In this document: positions 1 to 64,000 of the stretch, piece by piece
Layout: the number at the start of each line of letters is the position of its first letter
Numbering within the stretch: the stretch's first letter is position 1
Assembly: GCA_965248755.1 (NCBI GenBank)
Contig: OZ252149.1
Span: forward strand, 1,408,001 to 1,472,000
DNA: 64,000 bases
Reading direction: 5' to 3'
From: Candidatus Latescibacterota bacterium
GTDB lineage: Bacteria > Latescibacterota > CBDEFO01
Translations under genes and position numbers: made by a program
The notes under the pieces: generated by a model
What the model saw: only the letters and a program-made list of their open reading frames with translations
The model's database searches: none
Told to the model about the DNA's origin: nothing

Positions 1-604
1 ATGTCACCATTATGTACGTGCTCTCGTAAGCTACCTTCATCTTTCCACCCATCCGGGATATAATTGGTATCCTCTCGAAAATCGCAATCAAAGGTAGGGC
101 AATCCTTCTGCTTCCTACTGCTACGAGCAATATAAGCGTAAGCGCAGAGCTTATTATTAGTACTCTGGCTCCGTATTGAAATGCAAAGACTCCGACTGAG
201 GATATGATTAGCAGGGAGATGAAGTCGGTGAGCCTTTCGGCTACGATTATGGGAGCCGTTACGCTCATGGGCGTCCCGTTGAGCCTCTTGACCAAGTGGG
301 CTTTGAGGACTTCGCCAATCTTACCCGGAGTGACGGACATTAAGAGCCCCGCCATAAAGACGGATAAGCTGTCCATTTTGGGGAGGAGTACATCAAGTTT
401 GGAAAGATAAAAATCCCATTTGAAAAATCTGAGGGCGTAATTAAAAACAGAAAACAGAAGGATCAGTGGAAGGTATATCCAGTGGAAGGCCTGAAAGGCT
501 ACTATTATCCTGTGATAGTCAAAGTGGAGGCTAATAGCGATAAAGACTATCACTCCCAAGCACAAGGATAGGGCGATCTTTCTTTTGAGTCTTCGAAACA
601 TCAT
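1..604 (-). CDS. Lysylphosphatidylglycerol synthase TM-region / flippase-like membrane protein (UPF0104-like), runs off the window's left edge
   Basis: Not in the ORF track. Manual translation from ATG at 604: MMFRRLKRKIALSLCLGVIVF...NYALRFFKWDFYL...MSVTPGKIGEVLK...IIVAERLTD. The R..KW, TPGKIGE and ERLxD motifs are typical of the family. Confidence 0.8.
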   Translation of the reverse strand, partial: MMFRRLKRKIALSLCLGVIVFIAISLHFDYHRIIVAFQAFHWIYLPLILLFSVFNYALRFFKWDFYLSKLDVLLPKMDSLSVFMAGLLMSVTPGKIGEVLKAHLVKRLNGTPMSVTAPIIVAERLTDFISLLIISSVGVFAFQYGARVLIISSALTLILLVAVGSRRIALPLIAIFERIPIISRMGGKMKVAYESTYIMVT

Positions 605-655
605 TATTAAGTAGACACAAACATAGACAGTATACCGAGGGGAAAGAGTCAGACC

Positions 656-707
656 GAGATTGCTTCGCTGGCCCCTTGCTTTGCTCGGGGCTTCAGCTCG
701 CAATGAC
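656..707. repeat. REP-like palindromic repeat GAGATTGCTTCG...GCAATGAC (family copy)
   Basis: The motif recurs at ~2276-2327, 15842-15923, 25699-25782, 35004-35149, 47333-47449 and inside the MITEs at 37336 and 54624. Confidence 0.8.
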
Positions 708-732
708 CAAGAGTCCGAATCCTGGAAGCAAT

Positions 733-823
733 CCCCGATTGAATCTATCGGGGACAAGGGAGGGCAGGAGGTGCCTGTCTACCCCAGATTGAATCCCCGA
801 TTGAGTCTATCGGGGACCGGGGG
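733..823. repeat. Short hairpin element CCCCGATTGAATCTATCGGGG: one simple copy (733-753) and one nested copy (782-823)
   Basis: Read directly from the sequence; the 7-bp arms CCCCGAT/ATCGGGG are perfectly complementary. Confidence 0.9.
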
Positions 824-2275
824 CTACTGTCTACTTGGTTTTAGTCTCCACAGGTATACGATCAACACTGCGCCGAACGTGATCGTAATGATAGGAAGTA
901 CATATCTTATGTTAAAGAGGGAATCCCGGCCGCCAATTTCCCGGTATTTCTTTCTGGCAAAGAGCGTCCATTCTAATATGCTCCTGTTCCTAAATTCGGC
1001 ATCTTTCCACTTCCTGCGGGCAAGGTCAAATAATTCGTCTTCGCTAAGGGGCATACGGGAGAGTCTTTCTCTTGATTCTTCCTTGGGCGGTCCATCCTTC
1101 AGGATAGATTTCCAGGCCCTTACCAGATCGCCGTGCGAATCTATGATCATTACTCCGATAAGGTCGTTGAGTATGCTCCATCTTTCCGATCCTCTGCCGG
1201 AGTCGTAGGTTAGACTCGACTTCATTTCGAAGGGGTTTATATAGACGGAGTTGTAGGCCTTATTTCGATCATAGAGTTTTGGGGTGACGGCAAGTCTGTT
1301 GAGTTGAAAGTCCATCGGGCCACCGGGAGTGCCTTTTTTGTAGAACCAGATCTTCTGTCCCTTCTCCGAAAGGACAAAGTCAATGAACTTCCCCGCAATC
1401 TTTGGGTTGGGTGCTCCCTTTAGCATGGCTATTCCGTCGGGATTGACGACTGTGAGCCCCTCGGGCATTACGTAGCCAATTTTGTCCCGTCCGACCCGAT
1501 TAATTGTGGACGTAGCGTAAAAGTCTATAGCCAGGCCGTACGCCGCATCACCTGTGGACACCTCTTTTAGCGTCTGCCCTGAGCCCTTCACAAAGTTTCT
1601 TACGTTGGCCCCCATACAGGTTATGACCTGCCATCCCTTATCCCATCCGTAGGCCTGGAGGATGATCTCGTACATCATATGGACGCTTCCGCTATTTCTG
1701 GGATCTGCGGAGCTTACCCAGGTCAAAAGGGGAGGATCTGTCAGATCCTCCCACGCCTTGGGTTCAGGCAACTTCATTATATCTAGTACTTTTTTGTTGT
1801 AGATTATACCGAATCCAGCAAGGGCGGCGCCGTACCATTTGTATTGGGGGTCATATACGGGGACCCCGGCGACAGTCTTCCCCACTCTGTCTAAGATCTT
1901 ATCGGGAACCTTATATGGCTGGAGGAGTTCCAGTCGGGCAAGTTCCCAAAAGGGATCGGTTCCCCCGCCGAACAAGAGATCGACACCGATCCCATCGGGG
2001 TTTTGGGAAAATTCGGACTTGACAAATTTTAAAATGTCGGAGGTCCCTCCCACATCGAGCCATTCTATCTCTATGCCCTCATAAGCCTCTTTGAACGCCC
2101 TTTCAAATTCGTGCTCTATCCCTTCCCAGTGAGGGGAAATTATGATTATTCTCTCCTTAGAAGACGAAATATCCGCTCCAGAAAGAGTAAACGCAAGCGC
2201 GGTGAAGAGGGCAATGTGGAAGATGTACGTATTCACACGATAGATTAAGTAGAGGGTAAGCCTAAGGCAGCGCAC
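824..2275 (-). CDS. ABC-type Fe3+/thiamine-family extracellular solute-binding protein with C-terminal TM segment (true start possibly GTG ~2236)
   Basis: ISPH...DLLFGGG, P..WEDL.DP, ADPRNSGS, IAMLKGAPN...A.KFIDFVLS..GQ; hydrophobic C-terminal tail. Confidence 0.8.
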   Translation of the reverse strand: MRCLRLTLYLIYRVNTYIFHIALFTALAFTLSGADISSSKERIIIISPHWEGIEHEFERAFKEAYEGIEIEWLDVGGTSDILKFVKSEFSQNPDGIGVDLLFGGGTDPFWELARLELLQPYKVPDKILDRVGKTVAGVPVYDPQYKWYGAALAGFGIIYNKKVLDIMKLPEPKAWEDLTDPPLLTWVSSADPRNSGSVHMMYEIILQAYGWDKGWQVITCMGANVRNFVKGSGQTLKEVSTGDAAYGLAIDFYATSTINRVGRDKIGYVMPEGLTVVNPDGIAMLKGAPNPKIAGKFIDFVLSEKGQKIWFYKKGTPGGPMDFQLNRLAVTPKLYDRNKAYNSVYINPFEMKSSLTYDSGRGSERWSILNDLIGVMIIDSHGDLVRAWKSILKDGPPKEESRERLSRMPLSEDELFDLARRKWKDAEFRNRSILEWTLFARKKYREIGGRDSLFNIRYVLPIITITFGAVLIVYLWRLKPSRQ

Positions 2276-2327
2276 AAGCAGGACGAAGCAGTCTAATGGA
2301 GAATTGCTTCGTCCACTTCGTGGCTTG

Positions 2328-2361
2328 CCCCCGATTGAACCCCCGATAGATTCAATCGGGA
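2328..2361. repeat. Nested short hairpin element adjacent to a REP-like repeat
   Basis: CCCCCGATTGAA followed by CCCCGATAGATTCAATCGGGA. Confidence 0.85.
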
Positions 2362-2399
2362 CTCAAGGGATAGGAGGAGGTACTCTGTCTACTGTTCTG

Positions 2400-3383
2400 T
2401 TATTCCAGGTCTTTGCGCGCGGCAATAGCCTCTTCTTCGGGCTTTTCTTCGCGTTCTTTTTCCATCTTCTTTATCAGCCTTTTGTCGAACTCCCTGGCGG
2501 CGTGATAGCCATGTATCTTCTCCACGTAGTTCAGGGCTATAGATTCGGATATTACGGTGACGTTCTTTCCCGGATAGACAGGGACAGTGACCACAGGAAC
2601 CTCTATATCCAAGATGGTAGTGGCCTTATCATCAATGCCTGTCCTTTCGTATTGTAAATCCTTGCTCCAATCTACAAGTTGAACCTCGACTTCGATCCTC
2701 TTTTGCAACCTTATGCCCCTAATGCCAAACATACTCCTTATGTCTATTAATCCTACGCCTCTTATCTCCATAAAATGGCTAAGGGTCGGATCACAGCTTC
2801 CCACAAGTATGCCCTGGTCCTTTCTGGTGACAGTGATTATGTCGTCGGCAACTAACCGATGTCCCCTTTCGACAAGGTCCAGAGCTATTTCGCTTTTGCC
2901 TATTCCGCTCCTCCCTGTAAAGAAGAGCCCCACACCATAGACGTCCACAAGCGATCCGTGCCGCGTTGTCTGAGGAGCCAGAAGGTCGTCCAGGTAGAAG
3001 TTGAAGAGGTGGCTAAATTTGGTCGTTCCAAGGGTCGTCTTCAAAAGAGGAATGTCAGTCTGGTCTGCCAGTTCGATCATAAGCGGCAGTGGATCGTTGT
3101 TGTCAGTGAGCACAACGCAGGGGAGATCAAATTGATATATAGTCTTGAGTGCCTCACTCCTGTCGTATTCGGAGACTTTACTTAGGTAGAGCATCTCCGT
3201 GTTACCTATGACCTGGATTCTATCGTAGGTGTAGAGGTCTATAAAGCCGGTAAGCGCCAGGCCCGCACGATGTATCTCAGTCGTGTTCATCTTCCGCCAA
3301 AGCCCGTCTTTACCGGCCAGAAGCTGGAGTCTCAACCTTCTGCCATATTCCTCAAGTACATAACCTACCCCGACCTCTGTCAT
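2400..3383 (-). CDS. hprK: HPr(Ser) kinase/phosphorylase
   Basis: HGSLVDVYGVG, Walker A GRSGIGKSE, LVERGHRLVADD, MEIRGVG. Confidence 0.97.
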   Translation of the reverse strand: MTEVGVGYVLEEYGRRLRLQLLAGKDGLWRKMNTTEIHRAGLALTGFIDLYTYDRIQVIGNTEMLYLSKVSEYDRSEALKTIYQFDLPCVVLTDNNDPLPLMIELADQTDIPLLKTTLGTTKFSHLFNFYLDDLLAPQTTRHGSLVDVYGVGLFFTGRSGIGKSEIALDLVERGHRLVADDIITVTRKDQGILVGSCDPTLSHFMEIRGVGLIDIRSMFGIRGIRLQKRIEVEVQLVDWSKDLQYERTGIDDKATTILDIEVPVVTVPVYPGKNVTVISESIALNYVEKIHGYHAAREFDKRLIKKMEKEREEKPEEEAIAARKDLE

Positions 3384-3418
3384 ATACGAACACCGCCTTG
3401 AATTTTTGGAAAAACTGA

Positions 3419-3769
3419 TTTACTCATCTTCATTTGTGTTCTCCGAGTCAAGAGAATCCATCAGTATTGACTCTTTGTCTATGCGCTTTGATCTTATCTT
3501 ATCGTGCAATTTCTTCAACTGGCGCTTAAGCTTTTCCACTGCGCCATCTACCGACGCGCCCATATTGTCCGATTGGTGAGTCGCCACCAGCTATGTTTGT
3601 AGACGTTTACTGCTATCTCCACAGAGTGCCTGTGCTTCTCCACGTTCATTGTTACATTGCAATCTATTATGCCGTCGTAGAACTTCTCCAATTTGGCTAT
3701 TTCAGCGTTAATATGTTCCCTTAACGAGTCAGACACGGCAAAGTGTCTTGCCGTGACGTTCAAGCGCAT
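3419..3769 (-). pseudogene. hpf: Ribosome hibernation factor (HPF/RaiA) interrupted by a 1-nt frameshift near 3591 (real lesion or assembly error)
   Basis: The N-terminus (MRLNVTARHF...KLEKFYD) continues in the shifted frame as LVATHQSDNMGASVDGAVEKLKRQLKKLHDK to TAA at 3419-3421. The gene lies directly upstream of hprK. Confidence 0.85.
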
Positions 3770-3949
3770 CTATTCCCCCCGTTCCCAATGTGTATTTGAG
3801 CGTTAATACTGCCTACATTATATAACTTAAGATAACTTGTAACTGAAGATATGTCAACACCTTTTTTCCTTAGGGATTTCGCGATGAAATAATGTTGTAT
3901 CGGAATCATAAGATGACTTTGGGCGAGAGATTGCATTATAATTAATCAT

Positions 3950-3978
3950 TTGACTTTACCTATTTTCTTTATTATCTT
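3950..3978 (+). promoter_or_regulatory. Putative sigma70 promoter for the 4047 gene
   Basis: TTGACT-N17-TATCTT. Confidence 0.5.
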
Positions 3979-4046
3979 TTTATATCAAAGTGGTCTATTT
4001 TGAGAGGATGAGAACCATAATTTAACCTTAAACATGTGGAGGCATA

Positions 4047-4709
4047 ATGGGACGCTTTTACGATGAGGCTCTGATTCCTGATGAAATGAGAAGAAAGTTT
4101 GATGTCTACGACAGGATAAAAGAAATAGGGATCGACCTCGGCACGTTTGAGGAAAAAGTCGGATCTATTGCAGGGGCAGGACTTGCTGGAGCCATTTTTT
4201 CGGAATCCGGACTGGTCTATCTTTCTGGTGCGGGCGGAGGCACCGTGTCAATGTTGGATCACGAGGAATTGATAAAGTTGGGTCAGGAGGGGGGAAGAGA
4301 GGCAGCAGATCAGCACATCAGCACTCTTCACTGGGCTATAACTTGCGGCGGTGAGGGAGGAGACCTCAACGATATCCTCTACACCGTCAAGGTGCTTGGC
4401 ATGGTAGCCTCACCCGCTGCGGCAGCATTTCTCAGCGCCCCAGCTGTGATAAACGGTTACTCGTTCAGGCTGCACTCTGTATTCGGCGGAGGTCACTCAG
4501 ATTATGCTCAAGATGGGATCGATCCAGGAGGCTTCTCGGGTGTGCATGCCAGAAGCGCTGTGGGAGGCTTCGCTGGAGGATGGTCGGTGGAACCTGAAAT
4601 AATCGTTGCAATTCCTTCGGAGTTGGCAAAGGGCATAATCAAGAATAGAGGTTGGATCTTTCCTCTTCCACCCAATGTGCTTAAAAAGGTATTAAAGTCC
4701 CGCAGTTAG
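4047..4709 (+). CDS. Divergent Rid (YjgF/YER057c/UK114)-like protein
   Basis: LVYLSG, VKVLGMVAS, VINGYS..L..VFG and HARSAVG...VEPE match Rid-subfamily motifs; GGAGG RBS. Confidence 0.6.
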   Translation: MGRFYDEALIPDEMRRKFDVYDRIKEIGIDLGTFEEKVGSIAGAGLAGAIFSESGLVYLSGAGGGTVSMLDHEELIKLGQEGGREAADQHISTLHWAITCGGEGGDLNDILYTVKVLGMVASPAAAAFLSAPAVINGYSFRLHSVFGGGHSDYAQDGIDPGGFSGVHARSAVGGFAGGWSVEPEIIVAIPSELAKGIIKNRGWIFPLPPNVLKKVLKSRS

Positions 4710-4717
4710 ATAGTTCT

Positions 4718-4740
4718 GGCCGGGTTTGAAAAGCCCGGCC
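4718..4740. terminator. GC hairpin between convergent genes
   Basis: GGCCGGGTTT-GAA-AAGCCCGGCC. Confidence 0.6.
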
Positions 4741-4744
4741 ATCT

Positions 4745-5770
4745 TCATTTTGAGCTTGTGCAAAGTCTCCTTACAAGTGTCTCGACAGATGTCTTTTCGC
4801 CTCTTCTTGTCCTTCCTCCCTTAAGCTCGCTATCAGCTTGGAGGAGGAGCTCGGTGTCCTCCAAGAGTTCATCCTCAAGGAAGTTTTTAGCCTGGGCTAA
4901 GTAATTCTTTACAAAATACGGGTGAACTCTGAGCTTTTTGGACAGTTCATCAGGTGGAAGCCCTGACCCCTCCAATTTCTGGACCTTCAAGAGGATCATA
5001 AGATGCCGAAAGATAGCCGCTACGATCCTTGTGCCCTTTTCTCCCTTTGCAGACATTCTCCCGGCTATGAATAGGGCCTTTGACGTATCCTTTTCCCCTA
5101 TTGCATCCGTAAGGTCGAAAATGCTCTCAGATCTGGAATACCCGACCACATCTTCCACATCCTTTTTGTCTATCTGAGGCCTGTCGCTCACAGAGATCGA
5201 AAGTTTTTCTATCTCATTGGAAAGATCACCTAAATTGCTCCCAGCGCTCTGGTGAAGTAATCTGACGGCGTCAGGAGATATTTTCTTGTTACACCTTTTG
5301 ACTCTCCCCACTATCCATCCGGGAATGCTCCTGTCGTAGAGAGGCTTAAACTCGACTGCTGTGCCTCTCTTTAGAAGCTGGGAAAATACCTCCCTGCGCG
5401 TATCGGTCTTTCCTCCAGCTACATCCATTTTCCCCCCGACCAAGATAAAAGATGTAGTCTCCGGAGGATCTGAAATCATCGGCAGGAGTGCTTGGGCCAT
5501 CTTTTGAGACATCTGCTCGCACCTCTTGAGTACCACCACCCTTTTAGGAGACATCAGTGGGAACGAAGTAACGGCGTTGACCACAGTCTCCGGTGCTGTC
5601 TCATCGGAGTAAAAGACGCTCAAGTTGAAATCTCTGTTTGAGGGGGCAACTATAGACTCGACAAGTAAGGAGAGTGTCTCATCCCTTTGAAACTCACCCT
5701 GACCGTATAACAGGTAGAGCGGAGAAAAATCCCTCCGTTCGGTGTGCGCTAAAAGCTGTTTGTAGTCCAT
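4745..5770 (-). CDS. holA: DNA polymerase III delta subunit
   Basis: PLYLLYG, DFNLSVF, FPLMSPKRVVV, NEIEKL, IFDLTDAI, VHPYFV, AD.ELKGG. Confidence 0.92.
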   Translation of the reverse strand: MDYKQLLAHTERRDFSPLYLLYGQGEFQRDETLSLLVESIVAPSNRDFNLSVFYSDETAPETVVNAVTSFPLMSPKRVVVLKRCEQMSQKMAQALLPMISDPPETTSFILVGGKMDVAGGKTDTRREVFSQLLKRGTAVEFKPLYDRSIPGWIVGRVKRCNKKISPDAVRLLHQSAGSNLGDLSNEIEKLSISVSDRPQIDKKDVEDVVGYSRSESIFDLTDAIGEKDTSKALFIAGRMSAKGEKGTRIVAAIFRHLMILLKVQKLEGSGLPPDELSKKLRVHPYFVKNYLAQAKNFLEDELLEDTELLLQADSELKGGRTRRGEKTSVETLVRRLCTSSK

Positions 5771-5800
5771 AAGAAAGTAAAAGGATACAGCGCTGGGGCA

Positions 5801-6823
5801 TCAACTCTTTCTACGTCCGAGCATTAGCTCATGGGCCCTGCGGTACATCGCCAACGCGTCTTTGGGCTGATTCTTTCTGTCGTAGAGCACCCCCAAATAC
5901 CAGTACGCCCTGCCGTTGTTCGGATCGCTCTCCAAAAACTTCTGGAACGATTGTATGGCCCTGTCGTAAAGTCCCTTGTGGAGATGGGCGGCTCCGAGAT
6001 AATAGTAGGGCTCAAAGAAGTTTTTCTCTATGTTAATGGCCCTTTGAAGATCAAGTATGGCCCTGTCGTAGTGACCTTTTTTGCACAGCAGGACTCCCAT
6101 AGTGTAGTGTGCCCTGAAGCTTCCCGGTTCTATCTCTATTACTTTGCTGAACTCTGCTTCAGCCTCTGTAAAGAGACCACTCTGCCAGTAGGTTGTCCCC
6201 AAGTTGTAGTGAGCGTCCAGATTGTTGGGGTCTACAGTCAGGACCTCTTTGAATTCGCTGGCAGCCTTGTTGTAATCTCCTAACTGCTCGTAGACCAATC
6301 CCAGGCCGTTTCTGGCCTCAACATTTCTGGGCTCTCTTGTAAGGATATATTTGTACTTTTCAACAGCGGCCCAAGGATCTCTCTTTTGGGCGTCCTCTTT
6401 TACCTCTTTCTTATATCTTTCTAATTCGTCTTCCATCTTTTCTAAAACGCCCTTCTGCCCTTCGAAATCCGGGGGAGTTTCAGATGCAGAGCCCTCACTG
6501 ACAAAGGCTTGTTCTGGCAGGTCGTCCACCTTTCTTTGAGATAGGCTCTCTTCTATCTTATCTCTGAATTTGGAGTACGGCTTGAAATGGGGTTTTGGCT
6601 TCATCTGGGAAGACTGATCCAGTGCATCCTTAGACTGTTTGACCCGTATGGAAGGTCTAAACGTCCCGAATCCCCTTAGTTCAATCTTTTCTCCCTTCTC
6701 CAGCGCCACACTAATCTCAGATAGTACTCCTTCCAGGACTCTGCTTACATCCTCCCTGGACAGGGAATATCTCTCCGAGATAATGCGTGCTATATCGTCG
6801 TTGTTTAGCGAGTTCCTTTCCAT
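5801..6823 (-). CDS. HU/IHF-like DNA-binding domain fused to TPR repeats
   Basis: N-terminal GEKIELRGFGTF...PHFKP; about 5-6 C-terminal TPRs (ARNGLGLVY, AHYNLG, AHYTMG, YYYLG, AYWYLG). Confidence 0.85.
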   Translation of the reverse strand: MERNSLNNDDIARIISERYSLSREDVSRVLEGVLSEISVALEKGEKIELRGFGTFRPSIRVKQSKDALDQSSQMKPKPHFKPYSKFRDKIEESLSQRKVDDLPEQAFVSEGSASETPPDFEGQKGVLEKMEDELERYKKEVKEDAQKRDPWAAVEKYKYILTREPRNVEARNGLGLVYEQLGDYNKAASEFKEVLTVDPNNLDAHYNLGTTYWQSGLFTEAEAEFSKVIEIEPGSFRAHYTMGVLLCKKGHYDRAILDLQRAINIEKNFFEPYYYLGAAHLHKGLYDRAIQSFQKFLESDPNNGRAYWYLGVLYDRKNQPKDALAMYRRAHELMLGRRKS

Positions 6824-6886
6824 TTAGGTAATTCCTCTTTGGGTGGACTGTTGTCAGGACACCTACTCTCCCTGACTGTCTGCTAT

Positions 6887-7051
6887 TTATGAATCTGACT
6901 CTTCTATGTCTTTAAACTCCGCGTCCTGTATCTTTGAACTGTTCAGGTCTATTCTTTTTCTTTTTCTCCTTTGGGATTCATTCCTCACGATCCTGACAAG
7001 ATTGTAGACAAGTATCAGCAGGATCCCCAACATTAACAACTTGAAAAGCAT
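6887..7051 (-). CDS. Small single-TM protein (54 aa)
   Basis: Below the ORF-track cutoff: MLFKLLMLGILLILVYNLVRIVRNESQRRKRKRIDLNSSKIQDAEFKDIEESDS. AGGA RBS; co-oriented with the operon. Confidence 0.7.
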   Translation of the reverse strand: MLFKLLMLGILLILVYNLVRIVRNESQRRKRKRIDLNSSKIQDAEFKDIEESDS

Positions 7052-7088
7052 CTGTTAGTCCTTTTGACGACAACGTGTATCTGTTTTG

Positions 7089-7553
7089 TCATTCCAATCC
7101 TTCACGGCTCTTGATCTCTATCTGTTCAGGTCCTCTCATGAAGAGGGCCGGAAAGGAAAATCTGGCGGCCACAGCTCCAAATGCGTCGGCAATAAAGTCG
7201 AAGATAGAAGCGACTCTCCCGCGTACGAACATCTGATGGATCTCATCTGAAGCTGCCCATATCACGGTCACCAATAGAGCCAATGTAAGGGCTCTTTGTC
7301 TGAACTCAGAATGTCTTGCCTTGTAGAATGCTGTAGAAACCAAGATACCCAATATGCAGAACTCCAAAAAATGGGCCGCTTTGTCGATGTTCCATATTCT
7401 GATAGAGGGGGTGTACTCCTTGGGTATGGATGAAGCGATAAATATTGCGGTCGCCCATAGAATAGCGGGGAGCTGGTATTTGACAAAACTGTACTTTGGA
7501 GCTGAGATGCTATCTTGATCAGCAGGTGAATCTGGTTTCTTTATCTCCGTCAA
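7089..7553 (-). CDS. VanZ-family membrane protein
   Basis: IFIASS, DKAAHFLEF.ILG, SDEIHQ.FV.GR.AS..D..AD..G. Confidence 0.9.
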   Translation of the reverse strand: MTEIKKPDSPADQDSISAPKYSFVKYQLPAILWATAIFIASSIPKEYTPSIRIWNIDKAAHFLEFCILGILVSTAFYKARHSEFRQRALTLALLVTVIWAASDEIHQMFVRGRVASIFDFIADAFGAVAARFSFPALFMRGPEQIEIKSREGLE

Positions 7554-8562
7554 CTATGTCTCCTATTATATAGGCTTTTTCCTTGTTATCTTCCAAGACC
7601 TTAAGGACATCACTAGCATAATTTTTGGAGACCAACAGGCCTAAGCCAATTCCCATATTGAAGGTGCGAAACATTTCGTCCCAAGCTACATTTCCTACCC
7701 TTTGAAGGAGGGAGAATATAGGCGGAACATCCCACGATTTTGTGTCTACGAGCGCTGCCACCCCATCGGGAAGGATCCTTGGGATGTTGTCTTTTAGTCC
7801 TCCTCCCGTGATGTGGGCGATGCCTTTGATGCCGTCCTCTTCTAAGAGTCCCCATAAGGGTTTGAAATAACATCTGTGAGGCTTGAGGAGTTCCTCTTTA
7901 AGCGTCGTTCCTAACTCTTCTACAAAGTCGTCAATCTCAAGCCCTGCCACTTCGAACAACAGCTTCCTTGCCAGGGAATATCCGTTGGTGTGCAGACCGT
8001 CGGAGGCTATGCCGATTATCTTATCGCCCTTCTTAATAGCCGAACCGTCTATTATCTTCTCTTTCTCGACGATCCCCACTATAGTCCCCACTAAATCGTA
8101 CTCATTCTGCTCGTAGAAATCTGGCAACTCGGCGGTCTCGCCTCCTAAGAGGGCACAGCCTACCTGCCTGCATCCTTCCGCTATTCCTTCGATCACGCTT
8201 TTGGCTACATCGGGGTCGAGTTTCCCCATAGACAGACAGTCCATAAAAAAGAGGGGTCTTGCCCCCTGGGCAAGTATGTCGTTGACGCAGTGCGCTACAA
8301 GGTCTCTTCCGACGGTGTTGTGGATTCCGGTCAAGAAGGCTATCTTGAGCTTGGTTCCGACGCTGTCTATGCTCGCAACCAACACCGGCTCTTTGTAGCT
8401 CTTTACGTCTAACGCCAGAAGTCCGCCGAAATTCCCGACGTCGGATAGGACAGAGGGACCAAATGTGGAGCGTACGGCCGATTTCATTCTCCCTATGGCA
8501 TCATCTTGGGCGGAAATATCCACTCCGGCGTCTCTATAGCCGAACGTCCGCTTTTCCCCCAT
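7519..8562 (-). CDS. purM: Phosphoribosylformylglycinamidine cyclo-ligase (AIR synthetase)
   Basis: Y.DAGVDI, VGTKLK, CVNDILAQGA.PLFF, GGETAELP, GLHTNGYSL, AHITGGG, TFNMGIG. Confidence 0.97.
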   Translation of the reverse strand: MGEKRTFGYRDAGVDISAQDDAIGRMKSAVRSTFGPSVLSDVGNFGGLLALDVKSYKEPVLVASIDSVGTKLKIAFLTGIHNTVGRDLVAHCVNDILAQGARPLFFMDCLSMGKLDPDVAKSVIEGIAEGCRQVGCALLGGETAELPDFYEQNEYDLVGTIVGIVEKEKIIDGSAIKKGDKIIGIASDGLHTNGYSLARKLLFEVAGLEIDDFVEELGTTLKEELLKPHRCYFKPLWGLLEEDGIKGIAHITGGGLKDNIPRILPDGVAALVDTKSWDVPPIFSLLQRVGNVAWDEMFRTFNMGIGLGLLVSKNYASDVLKVLEDNKEKAYIIGDIVDGDKETRFTC

Positions 8563-8567
8563 ATCTC

Positions 8568-9158
8568 CTATTTCCCTCCTCTGAAGCCTCCGCCGCTGAA
8601 GCCTCTTGTCCTACCTCTTCCAAGGCTCCCCTGTCTTACGGTTCTGCCGTAATATCCGGAGCGTTGATACCTGTAGTCGTACCTTGGATAGCCCCCGTAG
8701 TAGCCGTACTGGCCTCTGAACATGCTGCTGATCATCCACATGGTCAGTATATCCCCCGCGCCGATGTAGCTGTGGCGGCGGTAACGGTCGGTGGCGACTA
8801 GCCTCTGGGAAGACCTCTCAGCTTCGAGCTTGAAGACGAGCATGTCCGAACCTGGACTATATCCTGACATTCTGTCCCTGTCGACAAAGCCCACGATGCT
8901 ACCGTCTTTTTGCTCTCTGACCTCCACACGCCCCTGGCCCTTGTAGAGACCTTTAGCGTTGATGTCGTTCTCAAAGCTTCTGAGATCCCTGCTGTCCCGT
9001 TTGACGAAGTCCTTGTAGAGTTTCAAGACCTCTTCAAGATCTACATCTGCCGCTGCGGCTCCGGACGCCCCGGGTCCTCCATCCAGTGCGCAGGACAGTG
9101 TGGCCAATGCAGTCAAAAGGACCGCTGTCAAAAAGATCTGTGATTTCAAAGTTTTCAC
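8568..9158 (-). CDS. Hypothetical exported protein/lipoprotein with Gly/Tyr/Arg-rich tail
   Basis: Signal peptide ending LATLSC; low-complexity C-terminus (RGFSGGGFRGGK); tightly packed in the operon. Confidence 0.7.
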   Translation of the reverse strand: MKTLKSQIFLTAVLLTALATLSCALDGGPGASGAAAADVDLEEVLKLYKDFVKRDSRDLRSFENDINAKGLYKGQGRVEVREQKDGSIVGFVDRDRMSGYSPGSDMLVFKLEAERSSQRLVATDRYRRHSYIGAGDILTMWMISSMFRGQYGYYGGYPRYDYRYQRSGYYGRTVRQGSLGRGRTRGFSGGGFRGGK

Positions 9159-9161
9159 TCC

Positions 9162-10325
9162 CTATAGTTTAGAGGTCGCCTTCTCCATCCTTTGGAGGGC
9201 TTCCTTTATGTTCTCAACGGAGTTGGCGTAGGAGAATCTGAGATATCCGTCTCCATATTCCCCAAAGGACGTGCCTGAAAGACACGCCACGCCTGCTTCA
9301 TGTAATAGATAGTCCTGGAGCTTTTCGGAGTCCATGGGAAGTTCCTTAACGTTGGGAAAGACGTAGAAGGCCCCGTGTGGACTCAGACAGCTTATCCCTT
9401 CGATGCTGTTTAGCCCTTCTACTATGGCGTCCCGCCTTATCTTAAACTCGGTGACCATCTTCTCCGATTCATCCTGTGGTCCAGTTAGCGCCTCTATTCC
9501 GGCTATCTGGGTGAAACTGGCAGTGCAGGAGTTGCTGTTGACCATAAGCTTTGCGACCTGTTCTGCGAGAGTTTCGGGCATAGCTCCGTAGCCCATTCGC
9601 CATCCGGTCATAGCGTAGGTCTTGGAGAATCCCTCCAGAAGGATCGTCTTATCCTGCATGCCGGGAATAGACAGAATGCTTTCGTGTTCGCCACGGTAGA
9701 GGATTCTGCTGTAGACTTCATCCGTCAGGACTATGATGTCCCTTTCAAGTGCGATCTGTGCTACGGCTTCGATATGCTCCTTTGAGAGGACTCCGCCCGT
9801 AGGATTCTGAGGCGAGTTCAAGATTATCATTCTGGTCTTATCGCTGACTCTGTCCCTTAAGTCATCTACGGAGAAGCTGAACTCTTTCTCCTCCAAGAGC
9901 GGAAGCGGAACGGGCTTTGCACCGATGAAGTTTATGACCGATTCGTAGATGGGGAAGCCCGGATTCGGATAGATCACCTCCTCGCCCGGGTCGACGCAGG
10001 CCATGATACAGAAGAACATTATGGGCTTGGCGCCGGGCGTCACTACGATCTGATCTGGATTGCAGTCCACACCCCTGGTCTTTTGGACCTCTTCTGCTAT
10101 GACCTCCCTCAATTCGGGCAACCCAGCAGATGGCCCATAGTGAGTATAGCCGTCGTCAATGGCTCTTTTTGCCGCCTCCTTGATGTTGGACGGAGTATCG
10201 AAGTCCGGCTCACCAATCTCCAGATGAATGATGTCCTTCCCCTGGGCTTCCAGCTTCTTGGCTTTTGCCAGGACTTCAAACGCAGTCTCCGTCCCGAGTC
10301 TGCTCATACTTTCGGCTAAGTGCAT
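9162..10325 (-). CDS. PLP-dependent class I/II (aspartate-type) aminotransferase
   Basis: IGEPDF, NSPQNPTG, DEVY, FSKTYAMTGWRMG, GAFYVFP, YLRFSYA. Confidence 0.95.
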   Translation of the reverse strand: MHLAESMSRLGTETAFEVLAKAKKLEAQGKDIIHLEIGEPDFDTPSNIKEAAKRAIDDGYTHYGPSAGLPELREVIAEEVQKTRGVDCNPDQIVVTPGAKPIMFFCIMACVDPGEEVIYPNPGFPIYESVINFIGAKPVPLPLLEEKEFSFSVDDLRDRVSDKTRMIILNSPQNPTGGVLSKEHIEAVAQIALERDIIVLTDEVYSRILYRGEHESILSIPGMQDKTILLEGFSKTYAMTGWRMGYGAMPETLAEQVAKLMVNSNSCTASFTQIAGIEALTGPQDESEKMVTEFKIRRDAIVEGLNSIEGISCLSPHGAFYVFPNVKELPMDSEKLQDYLLHEAGVACLSGTSFGEYGDGYLRFSYANSVENIKEALQRMEKATSKL

Positions 10326-10388
10326 TCTTCCTCTCCCCTGTTTACTTTTGCGCAGATTTGGTTTTTGCCTATTTGATGGTTTTTATTT

Positions 10389-10460
10389 GCCTAACGACTA
10401 AGCTGATCTCCCGAAATGGCGCACAGTGGAATAGCAATCGGGTGCAGCGCATTGTCAGCC
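10389..10460 (-). other. Degenerate integron attC-like site
   Basis: On the minus strand, 2 nt after the TIR-gene stop: GGCTGAC-AATGCGCTGCACCCGA...CAGCTTAGTC-GTTAGGC. R' fits GTTRRRY, R'' is degenerate; 72 bp. Confidence 0.6.
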
Positions 10461-10462
10461 GA

Positions 10463-11584
10463 CTATGTGGAGATCTTCACAATACCAAAGCCAATAAGCT
10501 CGTTAAGGATATCCATAGTTCTTGATTCCAAGTCATCCTTTTCGAAAGAAATGTACCCAAGATCTCCAAAATTCGCAGGGAAGTCTACGTCTGTTTCTTT
10601 CATTATTACAATGCGATGATCATACAAGTATCCTGACGCGCCAAGCTCATAAACAACATTCTCGCTTGGACGGAATATTGTTTTTCCATCCTTGTCCGTA
10701 AGTTTTTCATCAGCAGTAAAGATCAAAATCGCACAGTTACATGACTTCATTACCTCTCGTACTTTCCCGCTTATCGGACGCCCAAGGTTTGGTTCTTCCA
10801 TAGCTACTTTATGGGGGATCTTGAATTGTTCTAGAATCTTCTTTAGCTGCTCTAAAGGTTTCTTGTTTTTTCCGTGAGCAATAAAGATGGATTGTCCAAG
10901 TGGCTTATCTCTTGTTTCTTGAACCCGAGCAAGTTCCACAGGCGTTTCTGATACCTCCTCCTCTTCATCTACATCTGGTCCTTCTATTAGTGGTTCTACT
11001 GATTTATGGGCCTGCCCTTTGTGTCCTATGAAGTCGATCAGCGCTTCAGCAGCAAAACTGAAACGGGTAGGATTGCCTTTCCTGCCAGGAATTAGTGTTC
11101 CCAGTTTAGCACCGGCGGTAACATGAAAAAAACAAATGGCTTGGTTCTTGATGCTTGATTCATTTTCTCCCACTTCTTCGCGAAAATGATCGTGCCAATG
11201 TGCAGCGACATCTAACGTGGTCAGTGAGTCTTCGTGTCGATGCGCGACCCTTTCAACAATCGCTGAATATGCAGGGATCTTATGAACCACATTGAGAAGG
11301 ACTTGAGTGACATGATCCTCTCTTTCAACAAGTTTCCTCCCCGCAGGACTTAGCTTGAGACGACCATCTTCTTCTTCGCTAATGAGATCCCAGAATTTAA
11401 GCGCTGCGAGCTTGCGACCGTCAAGCCTCTTAGAATTAAGCACAGTCTTAGCTTCCTTAACAGTGGCCCCGGTTGGTTTCGTTGCCAAATATTTGCAAAG
11501 CTCGGTTATGTCCTCAAGAGTAGTTCTTAAGGAAGTGCCATAGCTCTTCCTCCTTGCTACAATAATTTCTAGTTCCCTAACCAA
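10463..11584 (-). CDS. TIR-like nucleotide-binding domain protein (CAP12/Pycsar-type TIR) with N-terminal helical/winged-helix region; probable 5' frameshift
   Basis: IFIAHG...AILIFTADE...RPSENVVYELG. The strong RBS (AAGGAGG) and ATG at 11541 are out of frame with the long ORF. Confidence 0.85.
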   Translation of the reverse strand: MVRELEIIVARRKSYGTSLRTTLEDITELCKYLATKPTGATVKEAKTVLNSKRLDGRKLAALKFWDLISEEEDGRLKLSPAGRKLVEREDHVTQVLLNVVHKIPAYSAIVERVAHRHEDSLTTLDVAAHWHDHFREEVGENESSIKNQAICFFHVTAGAKLGTLIPGRKGNPTRFSFAAEALIDFIGHKGQAHKSVEPLIEGPDVDEEEEVSETPVELARVQETRDKPLGQSIFIAHGKNKKPLEQLKKILEQFKIPHKVAMEEPNLGRPISGKVREVMKSCNCAILIFTADEKLTDKDGKTIFRPSENVVYELGASGYLYDHRIVIMKETDVDFPANFGDLGYISFEKDDLESRTMDILNELIGFGIVKIST

Positions 11585-11709
11585 GATTATACAGTCAGCA
11601 TAAACTTGACAACATAGACTATCTTCTTGTGGATGAACTTCCTGAGCCTCTTCTCGTTAGAGATTGACAGTAAGATTGCGATTGCCATCCTGTCTTTTCT
11701 TGATCCTAC

Positions 11710-13470
11710 TCAGTCTTTTAGGCTGACGCATATCTCGGCATCGGGTTCCAGATCGAAAAAGAGGACCAGGTGAAACTCACCATCCGTATTCCTGGCCAGC
11801 AGAAAGTCCTTCGCGTTCGTTTCAACCCGGCCGGGATTCTCGGCCAGCGCCCTGGGCACGTCCCACAGCGCTATGGCGTAGTCCTTGAAGCTGGCTGTGG
11901 TCAGCATTTTCAATCGAATCGGCAGGCCGCCGTCGCGCGACCACTTGGATGGAGCGACATCCACGTCCGGCGTCTCCACGTGGCTGATGGCGCTGCCGAG
12001 CGGGCCGACGGTCTGATCGGTGTAATCGAACCACCAGATTGGATTCGGGCTCTCACGCTCGAAGCGGATCTGGCGCTTCTGGTCCTCGACGATTAGATAC
12101 TCGCACGACAGCGGGTCCTTGTATCGGCCGTCCCTTCTTCGCTCATCCATTATGGTGGAGATGCGCGTCAGCCACGGGATCCGTTCGCGCGGGACGAGTT
12201 CACGCACGACGGTCCACTTGGTCAGCCACCATACGTCATAGTGCAGGTGATCCGTCTTGCTGCTGAACACGGTGCGCGGCGTCACCTTGAAATGCCGGCG
12301 ATAATAGTCGGCGATGTCAAGTGAGCGGGCAAAGACGAGCTTGTACTCTTTGGTGAATTCGAAAAAGAAGTGCCGCTGGTATTGTTCCACAAACCGGAAC
12401 ATCTGCTCGCCTTCGTAACCCTCCCTAAAGAGAGGGTTCGACACGTCGTAATGCTTGGTGACGCCGTCATACAGGGGAACAAGGAACGCCGGGTGTCCGC
12501 TCATCTCCACCAGGTTCCTGGCTTCTTCCATGCCCGGCACGAGGCATTTGAGCGCGACGTCCCACTGCCCCTCCGACATGCCGTAGTGATAACGAACCGG
12601 CCCCAGAAAATGGTAGCCTCCGCAGAAGTCCCACTGATGCACAACCACGGAGCCATTTTCGCTCTGGTCAACCTTTCGGCAATCCACTTGTGAGGCGAAA
12701 TAGGGAAACTCCGGCATTCCCAGCCACGGCTTGTCGTTGGCCTGCCGCAGGCCAAAGTGACTGTTCACACCCAGACGCTGAAGAGTCTCCACGTAGCCCG
12801 GGTCCAGGTCGTGCCACATCTCGATCCGAGCGGTGCGGGCGTCGTTGGCGTCCGGCAGCAGCGACCGGACCTTCTCCAGCATCTGCCCATAAAGCAGCTC
12901 GCGATGGTCGGACGTCATGGTAGCTTCACTGCGGGCCAGCGGGGTATCGGGCAGTACGGCAGCGATGGCGTCGCCGAAACGGCGGTGGTTCTCACGAAAA
13001 CGTTCAAAGAGCGGGTCGTTCTCGTCAAACCGATCTATCGGAAGCCGATAATCCAGCGGCACGCCGGCCCCGTGCAGAGTCGGATTTGGCTCCAGTTCGA
13101 GGAACGAACTAAAACGTATAACGATCCAGTCGTCTTCGATTACCGAGAAATAGCGGTAGAACGATTCGCCGGCGGCGCGCCAGCGCGCTATGTAATTGCC
13201 CGGGCGCCGCGGCTGATACGTGACAGTCGCGCGCCCGTTCTGGAAATCCAGCTCGACTCTCTCCGATTCCAGCGTCTCGAGCCAATCCAGATCTCCACCA
13301 GCAGTGAACTTTTTACCTGGATTAGCCCGCTCGAGGTATTTCGGGAAGATCACCAGGTCGTCCGCGGACATCCCGATCGGAAGGAAGAAGTGGAATTCTA
13401 TCTGCTCGCCCAGTTTTAAGAGCCTGGAGCCGGTCGTCCACTGCGGCATATTCAACAGCTTCTCGTTCAT
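11710..13470 (-). CDS. Hypothetical protein (586 aa)
   Basis: Long ORF with GC-rich codon usage; no motif I can name. Confidence 0.75.
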   Translation of the reverse strand: MNEKLLNMPQWTTGSRLLKLGEQIEFHFFLPIGMSADDLVIFPKYLERANPGKKFTAGGDLDWLETLESERVELDFQNGRATVTYQPRRPGNYIARWRAAGESFYRYFSVIEDDWIVIRFSSFLELEPNPTLHGAGVPLDYRLPIDRFDENDPLFERFRENHRRFGDAIAAVLPDTPLARSEATMTSDHRELLYGQMLEKVRSLLPDANDARTARIEMWHDLDPGYVETLQRLGVNSHFGLRQANDKPWLGMPEFPYFASQVDCRKVDQSENGSVVVHQWDFCGGYHFLGPVRYHYGMSEGQWDVALKCLVPGMEEARNLVEMSGHPAFLVPLYDGVTKHYDVSNPLFREGYEGEQMFRFVEQYQRHFFFEFTKEYKLVFARSLDIADYYRRHFKVTPRTVFSSKTDHLHYDVWWLTKWTVVRELVPRERIPWLTRISTIMDERRRDGRYKDPLSCEYLIVEDQKRQIRFERESPNPIWWFDYTDQTVGPLGSAISHVETPDVDVAPSKWSRDGGLPIRLKMLTTASFKDYAIALWDVPRALAENPGRVETNAKDFLLARNTDGEFHLVLFFDLEPDAEICVSLKD

Positions 13471-13517
13471 GATTGGCCTACTTCTATTCTTCCACTCCTA
13501 ATCTATCCTTCAGCGTT

Positions 13518-14531
13518 TTACTCGTCCTTCCTGGTAAGGCTCGCTGCATAATCATCCAATTGGTAAGCATCCATCCAATTCCCCTCGGGCATAGGTTCTT
13601 CAGGCATCACGTATTTTAGGAGCTGGACTGCCTTGGCCAGCGAGTCGTCAACGGTCAGGTAGGGCTCCTCGCACTCGATGCTCAGAGGGCCATCATATCC
13701 GACTCGACGCAGCGTCGTGATGAAGTCGCGCCAGAATAACTCGCCATGACCATAGCCGAGCGTGCGGTAGCTCCAGGAACGCTTGTCCCACTCGTCGTAG
13801 TAGGCGCTGGAGGCGATGCCGTCGCGGGCTACGAGTCTGGGGTCCAGGGCGACATCTTTCACGTGGCAAGTATAGACCGCATCGGCGATCGTTTCGATAA
13901 ACACGATCGGATCTATGCCCTGCCACCAGAGGTGAGATGGGTCCAGGTTCATGCCGATGGTCGGCCCGACCTCTTCGCGGAGCCGAAGGAACGTCTGGGT
14001 GTTATAGACCGCATCACCAGTGTGTGGCTCGATACACAGCCTGACGTCGTACTCGTCAGCAATTTTGGCGGCCTGCTTCCAGTACGGGATGATCTTTTGA
14101 TCCCACTGCCAATTATAAGCATCCTTCCACATGACAAAGGCGGAGTTGATAATCCAGTTGGGAGTCTTGTCATCCGGGCCGCCCCCTGGTGTTCCGGCGA
14201 GCAAGCTGATGTGGTGAATGTCCAGCCAGTTAGCGATCTTGCAGGTCGCCACCAAGTCTGCATGAGCCGCATCCGCGATCTCTTTGTTTGGGTGGATGGG
14301 ATTGCCATGGCAGCCAAAGGAACAGATCCTCATTTCGCGCTCCTCGAGGCTGTGCTTGAACGCATCGAACACCGATTGGTCCGCTGCAAGCTGAACCGGG
14401 TCATAGTGAACTTTGGGAATGTGTCCTCCGCCGCAGGCCTCGACCAAATGGATGTCGTGGCGCTTTGCCGAATCCAACATCTCTTCCCAGGACCGCTCAA
14501 GCATGCTCGCTGCCATAAGTGAGAGTTCCAT
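13518..14531 (-). CDS. Sugar phosphate isomerase/epimerase (xylose-isomerase-like TIM barrel)
   Basis: CHGNPIHP, CIEPH, NLDPSHLWWQGIDP, CHVKD, GYDGPLSIECE. Confidence 0.92.
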   Translation of the reverse strand: MELSLMAASMLERSWEEMLDSAKRHDIHLVEACGGGHIPKVHYDPVQLAADQSVFDAFKHSLEEREMRICSFGCHGNPIHPNKEIADAAHADLVATCKIANWLDIHHISLLAGTPGGGPDDKTPNWIINSAFVMWKDAYNWQWDQKIIPYWKQAAKIADEYDVRLCIEPHTGDAVYNTQTFLRLREEVGPTIGMNLDPSHLWWQGIDPIVFIETIADAVYTCHVKDVALDPRLVARDGIASSAYYDEWDKRSWSYRTLGYGHGELFWRDFITTLRRVGYDGPLSIECEEPYLTVDDSLAKAVQLLKYVMPEEPMPEGNWMDAYQLDDYAASLTRKDE

Positions 14532-14672
14532 GCCCTTCTCCTCTAATGTTCTGTCAAGCTCATTTTGACGGGTAGATTGCTAACCATCCGAAGTCAATTT
14601 CTTTCTGAGAAATACGCCGACCCGCCAGAGGGTGGTCAGATACAGCCTACGCGATCCGTGCCACTGCGGCGC

Positions 14673-14778
14673 GCTTGCCCAGTTTCAGCAGCCTGGAGCC
14701 GGTCGTCCACTGCGGTATCTTCAACAGCTTCTCGTTCGTGATCCGCCTACGCCTCCCCTTCCACTCCTATTCTATCCT
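14673..14778 (-). repeat. 106-bp diverged direct repeat of 13404-13509 (leader plus first codons of the 586-aa gene)
   Basis: Gap-free alignment by eye (…GCCTGGAGCCGGTCGTCCACTGCGG…TTCAACAGCTTCTCGTTC…CTTCCACTCCTA.TCTATCCT). Confidence 0.9.
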
Positions 14779-14914
14779 CCGAACTATGATTATACGGTCC
14801 GCACAAACTTGCCAAAGTAGGCTGTCTCTTCTCTATAAACTTCCTGAGCCTCTCGTCGTTAAGGAGTCTCAATCCTTGAATTTCGATATTCCATCGTCCG
14901 GCGCAATCTCAGCT

Positions 14915-15331
14915 TTAATAAAGATCCATAACCATCTTCCCATCGTGCTCAGGGTTGGGAATCAGGGCTTGTTTTTTTGGATCTGGTTGAAGATCCAGGT
15001 TTTCTAAAGGGATGTATCCCACAAGCGGGGGAACGTCCTCCGGAAGTTCCATCACATCTACCGTGCAGGTCCTATCCATAATGGTCAAGCGTGCTCCCTG
15101 AAACACTTGACGCTCGACAGTTCCATTAGCTGTCCTTGCTCCTGGAGTTCCCAGAGGAGTCAGCCCCAAATCTGAGATAACTTTTGCGGGCAGGCATAGA
15201 AGCGTTGTCCCAGTATCTACTAAGGCTTCCAGTTCGACAGACCGAATCTGCTCAGGCTCTAACTCTCCGCGCTCGGTGAGCATCACGTCCATTAGATTTT
15301 CGACTCTGATCTTAATTGTAATTCGTCCCAC
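14915..15331 (-). CDS. Clan AA (retropepsin-like) aspartyl protease
   Basis: ALVDTGTT.LCLP, TANG, PLVGYIPLE.LDL. Confidence 0.88.
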   Translation of the reverse strand: MGRITIKIRVENLMDVMLTERGELEPEQIRSVELEALVDTGTTLLCLPAKVISDLGLTPLGTPGARTANGTVERQVFQGARLTIMDRTCTVDVMELPEDVPPLVGYIPLENLDLQPDPKKQALIPNPEHDGKMVMDLY

Positions 15332-15426
15332 GAACTGTTGTCTCCTGCATCATTATCTAAGGTATGCGAATTTAGCTAACAGGGAGGCGCACCGGGTTAG
15401 CTAATAGCGTGCAAGTAGGTAATTAC

Positions 15427-15720
15427 TTATGGCAGCTCACCAATGATCTTCCGGTATTCATCCTCTGTGAAAGCCCGAAGGGTTTCGGTTCGGACATTGC
15501 CTGCCGAGGCAGTAACCAATGCCAGCTTGGCTATCGTTTCATCGTCCGGCGCTTCACAGACGGCGATCATATCATATTGACCAATCGTCATGTAGAAATC
15601 TTTGAATACCACACCCGCATCTTGGAAAGCCTTTCTGGCCGCATCGACCCGGCTGGGGCTATCCTTGATGTTTTGTATCCCTTGCTCCGTCCAGTTGAGC
15701 AGCATGATATAGGTTTTCAT
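15427..15720 (-). CDS. GYD-domain protein
   Basis: L.NWTEQG, YMTIGQYD, GNVRTETLRAF; AGGAGG RBS. Confidence 0.9.
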   Translation of the reverse strand: MKTYIMLLNWTEQGIQNIKDSPSRVDAARKAFQDAGVVFKDFYMTIGQYDMIAVCEAPDDETIAKLALVTASAGNVRTETLRAFTEDEYRKIIGELP

Positions 15721-15841
15721 TTGCTACCTCCTTTCAATATTTTCTGAGGCGCCTCCCTTCAGAGTACTACCTCGTTGAACTAATGCCAGGCTAAATCTTC
15801 TACTTCCCACCAGAACACATGTCAGTCTCCAGCCCAGAATC

Positions 15842-15923
15842 GAGATTGCTTCGGAGTTTCACCCGTCGCAATGACCTTGCTTGTTTCGTCCTTCAGTCAT
15901 TGCAAGCAAAGCGAAGCAATCTC
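15842..15923. repeat. REP-like inverted pair
   Basis: GAGATTGCTTCG…GCAATGAC / GTCATTGCAAG…CGAAGCAATCTC. Confidence 0.85.
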
Positions 15924-15933
15924 AACGCATCCT

Positions 15934-16368
15934 TCATTTTTGCTCTACAATCACTATGGCTACTTTTGCGACTCCAGTCCTTATCATCCCTACCTCCTGG
16001 GCAGCGGCGTATGAAAGATCGAGTATCCTACCTTTCACAAACGGTCCCCTGTCGTTTACCCTGACGGTAATACTCATACCGTTCTGGAGGTTGGTAACCT
16101 TAATTACAGTCCCAAAGGGGAGCTTCTTGTGCGCTGCTGTTAAGGCGTACATATCGAATATTTCACCGTTTGCCGTCGTCCTGCCGTGAAATTTCTCTCC
16201 GTAGTAGGAGCACATACCCGTCTGGTAAACATTTTTGGGGATCGCAACTGTTTTATGACGCTTATCCTGAGAATCTTTATCCGCGCGGTAGATCGGATTC
16301 GGATCGCACCCCAACAAGGCGGCGGCTATGGAAAATGTAATTAAGAGAATGTAAAAAGCTCGAAGCAT
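15934..16368 (-). CDS. rlpA: Septal ring lytic transglycosylase RlpA-family lipoprotein
   Basis: Lipobox LLGC; SYYG..FHGRTTANGE, TAAHKKLPFGT, VNDRGPF, DLSYAAA. Confidence 0.93.
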   Translation of the reverse strand: MLRAFYILLITFSIAAALLGCDPNPIYRADKDSQDKRHKTVAIPKNVYQTGMCSYYGEKFHGRTTANGEIFDMYALTAAHKKLPFGTVIKVTNLQNGMSITVRVNDRGPFVKGRILDLSYAAAQEVGMIRTGVAKVAIVIVEQK

Positions 16369-16380
16369 ATATCCCCATGT

Positions 16381-16578
16381 TCAAAGTGATGTGAGGGTCG
16401 TCTTTCCCTTTCGCTTACGCCTTATAAAGCTCAATCCGAACCAGATGAGTATAAGGGCGGCTGATAATTTAATAGAGAACCAGATGACTCCAACTAAGAA
16501 GATAGCCATTCCGAATACGCCTTTAAGCAGGATCAGTATCCCTAAAAGGACTAGCACTATCCCGAGAAATTTTTTCAT
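16381..16578 (-). CDS. Small two-TM membrane protein
   Basis: GAGGAGG RBS; ATGA overlap with the pyrD stop; hydrophobic with a basic tail. Confidence 0.7.
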   Translation of the reverse strand: MKKFLGIVLVLLGILILLKGVFGMAIFLVGVIWFSIKLSAALILIWFGLSFIRRKRKGKTTLTSL

Positions 16579-17540
16579 CTTTGCACCTCCTCAAGCAGCT
16601 CGGACGGGCTCAGGCTACCTTCAACGTCAACCTCAAGCGTTCCGACTATATCGGATATTCGCTCAATCTTGTTCTCCTGACAGTACTCCACTATTCCTTC
16701 TGCTATTATGGCAGAAATATTAGGCTGTCTGAAGTTTGCACTCCCGACCTGGACGGCGGATGCACCTGTTATCATAAATTCTAAGACGTCCTCGGCAGAA
16801 GTTATCCCGCCTATGCCGATTATGGGGATCTTTCTTGTCTCTGCCACTTTCCACACCATAGCTAACGCCACAGGCTTTACGGCGGGTCCTGAAAGCCCCC
16901 CTGTTACCGTAGAGAGCTCCGGCTTTTTCGTCTTCAGATCGACAGCCATACCCACAAGCGTGTTTATCAGTGAGACCGCATCGGCTCCGGCATCTTCCAC
17001 CGCTTTAGCGATGACCCCAACGTCGGTGACATTGGGCGTCAGCTTCCCTATGACCGGGATGTCGGTGGCTCTCTTTACGCCTGAGATGAGTTCGTAAGCC
17101 AGATTCGGATCGCAGCTGAAGGACATCCCTCCCTCCTTGACGTTGGGACAGGACATATTTACCTCTACGCCGTCTATTCCGGGACAGTCATCCAGTCTCC
17201 TGGCAAGTTCTACAAACTCATCTGTGCTCTTGCCGACGATGTTTACGATGACGGCTGTGTCCGCAGCGCGCAAAAAGGGCATCTTGTCACTGATGAACCC
17301 CTCTATCCCTACGTTTTGTAGGCCTATGCTGTTCAGCATTCCTGAAGCTGTCTCAAAGACCCTCCCCGGAGGGTTTCCTCTTCTCGGTTCGAGGCTTTTG
17401 GACTTGGTTACGACCCCGCCGATCTGCGACAGGTCCATAAATCTCGAGAATTCCTGACCGTAGGCAAACGTGCCTGAGGCGACCAGCACAGGATTTTTTA
17501 GACTTATACCTCCTACCTCCACCGAAGTATCTATGTTCAT
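16575..17540 (-). CDS. pyrD: Dihydroorotate dehydrogenase (family 1B), catalytic subunit
   Basis: KNPVLVASGT, MLNSIGLQN, NMSCPNV, KLTPNV, LINT, GGLSGPAVKP. Confidence 0.96.
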   Translation of the reverse strand: MNIDTSVEVGGISLKNPVLVASGTFAYGQEFSRFMDLSQIGGVVTKSKSLEPRRGNPPGRVFETASGMLNSIGLQNVGIEGFISDKMPFLRAADTAVIVNIVGKSTDEFVELARRLDDCPGIDGVEVNMSCPNVKEGGMSFSCDPNLAYELISGVKRATDIPVIGKLTPNVTDVGVIAKAVEDAGADAVSLINTLVGMAVDLKTKKPELSTVTGGLSGPAVKPVALAMVWKVAETRKIPIIGIGGITSAEDVLEFMITGASAVQVGSANFRQPNISAIIAEGIVEYCQENKIERISDIVGTLEVDVEGSLSPSELLEEVQR

Positions 17541-18352
17541 ATTGAGGGGAACACCTCTTCTCCGTCAAATACCGGTCCTTCCGTGCATACCCTCTGGTAT
17601 AGGTCTCCTTCTGAGCCGGGTACTTCCGCGATACATCCGAGACAGACGCCCAGCCCGCACCCCATCTTCTCTTCGATTGAGGCCTGACACGGGACTCCAT
17701 GTTCACAAGCTATATGGGTGACCTTTTCCATCATACGCTCGGGACCGCAGGTGAAGACAACAGTCTCATCGTTCCGATCCAGAAACGGAGCCATGAAGTC
17801 TGTCACAAGGCCCTTCTGTCCTACAGATCCGTCCTCTGAGGAGATGAACACCTTTGCGCCAGTGGAGTCTAAGTCGGGGTAGAGGAGGCTTTTATATCTG
17901 ACCCCGGCAAGTATAATAGGCTCCCTTCCATCCCGGATCATTTTTTCAGCTAAGATTACCAGGGGAGCCACACCTCTTCCTCCTCCGACCATAACCCCTC
18001 GTTTACACCTATCGGTTATGCGAAAACCGTTTCCGAGGGGACCGAGGGCCTCTACAGTATCGCCGGGCTCTTTGATAGAAAGTTTCCTTGTGCCCCTGCC
18101 TATGTCCTCGTAGAATATTTCGACCCACCCCTGGTCATCATCCTTGCGGCAGACACTAAATGGGCGTCTCAAAAGCATCTCGTAGCCGTCGTCCACCAGG
18201 ATATGAATGAATTGCCCGGGCTCTGTCCTTTCGGCTATTTGGGGAAGATGGAATCTGGTAAGGAACAGTCCAGGCCCCACCTTCAGGTTCAAGGTCACTT
18301 CGCCCCGCTGAATTAGAGGGCCTCTATCTGTCATTACCTCCGACATTAACAC
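17537..18352 (-). CDS. pyrK: Dihydroorotate dehydrogenase electron-transfer subunit (start possibly ATG 18334)
   Basis: PGQF, LRRPFS, GPLGNGF, GGGRGVAP, CGP..MM, MGCGLGVCLGC...VCTEGPVF. Confidence 0.95.
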   Translation of the reverse strand: MLMSEVMTDRGPLIQRGEVTLNLKVGPGLFLTRFHLPQIAERTEPGQFIHILVDDGYEMLLRRPFSVCRKDDDQGWVEIFYEDIGRGTRKLSIKEPGDTVEALGPLGNGFRITDRCKRGVMVGGGRGVAPLVILAEKMIRDGREPIILAGVRYKSLLYPDLDSTGAKVFISSEDGSVGQKGLVTDFMAPFLDRNDETVVFTCGPERMMEKVTHIACEHGVPCQASIEEKMGCGLGVCLGCIAEVPGSEGDLYQRVCTEGPVFDGEEVFPSI

Positions 18353-18615
18353 TATATCTTTCTTGCTCTTAAGCGTACTTCAAAAGAAGACTAAACATAG
18401 ACAAGCTTGTGTATAATATACTAACTGTATACTGCAAAAGCAACTCTTTATTGCTATGAGGAATAATATTCTCACCGCTTTCGGGATACAGTGGAAATAT
18501 TCTTGACATCAGCATTGATGTATCGTATCTTCCTAAAAAATGAAAGCCCTCAGGGCACTTAAGGGCTAATGCTAACAAAGATATACTTCAATTGCATCGG
18601 AGTTGAAAAATTCCA

Positions 18616-18879
18616 ATGAATCCCCGGCTTACAGATACCCGACCAGAGGCGGAGAAGATACAAATTGAGATCCTTCGAAGTATGCCCGCTTATCGAAAGT
18701 TTGCTCTTGTGGATAGTATGTGGCAGACCACACGGGAGTTGGCGCAAGCAGGTCTCCGGAAAAGGCATCCCCAGGCTACAGAAGAAGAGATACGCTATCG
18801 CTGGGCAGCATTGGTTCTGAACCGAGAGACAATGATAAAAGCCTATGGATGGGATCCATCCAAAGAGGAACATCGATGA
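18616..18879 (+). CDS. Small helical protein, putative antitoxin/partner of the downstream nucleotidyltransferase-like gene
   Basis: DT.PEAE..QIE.LR.M, G.R.RHP.A; ATGA overlap with the next gene. Confidence 0.7.
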   Translation: MNPRLTDTRPEAEKIQIEILRSMPAYRKFALVDSMWQTTRELAQAGLRKRHPQATEEEIRYRWAALVLNRETMIKAYGWDPSKEEHR

Positions 18880-19451
18880 CTCCCGAAGCTATCACAATCA
18901 CTCTACAGGTTATCGAAGCTCTGGAAGAGCTGAATATTGACTATCTCATAGGCGGATCTTTCGCCAGCACTCTGCATGGCATGCCTCGGGCAACTATGGA
19001 TGCGGACTTGGTGGCCGACCTAAGATTTGAACACATTCCCTCGTTCGTCGATCTCCTACAAGAAGATTTCTACATGGATGCCAAAGTGATTAGAGATGCC
19101 ATTAAGAACCGTGGCTCCTTTAACCTAATACATCTGCTTTCAGCCTTCAAGATAGATATCTTTATCCTTGGGAAGAGACCGTTCGATCTTTCTGAGTTCT
19201 CTCGGCGCAAACTTGAGCAGATCCTGAGCGAACTTCCACGTTCAGCCTATGTGAAAATCCCAGAGGACGCTGTGTTGAGCAAATTAGAATGGTTCAAGAT
19301 GGGTGGGGAGCTATCGGAGCTTCAGTAGAGGGATATTCAAGGGATTCTCAAAGTTCAAGGTCCAAAGATAGATATATCCTATCTGAAAAGGTGGGCAAAG
19401 GAGTTGGGACTTTCTGATCTGTTAGAACAGGCACTTACTGAAAGTCTCTGA
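18876..19451 (+). pseudogene. Nucleotidyltransferase-fold protein with an in-frame TAG at 19326-19328
   Basis: Y.IGGSFAS..HG.PRAT.DADLV; after the TAG the frame continues RDIQGILKVQ...YLKRWAKELG to TGA at 19449-19451. Confidence 0.8.
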
Positions 19452-19557
19452 AAACCTATGTAATTGGGGACAGTCTATGTGCCTAACTGTTTGGGAGAAG
19501 AAATAGCATGCCCTTATTGAAAACGGTTAGACTTTGCAGCTCGCCATGGTCACTGCT

Positions 19558-22452
19558 CTATTTAAACGGTTCTCCAAGCGTAATAATTTCAACCTTTGCT
19601 GCCTGTCCATCAGGATCAGAAGATTCGCAATCGAATGTAACGGTATTAGAACCAGCATAAACTGTCGGAATATCCCCCTTCGTACCATTTTCAGCAGTGG
19701 TAAAGCCAGAGGAATTAAAGGCGCGAAATTGCCGGGAACCTGAATACTCAAGATAATCTTCTGCCTCAAGGGTAAAGGGGAAAGCGATGGTTTGAGAGCC
19801 AATGGTGATCTTGGGATTTTTAATTGCACTCGATTTTTCCTTTAATGCCTCAAGTTGGGTGAAATAGCATGTGACGCTCTTTAGGGAAGGAATATTTGTA
19901 AGAAATACATAGACCCGTCCAACCTTGCCATAATTAAAATGCCTGATCGACCAGTAATTGCTGTACGGATAGTGGAAACTATACACCTCGCCTTTCGCCG
20001 GTTCAGGAATTACAACATATTTCCAACCTTTAAAATCGAGCTTGACCCACCAGTCCCTTGCCGCCCATCTACTTATATCTTCAACTACAAAATGCAAAGG
20101 TACACCGCTTCCATCACCGTAAACCCAAGTCCCCATGGCGCGATTTTGAGTAATGTCTAAAACGTCATCCATTATTATCTCTACGCATCCCCATCCATCA
20201 GGATTATCAGAATTATTTGTAGCAGTCACTTTAATACTCTGATCGCCGATCTTCACCTGCTCGTCTGACAACGATAGTCCAAACACTGTGCTTTCACTGT
20301 TTCTCCCCTGTCCCCTCGGCCCCTGGGGCGAAGTCTCAAGGTTGAATTCCCCTGGCTTGATGAGAACCTTGTTTTCAGGATCGCCATATTCGGCAAGTCT
20401 TGGCATAGATGTAATGGAGACAAGCAGAGGTTGATTGTCAAATGTATTTTCGAATACCCACGAATTATTATCGCCATCAATCTTATTAATATAAGTTTCT
20501 GGTCCATATATGATTTGTCGGGCAACCATGTTTCCTTCACTATCCTTATCAAGCGTAAACTCTTTCCCCTTTTCTTTCATCTTTTTTATGGCATTTTCAG
20601 AGAAATAATTATCCAACTTGAGGTCTTCCCAATTTTTCATTATCCCGAAGATTTCCTTAGTTCTGCCATTAGCCTTGAGCGATGCGAAATACGTCTCAAG
20701 GGACATAGCACAATCGTACGCACAGCTTTTGGAATATGCGTATTCAATTTCCCTCGGTTTCGTCGCATCCCGATCATTTTGTTTGCCAAAAAACCCAAAC
20801 CAGCCAAACTCATAAGGCTGCAGGTTTATAGCGTTCGACTTGGAATGATCTATCGACACAATACCAAAATGTTCAATTATGCCCCTGGTGACAAAATCAG
20901 TAGTATTTCCCCTTGAGAAAATGTGCCATGACCAATTACTGATCGGTCCGTGGGTCCAAAGCATCTCCCGCTTCGTATAATTGTATAATTTACTCACTGA
21001 CAGGTTATTAATATACCACATAGGTTCTTTCCCATAAAAACGGAGGTTTTCTCCGATTCCGTCAGGGTAATTCATATCAAATCCGAAATAATCTATAACC
21101 CATGCCATCTTTCTTGCAACTCTGTCGTACAGGTCAGATTGGACATCCGGTTCAAAATGACCGATGAATTCTGCAAGATTTTCGATTTCCGCGCCTTCTT
21201 CATGTTTGACAGGATGAGTACCGTAAGCCCCCCTTATACAGCCAACAAACCCATATGGGGAAGTAATCTGTATATCATCATAGGTGATTATCTCATTATC
21301 AATCTGCAACTCTCGACCGTAATGCCTGTGTTTCCCCGCTTTATCAAGAAGCCCTATGGGAGAGGTTGTCGTAGGAATAAATGTCTCAAATTCTTCTATA
21401 TCTCTTTCTAGTATACGTTTGTTCTCCCATCTCTTGAGAAGACCCGGATCTGGTATTGGATGCACTAAAGAATCAGTCTTTGAAATTATTCTATCGAGAA
21501 AATGGACACCTGCCTTAAGCCCGGCGGCATGAATTTTGTCCACTGCTCTTTTCAGTCCAGCCTCTCCATTCGGGAAATTTTGTCTATTTATCAGATATGA
21601 TCCATGCGAACTGGACCAGGTGCCATCATAAACCATAATGTACCCGAACCCACCTTCCAAAGCGTAATCAACTACTTCATCAATGCTATCTTCAGAATAA
21701 TCAATAAAAAGATATGACTGACGAATTTCTTTTGCCTTTCTTGCCCATACTCCATTTAAGGTCGGATGAGGTAAACCATTTTCAACCTCTACCTGTTCAA
21801 CAATATCCAGGATTTTTTCTGTAGGACATCCGATCAGCGCAATTTTCCCTCCTTCTAACCTGACACGACTATCACACCAGGCGACAAGACTATTTGAAAG
21901 TGCTGCTTCTTTAAAAACATTCCTCGTTGCACCTGATATCGTTTCGATGTTAAGAGGAATAATACATCCTGCAAAATCCTCATCCCTTGTACAGGTCAAA
22001 GTTGTACTCATGAATTCTGCATTTGTAAGAGGAATATTCGCCAATTGAAATTCGCTCACACTATGATCATTGATCGAAATTAATTCGAATGTTATGTAAC
22101 TTTGCAAAATGCGTACATGGATTCGTGCGCAAATATCAGTAATACCAAACGTAACAAATAAAAAATTGTTTTCATATTCGACCTTTGTTGCACCGATATA
22201 ACCGCTCCCCATGTTAATTGACATAAAATTTGATTTTAAGTTCTTATCGAGGTAATCCCTCCCCGAATTTTTGTCTATAAAAGATTTGTTCAATCCGTCA
22301 GTCCCTATCACATAAGAGACAAGATCGTTTTCGAAAATAATCTTATTATCCGAAATTTTTGGTGATAGATATTCTGTCATGAGTGGATATCCTCCAGCAT
22401 CTAAAAATAGAGCTGAAGTAATGACTGCAGTGATTACAATTTTTCTATACAT
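19558..22452 (-). CDS. Large secreted hypothetical protein, possibly a glycoside-hydrolase-like TIM barrel with accessory beta domains
   Basis: Signal-like N-terminus; YDGTW...FPNGEAGLKRAVDKIHAAGLKAGVH and YFGFDMNYPDG segments; LDFKGWKY module; AT-rich relative to its flanks. Confidence 0.65.
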   Translation of the reverse strand: MYRKIVITAVITSALFLDAGGYPLMTEYLSPKISDNKIIFENDLVSYVIGTDGLNKSFIDKNSGRDYLDKNLKSNFMSINMGSGYIGATKVEYENNFLFVTFGITDICARIHVRILQSYITFELISINDHSVSEFQLANIPLTNAEFMSTTLTCTRDEDFAGCIIPLNIETISGATRNVFKEAALSNSLVAWCDSRVRLEGGKIALIGCPTEKILDIVEQVEVENGLPHPTLNGVWARKAKEIRQSYLFIDYSEDSIDEVVDYALEGGFGYIMVYDGTWSSSHGSYLINRQNFPNGEAGLKRAVDKIHAAGLKAGVHFLDRIISKTDSLVHPIPDPGLLKRWENKRILERDIEEFETFIPTTTSPIGLLDKAGKHRHYGRELQIDNEIITYDDIQITSPYGFVGCIRGAYGTHPVKHEEGAEIENLAEFIGHFEPDVQSDLYDRVARKMAWVIDYFGFDMNYPDGIGENLRFYGKEPMWYINNLSVSKLYNYTKREMLWTHGPISNWSWHIFSRGNTTDFVTRGIIEHFGIVSIDHSKSNAINLQPYEFGWFGFFGKQNDRDATKPREIEYAYSKSCAYDCAMSLETYFASLKANGRTKEIFGIMKNWEDLKLDNYFSENAIKKMKEKGKEFTLDKDSEGNMVARQIIYGPETYINKIDGDNNSWVFENTFDNQPLLVSITSMPRLAEYGDPENKVLIKPGEFNLETSPQGPRGQGRNSESTVFGLSLSDEQVKIGDQSIKVTATNNSDNPDGWGCVEIIMDDVLDITQNRAMGTWVYGDGSGVPLHFVVEDISRWAARDWWVKLDFKGWKYVVIPEPAKGEVYSFHYPYSNYWSIRHFNYGKVGRVYVFLTNIPSLKSVTCYFTQLEALKEKSSAIKNPKITIGSQTIAFPFTLEAEDYLEYSGSRQFRAFNSSGFTTAENGTKGDIPTVYAGSNTVTFDCESSDPDGQAAKVEIITLGEPFK

Positions 22453-22637
22453 CAGATTCAGCCTCTTTTTATCTCGTTATCTCGCTTATTTGAAGGAGAT
22501 TTTTATAAAATGGGTTTTACATTTGTCAGATGCTCGATATCTCTTCGAGTTTTGGCAATAATTAAAATTTGTCCTTCTACGACTAACTTCGGAAACCAAC
22601 TGTTGGCAGTTTAACAACTTCTCAACTTACTTACTAA

Positions 22638-22800
22638 CCTGGATTATTCATAAATTCTGATGGACCTGTGATAAGCTACTGTCAATACTGGACTTTTAAT
22701 TTTCGGTCTCATTTGAAAAGCCAGCGGATTCGCCAGTCAACAACCTGTTGTATAACAGTGACTTATGTAACATTCGAGGCAAGTTTGTGAATAATCCGGG
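22638..22800. mobile_element. 163-bp MITE with a CTAA target duplication
   Basis: CTAA|CCTGGATTATTCATAAA…TTTGTGAATAATCCGGG|CTAA. Confidence 0.85.
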
Positions 22801-22803
22801 CTA

Positions 22804-22858
22804 AATGGTCGGGGCGACTGGATTTGAACCAGCGACCACTGGCCCCACATGCCAGTGC
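22804..22858 (-). repeat. Duplicated 3' portion of tRNA-Pro (att-like direct repeat of 25523-25577)
   Basis: 55 nt, one mismatch, which falls in the anticodon loop. Confidence 0.93.
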
Positions 22859-22965
22859 AAAATTTTTGGCAAAAAGCCTCCAGGAAAGTGTTCAATTCTT
22901 GAGGTGAAGTACAAATACGACTTGATGTAAGAGAGGGTCAGTCTCCCAGGCACAAGGGAGGTAGC

Positions 22966-24152
22966 TTATAAAACTTCAGGAATTGCTATAAGAGAAGAGA
23001 CAAGCCACGGCTTTCCTGCCAATTCCTCGATGGGAATGTATTCGACATCGAAACCCAAGCGCCGTGGGCCCATCCGCTCAAGTCCTCTGGATGTTCGCCA
23101 GGCGTCATCCAATGTCTTGACACCGATCACCACGGCCGTTCTTCCCGGCGTGACGTTGCCACGCGTCGTTGGGGGCAGACCCCTGGTCGGGTCCACCAGG
23201 ATGATCAAATCCGGGGTGGTCGCTACTACACGGCCGTCCAGCCAGCAGAGATGTTGCTCGTTTCCACCCAGATGCGAATACCTGTCCGGTGAACTACCCG
23301 CTGCCCTTTAGGTAGTAATTCAAGTAGCGGAAAGTGTACGTCTCGCGACTCTCCCACTTCACATCGGTCGCCTGTCCCTAGAATAGTAACCAGCCGTCAA
23401 TAGCGTGCAAGATGGTTACGACCGGCTTGCCCTGTTCCCTTCCTCTGCGGATGGCTTGTCCCAGGCGCAACGACACACTGAAACTGTTCCGCACCAAGAA
23501 CCGCTTGGCCATTCTGCTGTGCAGTAGGTAGCCTGCCGTGCCGATGCCACCCCCATAGGTTACGACACTAAGTATTCGACCAACGCGATCCGCCATCGCC
23601 GTGCTTGCCTCCTCCTTAAGGATGAGAGTGTTTCCTCAGCGGTCCACAAAGGCTGCCGGACAGAAAGTGCACCCGAATATCTCGGGCTTCATCATCTGTA
23701 CCTCGGGGAGGCTCGGCCTACGTAGTCACCATCGACGATAGGCACGCCGAGTCGCGCTGCGGTGGCAATAGGCTAAGCGGTATTGGAGCTGTCCAGTTCG
23801 GTCGAGACCAAAGCACCCACTTTCACTCCGGCGTATTCCTCTAACTTACGGACGGCTGCCATCATGTAATCTGTGGGACCGTGAGCGACTCTGGTCAGAC
23901 CTAACTCGGCCAGTTCCTCCGACGGCGGTGGAGTCCAGGATCACGGCCGCTGAGGACAGTGGTTGTCACCGTCCAGAGATCGTCCGGCAGGTTGTCTATA
24001 TCTGGGATCTCTATCCTTCCCCGAGCCTTCAGTTCCTGTTCCAGCATCTCGACACCGTCAGAGGCCTTGCCACCCCCGCCCCCGGTGGCGAGGAAGGTCA
24101 GGCCACACACAAAGTCCTTCACATCCTGCTGGTTAGTCAGCGTCAGTGCCAC
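22966..24152 (-). pseudogene. DUF917-family pseudogene (several frameshifts/stops)
   Basis: Fragments GLTFLATGGGG; TYGG.G.AGY; ATTPDLIILVDP..G.P...W....L..MGPRRLGFD.EY.P lie in different frames. Confidence 0.8.
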
Positions 24153-24209
24153 CGGATGCTTCCTCCTCGTTCTTCATCCCTGAGCACATCTGGTCTTAGT
24201 GACAGCTAT

Positions 24210-25448
24210 CTATCCCGGCGCCTCAAGATGCCGAAGCAATTTTTCATGCTGCTCCCTGAATGGAGTGGAATCCTTGTCTGCCTGGGCAATCGCCTCCTCA
24301 GACAGCCCGGACTCGTTGACGACGGTAGCAAATCTAACCAGCTGGCTGAGTTTATTCCAGACCAGAGGGAGGAGTTTCCGTTCTCGGGCATAAGGGCTGA
24401 AACCACAGTTTGACGTCAAAATGATATGCTCTATGGAGACGTATTCCATGACGCTCTTGAGCCTGCGAAACATGATATCCAGAGTCTCCAAAGTGTAGTC
24501 ATTGGAATAGATAATTCCAAATAGCAGGCGAGCTTCATCCGGGAAATGTTTCAACGCCTCCAAATCCGCCGTTGTATCGTTGAGAGCTACGCTGAACTGG
24601 TCACACCGAAGTGTCTTTATGATTCTTTCAAGAAGTCCAGCCTCGCTCCATGGAATACTTTTGTGATCAATGGATCTGCAAACATGTAAGGCTGAGGCCG
24701 CTGAGCTCATGTGAGAGAAGAGTTGGTTTGAAGAATTGATGAAGAGATCGACCTCTCTCTCCAAGTTGAGCAGCTGCCGGAGTCGGGAGTCGAGCAACAT
24801 CAGGAGGCGATCATCGTCGAATTGAATCACCTCGATACCCAAGCGCTCACAGTCTTCAATAATGGGCTTATAGTGTCTTACGATGTCATCCAAATACTCT
24901 TCTTGAGTAGAATAAGCATCTCGGGAAAAAGTGGGATGCCAGCTTGCGCGCATGATCTGGTAAGGTGACGGCATGGTCAGCTTCACTACTTTTGAAGCGT
25001 ACTTTTTCATCACTTGGGCTTCTCGATGGAAGACACTATTGCCCATGTCGCCGCTCTTTCTTGCTAATTTATCGACGATAACTGCACCATATTTGAGCCA
25101 AGCGGGGTTAGCTCCATAGGCCTTGGGTCGCTCCCAGACCCTGTAAGCTTGGCCGACGTGGTGGTCCCAATAACGGCCGTCGTCCAACAGGGTGGGCACG
25201 TTAATACCCGTTGGCATGTATCCATCGAAGCAATCGTAGAAAACCGAGAAATAGCCTGATCTTTGTATCTCTCCGTCGTTGACGATATCCAGGCCGAGGC
25301 TCTCTTGTTGCAGGATAATCTCCTTAGCCTCCTCCTCCAGGACGGCTAACGCTCTTGGGTTTCGATACACATTTTCGTAGTCTCTGAACTGGTCCAGAAC
25401 CTCATCGCTCCTGGGAAGGCTACCCAGCACACTGGTTTGCAGAGTCAT
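24210..25448 (-). CDS. Cobalamin-independent methionine synthase II (MetE C-terminal-like) family protein
   Basis: GSLPR, QE.LGLDIVNDGE..R, KLTMPSP, IQFDD, HVCR, NCGFS. Confidence 0.85.
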   Translation of the reverse strand: MTLQTSVLGSLPRSDEVLDQFRDYENVYRNPRALAVLEEEAKEIILQQESLGLDIVNDGEIQRSGYFSVFYDCFDGYMPTGINVPTLLDDGRYWDHHVGQAYRVWERPKAYGANPAWLKYGAVIVDKLARKSGDMGNSVFHREAQVMKKYASKVVKLTMPSPYQIMRASWHPTFSRDAYSTQEEYLDDIVRHYKPIIEDCERLGIEVIQFDDDRLLMLLDSRLRQLLNLEREVDLFINSSNQLFSHMSSAASALHVCRSIDHKSIPWSEAGLLERIIKTLRCDQFSVALNDTTADLEALKHFPDEARLLFGIIYSNDYTLETLDIMFRRLKSVMEYVSIEHIILTSNCGFSPYARERKLLPLVWNKLSQLVRFATVVNESGLSEEAIAQADKDSTPFREQHEKLLRHLEAPG

Positions 25449-25524
25449 TCGTATTGATCACTTCCTGGGATTTTATTTCAAGTCTTGGAGCCAGCAGAGG
25501 GCCCCCCTGAGCTATGGGTGGGAA

Positions 25525-25601
25525 TGGTCGGGGCGACTGGATTTGAACCAGCGACCACTGGCCCCCCATGCCAGTGCGCTACCGGACTGCGCCACGCCCC
25601 G
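25525..25601 (-). tRNA. tRNA-Pro(GGG), CCA encoded
   Basis: CGGGGCGTGGCGCAGTCCGGTAGCGCACTGGC-ATGGGGG-GCCAGTGGTCGCTGGTTCAAATCCAGTCGCCCCGACCA cloverleaf; TTGACA-N17-TATAGT upstream. Confidence 0.97.
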
Positions 25602-25698
25602 ACTGGTGAAACTATAATACATCTGAAACGATTTGTCAAGGATATTCTCCCTTTGGCCAGAGCTATTTAGTTTTCTCGGAGAAGCACTGGAAAGCCTT

Positions 25699-25782
25699 TG
25701 AGATTGCTTCGGGGTGAACCCGCTCGCAATGACCCAAAGACAAAGCTAATCAGTGTAATTGCAAGCGAAGCGAAGCAATCTC
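25699..25782. repeat. REP-like inverted pair
   Basis: GAGATTGCTTCG…CTCGCAATGAC…GTAATTGCAAGCGAAGCGAAGCAATCTC. Confidence 0.85.
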
Positions 25783-25863
25783 AATTCTGTTGTTGAAACG
25801 ATCCTAACGTCCAAACGAAAACAACTAAATGACCCTGCCCTTTGGAGGATGAACGGTCATCTT

Positions 25864-28233
25864 TCAGTCCAGCATGGTCTCGACTTCTACTTTATTCTCC
25901 CAAATCTTAATCGTCACCGCTCCACTTTTGTCCGTCCTGTATATCTTCGCCCCAGAGCTTTCGTATCTCTCTAATACATCAGCAGATGGATGACCGAACC
26001 TGTTCTTTTGCCCCACAGATACTACAGCTATCCGCGGATTGACCGATCGGATAAAGTCTTCGCTCGAAGATGTGGACGACCCGTGATGCGGAGCTTTCAC
26101 AATAGTAGAAGAGAGGCGATCCTTCCATCTCAAAAGCGATTTATCAGTTGCGTTTTCGACGTCGCCCGTCAAAAGCAGAGATTTCCCCTTGTAAGTCAAC
26201 CTCATCACTAAAGAGCTATTGTTCAGACCAGAGCTTGCCTGTGCGTAATCTGATACAAATTCCAATGTCGGATGAAGGACTAAGGCCCCGATTCCCAGAC
26301 CGGCAAGGCTGTCTCCGGAAGAGGCGTAATGCCTCTTGATCCCCTTTATTTCGAGGATCTCTTCGAACTGGCTCCACATCTTAGAATCATGGACCTGACC
26401 GCTCTCCAACAGATGCTGCACATCGAAATTCCGCAGAACGGGCAGCAACCCTCCTATATGATCGCTGTGCGGATGAGACACAGCGACTACATCTATCTTA
26501 TCTACACCTCGATGTCGAAGGAAAGAGGCGATAGTTGATCTACCAAAAGACCTCTTCTTTGGACCTCCGTCCATAAGCATAACTTTTCCGTTCGGGAACT
26601 TGATGAATATTCCATCCCCCTGACCGACGTCTAATAAGACTACTTCCAGTCTCTCCTTCTCCCATGTCCCTTTCCAGACATAGACGTTGGCTACTATCAG
26701 AATGAGAAAGAGTGCGATCTTTCTTGCGCGAACAGACTTCCATCCGAATGCTATTATGCATAGGATCAGATAATAGCTCAAAAAGAAGAACCAGGAGGGA
26801 CTCTGAACTGTTGCAGAAGAAAAAGAGAAACTTGAGAGGAAATAGGCCTCCGATAACATAACTTTGAGGATTAACCAGCCCACGGCGTTGAATATTGTAG
26901 CTATTAGATGGAGCCAGGGGCCGAAAATCACAGATACAAGGCCTGAAGCTATGACTCCTATAGCTGTGGGGACTATGACGAGGTTAGCAATCGGAAAGAT
27001 GAGTGATACTCGATTGAAGTTAGAAGCTACTATTGGAGCAGTTCCTAAGTAAGCAGCTATACTCACTATAAATATGCCTATGATCCATTCAATCCACCGA
27101 TGAGATGAAGTAGCTTCAGGCCGAAGGTTCAACATCATACCGTAAAACAAAAGTATAAAGAGCAGAGACAGAAACGATAATTGGAATCCAGCATCGAAGA
27201 GGCTTTGGGGCCACACCATAAGGATAATCAGCGCTGAGACTCCGAGACTGTTGACAGACTCACTGTTCCGCTCCAGTGCAAAGGCTAGTATAATAAGCGA
27301 GAACATAATGGAAGCCCTTAGGACAGATGGCCTGAAATCTAATATCAGAACGTAGAGACACAATATAAGGATTACGATGGCAGAAGCCCATCTGCGCGGG
27401 AGAAAGAAACTGAATATAGTTAGAAAAAAACCGGCTATTATCCCGACATGAAGCCCCGAAATGGCTAATATATGTCCTGTCCCTGAAGCGATGAAAGCCT
27501 CTTTGATCTTGTCTGAAAGTTCTCCTCTCTCGCCCAAGATTAGGGACTTCATAAGTGCGCGGGGATCTCCTAAAAGATTCCTTTCTATCGATTCTCTAAT
27601 ATGCCTTTTAAGCGGATAGACTATCTTTGAAAGGATGAAACTCCCTTCTCCTTCCGAGATATCCAGGATTTGATCGTCATCGTTGATATAGACCGCGCCG
27701 AAGATGCCTCTCCTTAAGAGATACTTGCCGTAGTCAAACTCTCCAGGATTCCTTGCGGGGCGAGGACGGTTTAGTTCCCCCTTCAGGACAATTCTATCTC
27801 CGTATCCTATATAGTCTGCGTCGGTGCTCAGAACCAGCAAGACATCTCCCTGAACCTGATAGGAGACTCCGCTATGTTCGACATCGGAGACCTTCATTAC
27901 GACCCTGGTATTCCACTTCCTTTCGTCAGGCTCACCGCCTATCGTTACTTTCAAGATGACTTCGCGGTCGAAATAAGGGAATTTGGAGATGTGGTCTGGG
28001 GGGAGTAGACGAGTCTTTGTCTCATAGCGCAAAGTTCCGCCGAGGGCCAACATCAAGAGGAAAATTGCACTAATGGGAAGTTTTCCCGATCTTTTGAAGA
28101 TCGTAAAAAGCAAGCACAGCAGAAATAGTACGACAAAGGATATAAAAAGAGGAAGAATGGGAGGGTTTGCGTAGTAGCCAAATAAAATGCCGCAGCTTAA
28201 CGCCGCGGCTGATATAAGAGCGGGTCTTCTCAT
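25864..28233 (-). CDS. comEC: DNA internalization competence protein ComEC/Rec2
   Basis: NPGEFDY, HILAISGLH, GFQLSF, LDVGQGD, SHPHSDHIGG, PHHGS, FGHP, YRTD..GAV. Confidence 0.95.
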   Translation of the reverse strand: MRRPALISAAALSCGILFGYYANPPILPLFISFVVLFLLCLLFTIFKRSGKLPISAIFLLMLALGGTLRYETKTRLLPPDHISKFPYFDREVILKVTIGGEPDERKWNTRVVMKVSDVEHSGVSYQVQGDVLLVLSTDADYIGYGDRIVLKGELNRPRPARNPGEFDYGKYLLRRGIFGAVYINDDDQILDISEGEGSFILSKIVYPLKRHIRESIERNLLGDPRALMKSLILGERGELSDKIKEAFIASGTGHILAISGLHVGIIAGFFLTIFSFFLPRRWASAIVILILCLYVLILDFRPSVLRASIMFSLIILAFALERNSESVNSLGVSALIILMVWPQSLFDAGFQLSFLSLLFILLFYGMMLNLRPEATSSHRWIEWIIGIFIVSIAAYLGTAPIVASNFNRVSLIFPIANLVIVPTAIGVIASGLVSVIFGPWLHLIATIFNAVGWLILKVMLSEAYFLSSFSFSSATVQSPSWFFFLSYYLILCIIAFGWKSVRARKIALFLILIVANVYVWKGTWEKERLEVVLLDVGQGDGIFIKFPNGKVMLMDGGPKKRSFGRSTIASFLRHRGVDKIDVVAVSHPHSDHIGGLLPVLRNFDVQHLLESGQVHDSKMWSQFEEILEIKGIKRHYASSGDSLAGLGIGALVLHPTLEFVSDYAQASSGLNNSSLVMRLTYKGKSLLLTGDVENATDKSLLRWKDRLSSTIVKAPHHGSSTSSSEDFIRSVNPRIAVVSVGQKNRFGHPSADVLERYESSGAKIYRTDKSGAVTIKIWENKVEVETMLD

Positions 28234-30738
28234 TTACTTAATAACTATCGATTCCCCCGTCTTACCCAGAATCTCGTTTCTCCACGAAGACGTATGCTTC
28301 AAGCTGGAATCTTTCGGAAGCTGAATTCTATAGAGTTCATCCATAGTGCCAGACGTCAGCGCGCTTTCTATTACTTTACCCCAGTAGCACTTTCTTTCAG
28401 GATCAACCTCGCACATACCGTCCAATGTGGTTCCGCCGCAGGGTCCATTTATCAGGCTCTTGTAGCAGCCCCAGGAGGGTTCCGGGCAGATGTACTCCAA
28501 CTCCGCGATGCGGCAATCGCCGCACATCTCACAGCCCAAAGTCTCGGTCTTTATAGCTCTCTCCATAAACTTGACGAATCTGCCCGCTCCGTGGCTTTCC
28601 GACTCTCTCAAAGACCAATCCAAGAATTCATAGCCTATCGCCCCCGGCTCGAAGAATGCCTTGTGGATCAGTTCCATGCTCTTCTTTCGCCCCTCATACG
28701 AACTGCGGTCTGCAACTTGATAGGGTCCATCCTCCAGTAGATTATCGTCCCCTTCCCGAAACAAATAGAATCCCCATGGAGGGGCAAACTCCATCTCTCT
28801 TTTCCCGTCGCCAGCTCTGTACTCCTCGTAGTTCTCCCTCCAGTCCCCTGCGCCTAATTCTTTTGAAAGCTCTATAATCTCAGAAAGATCGTCAAAGTCG
28901 GTGATCCCACCTATATATATGCCTTCGTAATCGAGACCCCTTACTAATATGTCCATAAGCAGAGCAGACCTGCGAAAGCTCATCTTCCTGTCGTACTCGG
29001 CTAACTCCTCGAAGCCCATTCCCTTGATCCTGTCGCTCTCCTCCTTGGCTACGAACCCCCTCCTGTGTTTATTTCTGAGATCGTCCGAGACATGCGCCCC
29101 CGGAATACCGCCTCTATTCAGATACGACGCCGCGTCGGGGGTCAGGACATATACGTTTCCGAAGACAGGGACATCCGATATCCCCGCATTTTTCATATAG
29201 AGCTTAAGCTCGTGAAACTTCTTTACATCGTAGCCCACCTGGGTTATGAAGAACTTACATCCGACCCTCCACTTTTTCCACATCTTGATATACTGGCCCC
29301 AGACATCCGCTTCAGTGTACTTGAACGGCGATACACCCGTCCCGGCAAAGAGATTGCTCAGGGGCTTTTCAATTCTGGGCAGGAAGCTCGGGAAATCGAG
29401 ACCACGGCCAAGACACCTTATGGCTAACAGGAGACCCACAGCGTCTACATCGAACACGGCCTTCCCCGCCTTCGTATAGTCCCCTGTCACCGGGAATATG
29501 TTCTCGATTCCATGTTCATATAAAGATACGATTCTCCTTATTAAGCTGTCCCTGTCCTCGCTCTTGCAGGACATGATAACCATCGGCTGATGCCCCATCA
29601 GTCTGCCTATATCCGAGGCTATCGTGTCCGGATTGGGCTGTCTGTGGCCGCTTGGTGAATCTGTCAGGCTCACCGTAATGTTGGAACCTTTGGCCCTCTC
29701 TGCAAAGGTATAGAGATTATCCAACTCCCCCTCAGAGGGGACCATCTCAACTCCATAGGAGATTTTGCCCTCGGTATATAGATCTCTTTTCAAGAGGTTA
29801 TCTATGAGCTTCCTCGGTTGGCTTCTCTTCCTTCTGGGAGACGACTTGCAGAAGTCGACCAGAGCCGCAAGGGCATCCTCTTCTCCAGAATCTATCACAG
29901 ACCTTATTAGACTCAAAAGTCTTCCATCTACCAGGTCCTTCCCTGTTATCTTAGTTGCGTCCACAAGAGCCGCGTCCAGACCGTACTCCATAGCGACTCT
30001 GAGATAAGCCTTTTCTACGCTCAATCTTCTCGGCAATCCCTCGGAACAGCTAGAAAGATCAAGGGCGACGTGGAGACCCGACATACCTTTATCTTCAACA
30101 ACCATTTTGATTCCCTCAAGGCCCATTCTTGTAAATCCCAGGTAGTCGGCCCCTATGGGACCTATGACAGGATCCAGGAATATCTGGTCTGGACTGAAGC
30201 CCGATTCGGTCGCCCTTTGGAACAGATAAGTTGCAGTTTTGTGATACGATTCTGCCACTGCTATTTCTGTGCGTCCCGACGAACTGCCGTCTATCTTTTC
30301 CAGAAGTGTCCCCATTACCGAAAAGCTATAGCGATCCCTGAGGGATAGAAGGTCCAGGCTCGATATCGAAACAGGTCCCAAAAGTGGTGGGTTTAACGAA
30401 TTTTGGCTGCAGTAGATTTCCAACGCATCTGTGAGAAGATTTACATCTGAGCTTTCAATGTAGAGCGGAGCGGGCTTTGTGACCTGTTTTGTCATATCCA
30501 CAATCTTGGACACCCCTTGAAGGGCGCGCTTTGTCCCCTCTTTTCTATCCGACCTAAACGAGTCCACGTTTACAAGCAGATAATCTGCTCCGGCTTCTAT
30601 CTGTTCGTTTATCACATGCAAAACATGCTTTCTGCCTTCATAGACATCCAATTTATCGTCGCTGAATAGCTTTTCGACAGAATTTCGAACTGCTCTGAGG
30701 CCGCAGTGAAGAGAATTACCGATTTTTATAAGAGGCAT
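28234..30738 (-). CDS. Fusion of a pterin-binding (AcsE/MetH-like) domain, methylenetetrahydrofolate reductase (MetF) and a Cys-rich MetV-like C-terminus
   Basis: EQIEAGADYL, FLDP, S.GLPRR, YGLDAALVD; then LTD.P.G, VTGD, FFITQVGYD; then CEMCGDC, CPE...C, NGPCGG, CE, CYW. Confidence 0.85.
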   Translation of the reverse strand: MPLIKIGNSLHCGLRAVRNSVEKLFSDDKLDVYEGRKHVLHVINEQIEAGADYLLVNVDSFRSDRKEGTKRALQGVSKIVDMTKQVTKPAPLYIESSDVNLLTDALEIYCSQNSLNPPLLGPVSISSLDLLSLRDRYSFSVMGTLLEKIDGSSSGRTEIAVAESYHKTATYLFQRATESGFSPDQIFLDPVIGPIGADYLGFTRMGLEGIKMVVEDKGMSGLHVALDLSSCSEGLPRRLSVEKAYLRVAMEYGLDAALVDATKITGKDLVDGRLLSLIRSVIDSGEEDALAALVDFCKSSPRRKRSQPRKLIDNLLKRDLYTEGKISYGVEMVPSEGELDNLYTFAERAKGSNITVSLTDSPSGHRQPNPDTIASDIGRLMGHQPMVIMSCKSEDRDSLIRRIVSLYEHGIENIFPVTGDYTKAGKAVFDVDAVGLLLAIRCLGRGLDFPSFLPRIEKPLSNLFAGTGVSPFKYTEADVWGQYIKMWKKWRVGCKFFITQVGYDVKKFHELKLYMKNAGISDVPVFGNVYVLTPDAASYLNRGGIPGAHVSDDLRNKHRRGFVAKEESDRIKGMGFEELAEYDRKMSFRRSALLMDILVRGLDYEGIYIGGITDFDDLSEIIELSKELGAGDWRENYEEYRAGDGKREMEFAPPWGFYLFREGDDNLLEDGPYQVADRSSYEGRKKSMELIHKAFFEPGAIGYEFLDWSLRESESHGAGRFVKFMERAIKTETLGCEMCGDCRIAELEYICPEPSWGCYKSLINGPCGGTTLDGMCEVDPERKCYWGKVIESALTSGTMDELYRIQLPKDSSLKHTSSWRNEILGKTGESIVIK

Positions 30739-30940
30739 CTGGAGTCCCTTTGCTTCTATTTACACGGACCGCTTTTTTGCCTGCTGAGAATTTCTGATCC
30801 GATGTTGGTACAAAAAAATATATGCAACACAACTTTGAAAGTCAATATATAAGTGATACCATTCACGTCATTTTGAACCGAATTACGATCGAATATCCAA
30901 TGTTATAGGCGGAAAAAATATCAAACTATTCAAAAAATAC

Positions 30941-30969
30941 TTGACATATACAGTTAAGTAGCTTATCTT
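30941..30969 (+). promoter_or_regulatory. Putative sigma70 promoter of the cold-shock gene
   Basis: TTGACA-N17-TATCTT. Confidence 0.6.
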
Positions 30970-31088
30970 ACTGTACGCTTTCAGCGGTTGGAGCAAGGTC
31001 TTGTCTGAATCGATTTTAGTGAGGACAGGATTGGCAAGAGTTCATAAGCTCCATCCTTGAAATTCCAAGTAAAAAGGGGGTGATTTAT

Positions 31089-31292
31089 GTGCCTATCGGT
31101 AGGGTGAAGTGGTTCAATGATAGCAAAGGTTACGGCTTCATTGAACAGGATAATGGAGAAGATGTTTTTGTCCATTTCTCAGCTATTGAGCAGGACGGAT
31201 TCAAGACTCTAAGCGAAGGACAAGAAGTCGAGTTTGAGATCGTACAAGGTCCCAAAGGGCTCCAAGCGTCTAATGTAGTCAAACCCGCATAG
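31089..31292 (+). CDS. Cold-shock protein (CspA family)
   Basis: [35 protein letters not shown] start after a GGGGGTG RBS. Confidence 0.96.
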
Positions 31293-31442
31293 GATTTGAA
31301 TTAGCCTTATTGAGAGGATAACACTGTTTCATAAAGTGGTATCGACCAAACCTGAAGAGGTTGCTTGATAAGGTCTCCACCATAAAGCTGCTGTCACAGA
31401 TGGTGAGAGAAAGCTTTGTGGAACGTCTACTCTTATAGAGAA

Positions 31443-31600
31443 CTGAGCACGGCTGCACGACCTTGAAAAATTGTGTAGCGATGCTTACAAAAGTAGCAGA
31501 AAAGCCGGTGAGAGATCGGCAGGTCAGAAGTGGTCGTTACTGCAAAATCATCGTGTAACCGACATTTGATGAAATTCAGACTGAAGGAACGCGGCCTTAG
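31443..31600 (+). ncRNA. Candidate multi-hairpin structured RNA (unnamed)
   Basis: Five consecutive stems found by eye plus a closing helix, followed by an intrinsic terminator; no credible ORF. Strand is inferred from G-U pairs and the terminator. Confidence 0.5.
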
Positions 31601-31621
31601 CATCTGGCATTCATAAATTCT

Positions 31622-31657
31622 TCCCCGTTCAGGATAATTCCGGACGGGGATTTTTTT
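31622..31657 (+). terminator. Intrinsic terminator
   Basis: TCCCCGTTC…GGACGGGGA followed by T7. Confidence 0.8.
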
Positions 31658-31699
31658 GTGCTCAGGATGACCGATCTGGATAGGAGTTTTGCCCTTTAG

Positions 31700-32855
31700 A
31701 GCGGCAAGGTCATCGTGAAGAAGAAAAGGTGCTACAGCTGGTTTCCCAGCGATCGTACCACCTTCCTGATGGTCAGTTGACGGTAGGTTGTCAGGCCTCA
31801 ACCTCTGCCAATCATTTGGGAATAGGTTGAGTAGTCTTTGTGTCAAAGGACTACGGATCAACTTAGAATCACTCAGACGATCCGACACTGACTGACAATT
31901 GCCCGTCAAAGACGTCCGGCCAGAGGATGAGCCGATCCTGCGGGATAGTGCGCGATGCGAGTTTCCTGGCAGTGAGGTTTTCGTGGTATGAGTTTTGGAA
32001 CCTCGATCTGCGCTCCGAAGCTGAGGCGCGCAGATTCAGATCCCGGGAGGATGAGCACTTCCTCAGGGAAACTCTATGGTGTCGGCTCATAAGTTATTAG
32101 TGACGCGATCTTGGGATAAGGGTGCTGCCTGGGAGGGTCGTGAGTGGACAGTGCTGGGATACACGAATGTCCACAGTGTTCCGCTCCATCTACTCCTTAC
32201 GATGCTTGAGGACGGGCGTTCCTCTATCCCATCTACGCTATGTGGAAGGGTGGGACCAGAGAGGGTCTGATCTTCCGGTCGACCGATGGGGGAGAGACGT
32301 GGAGATTGCATGGGGCGTACCCGAGAGCAGGCGGCGAGTGGTAGATTTTGGAGGTGGAGCCGGGATTGCTCTTCAGGACACATCCGCAGTGGCTATCGTT
32401 GGAGACATCCGAGGTCCTCGACAGATTCAATCGGGGATAGGATATTTGCTCTGGAGGTCTGGTCGGAGGACGGCGGGTTAACGTGAACATACCCTGTGGA
32501 GGCGTCCTTTCAGGGCTATCCGAATCATCTATTGAAGTTAAGAGATAGTCGCATCTTATGCACGTTCGGGTATCGCCGCAAGCCTATGGGAGTGCGCGCG
32601 CGCATAAGCGAGGATGTAGGACGCACCTGGGATTTAGATCACGAATATGTGTTGTGTGATGATGGAGGCACCACTTCAGACCCTTGGGGTCCTCCGCACT
32701 CTGAGATTCCCGGGTTCGGTAGTTCCGACGTGGGTTATCCGACCTCAGTAGAGTTAGAGGATAGTTCGATTTTTGCTGTCTATTACATCAAGACTCCTGA
32801 CGCCATAACTCACGTTGCATGCGCGCGTTGGCATCCCGACAGGGACAGGCTGTAG
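31700..32855 (+). pseudogene. Decayed paralog of the downstream BNR/sialidase-like gene
   Basis: Collinear DNA similarity to 32906-34051 with stops and frameshifts; the C-terminal part FQGYPNHLLKL…DVGYP is intact. Confidence 0.85.
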
Positions 32856-32905
32856 AAGTAAGCTGGAAATTCACTCGATGTGATAAAAACAGGGAGTTCT
32901 ACTCA

Positions 32906-34051
32906 ATGGAACACACGATAATTTTGAAGGAAAAGGGGCGCTACAACGCGTTTCCCGTTTTGGACCACCTCCCGGACGGACGGTTGACACTAGGCTTCAT
33001 CTCCTCGCCAGTTGGCGATCATATGGGAATGGGGGATTGGGCAGTCTTTGTATCATCGGACAGCGGTTCTACCTGGCAGCGGTCGGACGATCCGACGCTG
33101 CCTCCCAATTGGCCCGGGACTACCCCGCGTGAGAAGTACGATAGACTCTCCCGTATAATGCCCGACGGCAGCTTTATGGCAGTGGGATCGGTAGGGCATG
33201 AGCTTTGGGATTTCGGTCGGCGCGCCGAAGCTGAGGCTCGTGGATTGAGAATAATAGAGGACGAGATAATCTCCCAGCAACTCCCCGGAAAGCTCGTCGT
33301 GTCGGGGCATCGGCTGGTGGTGATAAGGTCGCAGGATAAGGGCGCCACGTGGGATCGGCGAACGTGGACAGTGCCGGGATACATTAGTCTGATTGGATTC
33401 CCGCGCGGCACGGTCCTTGAGGACGGAACCTGGCTCTTCCCCGTCTACACGAGTCGGAAGGATGGAGGCGGTGACGGTCTGATCTTCCGGACTGCCGACA
33501 GAGGGGAGACGTGGAGGCTCTATTTAGCAGTCCCAAGGGTGTGCAACGAGTGGGCATTGGTAGAGGTAGCACCTGGACGTGTACTGGGACACCTCCGCTG
33601 GGGCTATAGATGGGGACATCCGGAGTATGACAGGATGTACACCCTGGAGGTGTGGTCCGAGGACGGCGGTACAACGTGGACTCAACCGGTGGAAACGAAG
33701 TTCCAAGGTTATCCGAACCATCTGTTGAAGTTGCACGATGGACGCATCTTGTGCACATTCGGCTATCGTCGTAAACCTATGGGAGTGCGTGCGCTCATTA
33801 GCGAAGACAGAGGAAACACCTGGGATTTAGATCACGAGTATGTGTTAAGAGACGACGCCGGTACCACTTCGAGTTCTTGGCCTGCAGTGAAACACGCGCA
33901 GCCCGGGTCCGGAAGTTCTGATGTGGGCTATCCGATCTCGACGGAGCTGGACGATGGCTCTATCCTTACAGCCTATTACATTACGCAACCTGATGCCATA
34001 ACCCACGTGTCTGTCACGCGCTGGCATCCCGAGGGGGACAGGACGTCGTAG
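32906..34051 (+). CDS. BNR/Asp-box beta-propeller (sialidase-like) protein, no signal peptide
   Basis: YNAFP; Asp-boxes SSDSGSTW, SQDKGATW, TADRGETW, SEDGGTTW, SEDRGNTW; DVGYP; GGGAG RBS before ATG 32906. Confidence 0.85.
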   Translation: MEHTIILKEKGRYNAFPVLDHLPDGRLTLGFISSPVGDHMGMGDWAVFVSSDSGSTWQRSDDPTLPPNWPGTTPREKYDRLSRIMPDGSFMAVGSVGHELWDFGRRAEAEARGLRIIEDEIISQQLPGKLVVSGHRLVVIRSQDKGATWDRRTWTVPGYISLIGFPRGTVLEDGTWLFPVYTSRKDGGGDGLIFRTADRGETWRLYLAVPRVCNEWALVEVAPGRVLGHLRWGYRWGHPEYDRMYTLEVWSEDGGTTWTQPVETKFQGYPNHLLKLHDGRILCTFGYRRKPMGVRALISEDRGNTWDLDHEYVLRDDAGTTSSSWPAVKHAQPGSGSSDVGYPISTELDDGSILTAYYITQPDAITHVSVTRWHPEGDRTS

Positions 34052-34161
34052 TTACCCTGTCTTTTCTCGGCTTGACCTGAACATTGAAAATCTGTATATT
34101 CTACTGACGTATCTTTCGGTTTTCTGAACTTTCAACTTTTCCTTCCCAAACTGGAGTTGCA

Positions 34162-34935
34162 ATGAAGAATCTTAAAGCTATGTTGAAAGAAGGCAAGACG
34201 GTGATAGGAGCTACTTTAGCTGAGTACTCCCGGCCGTCTCTGATTAAGATCTACGCTCAGGCGGGATTTGACTTCGTCTTCATCGAGAACGAGCATGGCT
34301 TCTTCTCTCCGACTCAACTGACCGATATAGTGGTGGCAGGAAGGGATAATAACCTTCCTGCAGTAGCCAAGGTCGGATGCCTGGATCGCGGGGAGACAGC
34401 AAGGCTCCTAGACTGTGGAATCGTCGGAATACAGCTCCCCCGCACCAACACACGAGATGACATCGATACGCTCGTAAGCTGGATGAACTTTCCTCCCGTC
34501 GGAGATCGCGCTATCGCCGCGGGATACGGCAATTCTGACTATCGCCAGATCAACATATCCGATTTTATAAAGGAAGCCGATGAAACCACTCTGGTGGTGG
34601 CTCACATCGAGACAGAGGAGGGCGCAGAAAACGCTGACGCTATAGCGTCCAATCCACAGGTGGACGTGGTGTTCATAGGTCCCTATGACCTGTCAATTTC
34701 TCTTGGAGTGCCCGGTGGATTCGATACCCCTAAGTTCACCGATGCCGTCGAGGCGATCTTTGAAGCTGCACAAAGGCACGGTTCTACACCGGGGATATAC
34801 ACTCACGGTTACGAGGACACAAAGAAGTGGAGCGACATGGGAGCCAGGTTCTTTGAAGGGACGGATGAGTTGGGAATGTTGCACCGTGCTGCAAGATCCC
34901 TTGCGGAAGATTTTCGAAGGGCAATTTCCGAATAA
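34162..34935 (+). CDS. HpcH/HpaI-family aldolase
   Basis: GFDFVFIENEHG, FPPVGDR, HIET, VFIGPYDLSISLG. Confidence 0.92.
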   Translation: MKNLKAMLKEGKTVIGATLAEYSRPSLIKIYAQAGFDFVFIENEHGFFSPTQLTDIVVAGRDNNLPAVAKVGCLDRGETARLLDCGIVGIQLPRTNTRDDIDTLVSWMNFPPVGDRAIAAGYGNSDYRQINISDFIKEADETTLVVAHIETEEGAENADAIASNPQVDVVFIGPYDLSISLGVPGGFDTPKFTDAVEAIFEAAQRHGSTPGIYTHGYEDTKKWSDMGARFFEGTDELGMLHRAARSLAEDFRRAISE

Positions 34936-35343
34936 AGTAGATAAGGGTACCTGTTCCAACCTAAACCCTCCCTGAACCCTCATTGTGGGCAAAGCGAGGT
35001 CTCTGAGATTGCTTCGTCAGACAGGTAAGGACGACCGTTTTGCTGCGGCGGATGGTAACAAGCCACGAAATGGTCTGATCCATTACACCTGCGTGTTCAT
35101 AATGCGGTTGGCAGGATAGACATTCTTGGCTGTTCACTTGCGCAATGACAGAACGCAAAAGGACTCGCAACTTCCCTGATAGTCTCTGAACTGTAATTGC
35201 CAGCGAAAGGGTCCCCCAAAAGCATTGAATAACTTTTGGGGGAAAGCCAGGCACTCTCACTCAGACTGTCTTTCCCCTCACGCTATCTACCCTAGTTTTG
35301 TCCTGTCAAATCTTGAAAATAGTGCCCAATCCAGAAAAAAGAC

Positions 35344-35372
35344 TTGACAAACTGTCTTAATTCTCTTAAACT
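35344..35372 (+). promoter_or_regulatory. Putative rho promoter
   Basis: TTGACA-N17-TAAACT. Confidence 0.6.
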
Positions 35373-35528
35373 TTGTATTAGCAATTCGGGAATACCTCAC
35401 AATTGACATTCTTCCACATGTACTCCGTAACTTCACCGATTTATTCTTCTCTCGGTTTCCTATAGAACTAAACTATTCCGAAATAAGACCGATATATATA
35501 GTTGAACCATCGAACAGCAGTATGCAAG

Positions 35529-35582
35529 TTTGTCTTTCAAAGGCACGATATCCCTTTTGTCTTTGAAAGGCACGATATCCCT
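35529..35582 (+). repeat. 27-bp tandem duplication in the rho leader
   Basis: TTTGTCTTTSAAAGGCACGATATCCCT twice, one mismatch. Confidence 0.9.
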
Positions 35583-35638
35583 GTGCTGTTGTGTGCGCTT
35601 GTCATCTCATCTAATTTTACTAACCCCGCAGGAGAGTT

Positions 35639-36919
35639 ATGTCCCCTACTATAAACATGGAAAACCTGGACATTGCAGAGCTCCAGCAAAAGAGCATAAT
35701 AGAACTAAACGAACTGGCAGACGAGCTCCAAATACCGGGACACAGCGGACTCAGGAAGCAGAATCTGATATTTTCGATCCTGCAAACAAAGACGGAGCAG
35801 AATGGTCTCATCTTTGCAAAAGGAGTCCTTGAGGTTCACGAGGACGGCTACGGCTTCCTCCGCTCGCCCAGTTCCAACTATCTTCAGGGCCCCGGCGACA
35901 TCTACGTAGGTCACTCCCAGATCAAACGCTTCAACCTCAGAACTGGCGACACCGTGTCCGGTCAGATACGCCCTCCCAAAGAGAGTGCAGGTGAGAAATA
36001 CTACGCTCTTTTGAGAGTCGAAGCTGTAAATTTTGAAGACCCTGAAGTCGCCAAGTATAAGCCCCTTTTCGACAACCTTACGCCTGTGCACCCTATAGAG
36101 AGAATAAAGCTTGAACGGGATCCCAAAGAGTATTCCACGCGCATAATAGATCTTCTGTGCCCCATTGGGAAAGGACAAAGGGGCCTTATTGTAGCCCCCC
36201 CCTTCACAGGCAAGACAGTGCTCTTGCAACAGATCGCAAACAGCATCACAACAAACGATCCCGACATGATCCTGATTGTTCTTCTAATAGACGAACGTCC
36301 TGAGGAAGTCACCGACATGCAGCGTTCTGTTGACGGAGAGGTCATAAGCTCCACATTCGATGAGCCCGCCACAAGACACGTCCAGGTCGCCGACATGGTC
36401 ATAGAAAAAGCCAGAAGACTCGTGGAGCATAAGAAAGACGTGGTCATACTCCTGGACAGCATTACGCGCCTTGCCAGGGCTCATAACACAGTCACTCCCC
36501 ACAGCGGGAGGATACTGACAGGTGGAGTGGACGCCACAGCTCTCCTTGGTCCCAGAAAATTTCTCGGCGCTGCTCGGAAGATTGAAGAAGGAGGCAGCCT
36601 TACAATAGTCGCCACCGCTCTTATCGAGACCGGAAGCAGAATGGACGAAGTCATCTTCGAAGAGTTCAAGGGGACGGCAAATATGGAGCTTAAACTCGAC
36701 AGAAAGCTCTCCAATCGCCGCATCTTCCCCGCTATAGATGTGACGCAGTCTTCGACGAGAAAAGAGGAACTCCTGATGACCGACTACGAGCTCAATAGAA
36801 CCTGGATACTAAGGAAAATCCTCAACCGGATGCCGCCTCCGGAGGCCATCGAACTCCTCCTTGGAAAGATAAGTGCTACGCAAAGCAACAACGAATTTTT
36901 GGAAATTATGAATGAGTGA
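35639..36919 (+). CDS. rho: Transcription termination factor Rho
   Basis: [56 protein letters not shown]. Confidence 0.98.
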
Positions 36920-37015
36920 TGGGGCATACATAGGTCGAAGTTTTAAACTGTTAACACTTTTTCGCCAAGAAGTTCTTCGATACTTTTTGGGGCTCCGTGA
37001 AAGGAGAATCTCGTA

Positions 37016-37255
37016 GTGAAAAAAGATATTCATCCCCAATATATAGAGACCACAATATCCTGCGCCTGCGGGAATAGCGTAACGACGCGCTCCACAGTTC
37101 CCAACTTGAGAGTTGAAATCTGTTCTGAGTGCCATCCCTTCTACACAGGCAAGCAGAAACTTGTGGACTCGACAGGCAGAGTCGAAAGATTCAAGCGTAA
37201 GTACGGAATGAACAAGGAAGAAAAGACAGAAGCTGAGCAAGCTCCAGATAGCTGA
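37016..37255 (+). CDS. rpmE: 50S ribosomal protein L31 (Zn-binding type)
   Basis: [29 protein letters not shown]. Confidence 0.97.
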
Positions 37256-37335
37256 ATCCAAAATGAGCTTCCTTACTCTCAGCTGGAGGTGACCCTCACG
37301 GCGCTCAAAGCCGCGCTTGGGAGGATCGTTACTAA

Positions 37336-37564
37336 CCCGAATAATTTACACAAAAGGGCAGTGTATTAATTAAGGGATTGTATTATAATATAGTTATGCT
37401 GTTTAAGCGCCTTCGGTGTCCTTGCGAGCCGAAGGCGAAGCAATTTCGCTTCTGTGGTAGATGTAATACTCTCCGGCTCTCATAGGAGACCACTATAAAA
37501 CCTTGAGATTGCTTCGTCGCTTTGCTCCTTGCAATGACTCCACCAAGTTTATGAATTAATCGGG
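37336..37564. mobile_element. 229-bp MITE with a CTAA target duplication, carrying REP-like palindromes
   Basis: CTAA|CCCGAATAATTTAC…TGAATTAATCGGG|CTAA; near-copy in reverse orientation at 54624-54865. Confidence 0.9.
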
Positions 37565-37582
37565 CTAAAAAGGGCACAGGAA

Positions 37583-38662
37583 GTGTTTGAAACACTTCAT
37601 AAAATAGAGGAACACTACGAAAAGATCGAAAAACTCCTGGGTGAACCCCAGGCTGTGAATGACCACAAGCGCTATCAGGAGCTGGCCAAGGAGTATAGTG
37701 ACCTGGGCAGGACTATCTCAGTCTACAGGGAATATAAGTCCGTCTCAAATGACCTTTTAGAAGCCAAGGAGATTCTCAAAGATTCTGAAGATGGTGAGCT
37801 CGTGGAACTTGCCCGTGATGAAGCCGAAGAATTAAAGGAAAAGGAAAAGGGGCTTGGAGAAGAACTCAAGATTCTCCTTATATCCAAAGATCCCGCTGAT
37901 GAGAAGAACGCTATAGTCGAAATAAGAGCTGGAACCGGTGGGGAAGAGGCAGCCCTATTTGCGGCGGACCTCTACAGGATGTACTCCAGATATACGGAAA
38001 ACAGAGGATGGCAGATCGAACATATAAGCTCAAACCCGACGGGAATAGGAGGATTTAAGGAGATCATCTTTTCGGTCTCGGGCAAAAACGCCTATGGCGA
38101 TCTGAAATACGAAAGTGGGGTCCACAGAGTTCAAAGGGTCCCCCAAACAGAATCGAGCGGACGCCTCCACACGTCCGCAGCCTCCGTCGCAATCCTCCCC
38201 GAAGCTGAAGAGGTGGATGTCGAAATAGACCCTGAAGACCTCAAAATAGACTTCTTTCGCTCCTCAGGCCCCGGAGGACAGAGTGTCAACACTACAGATT
38301 CAGCGGTCAGAATCACGCACCTTCCTACAAACATCACCGTCCAGTGCCAGGATGAGAAATCCCAGCATAAGAACAGAGCAAAAGCCCTCAAAGTCCTCCG
38401 CTCCAGACTCCTGGATGCTGCTACCAGAGAACAACAGGAGAAACTTTCGTCCGACAGGAGAAGACAGATCGGGACAGGAGACAGGAGCGCAAAGATCAGA
38501 ACATACAACTTTCCTCAAAACAGAGTTACCGACCACAGGATCAATCTGACGCTCTACAAGCTCGAGGGCATCCTTGAAGGTGCAATTGACGAACTTGTAG
38601 ACGCTGTGCGCATCGCTGACCAAGCCGAGAAGATCGCCCAATTAGACGATGGCGGGGAATAA
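37583..38662 (+). CDS. prfA: Peptide chain release factor 1
   Basis: EIRAGTGGEEA, PQT recognition loop, GPGGQ, RTYNFPQNR. Confidence 0.98.
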   Translation: MFETLHKIEEHYEKIEKLLGEPQAVNDHKRYQELAKEYSDLGRTISVYREYKSVSNDLLEAKEILKDSEDGELVELARDEAEELKEKEKGLGEELKILLISKDPADEKNAIVEIRAGTGGEEAALFAADLYRMYSRYTENRGWQIEHISSNPTGIGGFKEIIFSVSGKNAYGDLKYESGVHRVQRVPQTESSGRLHTSAASVAILPEAEEVDVEIDPEDLKIDFFRSSGPGGQSVNTTDSAVRITHLPTNITVQCQDEKSQHKNRAKALKVLRSRLLDAATREQQEKLSSDRRRQIGTGDRSAKIRTYNFPQNRVTDHRINLTLYKLEGILEGAIDELVDAVRIADQAEKIAQLDDGGE

Positions 38663-39581
38663 TACATTCTCCACGATTGAACCCCCGACTGGATCGGGGA
38701 TTGGGGATGCCCTCAACAAAGCAATCCAGTTTTTAAGTTCCCGCGACATTGAAAGTCCCCGGATCAACGCAGAGAGGCTCCTTTGTCATGTGCTGGACGT
38801 TGACAGCTCGTTTGCTCTCTACCTTGAGCCCGATCGCTTGCTATCTCAGAACGAGTTGGACTCTTATCATTATCTTCTCAATAAAAGGATTAAAGGAATT
38901 CCACTCCAGTACATCGTTGGGAAGACAGAGTTTATGTCCCTTCCCATCAAAGTCGAGTCCCCGATCTTAATCCCGCGCCCTGAGACTGAAATTCTCGTAG
39001 AAACTGTCCTCGACAGATTCAAAGGCAACGAGAGTCGTCTACTTCTGGCAGCCGACATAGGCACAGGCGCAGGAAACATAGCTGTATCCCTTGCCCGCTA
39101 CATCCACGGGATCCACATCTACGCCACAGACATATTCCTCCCAGCTCTCAGACTTGCCCGATACAATTCCCGACTCAACGATACCGCCTTTAGAATAACG
39201 TTCCTTCACGGAGACCTTTTCGATCCCTTCAAAAGATACGACCTCCAGAACAGACTCGACCTTATAATCTCCAATCCTCCATACGTAAGGAGGTCGGATA
39301 TACCGCACCTTCCCGCCGAGATAAGGAATCACGAATCCCACAGAGCCATTGACGGCGGAAATGACGGACTCGACTTCTACAGGAGGCTTATCCCCCAGTC
39401 TTTTGAATATCTCAGATCCGGCGGTATCCTCGCCTTAGAGATAGGGTTAGGACAGTCAGAATCCGTATTCCAGATGATCAGAGACCTCAAAGTCGTGCGA
39501 CCACTGCGTGCTTTTACCCCTCCAAAGATCGTCAAGGACTTCAATGGGATAGACAGGGTTGTCCTGGCGCATAAGATCTGA
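38649..39581 (+). CDS. prmC: Release factor glutamine methyltransferase
   Basis: PLQYI.G, LIPRPETE, DIGTGAG, SNPPY, DGGNDGL; follows prfA. Confidence 0.96.
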   Translation: MAGNNTFSTIEPPTGSGIGDALNKAIQFLSSRDIESPRINAERLLCHVLDVDSSFALYLEPDRLLSQNELDSYHYLLNKRIKGIPLQYIVGKTEFMSLPIKVESPILIPRPETEILVETVLDRFKGNESRLLLAADIGTGAGNIAVSLARYIHGIHIYATDIFLPALRLARYNSRLNDTAFRITFLHGDLFDPFKRYDLQNRLDLIISNPPYVRRSDIPHLPAEIRNHESHRAIDGGNDGLDFYRRLIPQSFEYLRSGGILALEIGLGQSESVFQMIRDLKVVRPLRAFTPPKIVKDFNGIDRVVLAHKI

Positions 39582-39748
39582 AGAATTCCCTTTACATCAT
39601 GCCCGATTTTCCGTATCGTTTAAATGTGGGGACAACCTTACCTGGCCCCTATGAATCTCCCATTTCGAAAGCGGAAAGCCGATCATAGAGGTCCATACTC
39701 TGATCCTCAATCCGAAGACCCTAAATCCCAACGGAGTGGTCACACCAC

Positions 39749-40987
39749 TTGAAAAGAGTTGTAGTCACAGGCATCGGACTCGTCGCGCCCTTGGGATGTT
39801 CAAAAGACATAGTCTGGAAGAACGTCTCACAAGGAATCTCAGGCATCTCCCATCTGAAATGGGCGAAAGACCCCTTCCCCGTCAAAATCGGAGCGCAGGT
39901 TAGTGATTTTGAACCTGACCCCGGCGATAGCGGATATGACCGCTTTATCCAATTTGCCCTATCGGCAACAAGACAGGCAGTAAAAGACGCAGAACTCACG
40001 TTAGATTCTGATCTAAGTCAGCGCACAGGCGTCCTTATCAGCTCCAGCAAAGGAGGCATATCCACCTTCGAAAAATATCACTCCCGTCTTTTGGGATCTG
40101 GTCCTTCATCGATTCCGAAAAACCTCTGGTTCAACATAAGCCAGGCGTCCGCCTCTCAAGCTGTATCTAAACTTCTATCCCCGATAGATTCAATCGTGGA
40201 TCAACGTTTAGAGGGACCTTCCTACGGCATAGTATCTGCGTGCGCCACCGGAGCTCATTCCATCATCTCGGCATCCCACCTGATAAGCGAGGGAAGAGCC
40301 GACATTATGATAGCCGGGAGCAGCGACGCCTCCTTGACTCCCCTGATATTAGGGGGCTTCAGCAAGATGGGAGCGCTATCCCAAAAAGCCTCCCGCCCAT
40401 TTGATGCCGAAAGGGACGGATTCGTCCTCGGTGAAGGATGCGGTATCGTCGTCTTGGAATCCTTGGAGGGAGCAAAAAGGAGGAAGGCCAGTATCTATGG
40501 AGAGATACTTTCTACCGTGGCAATGTCTGAAGCCCATCACGTATCAGCTATCGAACCCGGAGGAAAGACTATAGGTCGAGCTGTCCAACTCGCTATACAG
40601 AGGGCTGATCTCTCCGCGAAAGATATAGATTATGTTAACGCTCATGCGACAGGGACGGTAGAAGGGGATATAGCTGAAACTTTAGCCATAAAAAGAGCGC
40701 TGGGAGAAAATGCTTACAGTGTAGCTATAAGTTCGACCAAATCTATGATGGGGCATCTACTGGGGGCCGCTGGGAGCGTCGAGTTTATCGTATCTTTACT
40801 CTGTATGGAAAACAACTACGTCCATCCGACTATAAATCTGGAAAATATAGATCCCCAATGCGACCTCGATTATACACCCAACGCAGGTGCCGCCAGGACC
40901 TTAAAAAATATAATGTCCCTGTCTTATGGCTTTGGAGGACACATCGCTGTTCTGTTAGCGGGCAAGCCTTTAAGTTATAGTAATTAA
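39749..40987 (+). CDS. fabF: Beta-ketoacyl-ACP synthase II-like protein
   Basis: RVVVTGIG, ACATG, RPFD.ERDGFVLGEG, NAHATGT, KSM.GH.LGAAG, S.GFGG. Confidence 0.85.
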   Translation: MKRVVVTGIGLVAPLGCSKDIVWKNVSQGISGISHLKWAKDPFPVKIGAQVSDFEPDPGDSGYDRFIQFALSATRQAVKDAELTLDSDLSQRTGVLISSSKGGISTFEKYHSRLLGSGPSSIPKNLWFNISQASASQAVSKLLSPIDSIVDQRLEGPSYGIVSACATGAHSIISASHLISEGRADIMIAGSSDASLTPLILGGFSKMGALSQKASRPFDAERDGFVLGEGCGIVVLESLEGAKRRKASIYGEILSTVAMSEAHHVSAIEPGGKTIGRAVQLAIQRADLSAKDIDYVNAHATGTVEGDIAETLAIKRALGENAYSVAISSTKSMMGHLLGAAGSVEFIVSLLCMENNYVHPTINLENIDPQCDLDYTPNAGAARTLKNIMSLSYGFGGHIAVLLAGKPLSYSN

Positions 40988-41045
40988 CCAGCAAAATTGC
41001 AGCTAGCACATTGCGATCTTCGCGTCATTACTGTATAGTTGATGG

Positions 41046-41447
41046 ATGCTTATCCGTCGTTGCTGCGACAGTAAGAAATTTCGGAGACTTTCTACTGGCC
41101 AGAGACGATGCTAGCGGTGTGGTTTAACCAGAAGGTTTACCGAAACCACCTGGCAGAAAATCAGAGTGTCTCCCTATTGGAGGGGCGGGCCGGTAGAGTT
41201 TTCTCTTTAGGTGTATCAGCAATTACATTGAGATTCCAAGTGCCTTTAGATCCTAAGACGATTCAATGATGGTTTAGAATCCCTAGAGTGACAATCTACG
41301 ATCAATAGGCAAAGGAACTCTTGACTCTCTCAGGACAAATTGAAATGGATAAGACTCTCTTTGGTGATAGGCGATCTGGTAAGTGAGTTCGGGCAGCTTC
41401 AGGAAAACTAATGGTCTTTGGCATCTACCAGAGAAAAGGCCGTGTTC
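41046..41447 (+). mobile_element. IS1595-family transposase remnant
   Basis: Zn-finger-like start (CC.S...RRLSTGQRRC*RCG) and LSGQIEMDKTLFG.RRSGK*...GKLMVFGIYQRKG, with several stops; truncated. Confidence 0.75.
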
Positions 41448-41577
41448 ATCTCAAGCTTTACATACTCACTCTCATTTTGGCTGCAGCTTCGCCGCCCTGA
41501 GTCCATCGTTAATTACGCAGTGCGAAGTCCCCAATAACGAAAGTTCACCGCAGCGAAGTCATCGAACGACCAGAATC

Positions 41578-43425
41578 TCACTTGAGGTCCACCTTCTGCA
41601 GATCGCGCCGTGGGAGGATGAGGCTGACCGCCGTTCCCACCAGGATGCTCACCGCCAGCGACACCGGTCCAATCCACTGAAAGCTGATCGGGTCGACGCA
41701 CGTCTTCCAAGGTTCGCCGCTGACCGGGTCGATCTTGGTAATGACTTCCACGTTAAACATTGCCGGATCGACACCGAATTGCGTGTGTAGCCAATAGACC
41801 AGCGGACCGGAAAAAGCAATCGACGCTGCGGAAGCGATTGCCAGCACTGTTCCGATCCAGACCCCCGGCACCGTCGCACGCCGCACGAACAGGGCGAAAA
41901 AGAAGAGCCCGAAAATGGGTGCCGTCAGCAGGTTGACCGTCTTGTTCGTCATGGCCGTAATGTTGCCGGGGATGTATCCCATGTAGGAGCTGCCCAGCAC
42001 CACAGTCAGTCCAATGCCCAGCGCCAACAGCCGCGCCACGAGCACGTGACCCTTTTCGGTTCTTGGCTTCAAGCCGAATCGATCCAGAAAATCGGTCATG
42101 ACGACAGCCGTGACCGAGTTGACTCCCGAATCGATACTCGACATGGCCGCCGCGAACATCGCCGCGACGACTAGCCCGGACACGCCGATGGGAAGATAAA
42201 AGGCAATGTAGTGTGGAAACAGATCATCGGCGTTGGATTTCAGGTCCATGCCCTCCGGCAGATCAGCGTAATTCGCTTGAAAGTAGCCCAACAGAGCGAA
42301 TCCGACCAAGGTCAGCGTCAACCCGACGATCACACCAACCGTCAGTTGCGTGGCCACCGCTCGCTGGGCAGCGCGTAGATCAGTCGTCGCCATAAAACGC
42401 TGGATGACCGTCTGATCCCCGCCGGCAGTACAAACGTACCAAGTAAGAACCGAAAGGATGGTACCAACCACGGTGACACGGGTCTGTGGATCGAAGCTGA
42501 AGAAGGGCTGCGTATCCCAATTCGGGTGCCAAGTGGTGGGGAACCACCCCAATCCACCAAGACTCCAGCTGACGGTCACAAGCACCAACAAGGCACCGCC
42601 AAAAAGCAGCATGGTTTGCATGAAGTCGGTTACCACGACCGCCCGAAGACCGCCTAGTGTGGTGTAGATCACCGACACCACTCCCGTTACAAGCACGATC
42701 AACGGTATCCATTTGGCATCGACGCCCATCATCACCGTAAGTGCCTTGGCGGCCAGATAAACCAGCAGCGTCATCCAGAACAGACGCAGGGTAAGGAACA
42801 TCACCGCACCCAACAGGCGTATACTCAACCCCAGCCTTTCTTCCAGCAACTCGTAGGCGCTGGTGACGCGGTGTCGCATATAAACTGGCAGCAGGACGTG
42901 CGCTATGATGAAATAGATCAGCGGGTAGCCTAACAGGCTGAACAGAATGACCGGTCCTTTGCCAGCGCTCTCGCCGGGGATCGACAAGTAGGAGATCGTG
43001 CTCAACAGCGTTGCGAACAGCGAAACGCCTATCAGGAGCGAGTTTATGTTGCCTCCACCGACGAAATACTCCTCGGTGGAACTCTGCTTGCGGCTGAAAT
43101 AGACTCCCAGACCGATCGTCGAAACCGCGTAAATTGCGATGAGCACCCAATCCAGGGGCTGCAGGCCGACAGTTTTCATCACGGTCGATTGAGCCACCGC
43201 CTCGTCTGCCAAGGCCGAGTTACCCGGGAGCGCCAAGTAAGCAGCACACAGGGCGAGAGGGTGTTTTAATACCTTAAGAGAGAGGCCGCCGCCCCGCCGA
43301 AACATGGACAATGCCTGGCTCGAAACACCGTCGAAACAGCATAGATTTAATCGTGCAGATAATTTCATGGGTGCAACCAGCCGGTAAGTCTTGATAGGGG
43401 AAATGATCACAAATCTAACAGTCAA
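41578..43425 (-). CDS. Sodium:solute symporter (SSS) family transporter; true start probably downstream of 43425
   Basis: LDW, EYFVGG, SLFATLLSTISYL, SAYE.LE.R, YTTLGGLRAVV.TD, DQ..IQRF, AAAMSSIDS. Confidence 0.93.
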   Translation of the reverse strand: MTVRFVIISPIKTYRLVAPMKLSARLNLCCFDGVSSQALSMFRRGGGLSLKVLKHPLALCAAYLALPGNSALADEAVAQSTVMKTVGLQPLDWVLIAIYAVSTIGLGVYFSRKQSSTEEYFVGGGNINSLLIGVSLFATLLSTISYLSIPGESAGKGPVILFSLLGYPLIYFIIAHVLLPVYMRHRVTSAYELLEERLGLSIRLLGAVMFLTLRLFWMTLLVYLAAKALTVMMGVDAKWIPLIVLVTGVVSVIYTTLGGLRAVVVTDFMQTMLLFGGALLVLVTVSWSLGGLGWFPTTWHPNWDTQPFFSFDPQTRVTVVGTILSVLTWYVCTAGGDQTVIQRFMATTDLRAAQRAVATQLTVGVIVGLTLTLVGFALLGYFQANYADLPEGMDLKSNADDLFPHYIAFYLPIGVSGLVVAAMFAAAMSSIDSGVNSVTAVVMTDFLDRFGLKPRTEKGHVLVARLLALGIGLTVVLGSSYMGYIPGNITAMTNKTVNLLTAPIFGLFFFALFVRRATVPGVWIGTVLAIASAASIAFSGPLVYWLHTQFGVDPAMFNVEVITKIDPVSGEPWKTCVDPISFQWIGPVSLAVSILVGTAVSLILPRRDLQKVDLK

Positions 43426-43617
43426 TTCCCAGTGGGGAAGCCCTGGGCGTAGCGGTCCCCCAATCGCTCCACTCCCGTTGCCAATCTCCTTACAGAGCCG
43501 TTACGCCGTTGCCAATAACAGGTGTTATTCCTAACCTTTGTTGGCGAGCGCCCTCTGCGGAAGTTCACGGCGAAATCGAGACTGGCATGGAACAAAACGG
43601 TCACTCTCTCCTCTAAT

Positions 43618-43995
43618 CCGACATTCCCCATATCAAATTTACAAGGGATTATAATTAGCTAGAATCTTGTTCGTGAATTAATATTGCCACTTTTACATTT
43701 TTCAACAAGTACTTTTTTCAATCAAAATAGCATTCTCCTCTGAATTATTACTTTCTTTGTGCTGATATCTTCCAATTAGAGACACTTCTCAATGGAGATA
43801 TGTGCACCGGAATTGACAGTTGTATGCTGACCAGTCCTGCTCGCCAACGTACAGGGCTTTCGGAACTGTCCAAATCCAGAATGATTCGTCCCTTCTTGAA
43901 TCCACAGACCACTTATATCTGACAGGCTGTTGAGATTTTCGAGCAGCGCCAGTATCTCTGTATTTATGCTTTCACCCTCTGGATGATCAATATCT
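43618..43995 (-). mobile_element. Internally deleted IS1380-family element remnant
   Basis: Minus-strand fragments DHPEGES / TEILALLENLNSLSDISGLWI / RIILDLDSSESPV / GEQDWSAYNCQFRCT resemble the LDxDSS…GEQE.SAYN motif; end-like ATATGGGGAATGTCGG. Confidence 0.7.
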
Positions 43996-44167
43996 ATCCG
44001 TCATTTATGAGTCTTATCTACATATAGTATAACATGTTCTGGGGACTTTGACAAACATTCTTGGGGTCTAATGATGGGGAATGGGGGCTCGCAGACTTTC
44101 TAATGATTTTCTGAAAACTCTTAAGAAAACTCCACGTTTCCGAATCACAAGAACTATCAGAATGCTA

Positions 44168-44196
44168 TTGACAATAGTCCTTCAGGGACATATATT
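44168..44196 (+). promoter_or_regulatory. Putative sigma70 promoter
   Basis: TTGACA-N17-TATATT. Confidence 0.6.
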
Positions 44197-44253
44197 GATC
44201 CAGAGCAGAAAATATTGGATCTTTCAATCTCCTTCTCTTAGCACTATCCGACT

Positions 44254-45627
44254 ATGGAAAAGGTCATCATAGGAGTCTCAGGTGTAAGAGGCATCGTAGG
44301 CCAGGGGCTATCTGCCAAGGATGTTCTTGAGATGTCCGCCGCCTTCGGAAAGATCTGTGAGGTAGGAAACGTGCTGGTGGGAGGGGATACCAGGACGTCG
44401 GGAGATATGCTCAGATACGCCGCTATATCGGGCCTCCTCTGGGCAGGATCAGACGCAACAGATGCAGGAATTTGTCCCACCCCCACAATTCAGATGGCCG
44501 TTAAGGACGGTGACTTCCAGGGAGGAATAGCGGTAACTGCAAGTCATAATCCCCCCGAGTGGAACGGACTCAAATTCATAGGCCCAGACGGCATATTCTT
44601 ATCCCCGATAGATTCAATCAGGGATAAAGAAAAAGGCAGAAAACCTGCAGATCTCTTCCAAAAATGCAAGGTTCCTCCCCCGGACTGGGAAAAAGTAGGG
44701 CACGTCAAAGCTGCCAGTTGCTTCATAAAAGAACACATCTATAAAATACTCTCACTCGATCTTGTGGATGTTCAGAAGATAAGAGAGAGAAGGTTCAAAG
44801 TAGCGATAGACTGCTGCAACGGGGCAGGTTCCCTTATAAGCCCCCTCCTTCTGAGACATCTCGGATGCGAAGTGATCGAACTGAACTCAAAGCCTGATGG
44901 GATCTTCCCTCACGATCCCGAACCTGTTCCTGAGAGCCTTGGACAACTCTCTACAGCCGTGGGAGAATATGGTGCAGATGTGGGATTTGCGAACGATCCT
45001 GACGCCGACCGACTCTCCATCGTATCGGAAAAGGGGGAGGCTATCGGCGAAGAATACACGTTAGCTCTCTGTGTAAAATTTGTATTGATAAAGAAGAAAG
45101 GTCCAGTGGTCGCTAATCTATCTACGAGCCGCATGTTAGACGATATTGCCGCTGAATTCGGCACAAAGGTGCACAGATCAGCCGTCGGAGAGCTCAACGT
45201 GGCAAAAAAGATGCAAACGGTAGATGCCGTCGTAGGAGGCGAGGGCAACGGAGGTGTTATGCTCCCTGCATTGCATCTGGGGAGAGACGCTCCTCTGGGC
45301 ACGGCGTTAATTTTGAGCTATTTAGCCCAATCTGAAAAGACTCTCTCAGATCTTGCATCTTCCATCCCGAAGTACGTTATGCTCAAACAAAAACTGGACC
45401 TTGGGACCAAAGAACCATCGGAGGTGCTCCATTTAGTAAAGCAGATCTATTCCAAAGAATACATGGATCACACAGACGGGGTTAAGGTTATGGGACCAGA
45501 TTGGTGGCTCCACGTCAGAGCATCAAATACCGAACCTGTGCTCCGCCTCATATCCGAAGCCCCACAAAGAAAAAAAGCCGAACTTTTGTGCAAAAGCATC
45601 AAAGATAGACTGAGAAAATTCAAATGA
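44254..45627 (+). CDS. Phosphohexomutase (GlmM / PMM-PGM family)
   Basis: SGVRG, TASHNP, DPDADR, GGEGNGG, VRASNTEP. Confidence 0.93.
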   Translation: MEKVIIGVSGVRGIVGQGLSAKDVLEMSAAFGKICEVGNVLVGGDTRTSGDMLRYAAISGLLWAGSDATDAGICPTPTIQMAVKDGDFQGGIAVTASHNPPEWNGLKFIGPDGIFLSPIDSIRDKEKGRKPADLFQKCKVPPPDWEKVGHVKAASCFIKEHIYKILSLDLVDVQKIRERRFKVAIDCCNGAGSLISPLLLRHLGCEVIELNSKPDGIFPHDPEPVPESLGQLSTAVGEYGADVGFANDPDADRLSIVSEKGEAIGEEYTLALCVKFVLIKKKGPVVANLSTSRMLDDIAAEFGTKVHRSAVGELNVAKKMQTVDAVVGGEGNGGVMLPALHLGRDAPLGTALILSYLAQSEKTLSDLASSIPKYVMLKQKLDLGTKEPSEVLHLVKQIYSKEYMDHTDGVKVMGPDWWLHVRASNTEPVLRLISEAPQRKKAELLCKSIKDRLRKFK

Positions 45628-45917
45628 CACAGGACACAACGGTCGAACTAAACATATACGGCGTGTCCTACTCTATAAGTACATCGGAATCTGAAGAGTA
45701 TGCAAAGAGGGTCACCCAATATGTGAACGAGAAGATGAAAGAGGTCTCTGCAAAGAGCGTCGGACGCTCAGACCTCCAGATAGCCGTCTTTGCGGCTCTT
45801 AACATAGCGGACGAACTCTTCCAGGAGAAAAAGAAGAAATCGCAAACTCCAAATCCGACGGAAGGAAGGCTTATTCGACTTTCTGAAATGTTGTCCAAAG
45901 AGATCGACAACCTGTAA
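45624..45917 (+). CDS. zapA: Cell division protein ZapA
   Basis: V.LNIYG.SY, YVNEKM, AVFAALNIADELF. Confidence 0.92.
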   Translation: MTQDTTVELNIYGVSYSISTSESEEYAKRVTQYVNEKMKEVSAKSVGRSDLQIAVFAALNIADELFQEKKKKSQTPNPTEGRLIRLSEMLSKEIDNL

Positions 45918-45936
45918 ATTGTTATAACTCATGAAT

Positions 45937-45963
45937 GCAGGGGCAGGGCTAACCCGCCCCTAC
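45937..45963. repeat. GTAG-type REP-like hairpin
   Basis: GCAGGGGCAGGGCTAACCCGCCCCTAC. Confidence 0.6.
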
Positions 45964-45988
45964 AACAACGCACGTTAGGGCAAATCGT

Positions 45989-47290
45989 TTGCGTACACAG
46001 GAACAGATGCAAAGGCTCATAGTAGAGGGTGGGCATTCCCTGAAGGGAACTGTGGTTCCCAGCGGGAACAAAAACTCGGCACAGCCTATCTTGGCCGCCT
46101 GCCTTCTGACAGATGAGCAGGTGACTTTGGACAACGTTCCCCGCATTAGAGACGTTGAGACCATAATATCTATTCTCCAAAAGATAGGCGTGGACGTATC
46201 TTTTCAGAAAGAGCAAAACCGTGTTACCGTGCGGGCTAAGAGCTTAGATGCCACCGAGTTAGACCCAGAGCTTTGCGAACTTGCAAGGGGATCCGTAACG
46301 TTAGCTGGCCCCATGCTTGCAAGGTGCGGCAGAGTCAGACTTCCACGTCCCGGAGGCGATAAGATAGGTCGCCGCAGGATAGACACCCACATCCTTGCCC
46401 TCAGACAGATGGGGGCGAGGATAGAGCCTTCGTATTACTTCTACGACATGGAGGCCCCCAACGGTCTGAAAGGAGCGGACATTCTCCTTGACGAGGCGAG
46501 CGTCACCGCCACAGAGAGCACAATTATGGCGGCTTCGACCGCAAAAGGAGAGACTATCATAAGGAACGCTGCATCAGAGCCGCACGTCCAGGAACTCTGC
46601 TGCTTCCTCAACATGATCGGAGCCCGAATATCGGGCATAGGGAGCAACACCATCACAGTCGAGGGCACAGACTCGCTCGGCGGCGGAACTCACACAGTGG
46701 AATCCGACTATCAGGAGATAGGAAGTTTCATAGGACTTGCCTCTGTCACTGACAGCGAGATACTCATAAAAGGCGCTGTCCCTCACCACATGAGAATGAC
46801 TCTGATGGTCTTTAAGCGCCTCGGAATCCAGGTTGAAGTAAGAGGCCAGGACATACTTGTCCCCGAAGGTCAAAATCTCAAAGTAGAATCCGACCTGCAC
46901 GGGGCTATCCTCAAGATAGACGACGCCCCCTGGCCCGGATTCCCCCCGGATCTTATGAGCATTGCACTCGTGGTCGCCACACAGGCTGAGGGCACGGTCT
47001 TGATCTTCGAGAAGATGTACGAAAGCAGGCTCTTCTTCGTTGACAGGCTCATCGAAATGGGGGCAAAGATAATCCTTTGCGATCCTCACCGAGCCGTCGT
47101 ACAGGGACCCTCCAAGTTGCACGGCGAGACCGTAGTTAGTCCCGACATCAGAGCAGGGATGGGGCTCCTTATCGCCAGCCTCTGCGCCCAAGGAACAAGC
47201 GTCATGCACAACATCGGGCAGATAGACAGAGGATACGAAAGGATAGACGAAAAGCTCAAAGCGCTTGGCGCTAAGATACAAAGAGCGTGA
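45989..47290 (+). CDS. murA: UDP-N-acetylglucosamine 1-carboxyvinyltransferase (likely start ATG 46007)
   Basis: [44 protein letters not shown]. Confidence 0.96.
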
Positions 47291-47502
47291 TCAAACAAAG
47301 ATAGTAGACGGCGCATCTCCTCCCTTCCTTTTAGATTACTTCGCTACGCCCCGGTTGAATCGGGGGTCCGATAACGGTTCGTTGTTGCTTGCAATGAGGT
47401 CTGATGAGACCTTTGGTCATTGCAAGGGGTGAAACCCTGAAGCAATCTCACGTAGACTACCTCTCCTTCTTAGCTGTTCACTTGTTTTCAATGAATCCGA
47501 AG

Positions 47503-48597
47503 ATGCAATATCCCCCAGAATGGAACAGAACTGTTGAAGAGATCCTGTCAAAAGCTCGAACGGCGGTCTGCAAGGACTCTACTCCTGGCGGATTGACAAT
47601 GCTCTTGGGCGCGACAGATGTGGGCAAGACTACCTTTGCGAAGTTCCTGATTGAAAGGTCGTACTCTGAAGGGTTAAGGACAGCTTACATAGATGCAGAT
47701 ATAGGTCAAAAGACGGTAGGGCTCCCGGCTACGGTAAGTCTTGCATTCATCGTTCGTACGCCTGGAGATATTTCCGATATAAAGCCAGATGTCTCTTATT
47801 TTGTGGGTGATACCTCTCCTCTGGGACACACCTTGGAGATTGTGTCAGGACTGCGGAGACTTTCAGATGAGGCCCTAAAGATGGAGGCGGATGCGATCCT
47901 CCTGGATACGACAGGTCTGGTCTGGGGTGAGCATGCAATGCGGCTGAAGTCTCATAAGATAGACATGCTGTCCCCTGAATATATCGTAGCTTTTCAAAGG
48001 GAGGATGAAGTCGAACATATCTTGCGTCCCTACGACAAAAGGGGGGATATGAAGATCATAAGGCTTTCGGTTCCTCCTGATATCTCAAAAAGGACGATGG
48101 AGAGGAGGAAGGCTCACAGAGAGGGGAAGTTTGGGAGGTATTTCAAGGACGCCAGGACTGTGGAGTTTGAAAGAAAGGAGGTTCAGATTACGGGGACACC
48201 TCTCTCATTTGAGGGCGGACTTTCACCGGACGATCTGGATTTCCTATCAGATGCACTCGATACTCCTGTAGCCTACGCTGAGAAAGATGCAAGATGTCTT
48301 TATATTGTCGTATCTTCGGATTATTCGAAAGATAAGATATATCGATTAAAGGCCCGGTTTGGAGAAAAGATCTGTATCCTTAATAAGATCGATCTTGAAG
48401 GTCTCCTTGTAGGGCTCAACGACGGACACGATCGAACGTTGGCTGTGGGCATAATTGAGGAAATCGATTTTGAAGAGGGACGGCTTTGGGTAAAGAGTCC
48501 AATTGAAAATAGAGTGGAAGTCAAGCTTATCCGCTCAGGTTTTATGAGATTAAGTAAGCTGGCTCAGGAAATAGGTAGGTTCTCTATATGTAAATAG
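47503..48597 (+). CDS. Clp1/Grc3-like polynucleotide 5'-kinase (the ORF-track start at 47404 runs through a repeat)
   Basis: Walker A GATDVGKTT, DADIGQ..VG.P, YFVG.TSP, LLDTTG, basic RR..R...F..YF helix. Confidence 0.82.
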   Translation: MQYPPEWNRTVEEILSKARTAVCKDSTPGGLTMLLGATDVGKTTFAKFLIERSYSEGLRTAYIDADIGQKTVGLPATVSLAFIVRTPGDISDIKPDVSYFVGDTSPLGHTLEIVSGLRRLSDEALKMEADAILLDTTGLVWGEHAMRLKSHKIDMLSPEYIVAFQREDEVEHILRPYDKRGDMKIIRLSVPPDISKRTMERRKAHREGKFGRYFKDARTVEFERKEVQITGTPLSFEGGLSPDDLDFLSDALDTPVAYAEKDARCLYIVVSSDYSKDKIYRLKARFGEKICILNKIDLEGLLVGLNDGHDRTLAVGIIEEIDFEEGRLWVKSPIENRVEVKLIRSGFMRLSKLAQEIGRFSICK

Positions 48598-48662
48598 GGG
48601 CGAACCCGTGTGTTCGCCCAGTTAATTGTATTTTCGGGACAGACAGGTGGATCTGCCCCTAC
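48595..48662. repeat. GTAG-type REP doublet between convergent genes
   Basis: TAGGGGCGAACCCGTGTGTTCGCCC…GGGACAGACAGGTGGATCTGCCCCTAC. Confidence 0.75.
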
Positions 48663-48667
48663 TGCCT

Positions 48668-51583
48668 TTACAGCGCATCTGCCAATATTTCCACAGGGTG
48701 TCTGGTTTTTCTTCCCGTTCCATCCTCTATCTGATGGCGGCAGGACATTCCGGACGCAGCTATTTCGAAATCGTGAGGCGTCTGGCCGATAGTCTTGAAG
48801 AGATCGAGTTCCCCAATTTTCATTGAAATGTCGTAGTGCTCCGATTCGTAGCCGAAGGAGCCTGCCATGCCGCAGCAGCCGGAGTTGGCGTCCACTACTT
48901 CATATCCGGGAGGAAGACTTAGGACTTCTATGGAGGGCTCTGATCCGATGAGGGCCTTCTGGTGGCAGTGTCCATGGAGGAGTATCTTTTTCTTTACGTC
49001 TTTGAATTCAATGCCGAGTTCCCCTTCATCCACCAGGAGTTTGAGGAATTCCTCTATCATATAGGTGTTCCGAGCGACCTCTTTGGCCTTTTGGTCCTTT
49101 ACAAGGTCCAGATAGTCGTCCCTTATGACTGAGACGCAACTAGGTTCACATCCGACTATCTTGTAGCCCTTCTGGACGTAGTCGTAGAGACTGGAGACGT
49201 TGTACTCGGCGTTTTCTATGGCTTTGTCTATCATTCCTTTGGATATCATTGGTCTGCCACAGCAGACCTTTTGAGGAAGAATCACCCTGAAACCCGCTCT
49301 TTCCATAAGATAGACGGCCGCTTTTCCGATTTCGGGATAGTTATACTCCATAAAGCTATCGTTAAAGAGTACAACTGTGCCCAGGTCCCGCTTCTGGCTC
49401 TTTTCTCCTGACGTGTGGAACTTTCCATCGTCAAACCATTTTGAGAAGGTCTTTGAAGCAAAGGGAGGTAGATCTCTCCTGCTATCGATTCCGAATAGCA
49501 CCTCCATTGCCCATTTGGAGGGATAGCTCTTTGCTATCCAGTTGGATAGAGGAGCAAAGGTGCTTCCAAATCGGCCCAGGGCAGCGATGTTTCCGAAGAG
49601 CCTGTTTCTCAAAGGGAGACCGTTCTTTTTGTAGTAGTGGGCCAAGAATTCGTATTTGAGCTTGGCCATGTCAACGTTTGAGGGACACTCGGCTTTACAT
49701 CCTTTGCACTCCAGGCACAGGTCGAGGACGTCAAAGAGCCTTTTGCTCGTAAACTCCTCGTGGGGAAATCTGCCCGAAAGGACAGCCCTGAGGGCGTTGG
49801 CTCTCCCTCTTGTGGAGTGTTCTTCCTCCTTGGTCGCCATAAAGGAAGGGCACATCGTCCCGTCTATCTTTTTTCTGCAAGCCCCCGAGCCATTGCAGAG
49901 TTCCACGGAGAGGTCGAATCCGCCGTCGGCTGAAAAGTCGAAGTATGTGTCTATCTGAATGGTCTTGTAATCTGCCCCGAATCTCAAGTTTTCGTTCATG
50001 TCCTCTGCATATACAATCTTACCCGGGTTCATGATATTGTCCGGGTCGAAGGCGGCTTTGACCTCTTTGAAGGCTCCGTAAAGTGCCGGTCCGAACATCT
50101 TCTGATTCCAGCAACTTCTGGCCAGACCGTCTCCGTGCTCCGCACTCATCGAGCCTCCGAATTCTAGCACCAAGTCGCTTATCTCATCTGCTATGGATCT
50201 TATATTCTCTATCTGTTCTTTGTCCTTAAGGTTTATCAAAGGGCGGATGTGGAGACAACCGACGCTGGCGTGCGCGTAGTAACCGGAGGTGGTCCCGTAT
50301 TTTTCTATTATCTTATCGAATTTCCTTACATAGTCGGGGAGCTTTTCGGGTGAGACCGCGGTGTCCTCCACAAACGGAATAGGCTTTGTGTCGCCTTTCA
50401 TGCTCATAAAGAGTCCCAGTCCTGCCTTTCTTACGTTCCATACGTTATTCTGCTCTTGGGGATCTATAGCTCTTACGAAGGCGCTCCCCATATTTTTGCT
50501 CTCGAGACGTCCTTCTAGGCCGTCGAGTTGACCTTTCAGTTCATCCTGGGATGTCCCGTAGAACTCCACGATGAGGATAGCTCCAGGGTCGCCCTGCACA
50601 AAGGTCCTCCTCCTCGAGTACTCGAGCGACCCCTTGGCCAGATCTAAGAGGGTCTTGTCCACAAGTTCCACGGCCGAAGGAGCCGATTCGAGGATCGTCT
50701 CCACAGCTTCCATAGAGTCTGTCAAAGTTTCAAAGTGGACTATGTCAAGGGCTGTCATTTGAGGCACTTCGACCAGACCGATTTTGGCCTCGACCACTGT
50801 CGCAAGTGTGCCTTCAGAGCCTACAACGATCTTGGAGAGATTGAATTTGTCACATAACCTATCTTCGACTTTGTCTATAAACTCGTCGAGGTTGTAGCCC
50901 CCTACTCTCCTTAGTATCTTGGGGTAACTTCTCAAAATTTCCTCTTTGTTCTCCTGTACGATCCTTCTAACTTCGCGATATACGTGTCCCTCCAGGTCTT
51001 CAAGGCTCATTTTATCTCTAAGTTCGACCTCAGAAAGTCCTTTAAATACAGTCTCTTTGCCGTTTGACAGGACAACAGAGAGTTCCTGTGTGTAATCTAC
51101 GGTCTTGCCGTAGATAATTGAGTGTGCTCCTGATGAGTTGTTTCCTATCATCCCTCCGATGTTGGCCCTGTCGCTTGTGGCTACGTCGGGTGCGAACATA
51201 AGGTTGTAGGTTTTGAGGTAGACGTTAAGTTCGTCCAATACGACTCCGGGCTGGACTCTTACCCATCTTTCCTCCCGATTTAATTCCAATATCTTGTCCA
51301 TGTATTTGGACATATCTATGATAACGGCCTCGCCTATGGCCTGTCCTGCAAGGCTGGTTCCTGCTCCTCTGGGAAGGACGGGAACCTTGCGGTCTTTAGC
51401 GATGTTCATAGCTGTAACGACATCGTCCTTGTGCTTAGGTATGACGACTCCCATAGGTTCGATCTGGTATATGCTGGCATCTGTGCTGTAAAGCATCCTT
51501 GAGTATTTGTCGAATCTGACTTCGCCTTCCACGTTCTTTTTAAATTCATCTGATAGATCTGGCATTCCCATTGTTCCTTTCAA
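48668..51583 (-). CDS. FAD-binding / Fe-S 2-hydroxyacid oxidoreductase (GlcD-GlcF-like fusion, YdiJ-type)
   Basis: YSTDASIY, RGAGTSLAGQ, GSEGTL, HASVGCLH, EHGDG, CNGSGAC, CLECKGCKAECP, CCG motifs. Confidence 0.92.
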   Translation of the reverse strand: MKGTMGMPDLSDEFKKNVEGEVRFDKYSRMLYSTDASIYQIEPMGVVIPKHKDDVVTAMNIAKDRKVPVLPRGAGTSLAGQAIGEAVIIDMSKYMDKILELNREERWVRVQPGVVLDELNVYLKTYNLMFAPDVATSDRANIGGMIGNNSSGAHSIIYGKTVDYTQELSVVLSNGKETVFKGLSEVELRDKMSLEDLEGHVYREVRRIVQENKEEILRSYPKILRRVGGYNLDEFIDKVEDRLCDKFNLSKIVVGSEGTLATVVEAKIGLVEVPQMTALDIVHFETLTDSMEAVETILESAPSAVELVDKTLLDLAKGSLEYSRRRTFVQGDPGAILIVEFYGTSQDELKGQLDGLEGRLESKNMGSAFVRAIDPQEQNNVWNVRKAGLGLFMSMKGDTKPIPFVEDTAVSPEKLPDYVRKFDKIIEKYGTTSGYYAHASVGCLHIRPLINLKDKEQIENIRSIADEISDLVLEFGGSMSAEHGDGLARSCWNQKMFGPALYGAFKEVKAAFDPDNIMNPGKIVYAEDMNENLRFGADYKTIQIDTYFDFSADGGFDLSVELCNGSGACRKKIDGTMCPSFMATKEEEHSTRGRANALRAVLSGRFPHEEFTSKRLFDVLDLCLECKGCKAECPSNVDMAKLKYEFLAHYYKKNGLPLRNRLFGNIAALGRFGSTFAPLSNWIAKSYPSKWAMEVLFGIDSRRDLPPFASKTFSKWFDDGKFHTSGEKSQKRDLGTVVLFNDSFMEYNYPEIGKAAVYLMERAGFRVILPQKVCCGRPMISKGMIDKAIENAEYNVSSLYDYVQKGYKIVGCEPSCVSVIRDDYLDLVKDQKAKEVARNTYMIEEFLKLLVDEGELGIEFKDVKKKILLHGHCHQKALIGSEPSIEVLSLPPGYEVVDANSGCCGMAGSFGYESEHYDISMKIGELDLFKTIGQTPHDFEIAASGMSCRHQIEDGTGRKTRHPVEILADAL

Positions 51584-52000
51584 AAAGGCTTGTCTTGGGC
51601 TTTCAGCTTATGGATCAAATTTGGTATCTTCTACAGTACAGTTTAGCAAAACCGCACTATGTTGTCAATCAAAATTATGCAAGGAAGAACGTCGGAAGTC
51701 TATCGATCTGTCGGAACTTTGCGATGAGCTTTCTGATCTCCTCACTTGAGCTTGTCGAAGTGCGGCCAAAGGTGTACTCAGATCAACAAACAGGGTAGAT
51801 CAGGTCTCTCGCCTGGTCTTGGAACATCCTTTCGCTCCTGCGCAACCGATACTTTCGCGAAGATTAAATGGCTCTGTCTCCAGAAATAAGTTCTTGACAT
51901 TTAATCACTTCTTACATACTTTAATTATTGTTGGATAATTTACGCGGGGGCAAAACTGGCGTATCAAGAAGGGGAACGTTGCAGCTGAACTTCATTCAGA

Positions 52001-52969
52001 TTGTCAAAAAGTAGGAATACCATTATGGGAACACGATGGACCTTTCATCTCGCAGCTCTGCTGAGTTTCCTGTTGCTTCCGGTGGTGTCAGGTCTTGCTC
52101 AGGAAAATGCCGCAGATCCAACACAAACCAGTCTATCAAAGTCGAAAATCGCTTTCGTGTCATACCCCAAGAACAGCTACTATTACACCACTTCGACAAT
52201 CCCCGAATTGAGAACCTCTGAAATTTACGTGATGAACGCTGATGGAACAGACCCAATAAGACTGACCTACAACACGGTGAAGGACTTCCTGCCCTCCTGG
52301 TCTCCGGACGGAACTAAGATCGCGTTTGTTTCATATCGCGATGGCAACGGGGAAATCTACGTGATGGACGCTGACGGGACAAACCCGATAAGGCTCACCA
52401 ACAACTCCGAGTACGACACCGCGCCTTCCTGGTCGCCGGATGGGACAAAGATCGCCTTTCGGTCACACCGCGATGGCAACTATGAGATCTATGTGATGAA
52501 CGCTGACGGAGCAGACCCGATAAGGCTGACCCACAACCCGGCGCGCGACGGTTTCCCTTCTTGGTCTCCGGATGGGAGGCAGATTATCTTTATGTCAGAT
52601 TCCGATGGCGACTATGAAATCTATGTGATGAATGCTGACGGCACAGACCCGATAAGGGTGACTGACAACACGGCGGATGATTTTAGACCTTCCTGGTCTC
52701 CGGATGGGCAGAAGATCCTCTTTTGGTCACACCGCGATGACAACTATGAAATCTACGTGATGCATACTGACGGGACAAACCAGACACGGCTGACCGATAA
52801 CAAAGAGTCGGACTTCTCGCCTTCTTGGTCTCCGGATGGGACGAAGATTGTCTTTCAGTCAACTCGCGATGGCAACTATGAAATCTACGTGATGGACGCA
52901 GACGGGACAAACCAGACACGGCTGACCGACAACCCGGCGGACGACGGCACACCTTCTTGGTCGCCGTGA
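52001..52969 (+). CDS. Secreted TolB-like PD40 beta-propeller repeat protein (start possibly ATG 52025)
   Basis: Repeated 44-aa unit EIYVM.ADGT.P.RLT.N...D..PSWSPDG.KI.F; signal peptide. Confidence 0.9.
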   Translation: MSKSRNTIMGTRWTFHLAALLSFLLLPVVSGLAQENAADPTQTSLSKSKIAFVSYPKNSYYYTTSTIPELRTSEIYVMNADGTDPIRLTYNTVKDFLPSWSPDGTKIAFVSYRDGNGEIYVMDADGTNPIRLTNNSEYDTAPSWSPDGTKIAFRSHRDGNYEIYVMNADGADPIRLTHNPARDGFPSWSPDGRQIIFMSDSDGDYEIYVMNADGTDPIRVTDNTADDFRPSWSPDGQKILFWSHRDDNYEIYVMHTDGTNQTRLTDNKESDFSPSWSPDGTKIVFQSTRDGNYEIYVMDADGTNQTRLTDNPADDGTPSWSP

Positions 52970-52973
52970 CTGT

Positions 52974-53068
52974 CCCCCGAATGAATCTACCCCCGATTGA
53001 ACCCCCAATTGTGATCCTCTATTGAATCTATAGGGGGTTGGGGGTTGGGGGTTGGGGACTATCGGGGG
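52974..53068. repeat. Multiply nested short hairpin elements
   Basis: Four successive left arms followed by a run of TTGGGG / ATCGGGGG right arms. Confidence 0.8.
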
Positions 53069-53127
53069 TAGATGTCACTTAGTATCCGACAGTTCCGAAG
53101 AAAATACAATTTATTAAAAAAAGTTCT

Positions 53128-53156
53128 TGACATTCAAAAGAGAATTTAGTATGATA
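53128..53156 (+). promoter_or_regulatory. Putative sigma70 promoter (further copies near 54898 and 55092)
   Basis: TTGACA-N17-TATGAT with an AT-rich upstream tract. Confidence 0.7.
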
Positions 53157-53414
53157 AACGTTGAATCGTATTTATCTCGATTTGACTATGATTTCATAGG
53201 TTGTCGTTCAAACTATAGGTACGAGCACTTATTGAAACTATTTTGAACTGTTTTGACCTATAACGACGTCATAACAAAAAAGGGAGGTGGTGTCGAGACA
53301 GCGATTAGGAACATGGTAACCGCGAAAGGAGGTGGTAGCTAGGAGCGAAAAGAGTTGTAGTATTAAGGTTTTCGTTGTAGAAACTTATCATCTTAAACAA
53401 GAGAGTTAAACAAA

Positions 53415-54338
53415 ATGAAGAAGATAGTTTCCATTGGCTTAGTACTGGGTGTTGTCCTTCTCGCCGCTTCTATGAGTTATGCTCACATGGGCGAGGACTT
53501 TTTCGCTGTCCAGGTGCCCATTGATATGATGTCGCCGGTCCAGAACGTTGTACTCGACGGTGACGAAAGCGATTGGGATATGGTTGACCCGGCTTTCTGG
53601 ATAACTCACGACGACCTGGTAGAGAACCAGAATGAACAGGGTATAAACGCCGCTGACCTGGGCGAGAGGATAATCGTAGGGTGGAGTCCTGATAGCAACA
53701 AGATTTACTGGTTTGAGGATAGATTTGACGATTGCTGGTGGGGTATGAACACATTAGCCGGTCAGGAGGGTGTTGAGCTTGTCATCGATGCTGACCACAG
53801 CGGCGGACGGTACATGGTAACGAATAATATAGACCTGGATCCACTCAGGTTCGACGGATCTCATGCACAAAATTATCGCTATTATCCGGCCCGAGAAGAT
53901 CCGGTCTGGCATTGGGGAAATGCTACGTGGAATTACGTGGCTCCTTTTGCCGAGTTCGGCTGGAGCTTTGATGGTACCGAGGACGGTGGCGCGGGAACCG
54001 CGACTATTGAGATGGCTGTGACGGCGTTTGACGATCTTAATCCTTCAGGTTTAGGGGATAGCATCGTACACCAATTTACAGAGGCAGATGGCGGTGAGAA
54101 AGTCATAGGCTTAGGCTTTCAAGTTCAAGACACTGACTGCGATGAGGGCATACCTAACACAGGCATACCGCCAAGTGGCGGTGGCAACTACACGAGCAAC
54201 GGTGGCGGGACAACGATGAACCAGGATACTGACTTCCTCAATGACTTCACCCTGCTTTCTTTTGATCAGGATCAATGGGGAACAGCAGTTGAGTCTGACA
54301 CCTGGGGCCGTATCAAGTCCAGCTTCAACAAAAATTAG
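53415..54338 (+). CDS. Secreted acidic protein, CBM9/DOMON-like fold suspected, C-terminal TAVE..TWGRIK tail (copy 1)
   Basis: Signal peptide (SYA|H); LDGD.SDW, VELVIDADHSGG, IGLGF.V.D.D. Confidence 0.75.
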   Translation: MKKIVSIGLVLGVVLLAASMSYAHMGEDFFAVQVPIDMMSPVQNVVLDGDESDWDMVDPAFWITHDDLVENQNEQGINAADLGERIIVGWSPDSNKIYWFEDRFDDCWWGMNTLAGQEGVELVIDADHSGGRYMVTNNIDLDPLRFDGSHAQNYRYYPAREDPVWHWGNATWNYVAPFAEFGWSFDGTEDGGAGTATIEMAVTAFDDLNPSGLGDSIVHQFTEADGGEKVIGLGFQVQDTDCDEGIPNTGIPPSGGGNYTSNGGGTTMNQDTDFLNDFTLLSFDQDQWGTAVESDTWGRIKSSFNKN

Positions 54339-54365
54339 AGGAGGAAGAACACGATCAGATGTCTG

Positions 54366-54400
54366 GAGGGGGGCGAACTTTATCGCTCCCCTTCTTTCTT
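54366..54400 (+). terminator. Intrinsic terminator (second copy ~56329-56363)
   Basis: GAGGGGGGCGA…TCGCTCCCCTTC-TTTCTT. Confidence 0.7.
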
Positions 54401-54623
54401 GTTAGCAGAATCTTTGGGCGGTTGTTCCAGACGAGGTGCCCTGCTGCGATTTGCTCCTGTTGATTAGGGATCCTCGAAGATATCTAATATTTGAAAGGCA
54501 ACCCAACACAGATAAAAGATTATATATTACTCTATGAACGCACCGAAGGAGCAACAAAATTACCCCTGTTGAAAAAATGAAGCATTTGAAACTAACACAT
54601 GATAGATTCGTAGCTATTATTAG

Positions 54624-54865
54624 CCAGATTAATTCATAAACTTCGTGGAGTCATTGCGAGGAGCAAAGCGACGAAGCAATCTCAAGGTTTTATAGTGGTC
54701 TCCCATGAGAGCCCGAGAGTATTACATCTACAACAGAATCGAGATTGCTTCGCCTTCGGCTCGCAATGACGTCGAAGATGGTTAAACCGCATAACTATAC
54801 TATAATACAATCCCATAATACAATCCCATAATTAATGTACGGCCTTTTTTTGTGAATTATTCGGG
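54624..54865. mobile_element. 242-bp MITE, reverse-orientation sibling of 37336-37564 with an extra 13-bp internal duplication
   Basis: CCAGATTAATTCA…TGAATTATTCGGG; ATAATACAATCCC twice. Confidence 0.9.
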
Positions 54866-55379
54866 CTAAAGAAAATACAATTTATCAAAAATAGTTCTTG
54901 ACATTCAAAAGAGATTATAAGTATAATAAACGTTGAATCGTATTTATCTCGATTTGACTATGATTTCACAGGTTGTCGTTCAAGCTATACTAATATAGGG
55001 AAGAGAACTAATTTGGGTCGGGGACTATGGGGATAGGCATCACACAGTATCCGACAGTTCCGAAGAAAATACAATTTATTTAAAAAAGTTCTTGACATTC
55101 AAAAGAGAATTTAGTATGATGAAGGTTGAATCGTATTTATCTCGATTTGACTATTATTTCATAGGTTGTCGTTCAAACTATAGGTACGAGCATTTATTGA
55201 AACTATTTTGAACTGTTTTGACCTATAACGACGTCATAACAAAAAAGGGAGGTGGTGTCGAGACAGCGATTAGGAACATGGTAACCGCGAAAGGAGGTGG
55301 TAGCTAGGAGCGAAAAGAGTTGTAGTATTAAGGTTTTCGTTGTAGAAACTTATCATCTTAAACAAGAGAGTTAAACAAA

Positions 55380-56303
55380 ATGAAGAAGATAGTTTCGATT
55401 GGCTTAGTACTGGGTGTTGTCCTTCTCGCCGCTTCTATGAGTTATGCTCACATGGGCGAGGACTTTTTCGCTGTCCAGGTGCCCATTGATATGATGTCGC
55501 CGGTCCAGAACGTTGTACTCGACGGTGACGAAAGCGATTGGGATATGGTTGACCCGGCTTTCTGGATAACTCACGACGATCTGGTAGAGAACCAGAATGA
55601 ACAGGGTATAAACTCCGCTGACCTGGCCGAGAGGATAATCATAGGGTGGAGTCCAGAGAGCAACATGGTTTACTGGTTTGAGGAAAGATTTGACGATTGC
55701 TGGTGGGGTATGGACGCAGCCGCCGGTCAGGAGGGTGTTGAGCTTGTCATCGATGCCGACCACAGCGGTGGACAGTACAATCGCATGCAAACAGTAGACG
55801 AGGATCCAGCCAGGTGGAACGGATCTCACGCACAGAATTGGCGCTATTATCCGGCCCGAGAGGATCCGGTCTGGCATTGGGGAAATGCTACATGGGTATT
55901 CGTGGCTCCTTTTGCCGAGTTCGGCTGGAGCTGGGATGGTACCGAGAACAGTGGCCCGGGCACCGCGACTATTGAGATGTCCGTGACGGCGTTTGACGAT
56001 CTGAATCCTACAGGTATAGGGGATAGTATAGTACACCAATTTACAGAGGCAGATGGCGATGAGAAAGTCATAGGATTAGGCTTTATGGTTCAAGACACTG
56101 ACTGCACGACAGGCTTAGCCAAAACAGGCATGGTGAATAGTGGCGGTGGCAACTACACGAGCAACGGGGGCTCGACAACGATGAACCAGAATGCTGACTT
56201 CATCAATGACTTCACCCTGCTTTCTTTTGATCAGGATCAATGGCCCACTGCAGTTGAGTCTGACACCTGGGGCCGCATCAAGTCCAGCTTCAACAAAAAT
56301 TAG
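55380..56303 (+). CDS. Secreted acidic protein with TWGRIK tail (copy 2, paralog of 53415-54338)
   Basis: Same length (307 aa), identical N-terminus, patchy divergence. Confidence 0.8.
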   Translation: MKKIVSIGLVLGVVLLAASMSYAHMGEDFFAVQVPIDMMSPVQNVVLDGDESDWDMVDPAFWITHDDLVENQNEQGINSADLAERIIIGWSPESNMVYWFEERFDDCWWGMDAAAGQEGVELVIDADHSGGQYNRMQTVDEDPARWNGSHAQNWRYYPAREDPVWHWGNATWVFVAPFAEFGWSWDGTENSGPGTATIEMSVTAFDDLNPTGIGDSIVHQFTEADGDEKVIGLGFMVQDTDCTTGLAKTGMVNSGGGNYTSNGGSTTMNQNADFINDFTLLSFDQDQWPTAVESDTWGRIKSSFNKN

Positions 56304-56680
56304 AGGAGGGTAACGGTAAGATATTCAGGAGGGGGGCGAATTTTATCGCTCCCCTTCTTTCTTGTTAGCAGAATCTTTGGGCCGCTATTCCAGACTTAAA
56401 GCCCTGCTGAGATTTGCTCCTGTTGATTAGGATCCTCGAAAATATCGAATATTTGAAAGGCAACCCACACAGATAAAAGATTATATATTACTCTATCTAA
56501 CGCACCGAAGGGGGAACAAAATTACCCCTGTTGAAAAAATGAAGCATTTGAAACTAACACAAGATAGATTCGTAGCTATTATCAGGAACTAAAGAAAAAA
56601 TATCCTGAAAATTCGTTGCTGTATCGGAACAAAAGTGTTGTAGAGCACGGCAAGGATTTACCATACGGAGGTGAAAGTTC

Positions 56681-58795
56681 TTGGCATCAACAGTAGGTAG
56701 TATTTTATGTAAGCTGACAGGATTGATTCTGCTTGCGTTGATGGGCATGATTATCTTTGTGGATGACGCATCCTCTGCGATTATCTATAGAATCGGTAGC
56801 CCCTTTTCACGTGCAGAAGAGGACAGTCTCCTGGGAATAGGGTTTAAGTCCGAGGAGATCAGGGAGATCAAGTGGAAAGATTATGAGTCGGTGAATACCC
56901 TCGACGTGGATTCCCTGGAAGCGGCGGATGTCGGCTCAATTCAACCCAAGTTTATCAGGGAGGGTGAGAGCATAGCCACAACGGCTCGGGACCGAGAAGG
57001 ATGGGTAACCATGGGTACCCAAGGAGATGAGTCGACAGGCAGCTTCAAGAGGCATGAAATCGAAGGCAACGTGGGGAATAACCTAATAGATGGAGATTTT
57101 ACCACGGCTTTTGTGTGGCCTCAGGGGCCACACCGAGGGGGCGCAAGATGTTCTAAGGCCAATGGCCGGGTGGTCATTTCCTTAGGCGGTCTATTTCTGG
57201 TCAACGAAGTAAGATTCTCCCCTCGTCAGGAACATCCGGAGCGCTTTTTACCGGAATACGAATTGGGTCTCAGCCAGGGCCTCCCGGAGGATTTCGAGGG
57301 TTTCGGTTTTCCTGGACCAGGAGGGCAGCAGGGAGGGCATCGCAAGGGCAACTTGTGTCGAGGACAATTATTCATCCCGGACTTCCCAAATTTGCCCAAT
57401 TACACGCACCTGGAGCGTGTAGAGCATGTGCCAATTAACAATCTATCTCCTGTAGTTAGCTTCACCTTTCAGCCACCGCAGAGGGTCGCTTATCTGGGGT
57501 TGTTTATCTGGCGCACATCGCAAAAGGCGATAGAGATCGCTGAGATTGAAGTCCTCGGACCGGGCTTTGTACCTGGTGCCTCTTATATAGCTGACATAAT
57601 TGAGTTGGATAAGAGCGCCACTTTGGGAGAGATCACGTGGTCGGGGAGGCGTGATCCCAAAGCCAGGGTTGAGATCAGAACAAGGAGCGGAAAAGATCCC
57701 CAACCGGACGTCTACTGGGAACTCAGACGGGCGCAGAATACGCTGGTAGAAATTCCTCCGACCGATGCTACAACCGGAGAAGTGCTCAGTTCAAAGGGGT
57801 ACAAACAAAAATACGATAATGTGAATAAGCCTGATCAAGGTGGAGTTACTGACGATACGCAAAACTGGAGCTTCTGGTCACAACCTTACGTTTTTGAGAG
57901 TCCGGGAACAGACATATTCTCTCCGGGCCCCCGCAAGTTCTTTCAGATAAAGGTGGATTTTTTCTCTTTTGGTCAGGACGGGGGCAAGATCGACTATTTA
58001 CAGTTTAAGGCCTCTGTGACTCCTGCGGCTTCGACTCTAGTAGGTGAGATATTCCCAGTGGAGGTCGAGATAGCAAAGACGACACAGTTTACTTATTTTA
58101 TCAATTCGGAGATCAGAGTTGGCGATACTGGATTCGATACCGTGGAGATTTTAACGCCTTTTGGGGTTACTTCGGTCGATTTGCTCAGAATAGATGGCAT
58201 CGACATTAATCGGGAAGATTTTACCCTGATGCTAAGGGAAGACGGCTTTGAGGTTAAGTTGCCGAGAAAGATGGAGATGGAAGACAGTGGATCTCTAATT
58301 GAAATGGTCTTCAACGCTCCTGTTTTGAGGGAACGCGGTACGATTTTTGACGGCAGGGTGTTTGACAGCGCCCTGCCACACGAGGTCCGTCAGAGGATCA
58401 AGGAGGGTAATGCGGCAGATGAGATAGAAAGCGATGTTCTTTCTGTAATTACGTCTTTGGACGCACCGTTACTCTCCTCCGTTGAGGTTGAACCAGACCC
58501 CTTCACACCCAATGGGGATGGTATCAACGATGAGTTGAAGATATCTTATGACCTTTTGAAGGTGACCGCTCCTGTTCCTGTCTCAGTAGATATATACGAT
58601 CTGTCGGGTCTCCTTATAAAGAACGTGTATTCTGGGGTTGATCCCGCAGGAGAATATACAGGAGAAGATGCCCGGGTTTGGGATGGGACAGACAGCGACA
58701 ATAATTTTGTTCCGCCTGGAATATATCTGTATCGCATATCGGTGGAGGCTGAGCAAGAGGAGACTGAGAGCGGTACTGTCTCTGTTGTCTATTAA
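56681..58795 (+). CDS. Secreted protein with discoidin-like region and FlgD-Ig / gliding-motility-CTD-like C-terminal domain
   Basis: GGAGGTG RBS + TTG; WSFWSQPY…SPGPRKFFQ; PDPFTPNGDGIND…YDLSG…WDG.D…PPGIYLY. Confidence 0.8.
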   Translation: MASTVGSILCKLTGLILLALMGMIIFVDDASSAIIYRIGSPFSRAEEDSLLGIGFKSEEIREIKWKDYESVNTLDVDSLEAADVGSIQPKFIREGESIATTARDREGWVTMGTQGDESTGSFKRHEIEGNVGNNLIDGDFTTAFVWPQGPHRGGARCSKANGRVVISLGGLFLVNEVRFSPRQEHPERFLPEYELGLSQGLPEDFEGFGFPGPGGQQGGHRKGNLCRGQLFIPDFPNLPNYTHLERVEHVPINNLSPVVSFTFQPPQRVAYLGLFIWRTSQKAIEIAEIEVLGPGFVPGASYIADIIELDKSATLGEITWSGRRDPKARVEIRTRSGKDPQPDVYWELRRAQNTLVEIPPTDATTGEVLSSKGYKQKYDNVNKPDQGGVTDDTQNWSFWSQPYVFESPGTDIFSPGPRKFFQIKVDFFSFGQDGGKIDYLQFKASVTPAASTLVGEIFPVEVEIAKTTQFTYFINSEIRVGDTGFDTVEILTPFGVTSVDLLRIDGIDINREDFTLMLREDGFEVKLPRKMEMEDSGSLIEMVFNAPVLRERGTIFDGRVFDSALPHEVRQRIKEGNAADEIESDVLSVITSLDAPLLSSVEVEPDPFTPNGDGINDELKISYDLLKVTAPVPVSVDIYDLSGLLIKNVYSGVDPAGEYTGEDARVWDGTDSDNNFVPPGIYLYRISVEAEQEETESGTVSVVY

Positions 58796-58823
58796 GTACA
58801 TGGTAAGCTGGAGGTGTTTTGTT

Positions 58824-61649
58824 ATGAAGTGGAGAATAGTTTGTCTATTATGCGCAATAGCGTGGGGCGTACTCTTGAAAGACTCGGTCGTTTGGGGTCA
58901 GCAGGTGGGACATTCTATCCAAGGCAACAGGGTCGTCATAGATTCGGAAGAGCATTGGTCTGCCTGGAAGTCCGCTCCAAAGACGATTCAGATCACCGAT
59001 GAGGGAGTAAGACCCTTCTTCATTCGCAAGAGCACAGAAATAGAGATAGATGGCCAGATAGTGAGAGTTCCCGGCATAAACGCCTCCTTGAACGCACCTG
59101 AGTTTGGAGGAGATGACTTCGCATTGGAGGCAGGTTCTAACCCTTCAAAGGTCTCCGACCTTTTAGATGGTAGAATGGATACCTTCTGGGAGCCGGACAG
59201 GAATGATCCCATAGAGGATTGGTGGGTGCGGATCGATCTGGGACGGGCTGTAACCGCCACCAAGGTTGTCCTCAAGTTCGTCGGGGAGGATCTTGGAAAT
59301 CCGTTTTTGCAGTTTAAGGTCCTCACGTCTCAGGGGTTAGAGGACAATAAAATTCTTAGAACCAGACAAGTCTTCACTACCGACAAGCCGCTCAAGGATA
59401 AGAGAGTCGTTGAGGTCGAATTGACTCTGACGGGTAAATTCGTCCGAGGCGGGTCACGAACTCCTTCTGGTTCAGCTGAAAAAATTGAGGAATTTAGCGG
59501 CGACGCTATCAGATATGTGACCGTTCAGATAACAGATAGCGATTTCGGAAAGGAGAGGCCGGTCTCCAAGGCTGCGTTTGAGAGTCTCGAGTCCAACAGA
59601 ATGGGAGATATAGAGTACTTCAGAAAGGCAGCATCGGGAAGGTTACGGTTGCTATCGGGGAAAGAAGTCTGGGAGGATTTAGATGAGAGTAAACAAGGTC
59701 CTGTAGTCCATTACCGTAGGGAGCTTCCGAGGTTGGCTGAGTTGGAGGTCTGGTCAATTGGCGACAACGTCGCTTTGGGCGTAATAGATCGTGGTGGCAC
59801 TTTAAGTAGCCTCGAAAACAGGAATGAAGAGCGTGTAGTCAATGGCGATATCACAGATGTCTGGTTGGGCAAACAAGGTTTTGAAGCCTCAAATGTACCG
59901 CCGTCTGAGCCTCTGGATGTCGAGCGCGACTTGTTTATAGACCTTGGAGGAACTTTCTTTTTAGATAACGTCCGGGTGATCATGTCACTCACTGAACCTC
60001 CCAGTGGATTTCACGCATACTTCCTGAAGGTTTCGGACGGCTCCCTGGCTGCCGACGAGGGTGTATCCTTTAAAACTGTGGCGTCGAAGAGTGGTATAGG
60101 CAGTGAAGATGCATTTCACAGCCACAACTTCGAGCTTACCAAAGTAAGATTTTTCAAATTTACCACCTCGTTCATAGCAAATCCAACAGGAGGAGGAGGA
60201 ACACCCGCAGGATTAGCGGAGCTACAATTTTTCGGAGAGGGCTTCGTGGCGAAGTCCCAGATCGAGTCTGTCTTTGAAGAAGGATCTCCTTTTATCGAGC
60301 TGGGGACTTCAAAGAATCTGGTTTCCATAGAGTGGGATGCAGATACTCCGCCAGGCACAGATGTTATCATTCAGACAAAGACAGGGGATACGTCAGAGAC
60401 GGAATACCGCTACTTTGACTTAGGCAGGAAGAAAGAATTTACGACGAATAGAAGGGGCGAATCGCCCAAAGTACAATATGAAAAGAAGGTTAACCTATTT
60501 TGGAAAAAGAGAGATCCAGACCCACCCACCCTGAAAGACGTATGCAGCAAAGGCGAGGATGTCATTGACCAAAATCTCTGTCGAAAATGGCTGGTCGATG
60601 AAAACACGAACTTTGAGGTTGGGCCCATAGATGCTGACATCCTCCCGGGGAATGACTGGAGCGGTTGGAGCCAGCCCTATGAGCATCCGGGGGATAAGAT
60701 CACGTCTCCGAGTCCCAGAAAATTCCTTTCGATCAGGGCTACGTTATTGACGGATGATCCTCAGGAGTCTGCCACTTTGCGTTCAGTGACACTTAATTTC
60801 CTAAATCCTGTGGCTGCAAATGTCGTCGGCGAGATAAAACCCAGCCGTCTGGATAAGCTGGGTGTCAATCAGGAATTTTCCTATTTCATCCGTCCGACGT
60901 TCGATCCTCAAAACCAAGAGCAAGAGTTCGATGAGATCCTTATTGAAGCGCCTCCGGGAGTCAGGATGAACTTTAAGCAGGTCAATAAGTGGGAGGATGA
61001 AAGCATTGAAGACATGATCATAAATGGCCTTCTGAGGGAACCTGATGAAAGTTATACAGTTCGAAGCAAAGATTTTGAGGTTTTATCTAGAGATGAGTCC
61101 GATTCTCTGTGGGTGCATCTGCCGAGTCTTATCGGGACGACTACAGACGCTGTTCTTATCGAGGTGCAGTTTGAAGCGACCTTGTTCGGATTCAGCACAT
61201 TTTTTGACGGTTCTATCGGCAACTCCTTTTCCGATGAGGTTTCATGGCAGAGGGTGGATGACGGAGATGCAAACGGCGTTACAGACAGTGAAAAGACAAT
61301 AGTATTAGCCCTTGAAGGAAATAAGATATTAGACAATATTGTGGTAGATCCTGAGATTTTTACACCCAATGGAGATGGTATCAACGATGAGACGTCAATA
61401 AGCTTTTCCCTATTGCGTTTGGCATTGAGTCAGGTCCAGGTTCAAATATACGATCTTAGCGGCAATATAGTTGTTGAATTGCTCAATGATTCCCTCTCTT
61501 CTGGGGCACATACGGTGACCTGGGCTGGCGTCGATAAGTCAGGAGACTTAGTCCCTCCCGGTATATATCTTTTAAGAATTAATATTGATACCGATTCAGG
61601 TTCGGCAGAAGATACTTCTGTCAACCGGTTAGTGAGCGTTGCTTATTAG
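58824..61649 (+). CDS. Secreted paralog with discoidin-like domains and FlgD-Ig-like C-terminal domain (start revised from 58638)
   Basis: GGAGGTG RBS + ATG 58824; signal peptide; LLDG..DTFW, IDLG; WSGWSQPY…SPSPR; FTPNGDGIND…PPGIYLL. Confidence 0.8.
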   Translation: MKWRIVCLLCAIAWGVLLKDSVVWGQQVGHSIQGNRVVIDSEEHWSAWKSAPKTIQITDEGVRPFFIRKSTEIEIDGQIVRVPGINASLNAPEFGGDDFALEAGSNPSKVSDLLDGRMDTFWEPDRNDPIEDWWVRIDLGRAVTATKVVLKFVGEDLGNPFLQFKVLTSQGLEDNKILRTRQVFTTDKPLKDKRVVEVELTLTGKFVRGGSRTPSGSAEKIEEFSGDAIRYVTVQITDSDFGKERPVSKAAFESLESNRMGDIEYFRKAASGRLRLLSGKEVWEDLDESKQGPVVHYRRELPRLAELEVWSIGDNVALGVIDRGGTLSSLENRNEERVVNGDITDVWLGKQGFEASNVPPSEPLDVERDLFIDLGGTFFLDNVRVIMSLTEPPSGFHAYFLKVSDGSLAADEGVSFKTVASKSGIGSEDAFHSHNFELTKVRFFKFTTSFIANPTGGGGTPAGLAELQFFGEGFVAKSQIESVFEEGSPFIELGTSKNLVSIEWDADTPPGTDVIIQTKTGDTSETEYRYFDLGRKKEFTTNRRGESPKVQYEKKVNLFWKKRDPDPPTLKDVCSKGEDVIDQNLCRKWLVDENTNFEVGPIDADILPGNDWSGWSQPYEHPGDKITSPSPRKFLSIRATLLTDDPQESATLRSVTLNFLNPVAANVVGEIKPSRLDKLGVNQEFSYFIRPTFDPQNQEQEFDEILIEAPPGVRMNFKQVNKWEDESIEDMIINGLLREPDESYTVRSKDFEVLSRDESDSLWVHLPSLIGTTTDAVLIEVQFEATLFGFSTFFDGSIGNSFSDEVSWQRVDDGDANGVTDSEKTIVLALEGNKILDNIVVDPEIFTPNGDGINDETSISFSLLRLALSQVQVQIYDLSGNIVVELLNDSLSSGAHTVTWAGVDKSGDLVPPGIYLLRINIDTDSGSAEDTSVNRLVSVAY

Positions 61650-61666
61650 TTTTTATTGAGGGAGGT

Positions 61667-63835
61667 ATGGATTTAATGGACAGCAGTTTTTTTAGAAAGG
61701 CGTGGCTATTAGTCCTTCTTATTGTGTTAGTGGGACTTATAACGAGAAAGTCTCATGGTGAGACGATTATAATAGGAGGCGGCCCGGACAATCTCCGCTG
61801 GGACGAACAATTTTCCGAGATAAAAGTCATCGATTTTGGCACTGATTCCGTCTCGGTTCAACCTAAACGGACTGATCCTAACGATAACATTTCCCTGGGG
61901 ATAATCAATAGGGGAGGGTCAATAACGTCACCTAACGCCGACAAAGCGCTTAGAGTGAGCAATAAAGAAATAGAAAAAAGATTACAGAATATGGTAAGCG
62001 GTGATACGACTGCTTTTGTAGTTAGGGGGATAAAAACTGTAGGGATCATAATTACAATAGATTTAGGCGAGCGATTCGCGGTCAGAAAGATCAAGTTTTT
62101 CCCAAGGAGTGGCTCTGAAGACTTTTTCTTGAGGGGCTATCAGATAAGATTAAACGATGGGAGTGAGGAGCAGAAGTTCTTAGGAGGGAGTCCGGAGTTC
62201 AGGTTCTTTATGTCAGTGGATGACAACGAGGAGCCGATAGTTGACATAGATGTCCCAGTGCAATTTGTCCGTTTCATAGAGTTACAACAGCTTCAACGAT
62301 CGGAGTGGGAGATAGACGAGTTTCAGGTCTTCGGCGAAGGTTTTGTGGCCGCAGCGTCGTATATATCAAAGATATTCGATCAGGGACAGCTTTCCGTCTT
62401 TGGCGGTATAGAATGGTCCAAGGGAAGTATAGGCCAACAGGCCAAATCGAGTGCTACTGTATCGACAAGGAGTGGAAGCGGAACAAGCACAAGTAACGTG
62501 GTGTGGAGGGATTGGTCTCAGCCCTATCGGGCAGGCGTCCTATCTGATATTGTATCGCCAGCACCGCGCCGTTTCTTTCAGTTTCGCATCCTCTTCGAAA
62601 GCGACGATATTGAGTCCGCCACAACTGTCGATTCGCTCGCATTTGAAGTTTCTCCAGCAGTAGCCGACTCGATATTGGGCGAGATATGGCCCCAAAATAC
62701 GCTCATCGGGCAAAACACTACCTTCGCCTACACGATAAGATCGTTCAACAGCACAGGCTTCGACACCCTCGAAATAAAGACCCTGGCGCCGGTGGACGTA
62801 GTAAGTTCGGTGCAAATAGATGGAATTGATGTTGATATTGACAAAAGAGATGTTATAGACGGGTTCAAAATACGCTTTCCGAGGATCACAGGGGACAAGA
62901 CCCTCACGGTAATTTTCGACAGCGTCGCCCTGCAGGTTAACACTGTGTTCAGTGGAAGGGTCTCTGATAGTCAAAGACCCGATTGGCTACCCCAATCCGC
63001 TGTAGATGGAGACGCAGCCCCGGATTTTGGCGTATTCGCGGATGGATTGGGCAATATCTATATTGCGGACGTGTTCAATCACCGGATATTTAAGGTGGAT
63101 ACGTCGGGCATCATCAATACTGTAGCAGGAAATGGCATTGCTGGATTTTCCGGTGATGGTGGTCCAGCTACCAGTGCGAGCCTGAATGTTCCTTCTGGCG
63201 TATTCGTGGATGAATTGGGCAATATCTATATCGCAGATACGAGCAATCATCGGATACGTAAGGTGGATACGTCGGGCATCATCTCCACCGTGGCAGGAAA
63301 TGGCATCCGGGGATTTTCCGGTGATGGTGGTCCAGCTACCAGTGCGAGCTTGGATCTTCCTTGGGGAGTATTCGTGGATGAATTGGGAAATATCTTTATC
63401 GCGGATCAGAAAAATAAACGGATACGTATAGTGGATACGTCGGGCATCATCTCCACCGTGGCCGGTACGCTGCCAGCCGTAAATGACCTTTCCGTAACGA
63501 TCCCTGTGGGTGACGACGTGATCCATTCCATGGAGGCCGCGCCCAATCCCTTTACACCAAATGGAGATGGAATAAACGATATCCTCTTTGTAACCTACGA
63601 CATTTTAAACCTGACAGACATAGTCCCGGTCTCGGTAAGTATTTACGATTTAAGCGGAAGGTTAAGGAAGGAGATCTACTCGGGTCATGATGCCAGCGGT
63701 AGATACCAACGGGACTGGGACGGGAGTGACGATGACGGACAACTGTTGCTCCCCGGATCGTATTTACTTCGTGTAGAGGTAGAAACAGATACGGTGACAG
63801 AGGGTAAAACAGAAACCGTATCTTTAGTCTATTGA
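61667..63835 (+). CDS. Secreted paralog with an inserted NHL-repeat module and FlgD-Ig-like C-terminal domain
   Basis: WRDWSQPY…SPAPRRFFQ; three GVFxD..GNIYIAD..N.RI units; PNPFTPNGDGIND. Confidence 0.82.
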   Translation: MDLMDSSFFRKAWLLVLLIVLVGLITRKSHGETIIIGGGPDNLRWDEQFSEIKVIDFGTDSVSVQPKRTDPNDNISLGIINRGGSITSPNADKALRVSNKEIEKRLQNMVSGDTTAFVVRGIKTVGIIITIDLGERFAVRKIKFFPRSGSEDFFLRGYQIRLNDGSEEQKFLGGSPEFRFFMSVDDNEEPIVDIDVPVQFVRFIELQQLQRSEWEIDEFQVFGEGFVAAASYISKIFDQGQLSVFGGIEWSKGSIGQQAKSSATVSTRSGSGTSTSNVVWRDWSQPYRAGVLSDIVSPAPRRFFQFRILFESDDIESATTVDSLAFEVSPAVADSILGEIWPQNTLIGQNTTFAYTIRSFNSTGFDTLEIKTLAPVDVVSSVQIDGIDVDIDKRDVIDGFKIRFPRITGDKTLTVIFDSVALQVNTVFSGRVSDSQRPDWLPQSAVDGDAAPDFGVFADGLGNIYIADVFNHRIFKVDTSGIINTVAGNGIAGFSGDGGPATSASLNVPSGVFVDELGNIYIADTSNHRIRKVDTSGIISTVAGNGIRGFSGDGGPATSASLDLPWGVFVDELGNIFIADQKNKRIRIVDTSGIISTVAGTLPAVNDLSVTIPVGDDVIHSMEAAPNPFTPNGDGINDILFVTYDILNLTDIVPVSVSIYDLSGRLRKEIYSGHDASGRYQRDWDGSDDDGQLLLPGSYLLRVEVETDTVTEGKTETVSLVY

Positions 63836-63836
63836 G

Positions 63837-63857
63837 CCCCGATAGACTCAATCGGGG
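63837..63857. repeat. Short hairpin element immediately after the stop codon
   Basis: CCCCGATAGACTCAATCGGGG. Confidence 0.9.
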
Positions 63858-63913
63858 GCTTTAACTGATCTAAAAGCTTCTGCTGTTCTAGCGCGTAACC
63901 AAGGGGGGTACTT

Positions 63914-64000
63914 ATGATAACTTTCAGATCTAAGGCGCGTGGTATCGGTGCTGCTATGGTTTGGGCGGTGATGATTTTCAACACTATTGCTTACGCTCAA
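63914..64000 (+). CDS. 5' end of a secreted protein (partial)
   Basis: AAGGGGGG RBS; MITFRSKARGIGAAMVWAVMIFNTIAYAQ looks like a signal peptide. Confidence 0.6.
   Translation, partial: MITFRSKARGIGAAMVWAVMIFNTIAYAQ

Follow-up and report, generated by a model that had tools for sequence, protein, structure and literature searches.

A folded RNA tail of about 320 nt behind the cold-shock gene of a Latescibacterota genome

Why does a cold-shock gene carry about 320 nt between its stop codon and its terminator, and what might this tail do? The question is raised by csp in the stretch of 64,000 nt analysed here (the window), which comes from the complete, single-contig, 4.54-Mb genome of a Candidatus Latescibacterota bacterium. 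Among 168 genomes of the phylum, its kin consist of one sister genome in the genus, the rest being related at phylum level only. The first-pass annotation, made from the letters alone, had placed a large structured RNA between the cold-shock gene and its terminator; gene and terminator are both in place (Table 1). The region is most likely the 3' domain of one transcript of ~680 nt, consisting of a promoter, a 113-nt leader, csp, the folded tail and the terminator. The tail is a real feature, and it is probably a functional, uncatalogued, non-coding RNA domain of narrow known range. The reading we prefer, at a probability of roughly 0.45, is that of a structured 3' domain that would govern the fate of the csp mRNA in cis.

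Table 1. Features of the csp transcript, in window coordinates.
Feature	Position	Strand	Evidence or remark
Promoter, sigma-70-type, TTGACA-17-TATCTT	30941..30969	+	predicted start near 30976
5' leader of csp mRNA, ~113 nt	30976..31088	+	covered by RNA contigs
csp gene, 67-aa cold-shock-domain protein	31089..31292	+	PF00313 (Pfam CSD), E 4e-30
5' part of tail	31293..31335	+	0 substitutions vs sister genome
Multi-branched core, 208 nt, predicted to be closed by 31336-48/31531-43	31336..31543	+	fold z; 5 substitutions/208 vs sister genome
Long hairpin within core	31380..31421	+	p 0.98-1.0
Hairpin with 10-nt loop	31452..31479	+	p 0.98
51-nt 23S-like segment (E. coli 1254-1304), contains hairpin 31504-20	31481..31531	+	26.0 bits
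3' part of tail: second partner 31555-63 for strand 31533-40, plus hairpin 31565-80	31544..31612	+	
Intrinsic terminator	31622..31657	+	stem 31622-31650, p 0.98, then seven T at 31651-57

The promoter agrees with the consensus at 10 of 12 positions and ranks first among nine sites in the promoter scan. The leader folds at a z-score of only -1.2 and carries 2 substitutions in 113 nt relative to the sister genome. A single tblastn match makes csp the sole copy found in the genome, and the recorded form of its protein is the 67-aa one. It is the only gene in the transcript 30976-31657, which holds no ribosomal protein operon; a divergent MTHFR-domain gene lies upstream, and BNR-repeat genes lie downstream of the terminator. 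A simple terminator scan does not list the terminator among its sites, and the sole change there in the sister genome falls in the loop. When one hairpin-plus-U-run rule was applied throughout, the distance from the csp stop to the terminator was 357 nt, and among the other csp matches listed (80 of 596) the first terminator stood 38-98 nt past the stop in 62 of 79, further in 5, and was undetected in 12. The element is unusual in length for a csp 3' region; it occurs once in the genome and adjoins the csp 3' end wherever it was seen.

Both neighbours have features of their own. The upstream gene (28234-30738, minus strand) encodes 834 aa, including an MTHFR domain and DUF5981; the 320-aa N-terminal part ahead of them has no Pfam match. 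It is located near a cobalamin-independent methionine-synthase-like gene and comEC. Downstream, 31927-32855 contains two broken frames, 57 and 119 aa long, that are similar to the intact BNR-repeat gene of 32819-34051 and look like a decaying tandem duplicate; the sister genome has a longer, 215-aa frame at this site.

Parts of the stretch occur in 21 public runs, nine of which are RNA. We compared the contigs of four RNA runs, each from a separate study: a sponge run, two marine runs and a run from a hydrothermal vent. All were found using this stretch. In each of them the contigs derive from a relative 95-99% identical to the genome, extending over 30992-31607 in run X16, 31038-31563 in run X17 and 31005-31508 in run X18, while run X8 has two overlapping contigs (30993-31338 and 31311-31563). 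Cover starts at 30992-31038, nothing lies past 31639, and depth is zero over 30700-30981 and 31640-32100 in all four runs. In three of the four, a single contig bridges the csp-tail junction. Such a contig is not proof of one transcript, the contig data are without strand, ends or level, and RNA libraries may contain DNA. These extents, together with the uncovered flanks, fit one transcript from promoter to terminator, and csp and its tail appear to be co-transcribed.

The same coverage bears on whether the tail is an independent non-coding RNA, expressed from the csp promoter or from a weak internal promoter at 31310-37, cut free and acting in trans. Such an RNA might resemble raiA-motif-type RNAs or 3'-derived small RNAs, and Csp may help it to fold. 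We consider this possible but doubtful. Its size, its multi-domain fold, its RNase P-level conservation and its cover in metatranscriptomes where the flanking genes are uncovered all speak for it, as does the promoter-like site at 31310-37 (9 of 12 consensus positions). However, contigs cross the csp-tail junction in three of the four runs, and one more promoter-like site counts for little where nine occur in 1.3 kb against 2.1 expected. Moreover, the tail has never been seen apart from csp and is absent by BLAST from 166 other genomes of the phylum, while large trans-acting classes are usually more widespread.

Folding of the tail exceeds chance. With the terminator, the element has a fold z-score of -4.62 on the plus strand versus -2.49 on the minus strand, and without it -3.4 versus -1.3. 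The core reached z -6.0 in one run and -5.39 in another, with none of 200 shuffles as stable. Random 208-nt intergenic windows of the genome had z <= -5 in 7 of 556 cases and z <= -3 in 43 of 556, a control with 12 shuffles per window that flatters the rank of the core, whose ends were picked from the fold itself. Four of the intergenic windows in this control, near 970564 (+), 3271864 (+), 3568821 (-) and 1082493 (-), gave z-scores of -9.6, -7.5, -6.7 and -6.0, respectively (12 shuffles each).

The predicted local hairpins are robust, namely 31380-421 with its inner stem, 31452-79, 31504-20 and 31565-80: pairing probabilities are 0.94-1.0 for 31380-89/31412-21, 31394-97/31403-06, 31452-60/31471-79 and 31504-09/31515-20, and 0.78-0.95 for 31565-69/31576-80. 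Unlike these hairpins, the modelled long-range architecture is not robust. The helix 31336-48/31531-43, which would close the core with 12 pairs, has a probability of 0.83-0.99 when the element is folded alone (0.99 for the core by itself), 0.45 with 22 extra 5' bases, and 0.14 in the whole transcript at 37 C. Two partners that exclude each other, 31336-48 and 31555-63, compete for its strand 31531-43, and a pairing of 31304-14 with 31364-74 (p 0.50-0.82) offers an alternative to the closing helix. The MFE fold also contains a helix 31444-49/31482-87. The tail is also predicted to pair with the start-codon region (p 0.95), but this was discarded, as 192 of 300 shuffled tails did as well.

Every complementary pair drawn in the first-pass annotation is found in the sequence by enumeration, and its local hairpins are mostly kept in relatives, but its three long-range pairings each lose a pair. 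The CTGAG/CTTAG helix that it drew as closing the structure is missing from the ensemble and has one pair broken by T31444C; each of its two pseudoknot options loses a pair through G31459A. Both substitutions are present in both sister-genome copies and in four of four RNA runs. Its stem GTCGTTAC/GTAACCGAC (31533-63) has p <= 0.02 in the full transcript because the helix 31336-48/31531-43, absent from its list, uses the same strand. Its hairpin 31482-98 fares better: A31489G creates a GNRA loop and G31496A replaces a U-G pair by U-A, which together favour this hairpin over the MFE helix 31444-49/31482-87. What is supported in its overall interpretation is a structured RNA co-transcribed with csp, in line with the RNA contigs, the conservation and the folding z-scores; the closing helix and pseudoknot as drawn are not supported.

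Divergence from the sister genome was measured over 344 kb of aligned DNA. The element carries 8 substitutions in 319 nt (2.5%), compared with 2.8% in RNase P RNA, 1.4% in part of 23S rRNA, 6.2% in pooled intergenic DNA (median 4.3%; binomial P 0.002 for the element against the pool) and 8.6% at third codon positions. The next intergenic stretch past the terminator differs at 25 of 243 positions (10.3%), versus 8 of 320 in the element (Fisher P 0.0002). Divergence of 2.9% or less is found in 13 of 71 intergenic regions, and the csp locus is slow throughout. The tail is under purifying selection, for which the evidence from conservation is moderate and not exceptional. The sister genome contains two near-identical copies of csp, tail and flanks (C2:11595-12165 and C4:555540-556110), one of them at a contig end, which are probably an assembly overlap or two strains.

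Across the sister genome and the RNA runs, 19 substitutions are visible, with nine further variants outside this count; under the preferred structure model five of the 19 keep a pair, none of them by two-sided change. Under three structure models the substitutions break 4, 3 and 2 pairs against 5.2, 4.6 and 4.6 expected (P 0.35, 0.27 and 0.105). The predicted structure lacks proving covariation, the relatives available for it being only those 95-98% identical. Individual changes are as follows. C31343T and C31347T retain pairing in the helix 31336-48/31531-43 as U-G. In the hairpin 31380-421, pairing survives C31380T, while G31390A and G31402C fall at unpaired positions; one RNA run has a 2-nt deletion at 31405 within a GA repeat. 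G31459A turns a G-U pair of stem 31452-79 into A-U, and G31478, which is A or T in three of four runs, breaks the second pair of this stem unless it is compensated by one of the nine variants outside the count.

These comparisons also bear on whether the tail arose as a recent insertion that is functionless or decaying, folded by luck and transcribed only because it stands before a terminator. Its occurrence in one genus only in all searches, the non-significant variant test and the share of random intergenic windows reaching z <= -3 would agree with such an origin. We nevertheless hold it to be very unlikely, since it diverges at the level of RNase P RNA and four times less than the next intergenic stretch, the tail persists with a single 2-nt deletion in relatives sampled by three marine or vent studies, the element is single-copy, and no repeats or transposase were seen near it.

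Searches for relatives of the element were negative beyond the genus. The first-pass annotation could assign it to no named family, and three Rfam scans agree: Rfam 15 found one tRNA and nothing else in the whole window, its best E within 31250-31700 was 0.12, on the terminator, and its best E within 31440-31612 was 0.51. BLAST of the element found one terminator match and no homologue in 61 relatives, and one 22-nt chance match in the 166 genomes outside the genus when all 168 of the phylum were searched; blastn against phages and plasmids found nothing. As to whether homologues generally follow csp genes, which the first-pass annotation had raised together with covariation, the element was present at none of 28 csp loci of the phylum and at none of 80 of the 596 csp matches from other phyla, 15 odd ones of which were inspected by eye. 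No distant homologue was found in which covariation could appear, and the pairs spared by the 19 substitutions are non-significant (P 0.10-0.35).

A metagenome scan with one pattern, a narrow test in a collection that may lack records very close to the window, gave 96 loci, all chance, and four viral pattern scans gave 27, 8, 1 and 7 loci, none homologous; a hairpin look-alike among the viral loci proved to lie inside a phage ORF on the other strand. Twelve of the metagenome contigs with chance matches share a conserved sequence that looks like a leader and ends in a terminator-like U-run, which we take to recall a T-box-type leader. Covariance model R1, which was built on three near-identical sequences and is weak for diverged RNA, so that its blanks do not equal absence, found no homologue in five single genomes, in seven around a Zixibacteria record or in 151 around a Gemmatimonadota record, and in 151 genomes of the phylum its only match outside the genus was 23S rRNA. 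Homologues are known only in the genus and in the ~95%-identical relatives seen as RNA. We found no description of this RNA in literature listings and the opening lines of abstracts; the main texts of PMC11109978 and PMC8632094 do not mention csp, cold shock or 23S, and their supplementary motif lists may bear on novelty.

Several identities were rejected. The genome has its tmRNA, RNase P RNA and SRP RNA elsewhere, no known ribozyme or intron class matched in Rfam, and a 158-aa ORF on the minus strand is reduced to 56 aa in the sister genome. We also judge it very unlikely that the tail encodes a small protein (25 aa at 31481-31558 or 31 aa at 31463-31558), acts as a self-cleaving ribozyme or is 6S RNA in a diverged form. 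The short frame is open in the sister genome and two of four variants are synonymous, but the other two are non-synonymous, neither start is preceded by a Shine-Dalgarno sequence, and the frame spans one quarter of the conserved sequence. For a ribozyme, no family matched and contigs bridge the 5' side.

The case for 6S RNA is that Rfam finds none in the genome, but 39 of 41 relatives likewise give no Rfam match to it. 6S RNA is a rod with a central bubble, as opposed to the multi-branched fold of the element, which has no RF00013 match, and R1 does not match two 6S-like loci of relatives. Besides, the usual 6S RNA site is downstream of zapA, where the genome has a GC-rich, strongly folded gap of ~500 nt (3563372-3563886) reaching to an rny-like ORF, named from its translation, in which Rfam finds nothing at E <= 2.

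The 23S rRNA match of R1 (17.8 bits) leads to a further reading, in which the csp transcript would end in a compact RNA reproducing part of the 23S core near the exit tunnel (H26/H26a/H47, perhaps with pieces of H35, H49a and H61), as a mimic or captured relic that binds a large-subunit protein or an assembly factor. A free ribosomal protein might then control the csp mRNA, or the RNA might buffer 50S assembly in the cold. We rate this as unlikely, and note that it, the trans-acting RNA and the cis-acting domain are not fully exclusive. Scored against a profile built from 17 bacterial 23S sequences, 31481-31531 gives a gap-free alignment of 26.0 bits to E. coli 1254-1304; the shuffled element scores 17.8 +/- 1.7 bits and reaches that value in none of 60 trials. 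Controls (RNase P, tmRNA, 16S pieces and the cspB tail) score 14.7-20.1, and csp leader plus CDS 22.1; in the 4.5 Mb of the genome the element is the top non-rRNA match, the next scoring 16.5. Identity to E. coli 1254-1284 is 24/31, and the hairpin 31504-20 is in register with the H47 hairpin, of which it keeps five of six pairs, one by two-sided change.

We take the segment to be the counterpart of the H26 3' strand, the H26a 5' strand, H47 and the H48 5' strand, and the MFE helix 31444-49/31482-87 is presumably placed where H26 would be. The best 23S match of the 3' part of the tail is 1662-1675, which lies in a window named beforehand (1 of 100 shuffles as good, first of 57 windows). Shorter look-alikes of 746-758 and 1609-1616 are present in colinear order, and A749, A1272 and A1618 lie in one stack according to PMC9687910.

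The resemblance was found post hoc, and matches of at least 26 bits to any part of 23S arise by chance 36 times in 9.04 Mb, or ~0.0013 per 315-nt window. It goes unreported by the Rfam LSU model at E <= 10. Plain alignment to the genome's own 23S is at chance level (20/100), the exact 11-mer is absent from that 23S, and the 8-mer is at chance (24/200). The 5' part of the element resembles the H26 5' region no better than shuffles do, 81 of 100 being as good, and colinear 23S chains of either flank alone are at chance. The element differs at 6 of the 22 invariant columns of 11 rRNA rows, T31444C weakens the H26-like helix, and a purine-rich strand plus a hairpin with a 7-nt loop are common RNA modules. 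The likeness amounts to a gap-free segment of 51 nt with its H47-like hairpin, while the partner strands are not convincingly present and a complete 23S lies elsewhere in the genome. Colinear mimicry of 23S by the whole element was rejected (chain 72.3 vs shuffles 62.7 +/- 4.8, at chance without the 51-nt piece), as was similarity to 16S (z about 0). Model R3, built from 23S plus the element, gave 16 lower matches in 151 genomes, four of them rRNA and 12 unrelated.

Ribosome assembly is the step stalled by cold. A genuine resemblance would newly connect the cold-shock response with ribosome assembly, with the mimic binding early large-subunit proteins or an assembly factor and coupling cold-shock-protein output to the state of 50S assembly. 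Such an rRNA mimic would sit 3' and belong to no ribosomal protein operon, unlike the rRNA-mimicking leaders of ribosomal protein genes, which are 5'. If the resemblance is not genuine, the tail would be a narrowly distributed new RNA motif of an uncultured marine lineage. As to 23S rRNA itself, that of the genome (1724744-1727891) has 3148 nt, with insertions of 81, 24 and 80 nt before E. coli positions 280, 1165 and 1176. Another genome, G101, has four differently scoring 23S-segment matches on contigs C18, C44, C123 and C163, two of them confirmed as 23S, and is probably a mixed bin.

One of the closest known systems is the tail of E. coli cspB, which folds at z -6.6 and also follows csp genes carried by a phage and two plasmids. 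Both RNAs have ~300 nt between the csp stop and an intrinsic terminator, a strong fold, and a multi-hairpin core with a long closing helix and A-rich linkers. The alignment of six cspB-type members contains two-sided changes in 8 of 25 pairs, and the family is not in Rfam. In the cspB locus R1 matches the closing helix alone, at best 7.2 bits, and not the core, and the six-sequence model R2 of the cspB tail, run with filters off, reaches at best 5.4 bits on the minus strand of the element and nothing on the plus strand. As neither model recognises the other RNA, the two are not shown to be related. They are alike in place, size and general plan, and the cspB tail is an analogue only; its family travels on phages and plasmids, whereas the element is chromosomal and genus-restricted.

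The large orphan ncRNAs ROOL, GOLLD and OLE are comparable to the element in size (200-300 nt or more), in their multi-branched folds, in being seen in RNA data and in having no known function, but they are widespread and rich in covariation. The raiA motif (PMC10861870) shares with the element a length of 200-300 nt or more, a multi-branched fold, presence in RNA data and an unknown function, but it is widespread, has variable gene context and rich covariation, in contrast to a csp-tied element of a single genus without Rfam match. The L17 downstream element (RF01708), too, is structured and sits in the 3' UTR of an RNA-binding protein's gene, though it lies behind ribosomal protein L17 genes of Lactobacillales and Listeria (PMC2864571). 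Its strand was deduced from G-U pairs and GNRA loops, feedback regulation was proposed with function unproven, and its authors saw no rRNA similarity in it; they describe large structured 3' domains as highly unusual regulators in bacteria (PMC2864571). Although rare, structured 3' elements without an assigned function are an established kind, and this one belongs to no family.

Returning to the preferred reading, a cis-acting 3' domain, the compact multi-hairpin fold would slow decay from the 3' end or present a cleavage site on the csp mRNA. The Csp chaperone or temperature might refold the tail; refolding is proposed because strand 31531-43 has exclusive partners and because the pairing 31304-14/31364-74 is an alternative to the closing helix. 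What we infer is the exact fold, binding by Csp, a switch and an influence on mRNA lifetime. The contiguous RNA-covered unit, the long tail, the fold beyond chance with its plus-strand bias, the conservation and the linkage to csp support this reading. The folded tail of ~300 nt behind E. coli cspB may serve as an independent precedent. Another possible precedent comes from S. aureus cspA, where Csp can control its own expression by melting a hairpin of the mRNA, in the 5' UTR and hence 5' and not 3' (PMC5815144). In that gene and in the cspA thermoregulator (RF01766), csp mRNA is likewise controlled by its own RNA structure, but the structures lie in the 5' UTR and coding region, whereas the folded part of the element is 3' and has no RF01766 match.

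Against the cis-acting domain, 300 nt exceeds the needs of a stability hairpin, most csp genes are without such a tail, no covariation is seen, the whole csp locus is slow, and start-codon pairing is at the level of shuffles. Together with the apparently unrelated cspB tail, the element suggests that cold-shock genes have acquired a folded 3' domain of ~300 nt more than once, which turns the role of csp mRNA tails into a general question that can be tested in E. coli. The core of the cspB tail is also found on phage-like plasmids of Escherichia and Klebsiella, where it adjoins an opposite-strand DNA polymerase III alpha gene, and 120 plasmid and 13 phage records match it at least in part.

Follow-up and report, generated by a model that had tools for sequence, protein, structure and literature searches.

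The open reading frame at 44254-45627 of the window (the whole 64,000-nt stretch of Latescibacterota DNA that was analysed) encodes a phosphohexomutase that carries a copy of a 21-nt palindrome in frame at 44603, where it reads as S117-PIDSIR-D124 (Table 1). The residues SPIDSIR (117-123) form a clean 7-residue insertion, which is a gap in 22 of 22 aligned same-phylum relatives outside the genus, is also missing from the two PDB homologues shown for this protein, and is common to the source genome (G000) and the genome of a sister species (G001). The initial annotation had read the palindrome as an in-frame addition to this gene, and the gaps bear it out; its proviso that distant orthologs might carry aligned residues at the site applies to none of the 22 relatives. 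Contigs from four sequencing runs (one of which may be the source sample) bridge the 44603 site without gaps, and the insertion is therefore not an assembly slip. In the AlphaFold model of the phosphohexomutase (pLDDT 89) the chain is confidently predicted except at residues 120-129, which form a loop ahead of helix 131-137; low confidence is expected there because the alignment has no residues at these positions. The mapping onto predicted structures proposed earlier for several proteins was thus carried through for the phosphohexomutase. As a hairpin, this coding copy has already decayed (folding z -0.56, sense strand).

Table 1. Copies of the palindromic unit in the 64,000-nt window and the phosphohexomutase gene (window coordinates).
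Feature	Position	Strand	Remarks
Phosphohexomutase gene	44254..45627	+	Host gene; best match archaeal-type GlmM TIGR03990, above cut-off
23-nt hairpin unit (T + 21-mer + A)	44602..44624	+	In frame in phosphohexomutase; encodes S117-D124; net +7 aa
23-nt unit	40178..40200	+	In frame in fabF (39749-40987); SPIDSIVD; about +6 aa; common to G001
Older unit	38670..38707	+	prmC N-terminus; nested 19-nt short variant at 38682-38700
Degenerate unit	32415..32437	+	BNR-repeat pseudogene; +6 aa vs adjoining intact paralogue
Consensus unit	732..754	.	Intergenic
Unit nested inside older copy	794..816	.	Intergenic
Unit adjoining arm of older copy	2340..2362	.	Intergenic
Short variant, 17 nt	47349..47365	.	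5-nt loop class
Degenerate, multiply nested composite	52974..53036	.	
23-nt unit	63836..63858	.	Intergenic, immediately 3' of stop of ORF 61667-63835; longer composite there in G001

With up to 3 mismatches allowed, CCCCGATWGAWTCWATCGGGG has eight matches in the window and none in any of 100 shuffles. Six are exact or carry one mismatch (733, 795, 2341, 40179, 44603 and 63837), one carries two (32416) and one carries three (53016). Among the intergenic copies listed by the initial annotation, those at 733, 795, 2341 and 63837 stand, while the entry at 47349 is a short variant and that at 52974 a degenerate composite. The three further genic copies that it listed are also present. FabF has about 6 residues more than its PDB homologues, and the G001 fabF gene holds two copies, the second in a different register. 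At the prmC N-terminus the annotated 38-nt element turned out to be an older copy with a short one nested in it; the short variant replaced 4 nt, leaving the gene 15 nt longer than in G001. Where the copy lies, the BNR pseudogene has 6 residues more than its intact neighbour, and G001 has an additional nested short copy at the same site. The pseudogene itself (window 32000-34051) is a decayed tandem duplicate of that neighbour (32819-34051) and is also broken in G001, at different places.

In 544 oriented copies of the source genome the bases on either side of the 21-mer are paired (T..A in 260, C..G in 160), so that the unit is 23 nt long, Y-CCCCGATWGAWTCWATCGGGG-R. It folds into an 8-bp stem with a 7-nt loop (folding z about -3). 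A subfamily has a 4-nt tag, CCTG being the commonest left 4-mer (37 of 544 copies), and the short variant, whose loop has 5 nt, numbers 20 copies. Nesting is common, with 146 of the 544 copies lying in, or adjoining, another copy, and double changes from G-C to A-T recur within the stem, 23 copies sharing one at the same pair. At two loci, L159 and L373, a copy adjoins a repeat of the CGTC type that has a stem starting with CCCCGA and ending with ATCGGGG, hinting that the 23-mer may have originated from the stem of such a repeat.

The genome scan at up to 3 mismatches that had been proposed yielded cumulative totals of 135, 331, 464 and 549 copies in G000 with 0, 1, 2 and 3 mismatches allowed, respectively, 86 of the 549 being genic, and G001 has 339 copies at up to one mismatch. 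Among 59 other genomes of the phylum that were searched, 58 had no match and one had a single match. Of 11 further genomes tested, 8 hold the 21-mer in multiple copies (11 to 69); they are recorded as Deltaproteobacteria (4), PVC group, Thermodesulfobacteriota and unclassified (2). The 21-mer also occurs in at least 114 metagenomic stretches; the viral contigs searched gave no exact match. Single-copy matches, as in the remaining three genomes, and some A/T-tailed metagenomic matches look like chance or terminators and were left out of the family. In-frame copies in other lineages lie in RelA/SpoT, a LuxR-type regulator, an IS630 transposase (L280:1060-2151) and an IS256 transposase ORF (L228:467-934), and the last two suggest that IS transposase genes may serve as a vehicle across phyla. 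Copies in G000 show no strand bias relative to replication (259 of 544, p=0.28) and no orientation bias relative to transcription (159 vs 160), and their gene contexts roughly track intergenic length.

Comparison with G001, the only relative compared, covered 2.56 Mb (56% of its genome) at about 95% identity to G000. Both flanks could be mapped for 257 of the 549 copies in G000 and 270 of the 328 in G001, giving 391 junction calls. Those in which the replaced bases numbered from -8 to +8 were retained (83), and removal of look-alikes left 61. G001 contigs C2 and C4 share one region, possibly through assembly redundancy, and look-alike events were taken out before anything was counted. The 61 independent sites, filled in one species and empty in the other, divide into 25 filled in G000 and 36 filled in G001. 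The hairpin is thus gained site by site between the sister species, in both directions. Length differences of 247-274 bp between G000 and G001 also cluster around copies at many sites, as would be expected if the hairpin were part of a larger composite repeat that is itself mobile.

Net gains at these 61 sites were +19 (22 events), +27 (10), +18 (8), +20 (7), +21 (3), +26 (3) and +15 (2), with six singles, and none at +22 or +23. They fall into two modes, at net +19 (range 18-21) and net +27 (25-28). In the main mode the 23-mer substitutes for about 4 bp of target, whereas in the second a CCTG or CTTG tag enters together with the 23-mer, nearly cleanly and mostly after GG, and a few of these events look like 4-bp duplications. 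Seven of the 22 four-base replacements lie inside an older intact copy, mostly at CCCCGA[TAGA]TT, and here the direction of the event is certain, since the element is present in intact form in the empty allele. Among the remaining 15 targets, several of which lie within GTAGACAG heptamer repeats, NCGA/TCGN was overwritten in 7 against a background of 2% (p about 1e-8, for a motif picked post hoc). The overwritten 4-mers are accordingly enriched for NCGA and for the TWGA of the element's own arm. Proximity to other repeats is marked: of 463 intergenic copies, 143 have a GTCATTGCGAG-type repeat no more than 45 bp away, vs 3.9% of random intergenic positions (8-fold), and there is a 5-fold enrichment near GTAGACAG heptamers, figures that would be inflated if composite repeats had multiplied after a single insertion.

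With genes from a simple purpose-made caller (3880 genes, 82% coding in G000), the 86 genic copies fall in 82 genes. Deep in genes there are 16 copies per Mb, a density about 36-fold below the 567 per Mb of intergenic DNA, so that genes are tolerated rather than preferred landing sites. The 36 deep genic copies are read as SPIDSIG (10), SPIESIG (9), PRLNLSG (9) and PDRFNRG (8), an even use of four registers (equality chi-square p=0.97), and genic copies of G001 use the same four. SPI-type readings number 54 among all 86 genic calls (p=0.02), an excess due to terminal and weak calls. A fixed codon register, described by the initial annotation as always the same, is ruled out genome-wide by the even split, by the recurrence of the four registers in G001 and by the two registers within G001 fabF; the phase shared by the four genes of the window is then a matter of chance. 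Two of the six phases of the unit hold a stop, and not one as had been stated; stop-containing registers are missing from called genes by construction, and this carries no evidential weight.

Frame does matter. When events were classed by the empty allele, the net gain was a multiple of three (15 to 27 nt) in 7 of 7 deep-genic events and in 11 of 40 intergenic ones (p=0.0005), 14 events at gene edges or in weak genes having been excluded. Frame preservation in genes is selection, not design, and the modal +19 event shifts the frame, which fits the depletion of copies in genes. In-frame genic copies add a predicted 5-9 aa at loops, linkers and termini, and in G000 the hosts include SecA, MutS2, ProA, MeaB, a DinG-type helicase and an RND permease. 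ProA of G001 (L082:17330-18604), which has the element peptide, is only about 2 residues longer than a PDB homologue, as if a native loop had been replaced, and the ProA copy of G000 (C1:2356906) is a longer nested version. The added predicted peptides are probably near-neutral passengers, and coding insertion, already known as such, is a tolerated by-product with no special register. The earlier proposal of an ultra-short mobile palindrome from which housekeeping proteins acquire short peptides is upheld by the gap in all 22 relatives, by the filled and empty sites and by the frame statistics, while the enrichment and phase bias of genic copies for which it had suggested a check did not appear: they are rarer than intergenic ones, and the deep copies lack a phase bias.

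The search for a mobilising enzyme covered the Y1_Tnp, GIY-YIG, GxxExxY, RT, four-helix-bundle and Ku families. No Y1_Tnp (RAYT/HUH) match was found in either G000 or G001, and Ku was found in 0 of 5 genomes searched. Neither Pfam nor a custom HMM detected a stand-alone GIY-YIG gene in G000, where the only match was a 608-aa ORF that is taken to be UvrC from its length; two further carriers, G061 and G069, whose completeness is not given, also had none. GxxExxY genes were present in 1 of 5 carriers, RT genes in 2 of 5 and four-helix-bundle genes in 4 of 5, the last as a broken copy in G000 (C1:2579539-2579850) and absent from G001. This broken gene is flanked by GTAGACAG heptamers, the same heptamers that are frequent landing sites. 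Two RT-family genes occur in G000 and no RT match was found in G001, G061 or G069. One of the two is broken and adjoins a 305-aa ORF (L271, C1:3730098-3733640), a pair that we take to be retron-like, and the other is a 513-aa ORF (L272). Several protein families of G000 have about 30-60 members each and are presumably IS transposases.

Searches around the copies were also blank. In flanks of up to 1.5 kb, 64 distinct copies from metagenomes showed no GIY-YIG gene and no nuclease gene that recurred, and 144 of the 146 small G001 genes adjoining copies matched no nuclease family (E<=1e-12), the other two being scanned separately. The suggestion to look for a nuclease gene flanked by the hairpin therefore gave no recurrent candidate in these two sets, and the earlier remark that no cognate transposase is visible in the window extends to the genomes for Y1_Tnp (G000 and G001) and for stand-alone GIY-YIG (G000). 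No copy in G000 lies within 90 bp of any ARAGORN tRNA start. From the side of the enzymes, the 21-mer at up to 3 mismatches was found at 0 of 20 GIY-YIG loci, with a close variant adjoining one (L253). Two observations give indirect leads to the enzyme. G001 has one 107-aa GIY-YIG gene (L249), which lies between NTS-like hairpins, and the carriers G067 and G068 have tagged sister hairpins in tRNA remnants beside small GIY-YIG genes (L253 and L261); one tagged sister hairpin and the local variant differ by a swapped loop pair and an end pair. At L261:1250-2400, L253:1300-2200 and L263:1300-2400 small GIY-YIG genes lie amid tandem tRNA remnants, and tagged hairpins of several kinds break up the D- and T-loops of these remnants.

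We think it probable that the palindrome is a non-autonomous hairpin of 23 nt which enters one site at a time, mostly by overwriting about 4 bp, and survives in genes only where the net gain is a multiple of three. A small single-strand nuclease that recognises hairpins (Ssn-like GIY-YIG) and acts in trans is likely to move it. On balance we favour a course in which single-stranded target and donor hairpins would be nicked and host repair synthesis would then copy the donor hairpin into the target. More tentatively, the nickase may be an Ssn-like GIY-YIG protein supplied in trans, which would now be absent from G000 or too diverged to detect. Genes retain only frame-preserving insertions, in any of the four open registers. 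In the passages available from the work on SsnA, this enzyme binds tagged ssDNA hairpins and cuts a few nucleotides upstream; these passages concern DNA cutting, not joining or mobilising, and a mobile origin is only hypothesised by the authors (PMC11893778). A bolder version, which we regard as rather doubtful, would make this the clearest case of a separate paste-over mode of mobility. A hairpin of 23 nt, one of the smallest mobile DNAs, would write over about 4 bp at self sites and sites resembling NCGA, cross phyla inside IS transposase genes and be driven in trans by a small GIY-YIG protein acting as transposase, continually sampling 5-9-residue loop insertions across essential proteins.

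Type II topoisomerases cut with a 4-nt stagger, and host enzymes alone might suffice if such a staggered break were trimmed (-4) or filled (+4) and the hairpin copied in by template switching, with no dedicated protein. This would agree with outcomes at 23-4 and 23+4 and never at 23, with the few +27 events that look like 4-bp duplications, and with the failure to find a cognate gene near copies. We nevertheless hold it to be unlikely, because none of the five genomes searched has Ku, most +27 events bring in a fixed donor tag and not a duplication, and the recurrence of one 21-mer in unrelated phyla points to sequence-specific recognition. An HUH enzyme (RAYT/IS200-like) or another recombinase might excise and paste the hairpin, in the manner put forward for GTAG REPs, with the CCTG/CTTG tag in the role of the GTAG tag. 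This seems less probable still: the combination of tag and hairpin and the clean +27 entry after GG do resemble REP anatomy (PMC3733652), but Y1_Tnp is missing from G000 and G001, there is no lagging-strand bias, and a single-cut paste leaves the loss of 4 bp unexplained.

The hairpin could instead be a selected functional signal (a terminator, an uptake or binding site, or a useful peptide) that gene conversion has spread, the SPI[D/E]SIG peptide being what is selected in coding copies. Its stable fold, the recurrent double changes in the stem and the SPI-type majority among genic calls would suit such a role, whereas the equal use of four registers in deep copies, the absence of orientation bias to transcription in contexts that roughly follow intergenic length, the rapid turnover at 95% identity and the decay of the coding copy at 44603 speak against it; the register and turnover data largely refute it, and we consider it very improbable. 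Mechanisms of the target-primed reverse transcription type typically leave small target deletions of variable size at one junction, and deletions of this kind, together with the two RT-family genes of G000, would fit RNA-templated insertion of a short hairpin RNA. There is, however, no RT match in G001, G061 or G069, though G001 gains as many copies (36 vs 25 events), and no sense bias, which makes this the least probable route, with hardly any weight in our assessment. A hairpin copied into a nicked target in trans remains our preferred reading.

Apart from the REPs linked to RAYTs, the multiplication of 20-30-nt repeats is still to be explained, and the present genome pair yields dozens of datable events with readable junctions. 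Any candidate nuclease can be held to the concrete junction rule that these events give: 23 nt enter and about 4 bp are lost at NCGA or within the element itself, or the tag and 23 nt enter after GG. In addition, the element maps insertion-tolerant loops in conserved proteins such as the GlmM-type mutase, FabF, SecA, MutS2, ProA, MeaB, the RND permease and RelA/SpoT.

The initial annotation had taken the Rickettsia palindromic elements (RPEs) as precedent, which are about 105-146 bp long and fused in frame into protein genes (PMC3184786). Palindromic repeats in frame in protein genes are common to both systems, but RPEs are five to six times longer than the 23-nt unit, which occurs in other phyla, adds 5-9 aa and is polymorphic in its gains between sister species; the nearer precedent is the 20-30-nt class of SDRs (see below) and intragenic REPs. 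The element also departs from MITEs, as most events delete target bases and the few apparent 4-bp duplications do not amount to a constant target duplication. GTAG- and CGTC-tagged REPs, as described by Di Nocera et al. (2013, PMC3733652), are 20-40-nt hairpins with a 4-nt unpaired tag and hundreds of copies. Most of these are intergenic, some are read in frame within known genes, and there was no dedicated transposase for the CGTC class. Our element is likewise a tagged hairpin with hundreds of mostly intergenic copies, some in frame. It differs in that its tag is CCTG/CTTG and not GTAG and is borne by few copies, in that neither of the two genomes has a RAYT (Y1_Tnp) gene, and in that single units, not doublets, are gained without bias in transcription direction.

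Ssn nucleases are small single-domain GIY-YIG proteins that cut beside tagged ssDNA hairpin repeats termed NTS or SRM, according to Chenal et al. (2025, PMC11893778). Repeats of the NTS-like and the related CGTC type also occur here, with an excess of copies in their vicinity; the 23-mer flanks no GIY-YIG gene in G000 or in the compared part of G001. The SRM motif core was matched by 0 of 549 copies, with a regular expression that also missed the NTS-like flanks at L249. A full-text literature search with the element's sequence and peptides, whose coverage stops short of subscription journals, returned no paper that its title or the start of its abstract would mark as related.

We know of no mobiliser for the small dispersed repeats (SDRs) of the Nostocaceae. 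These repeats are 21-27 nt long and include in-frame genic copies. Passages in papers that cite Elhai et al. (2008, Genome Res 18:1484) give the SDRs as about 20 nt long and thought to be mobile, and have SDR5 entering precisely at HIP1, a short CG-containing palindrome, between its third and fourth base (PMC5861425, PMC4390886, PMC2884548, PMC3116915). The present element resembles them as a dispersed 23-nt unit in 549 copies with filled and empty orthologous sites between relatives (61 events). It differs in its sequence, in its hosts (Latescibacterota, Deltaproteobacteria, the PVC group and others) and, compared with the SDRs as those passages portray them, in that its main outcome is the loss of about 4 target bases and in its self-targeting; CGATCG is under-represented in G000 (0.56 of expected). 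As far as the citing passages portray the SDRs, the element works like these cyanobacterial repeats and the intragenic tagged REPs. Set against the SDRs as the citing passages present them, the overwrite rule, the self-targeting and the frame statistics are what is new here.
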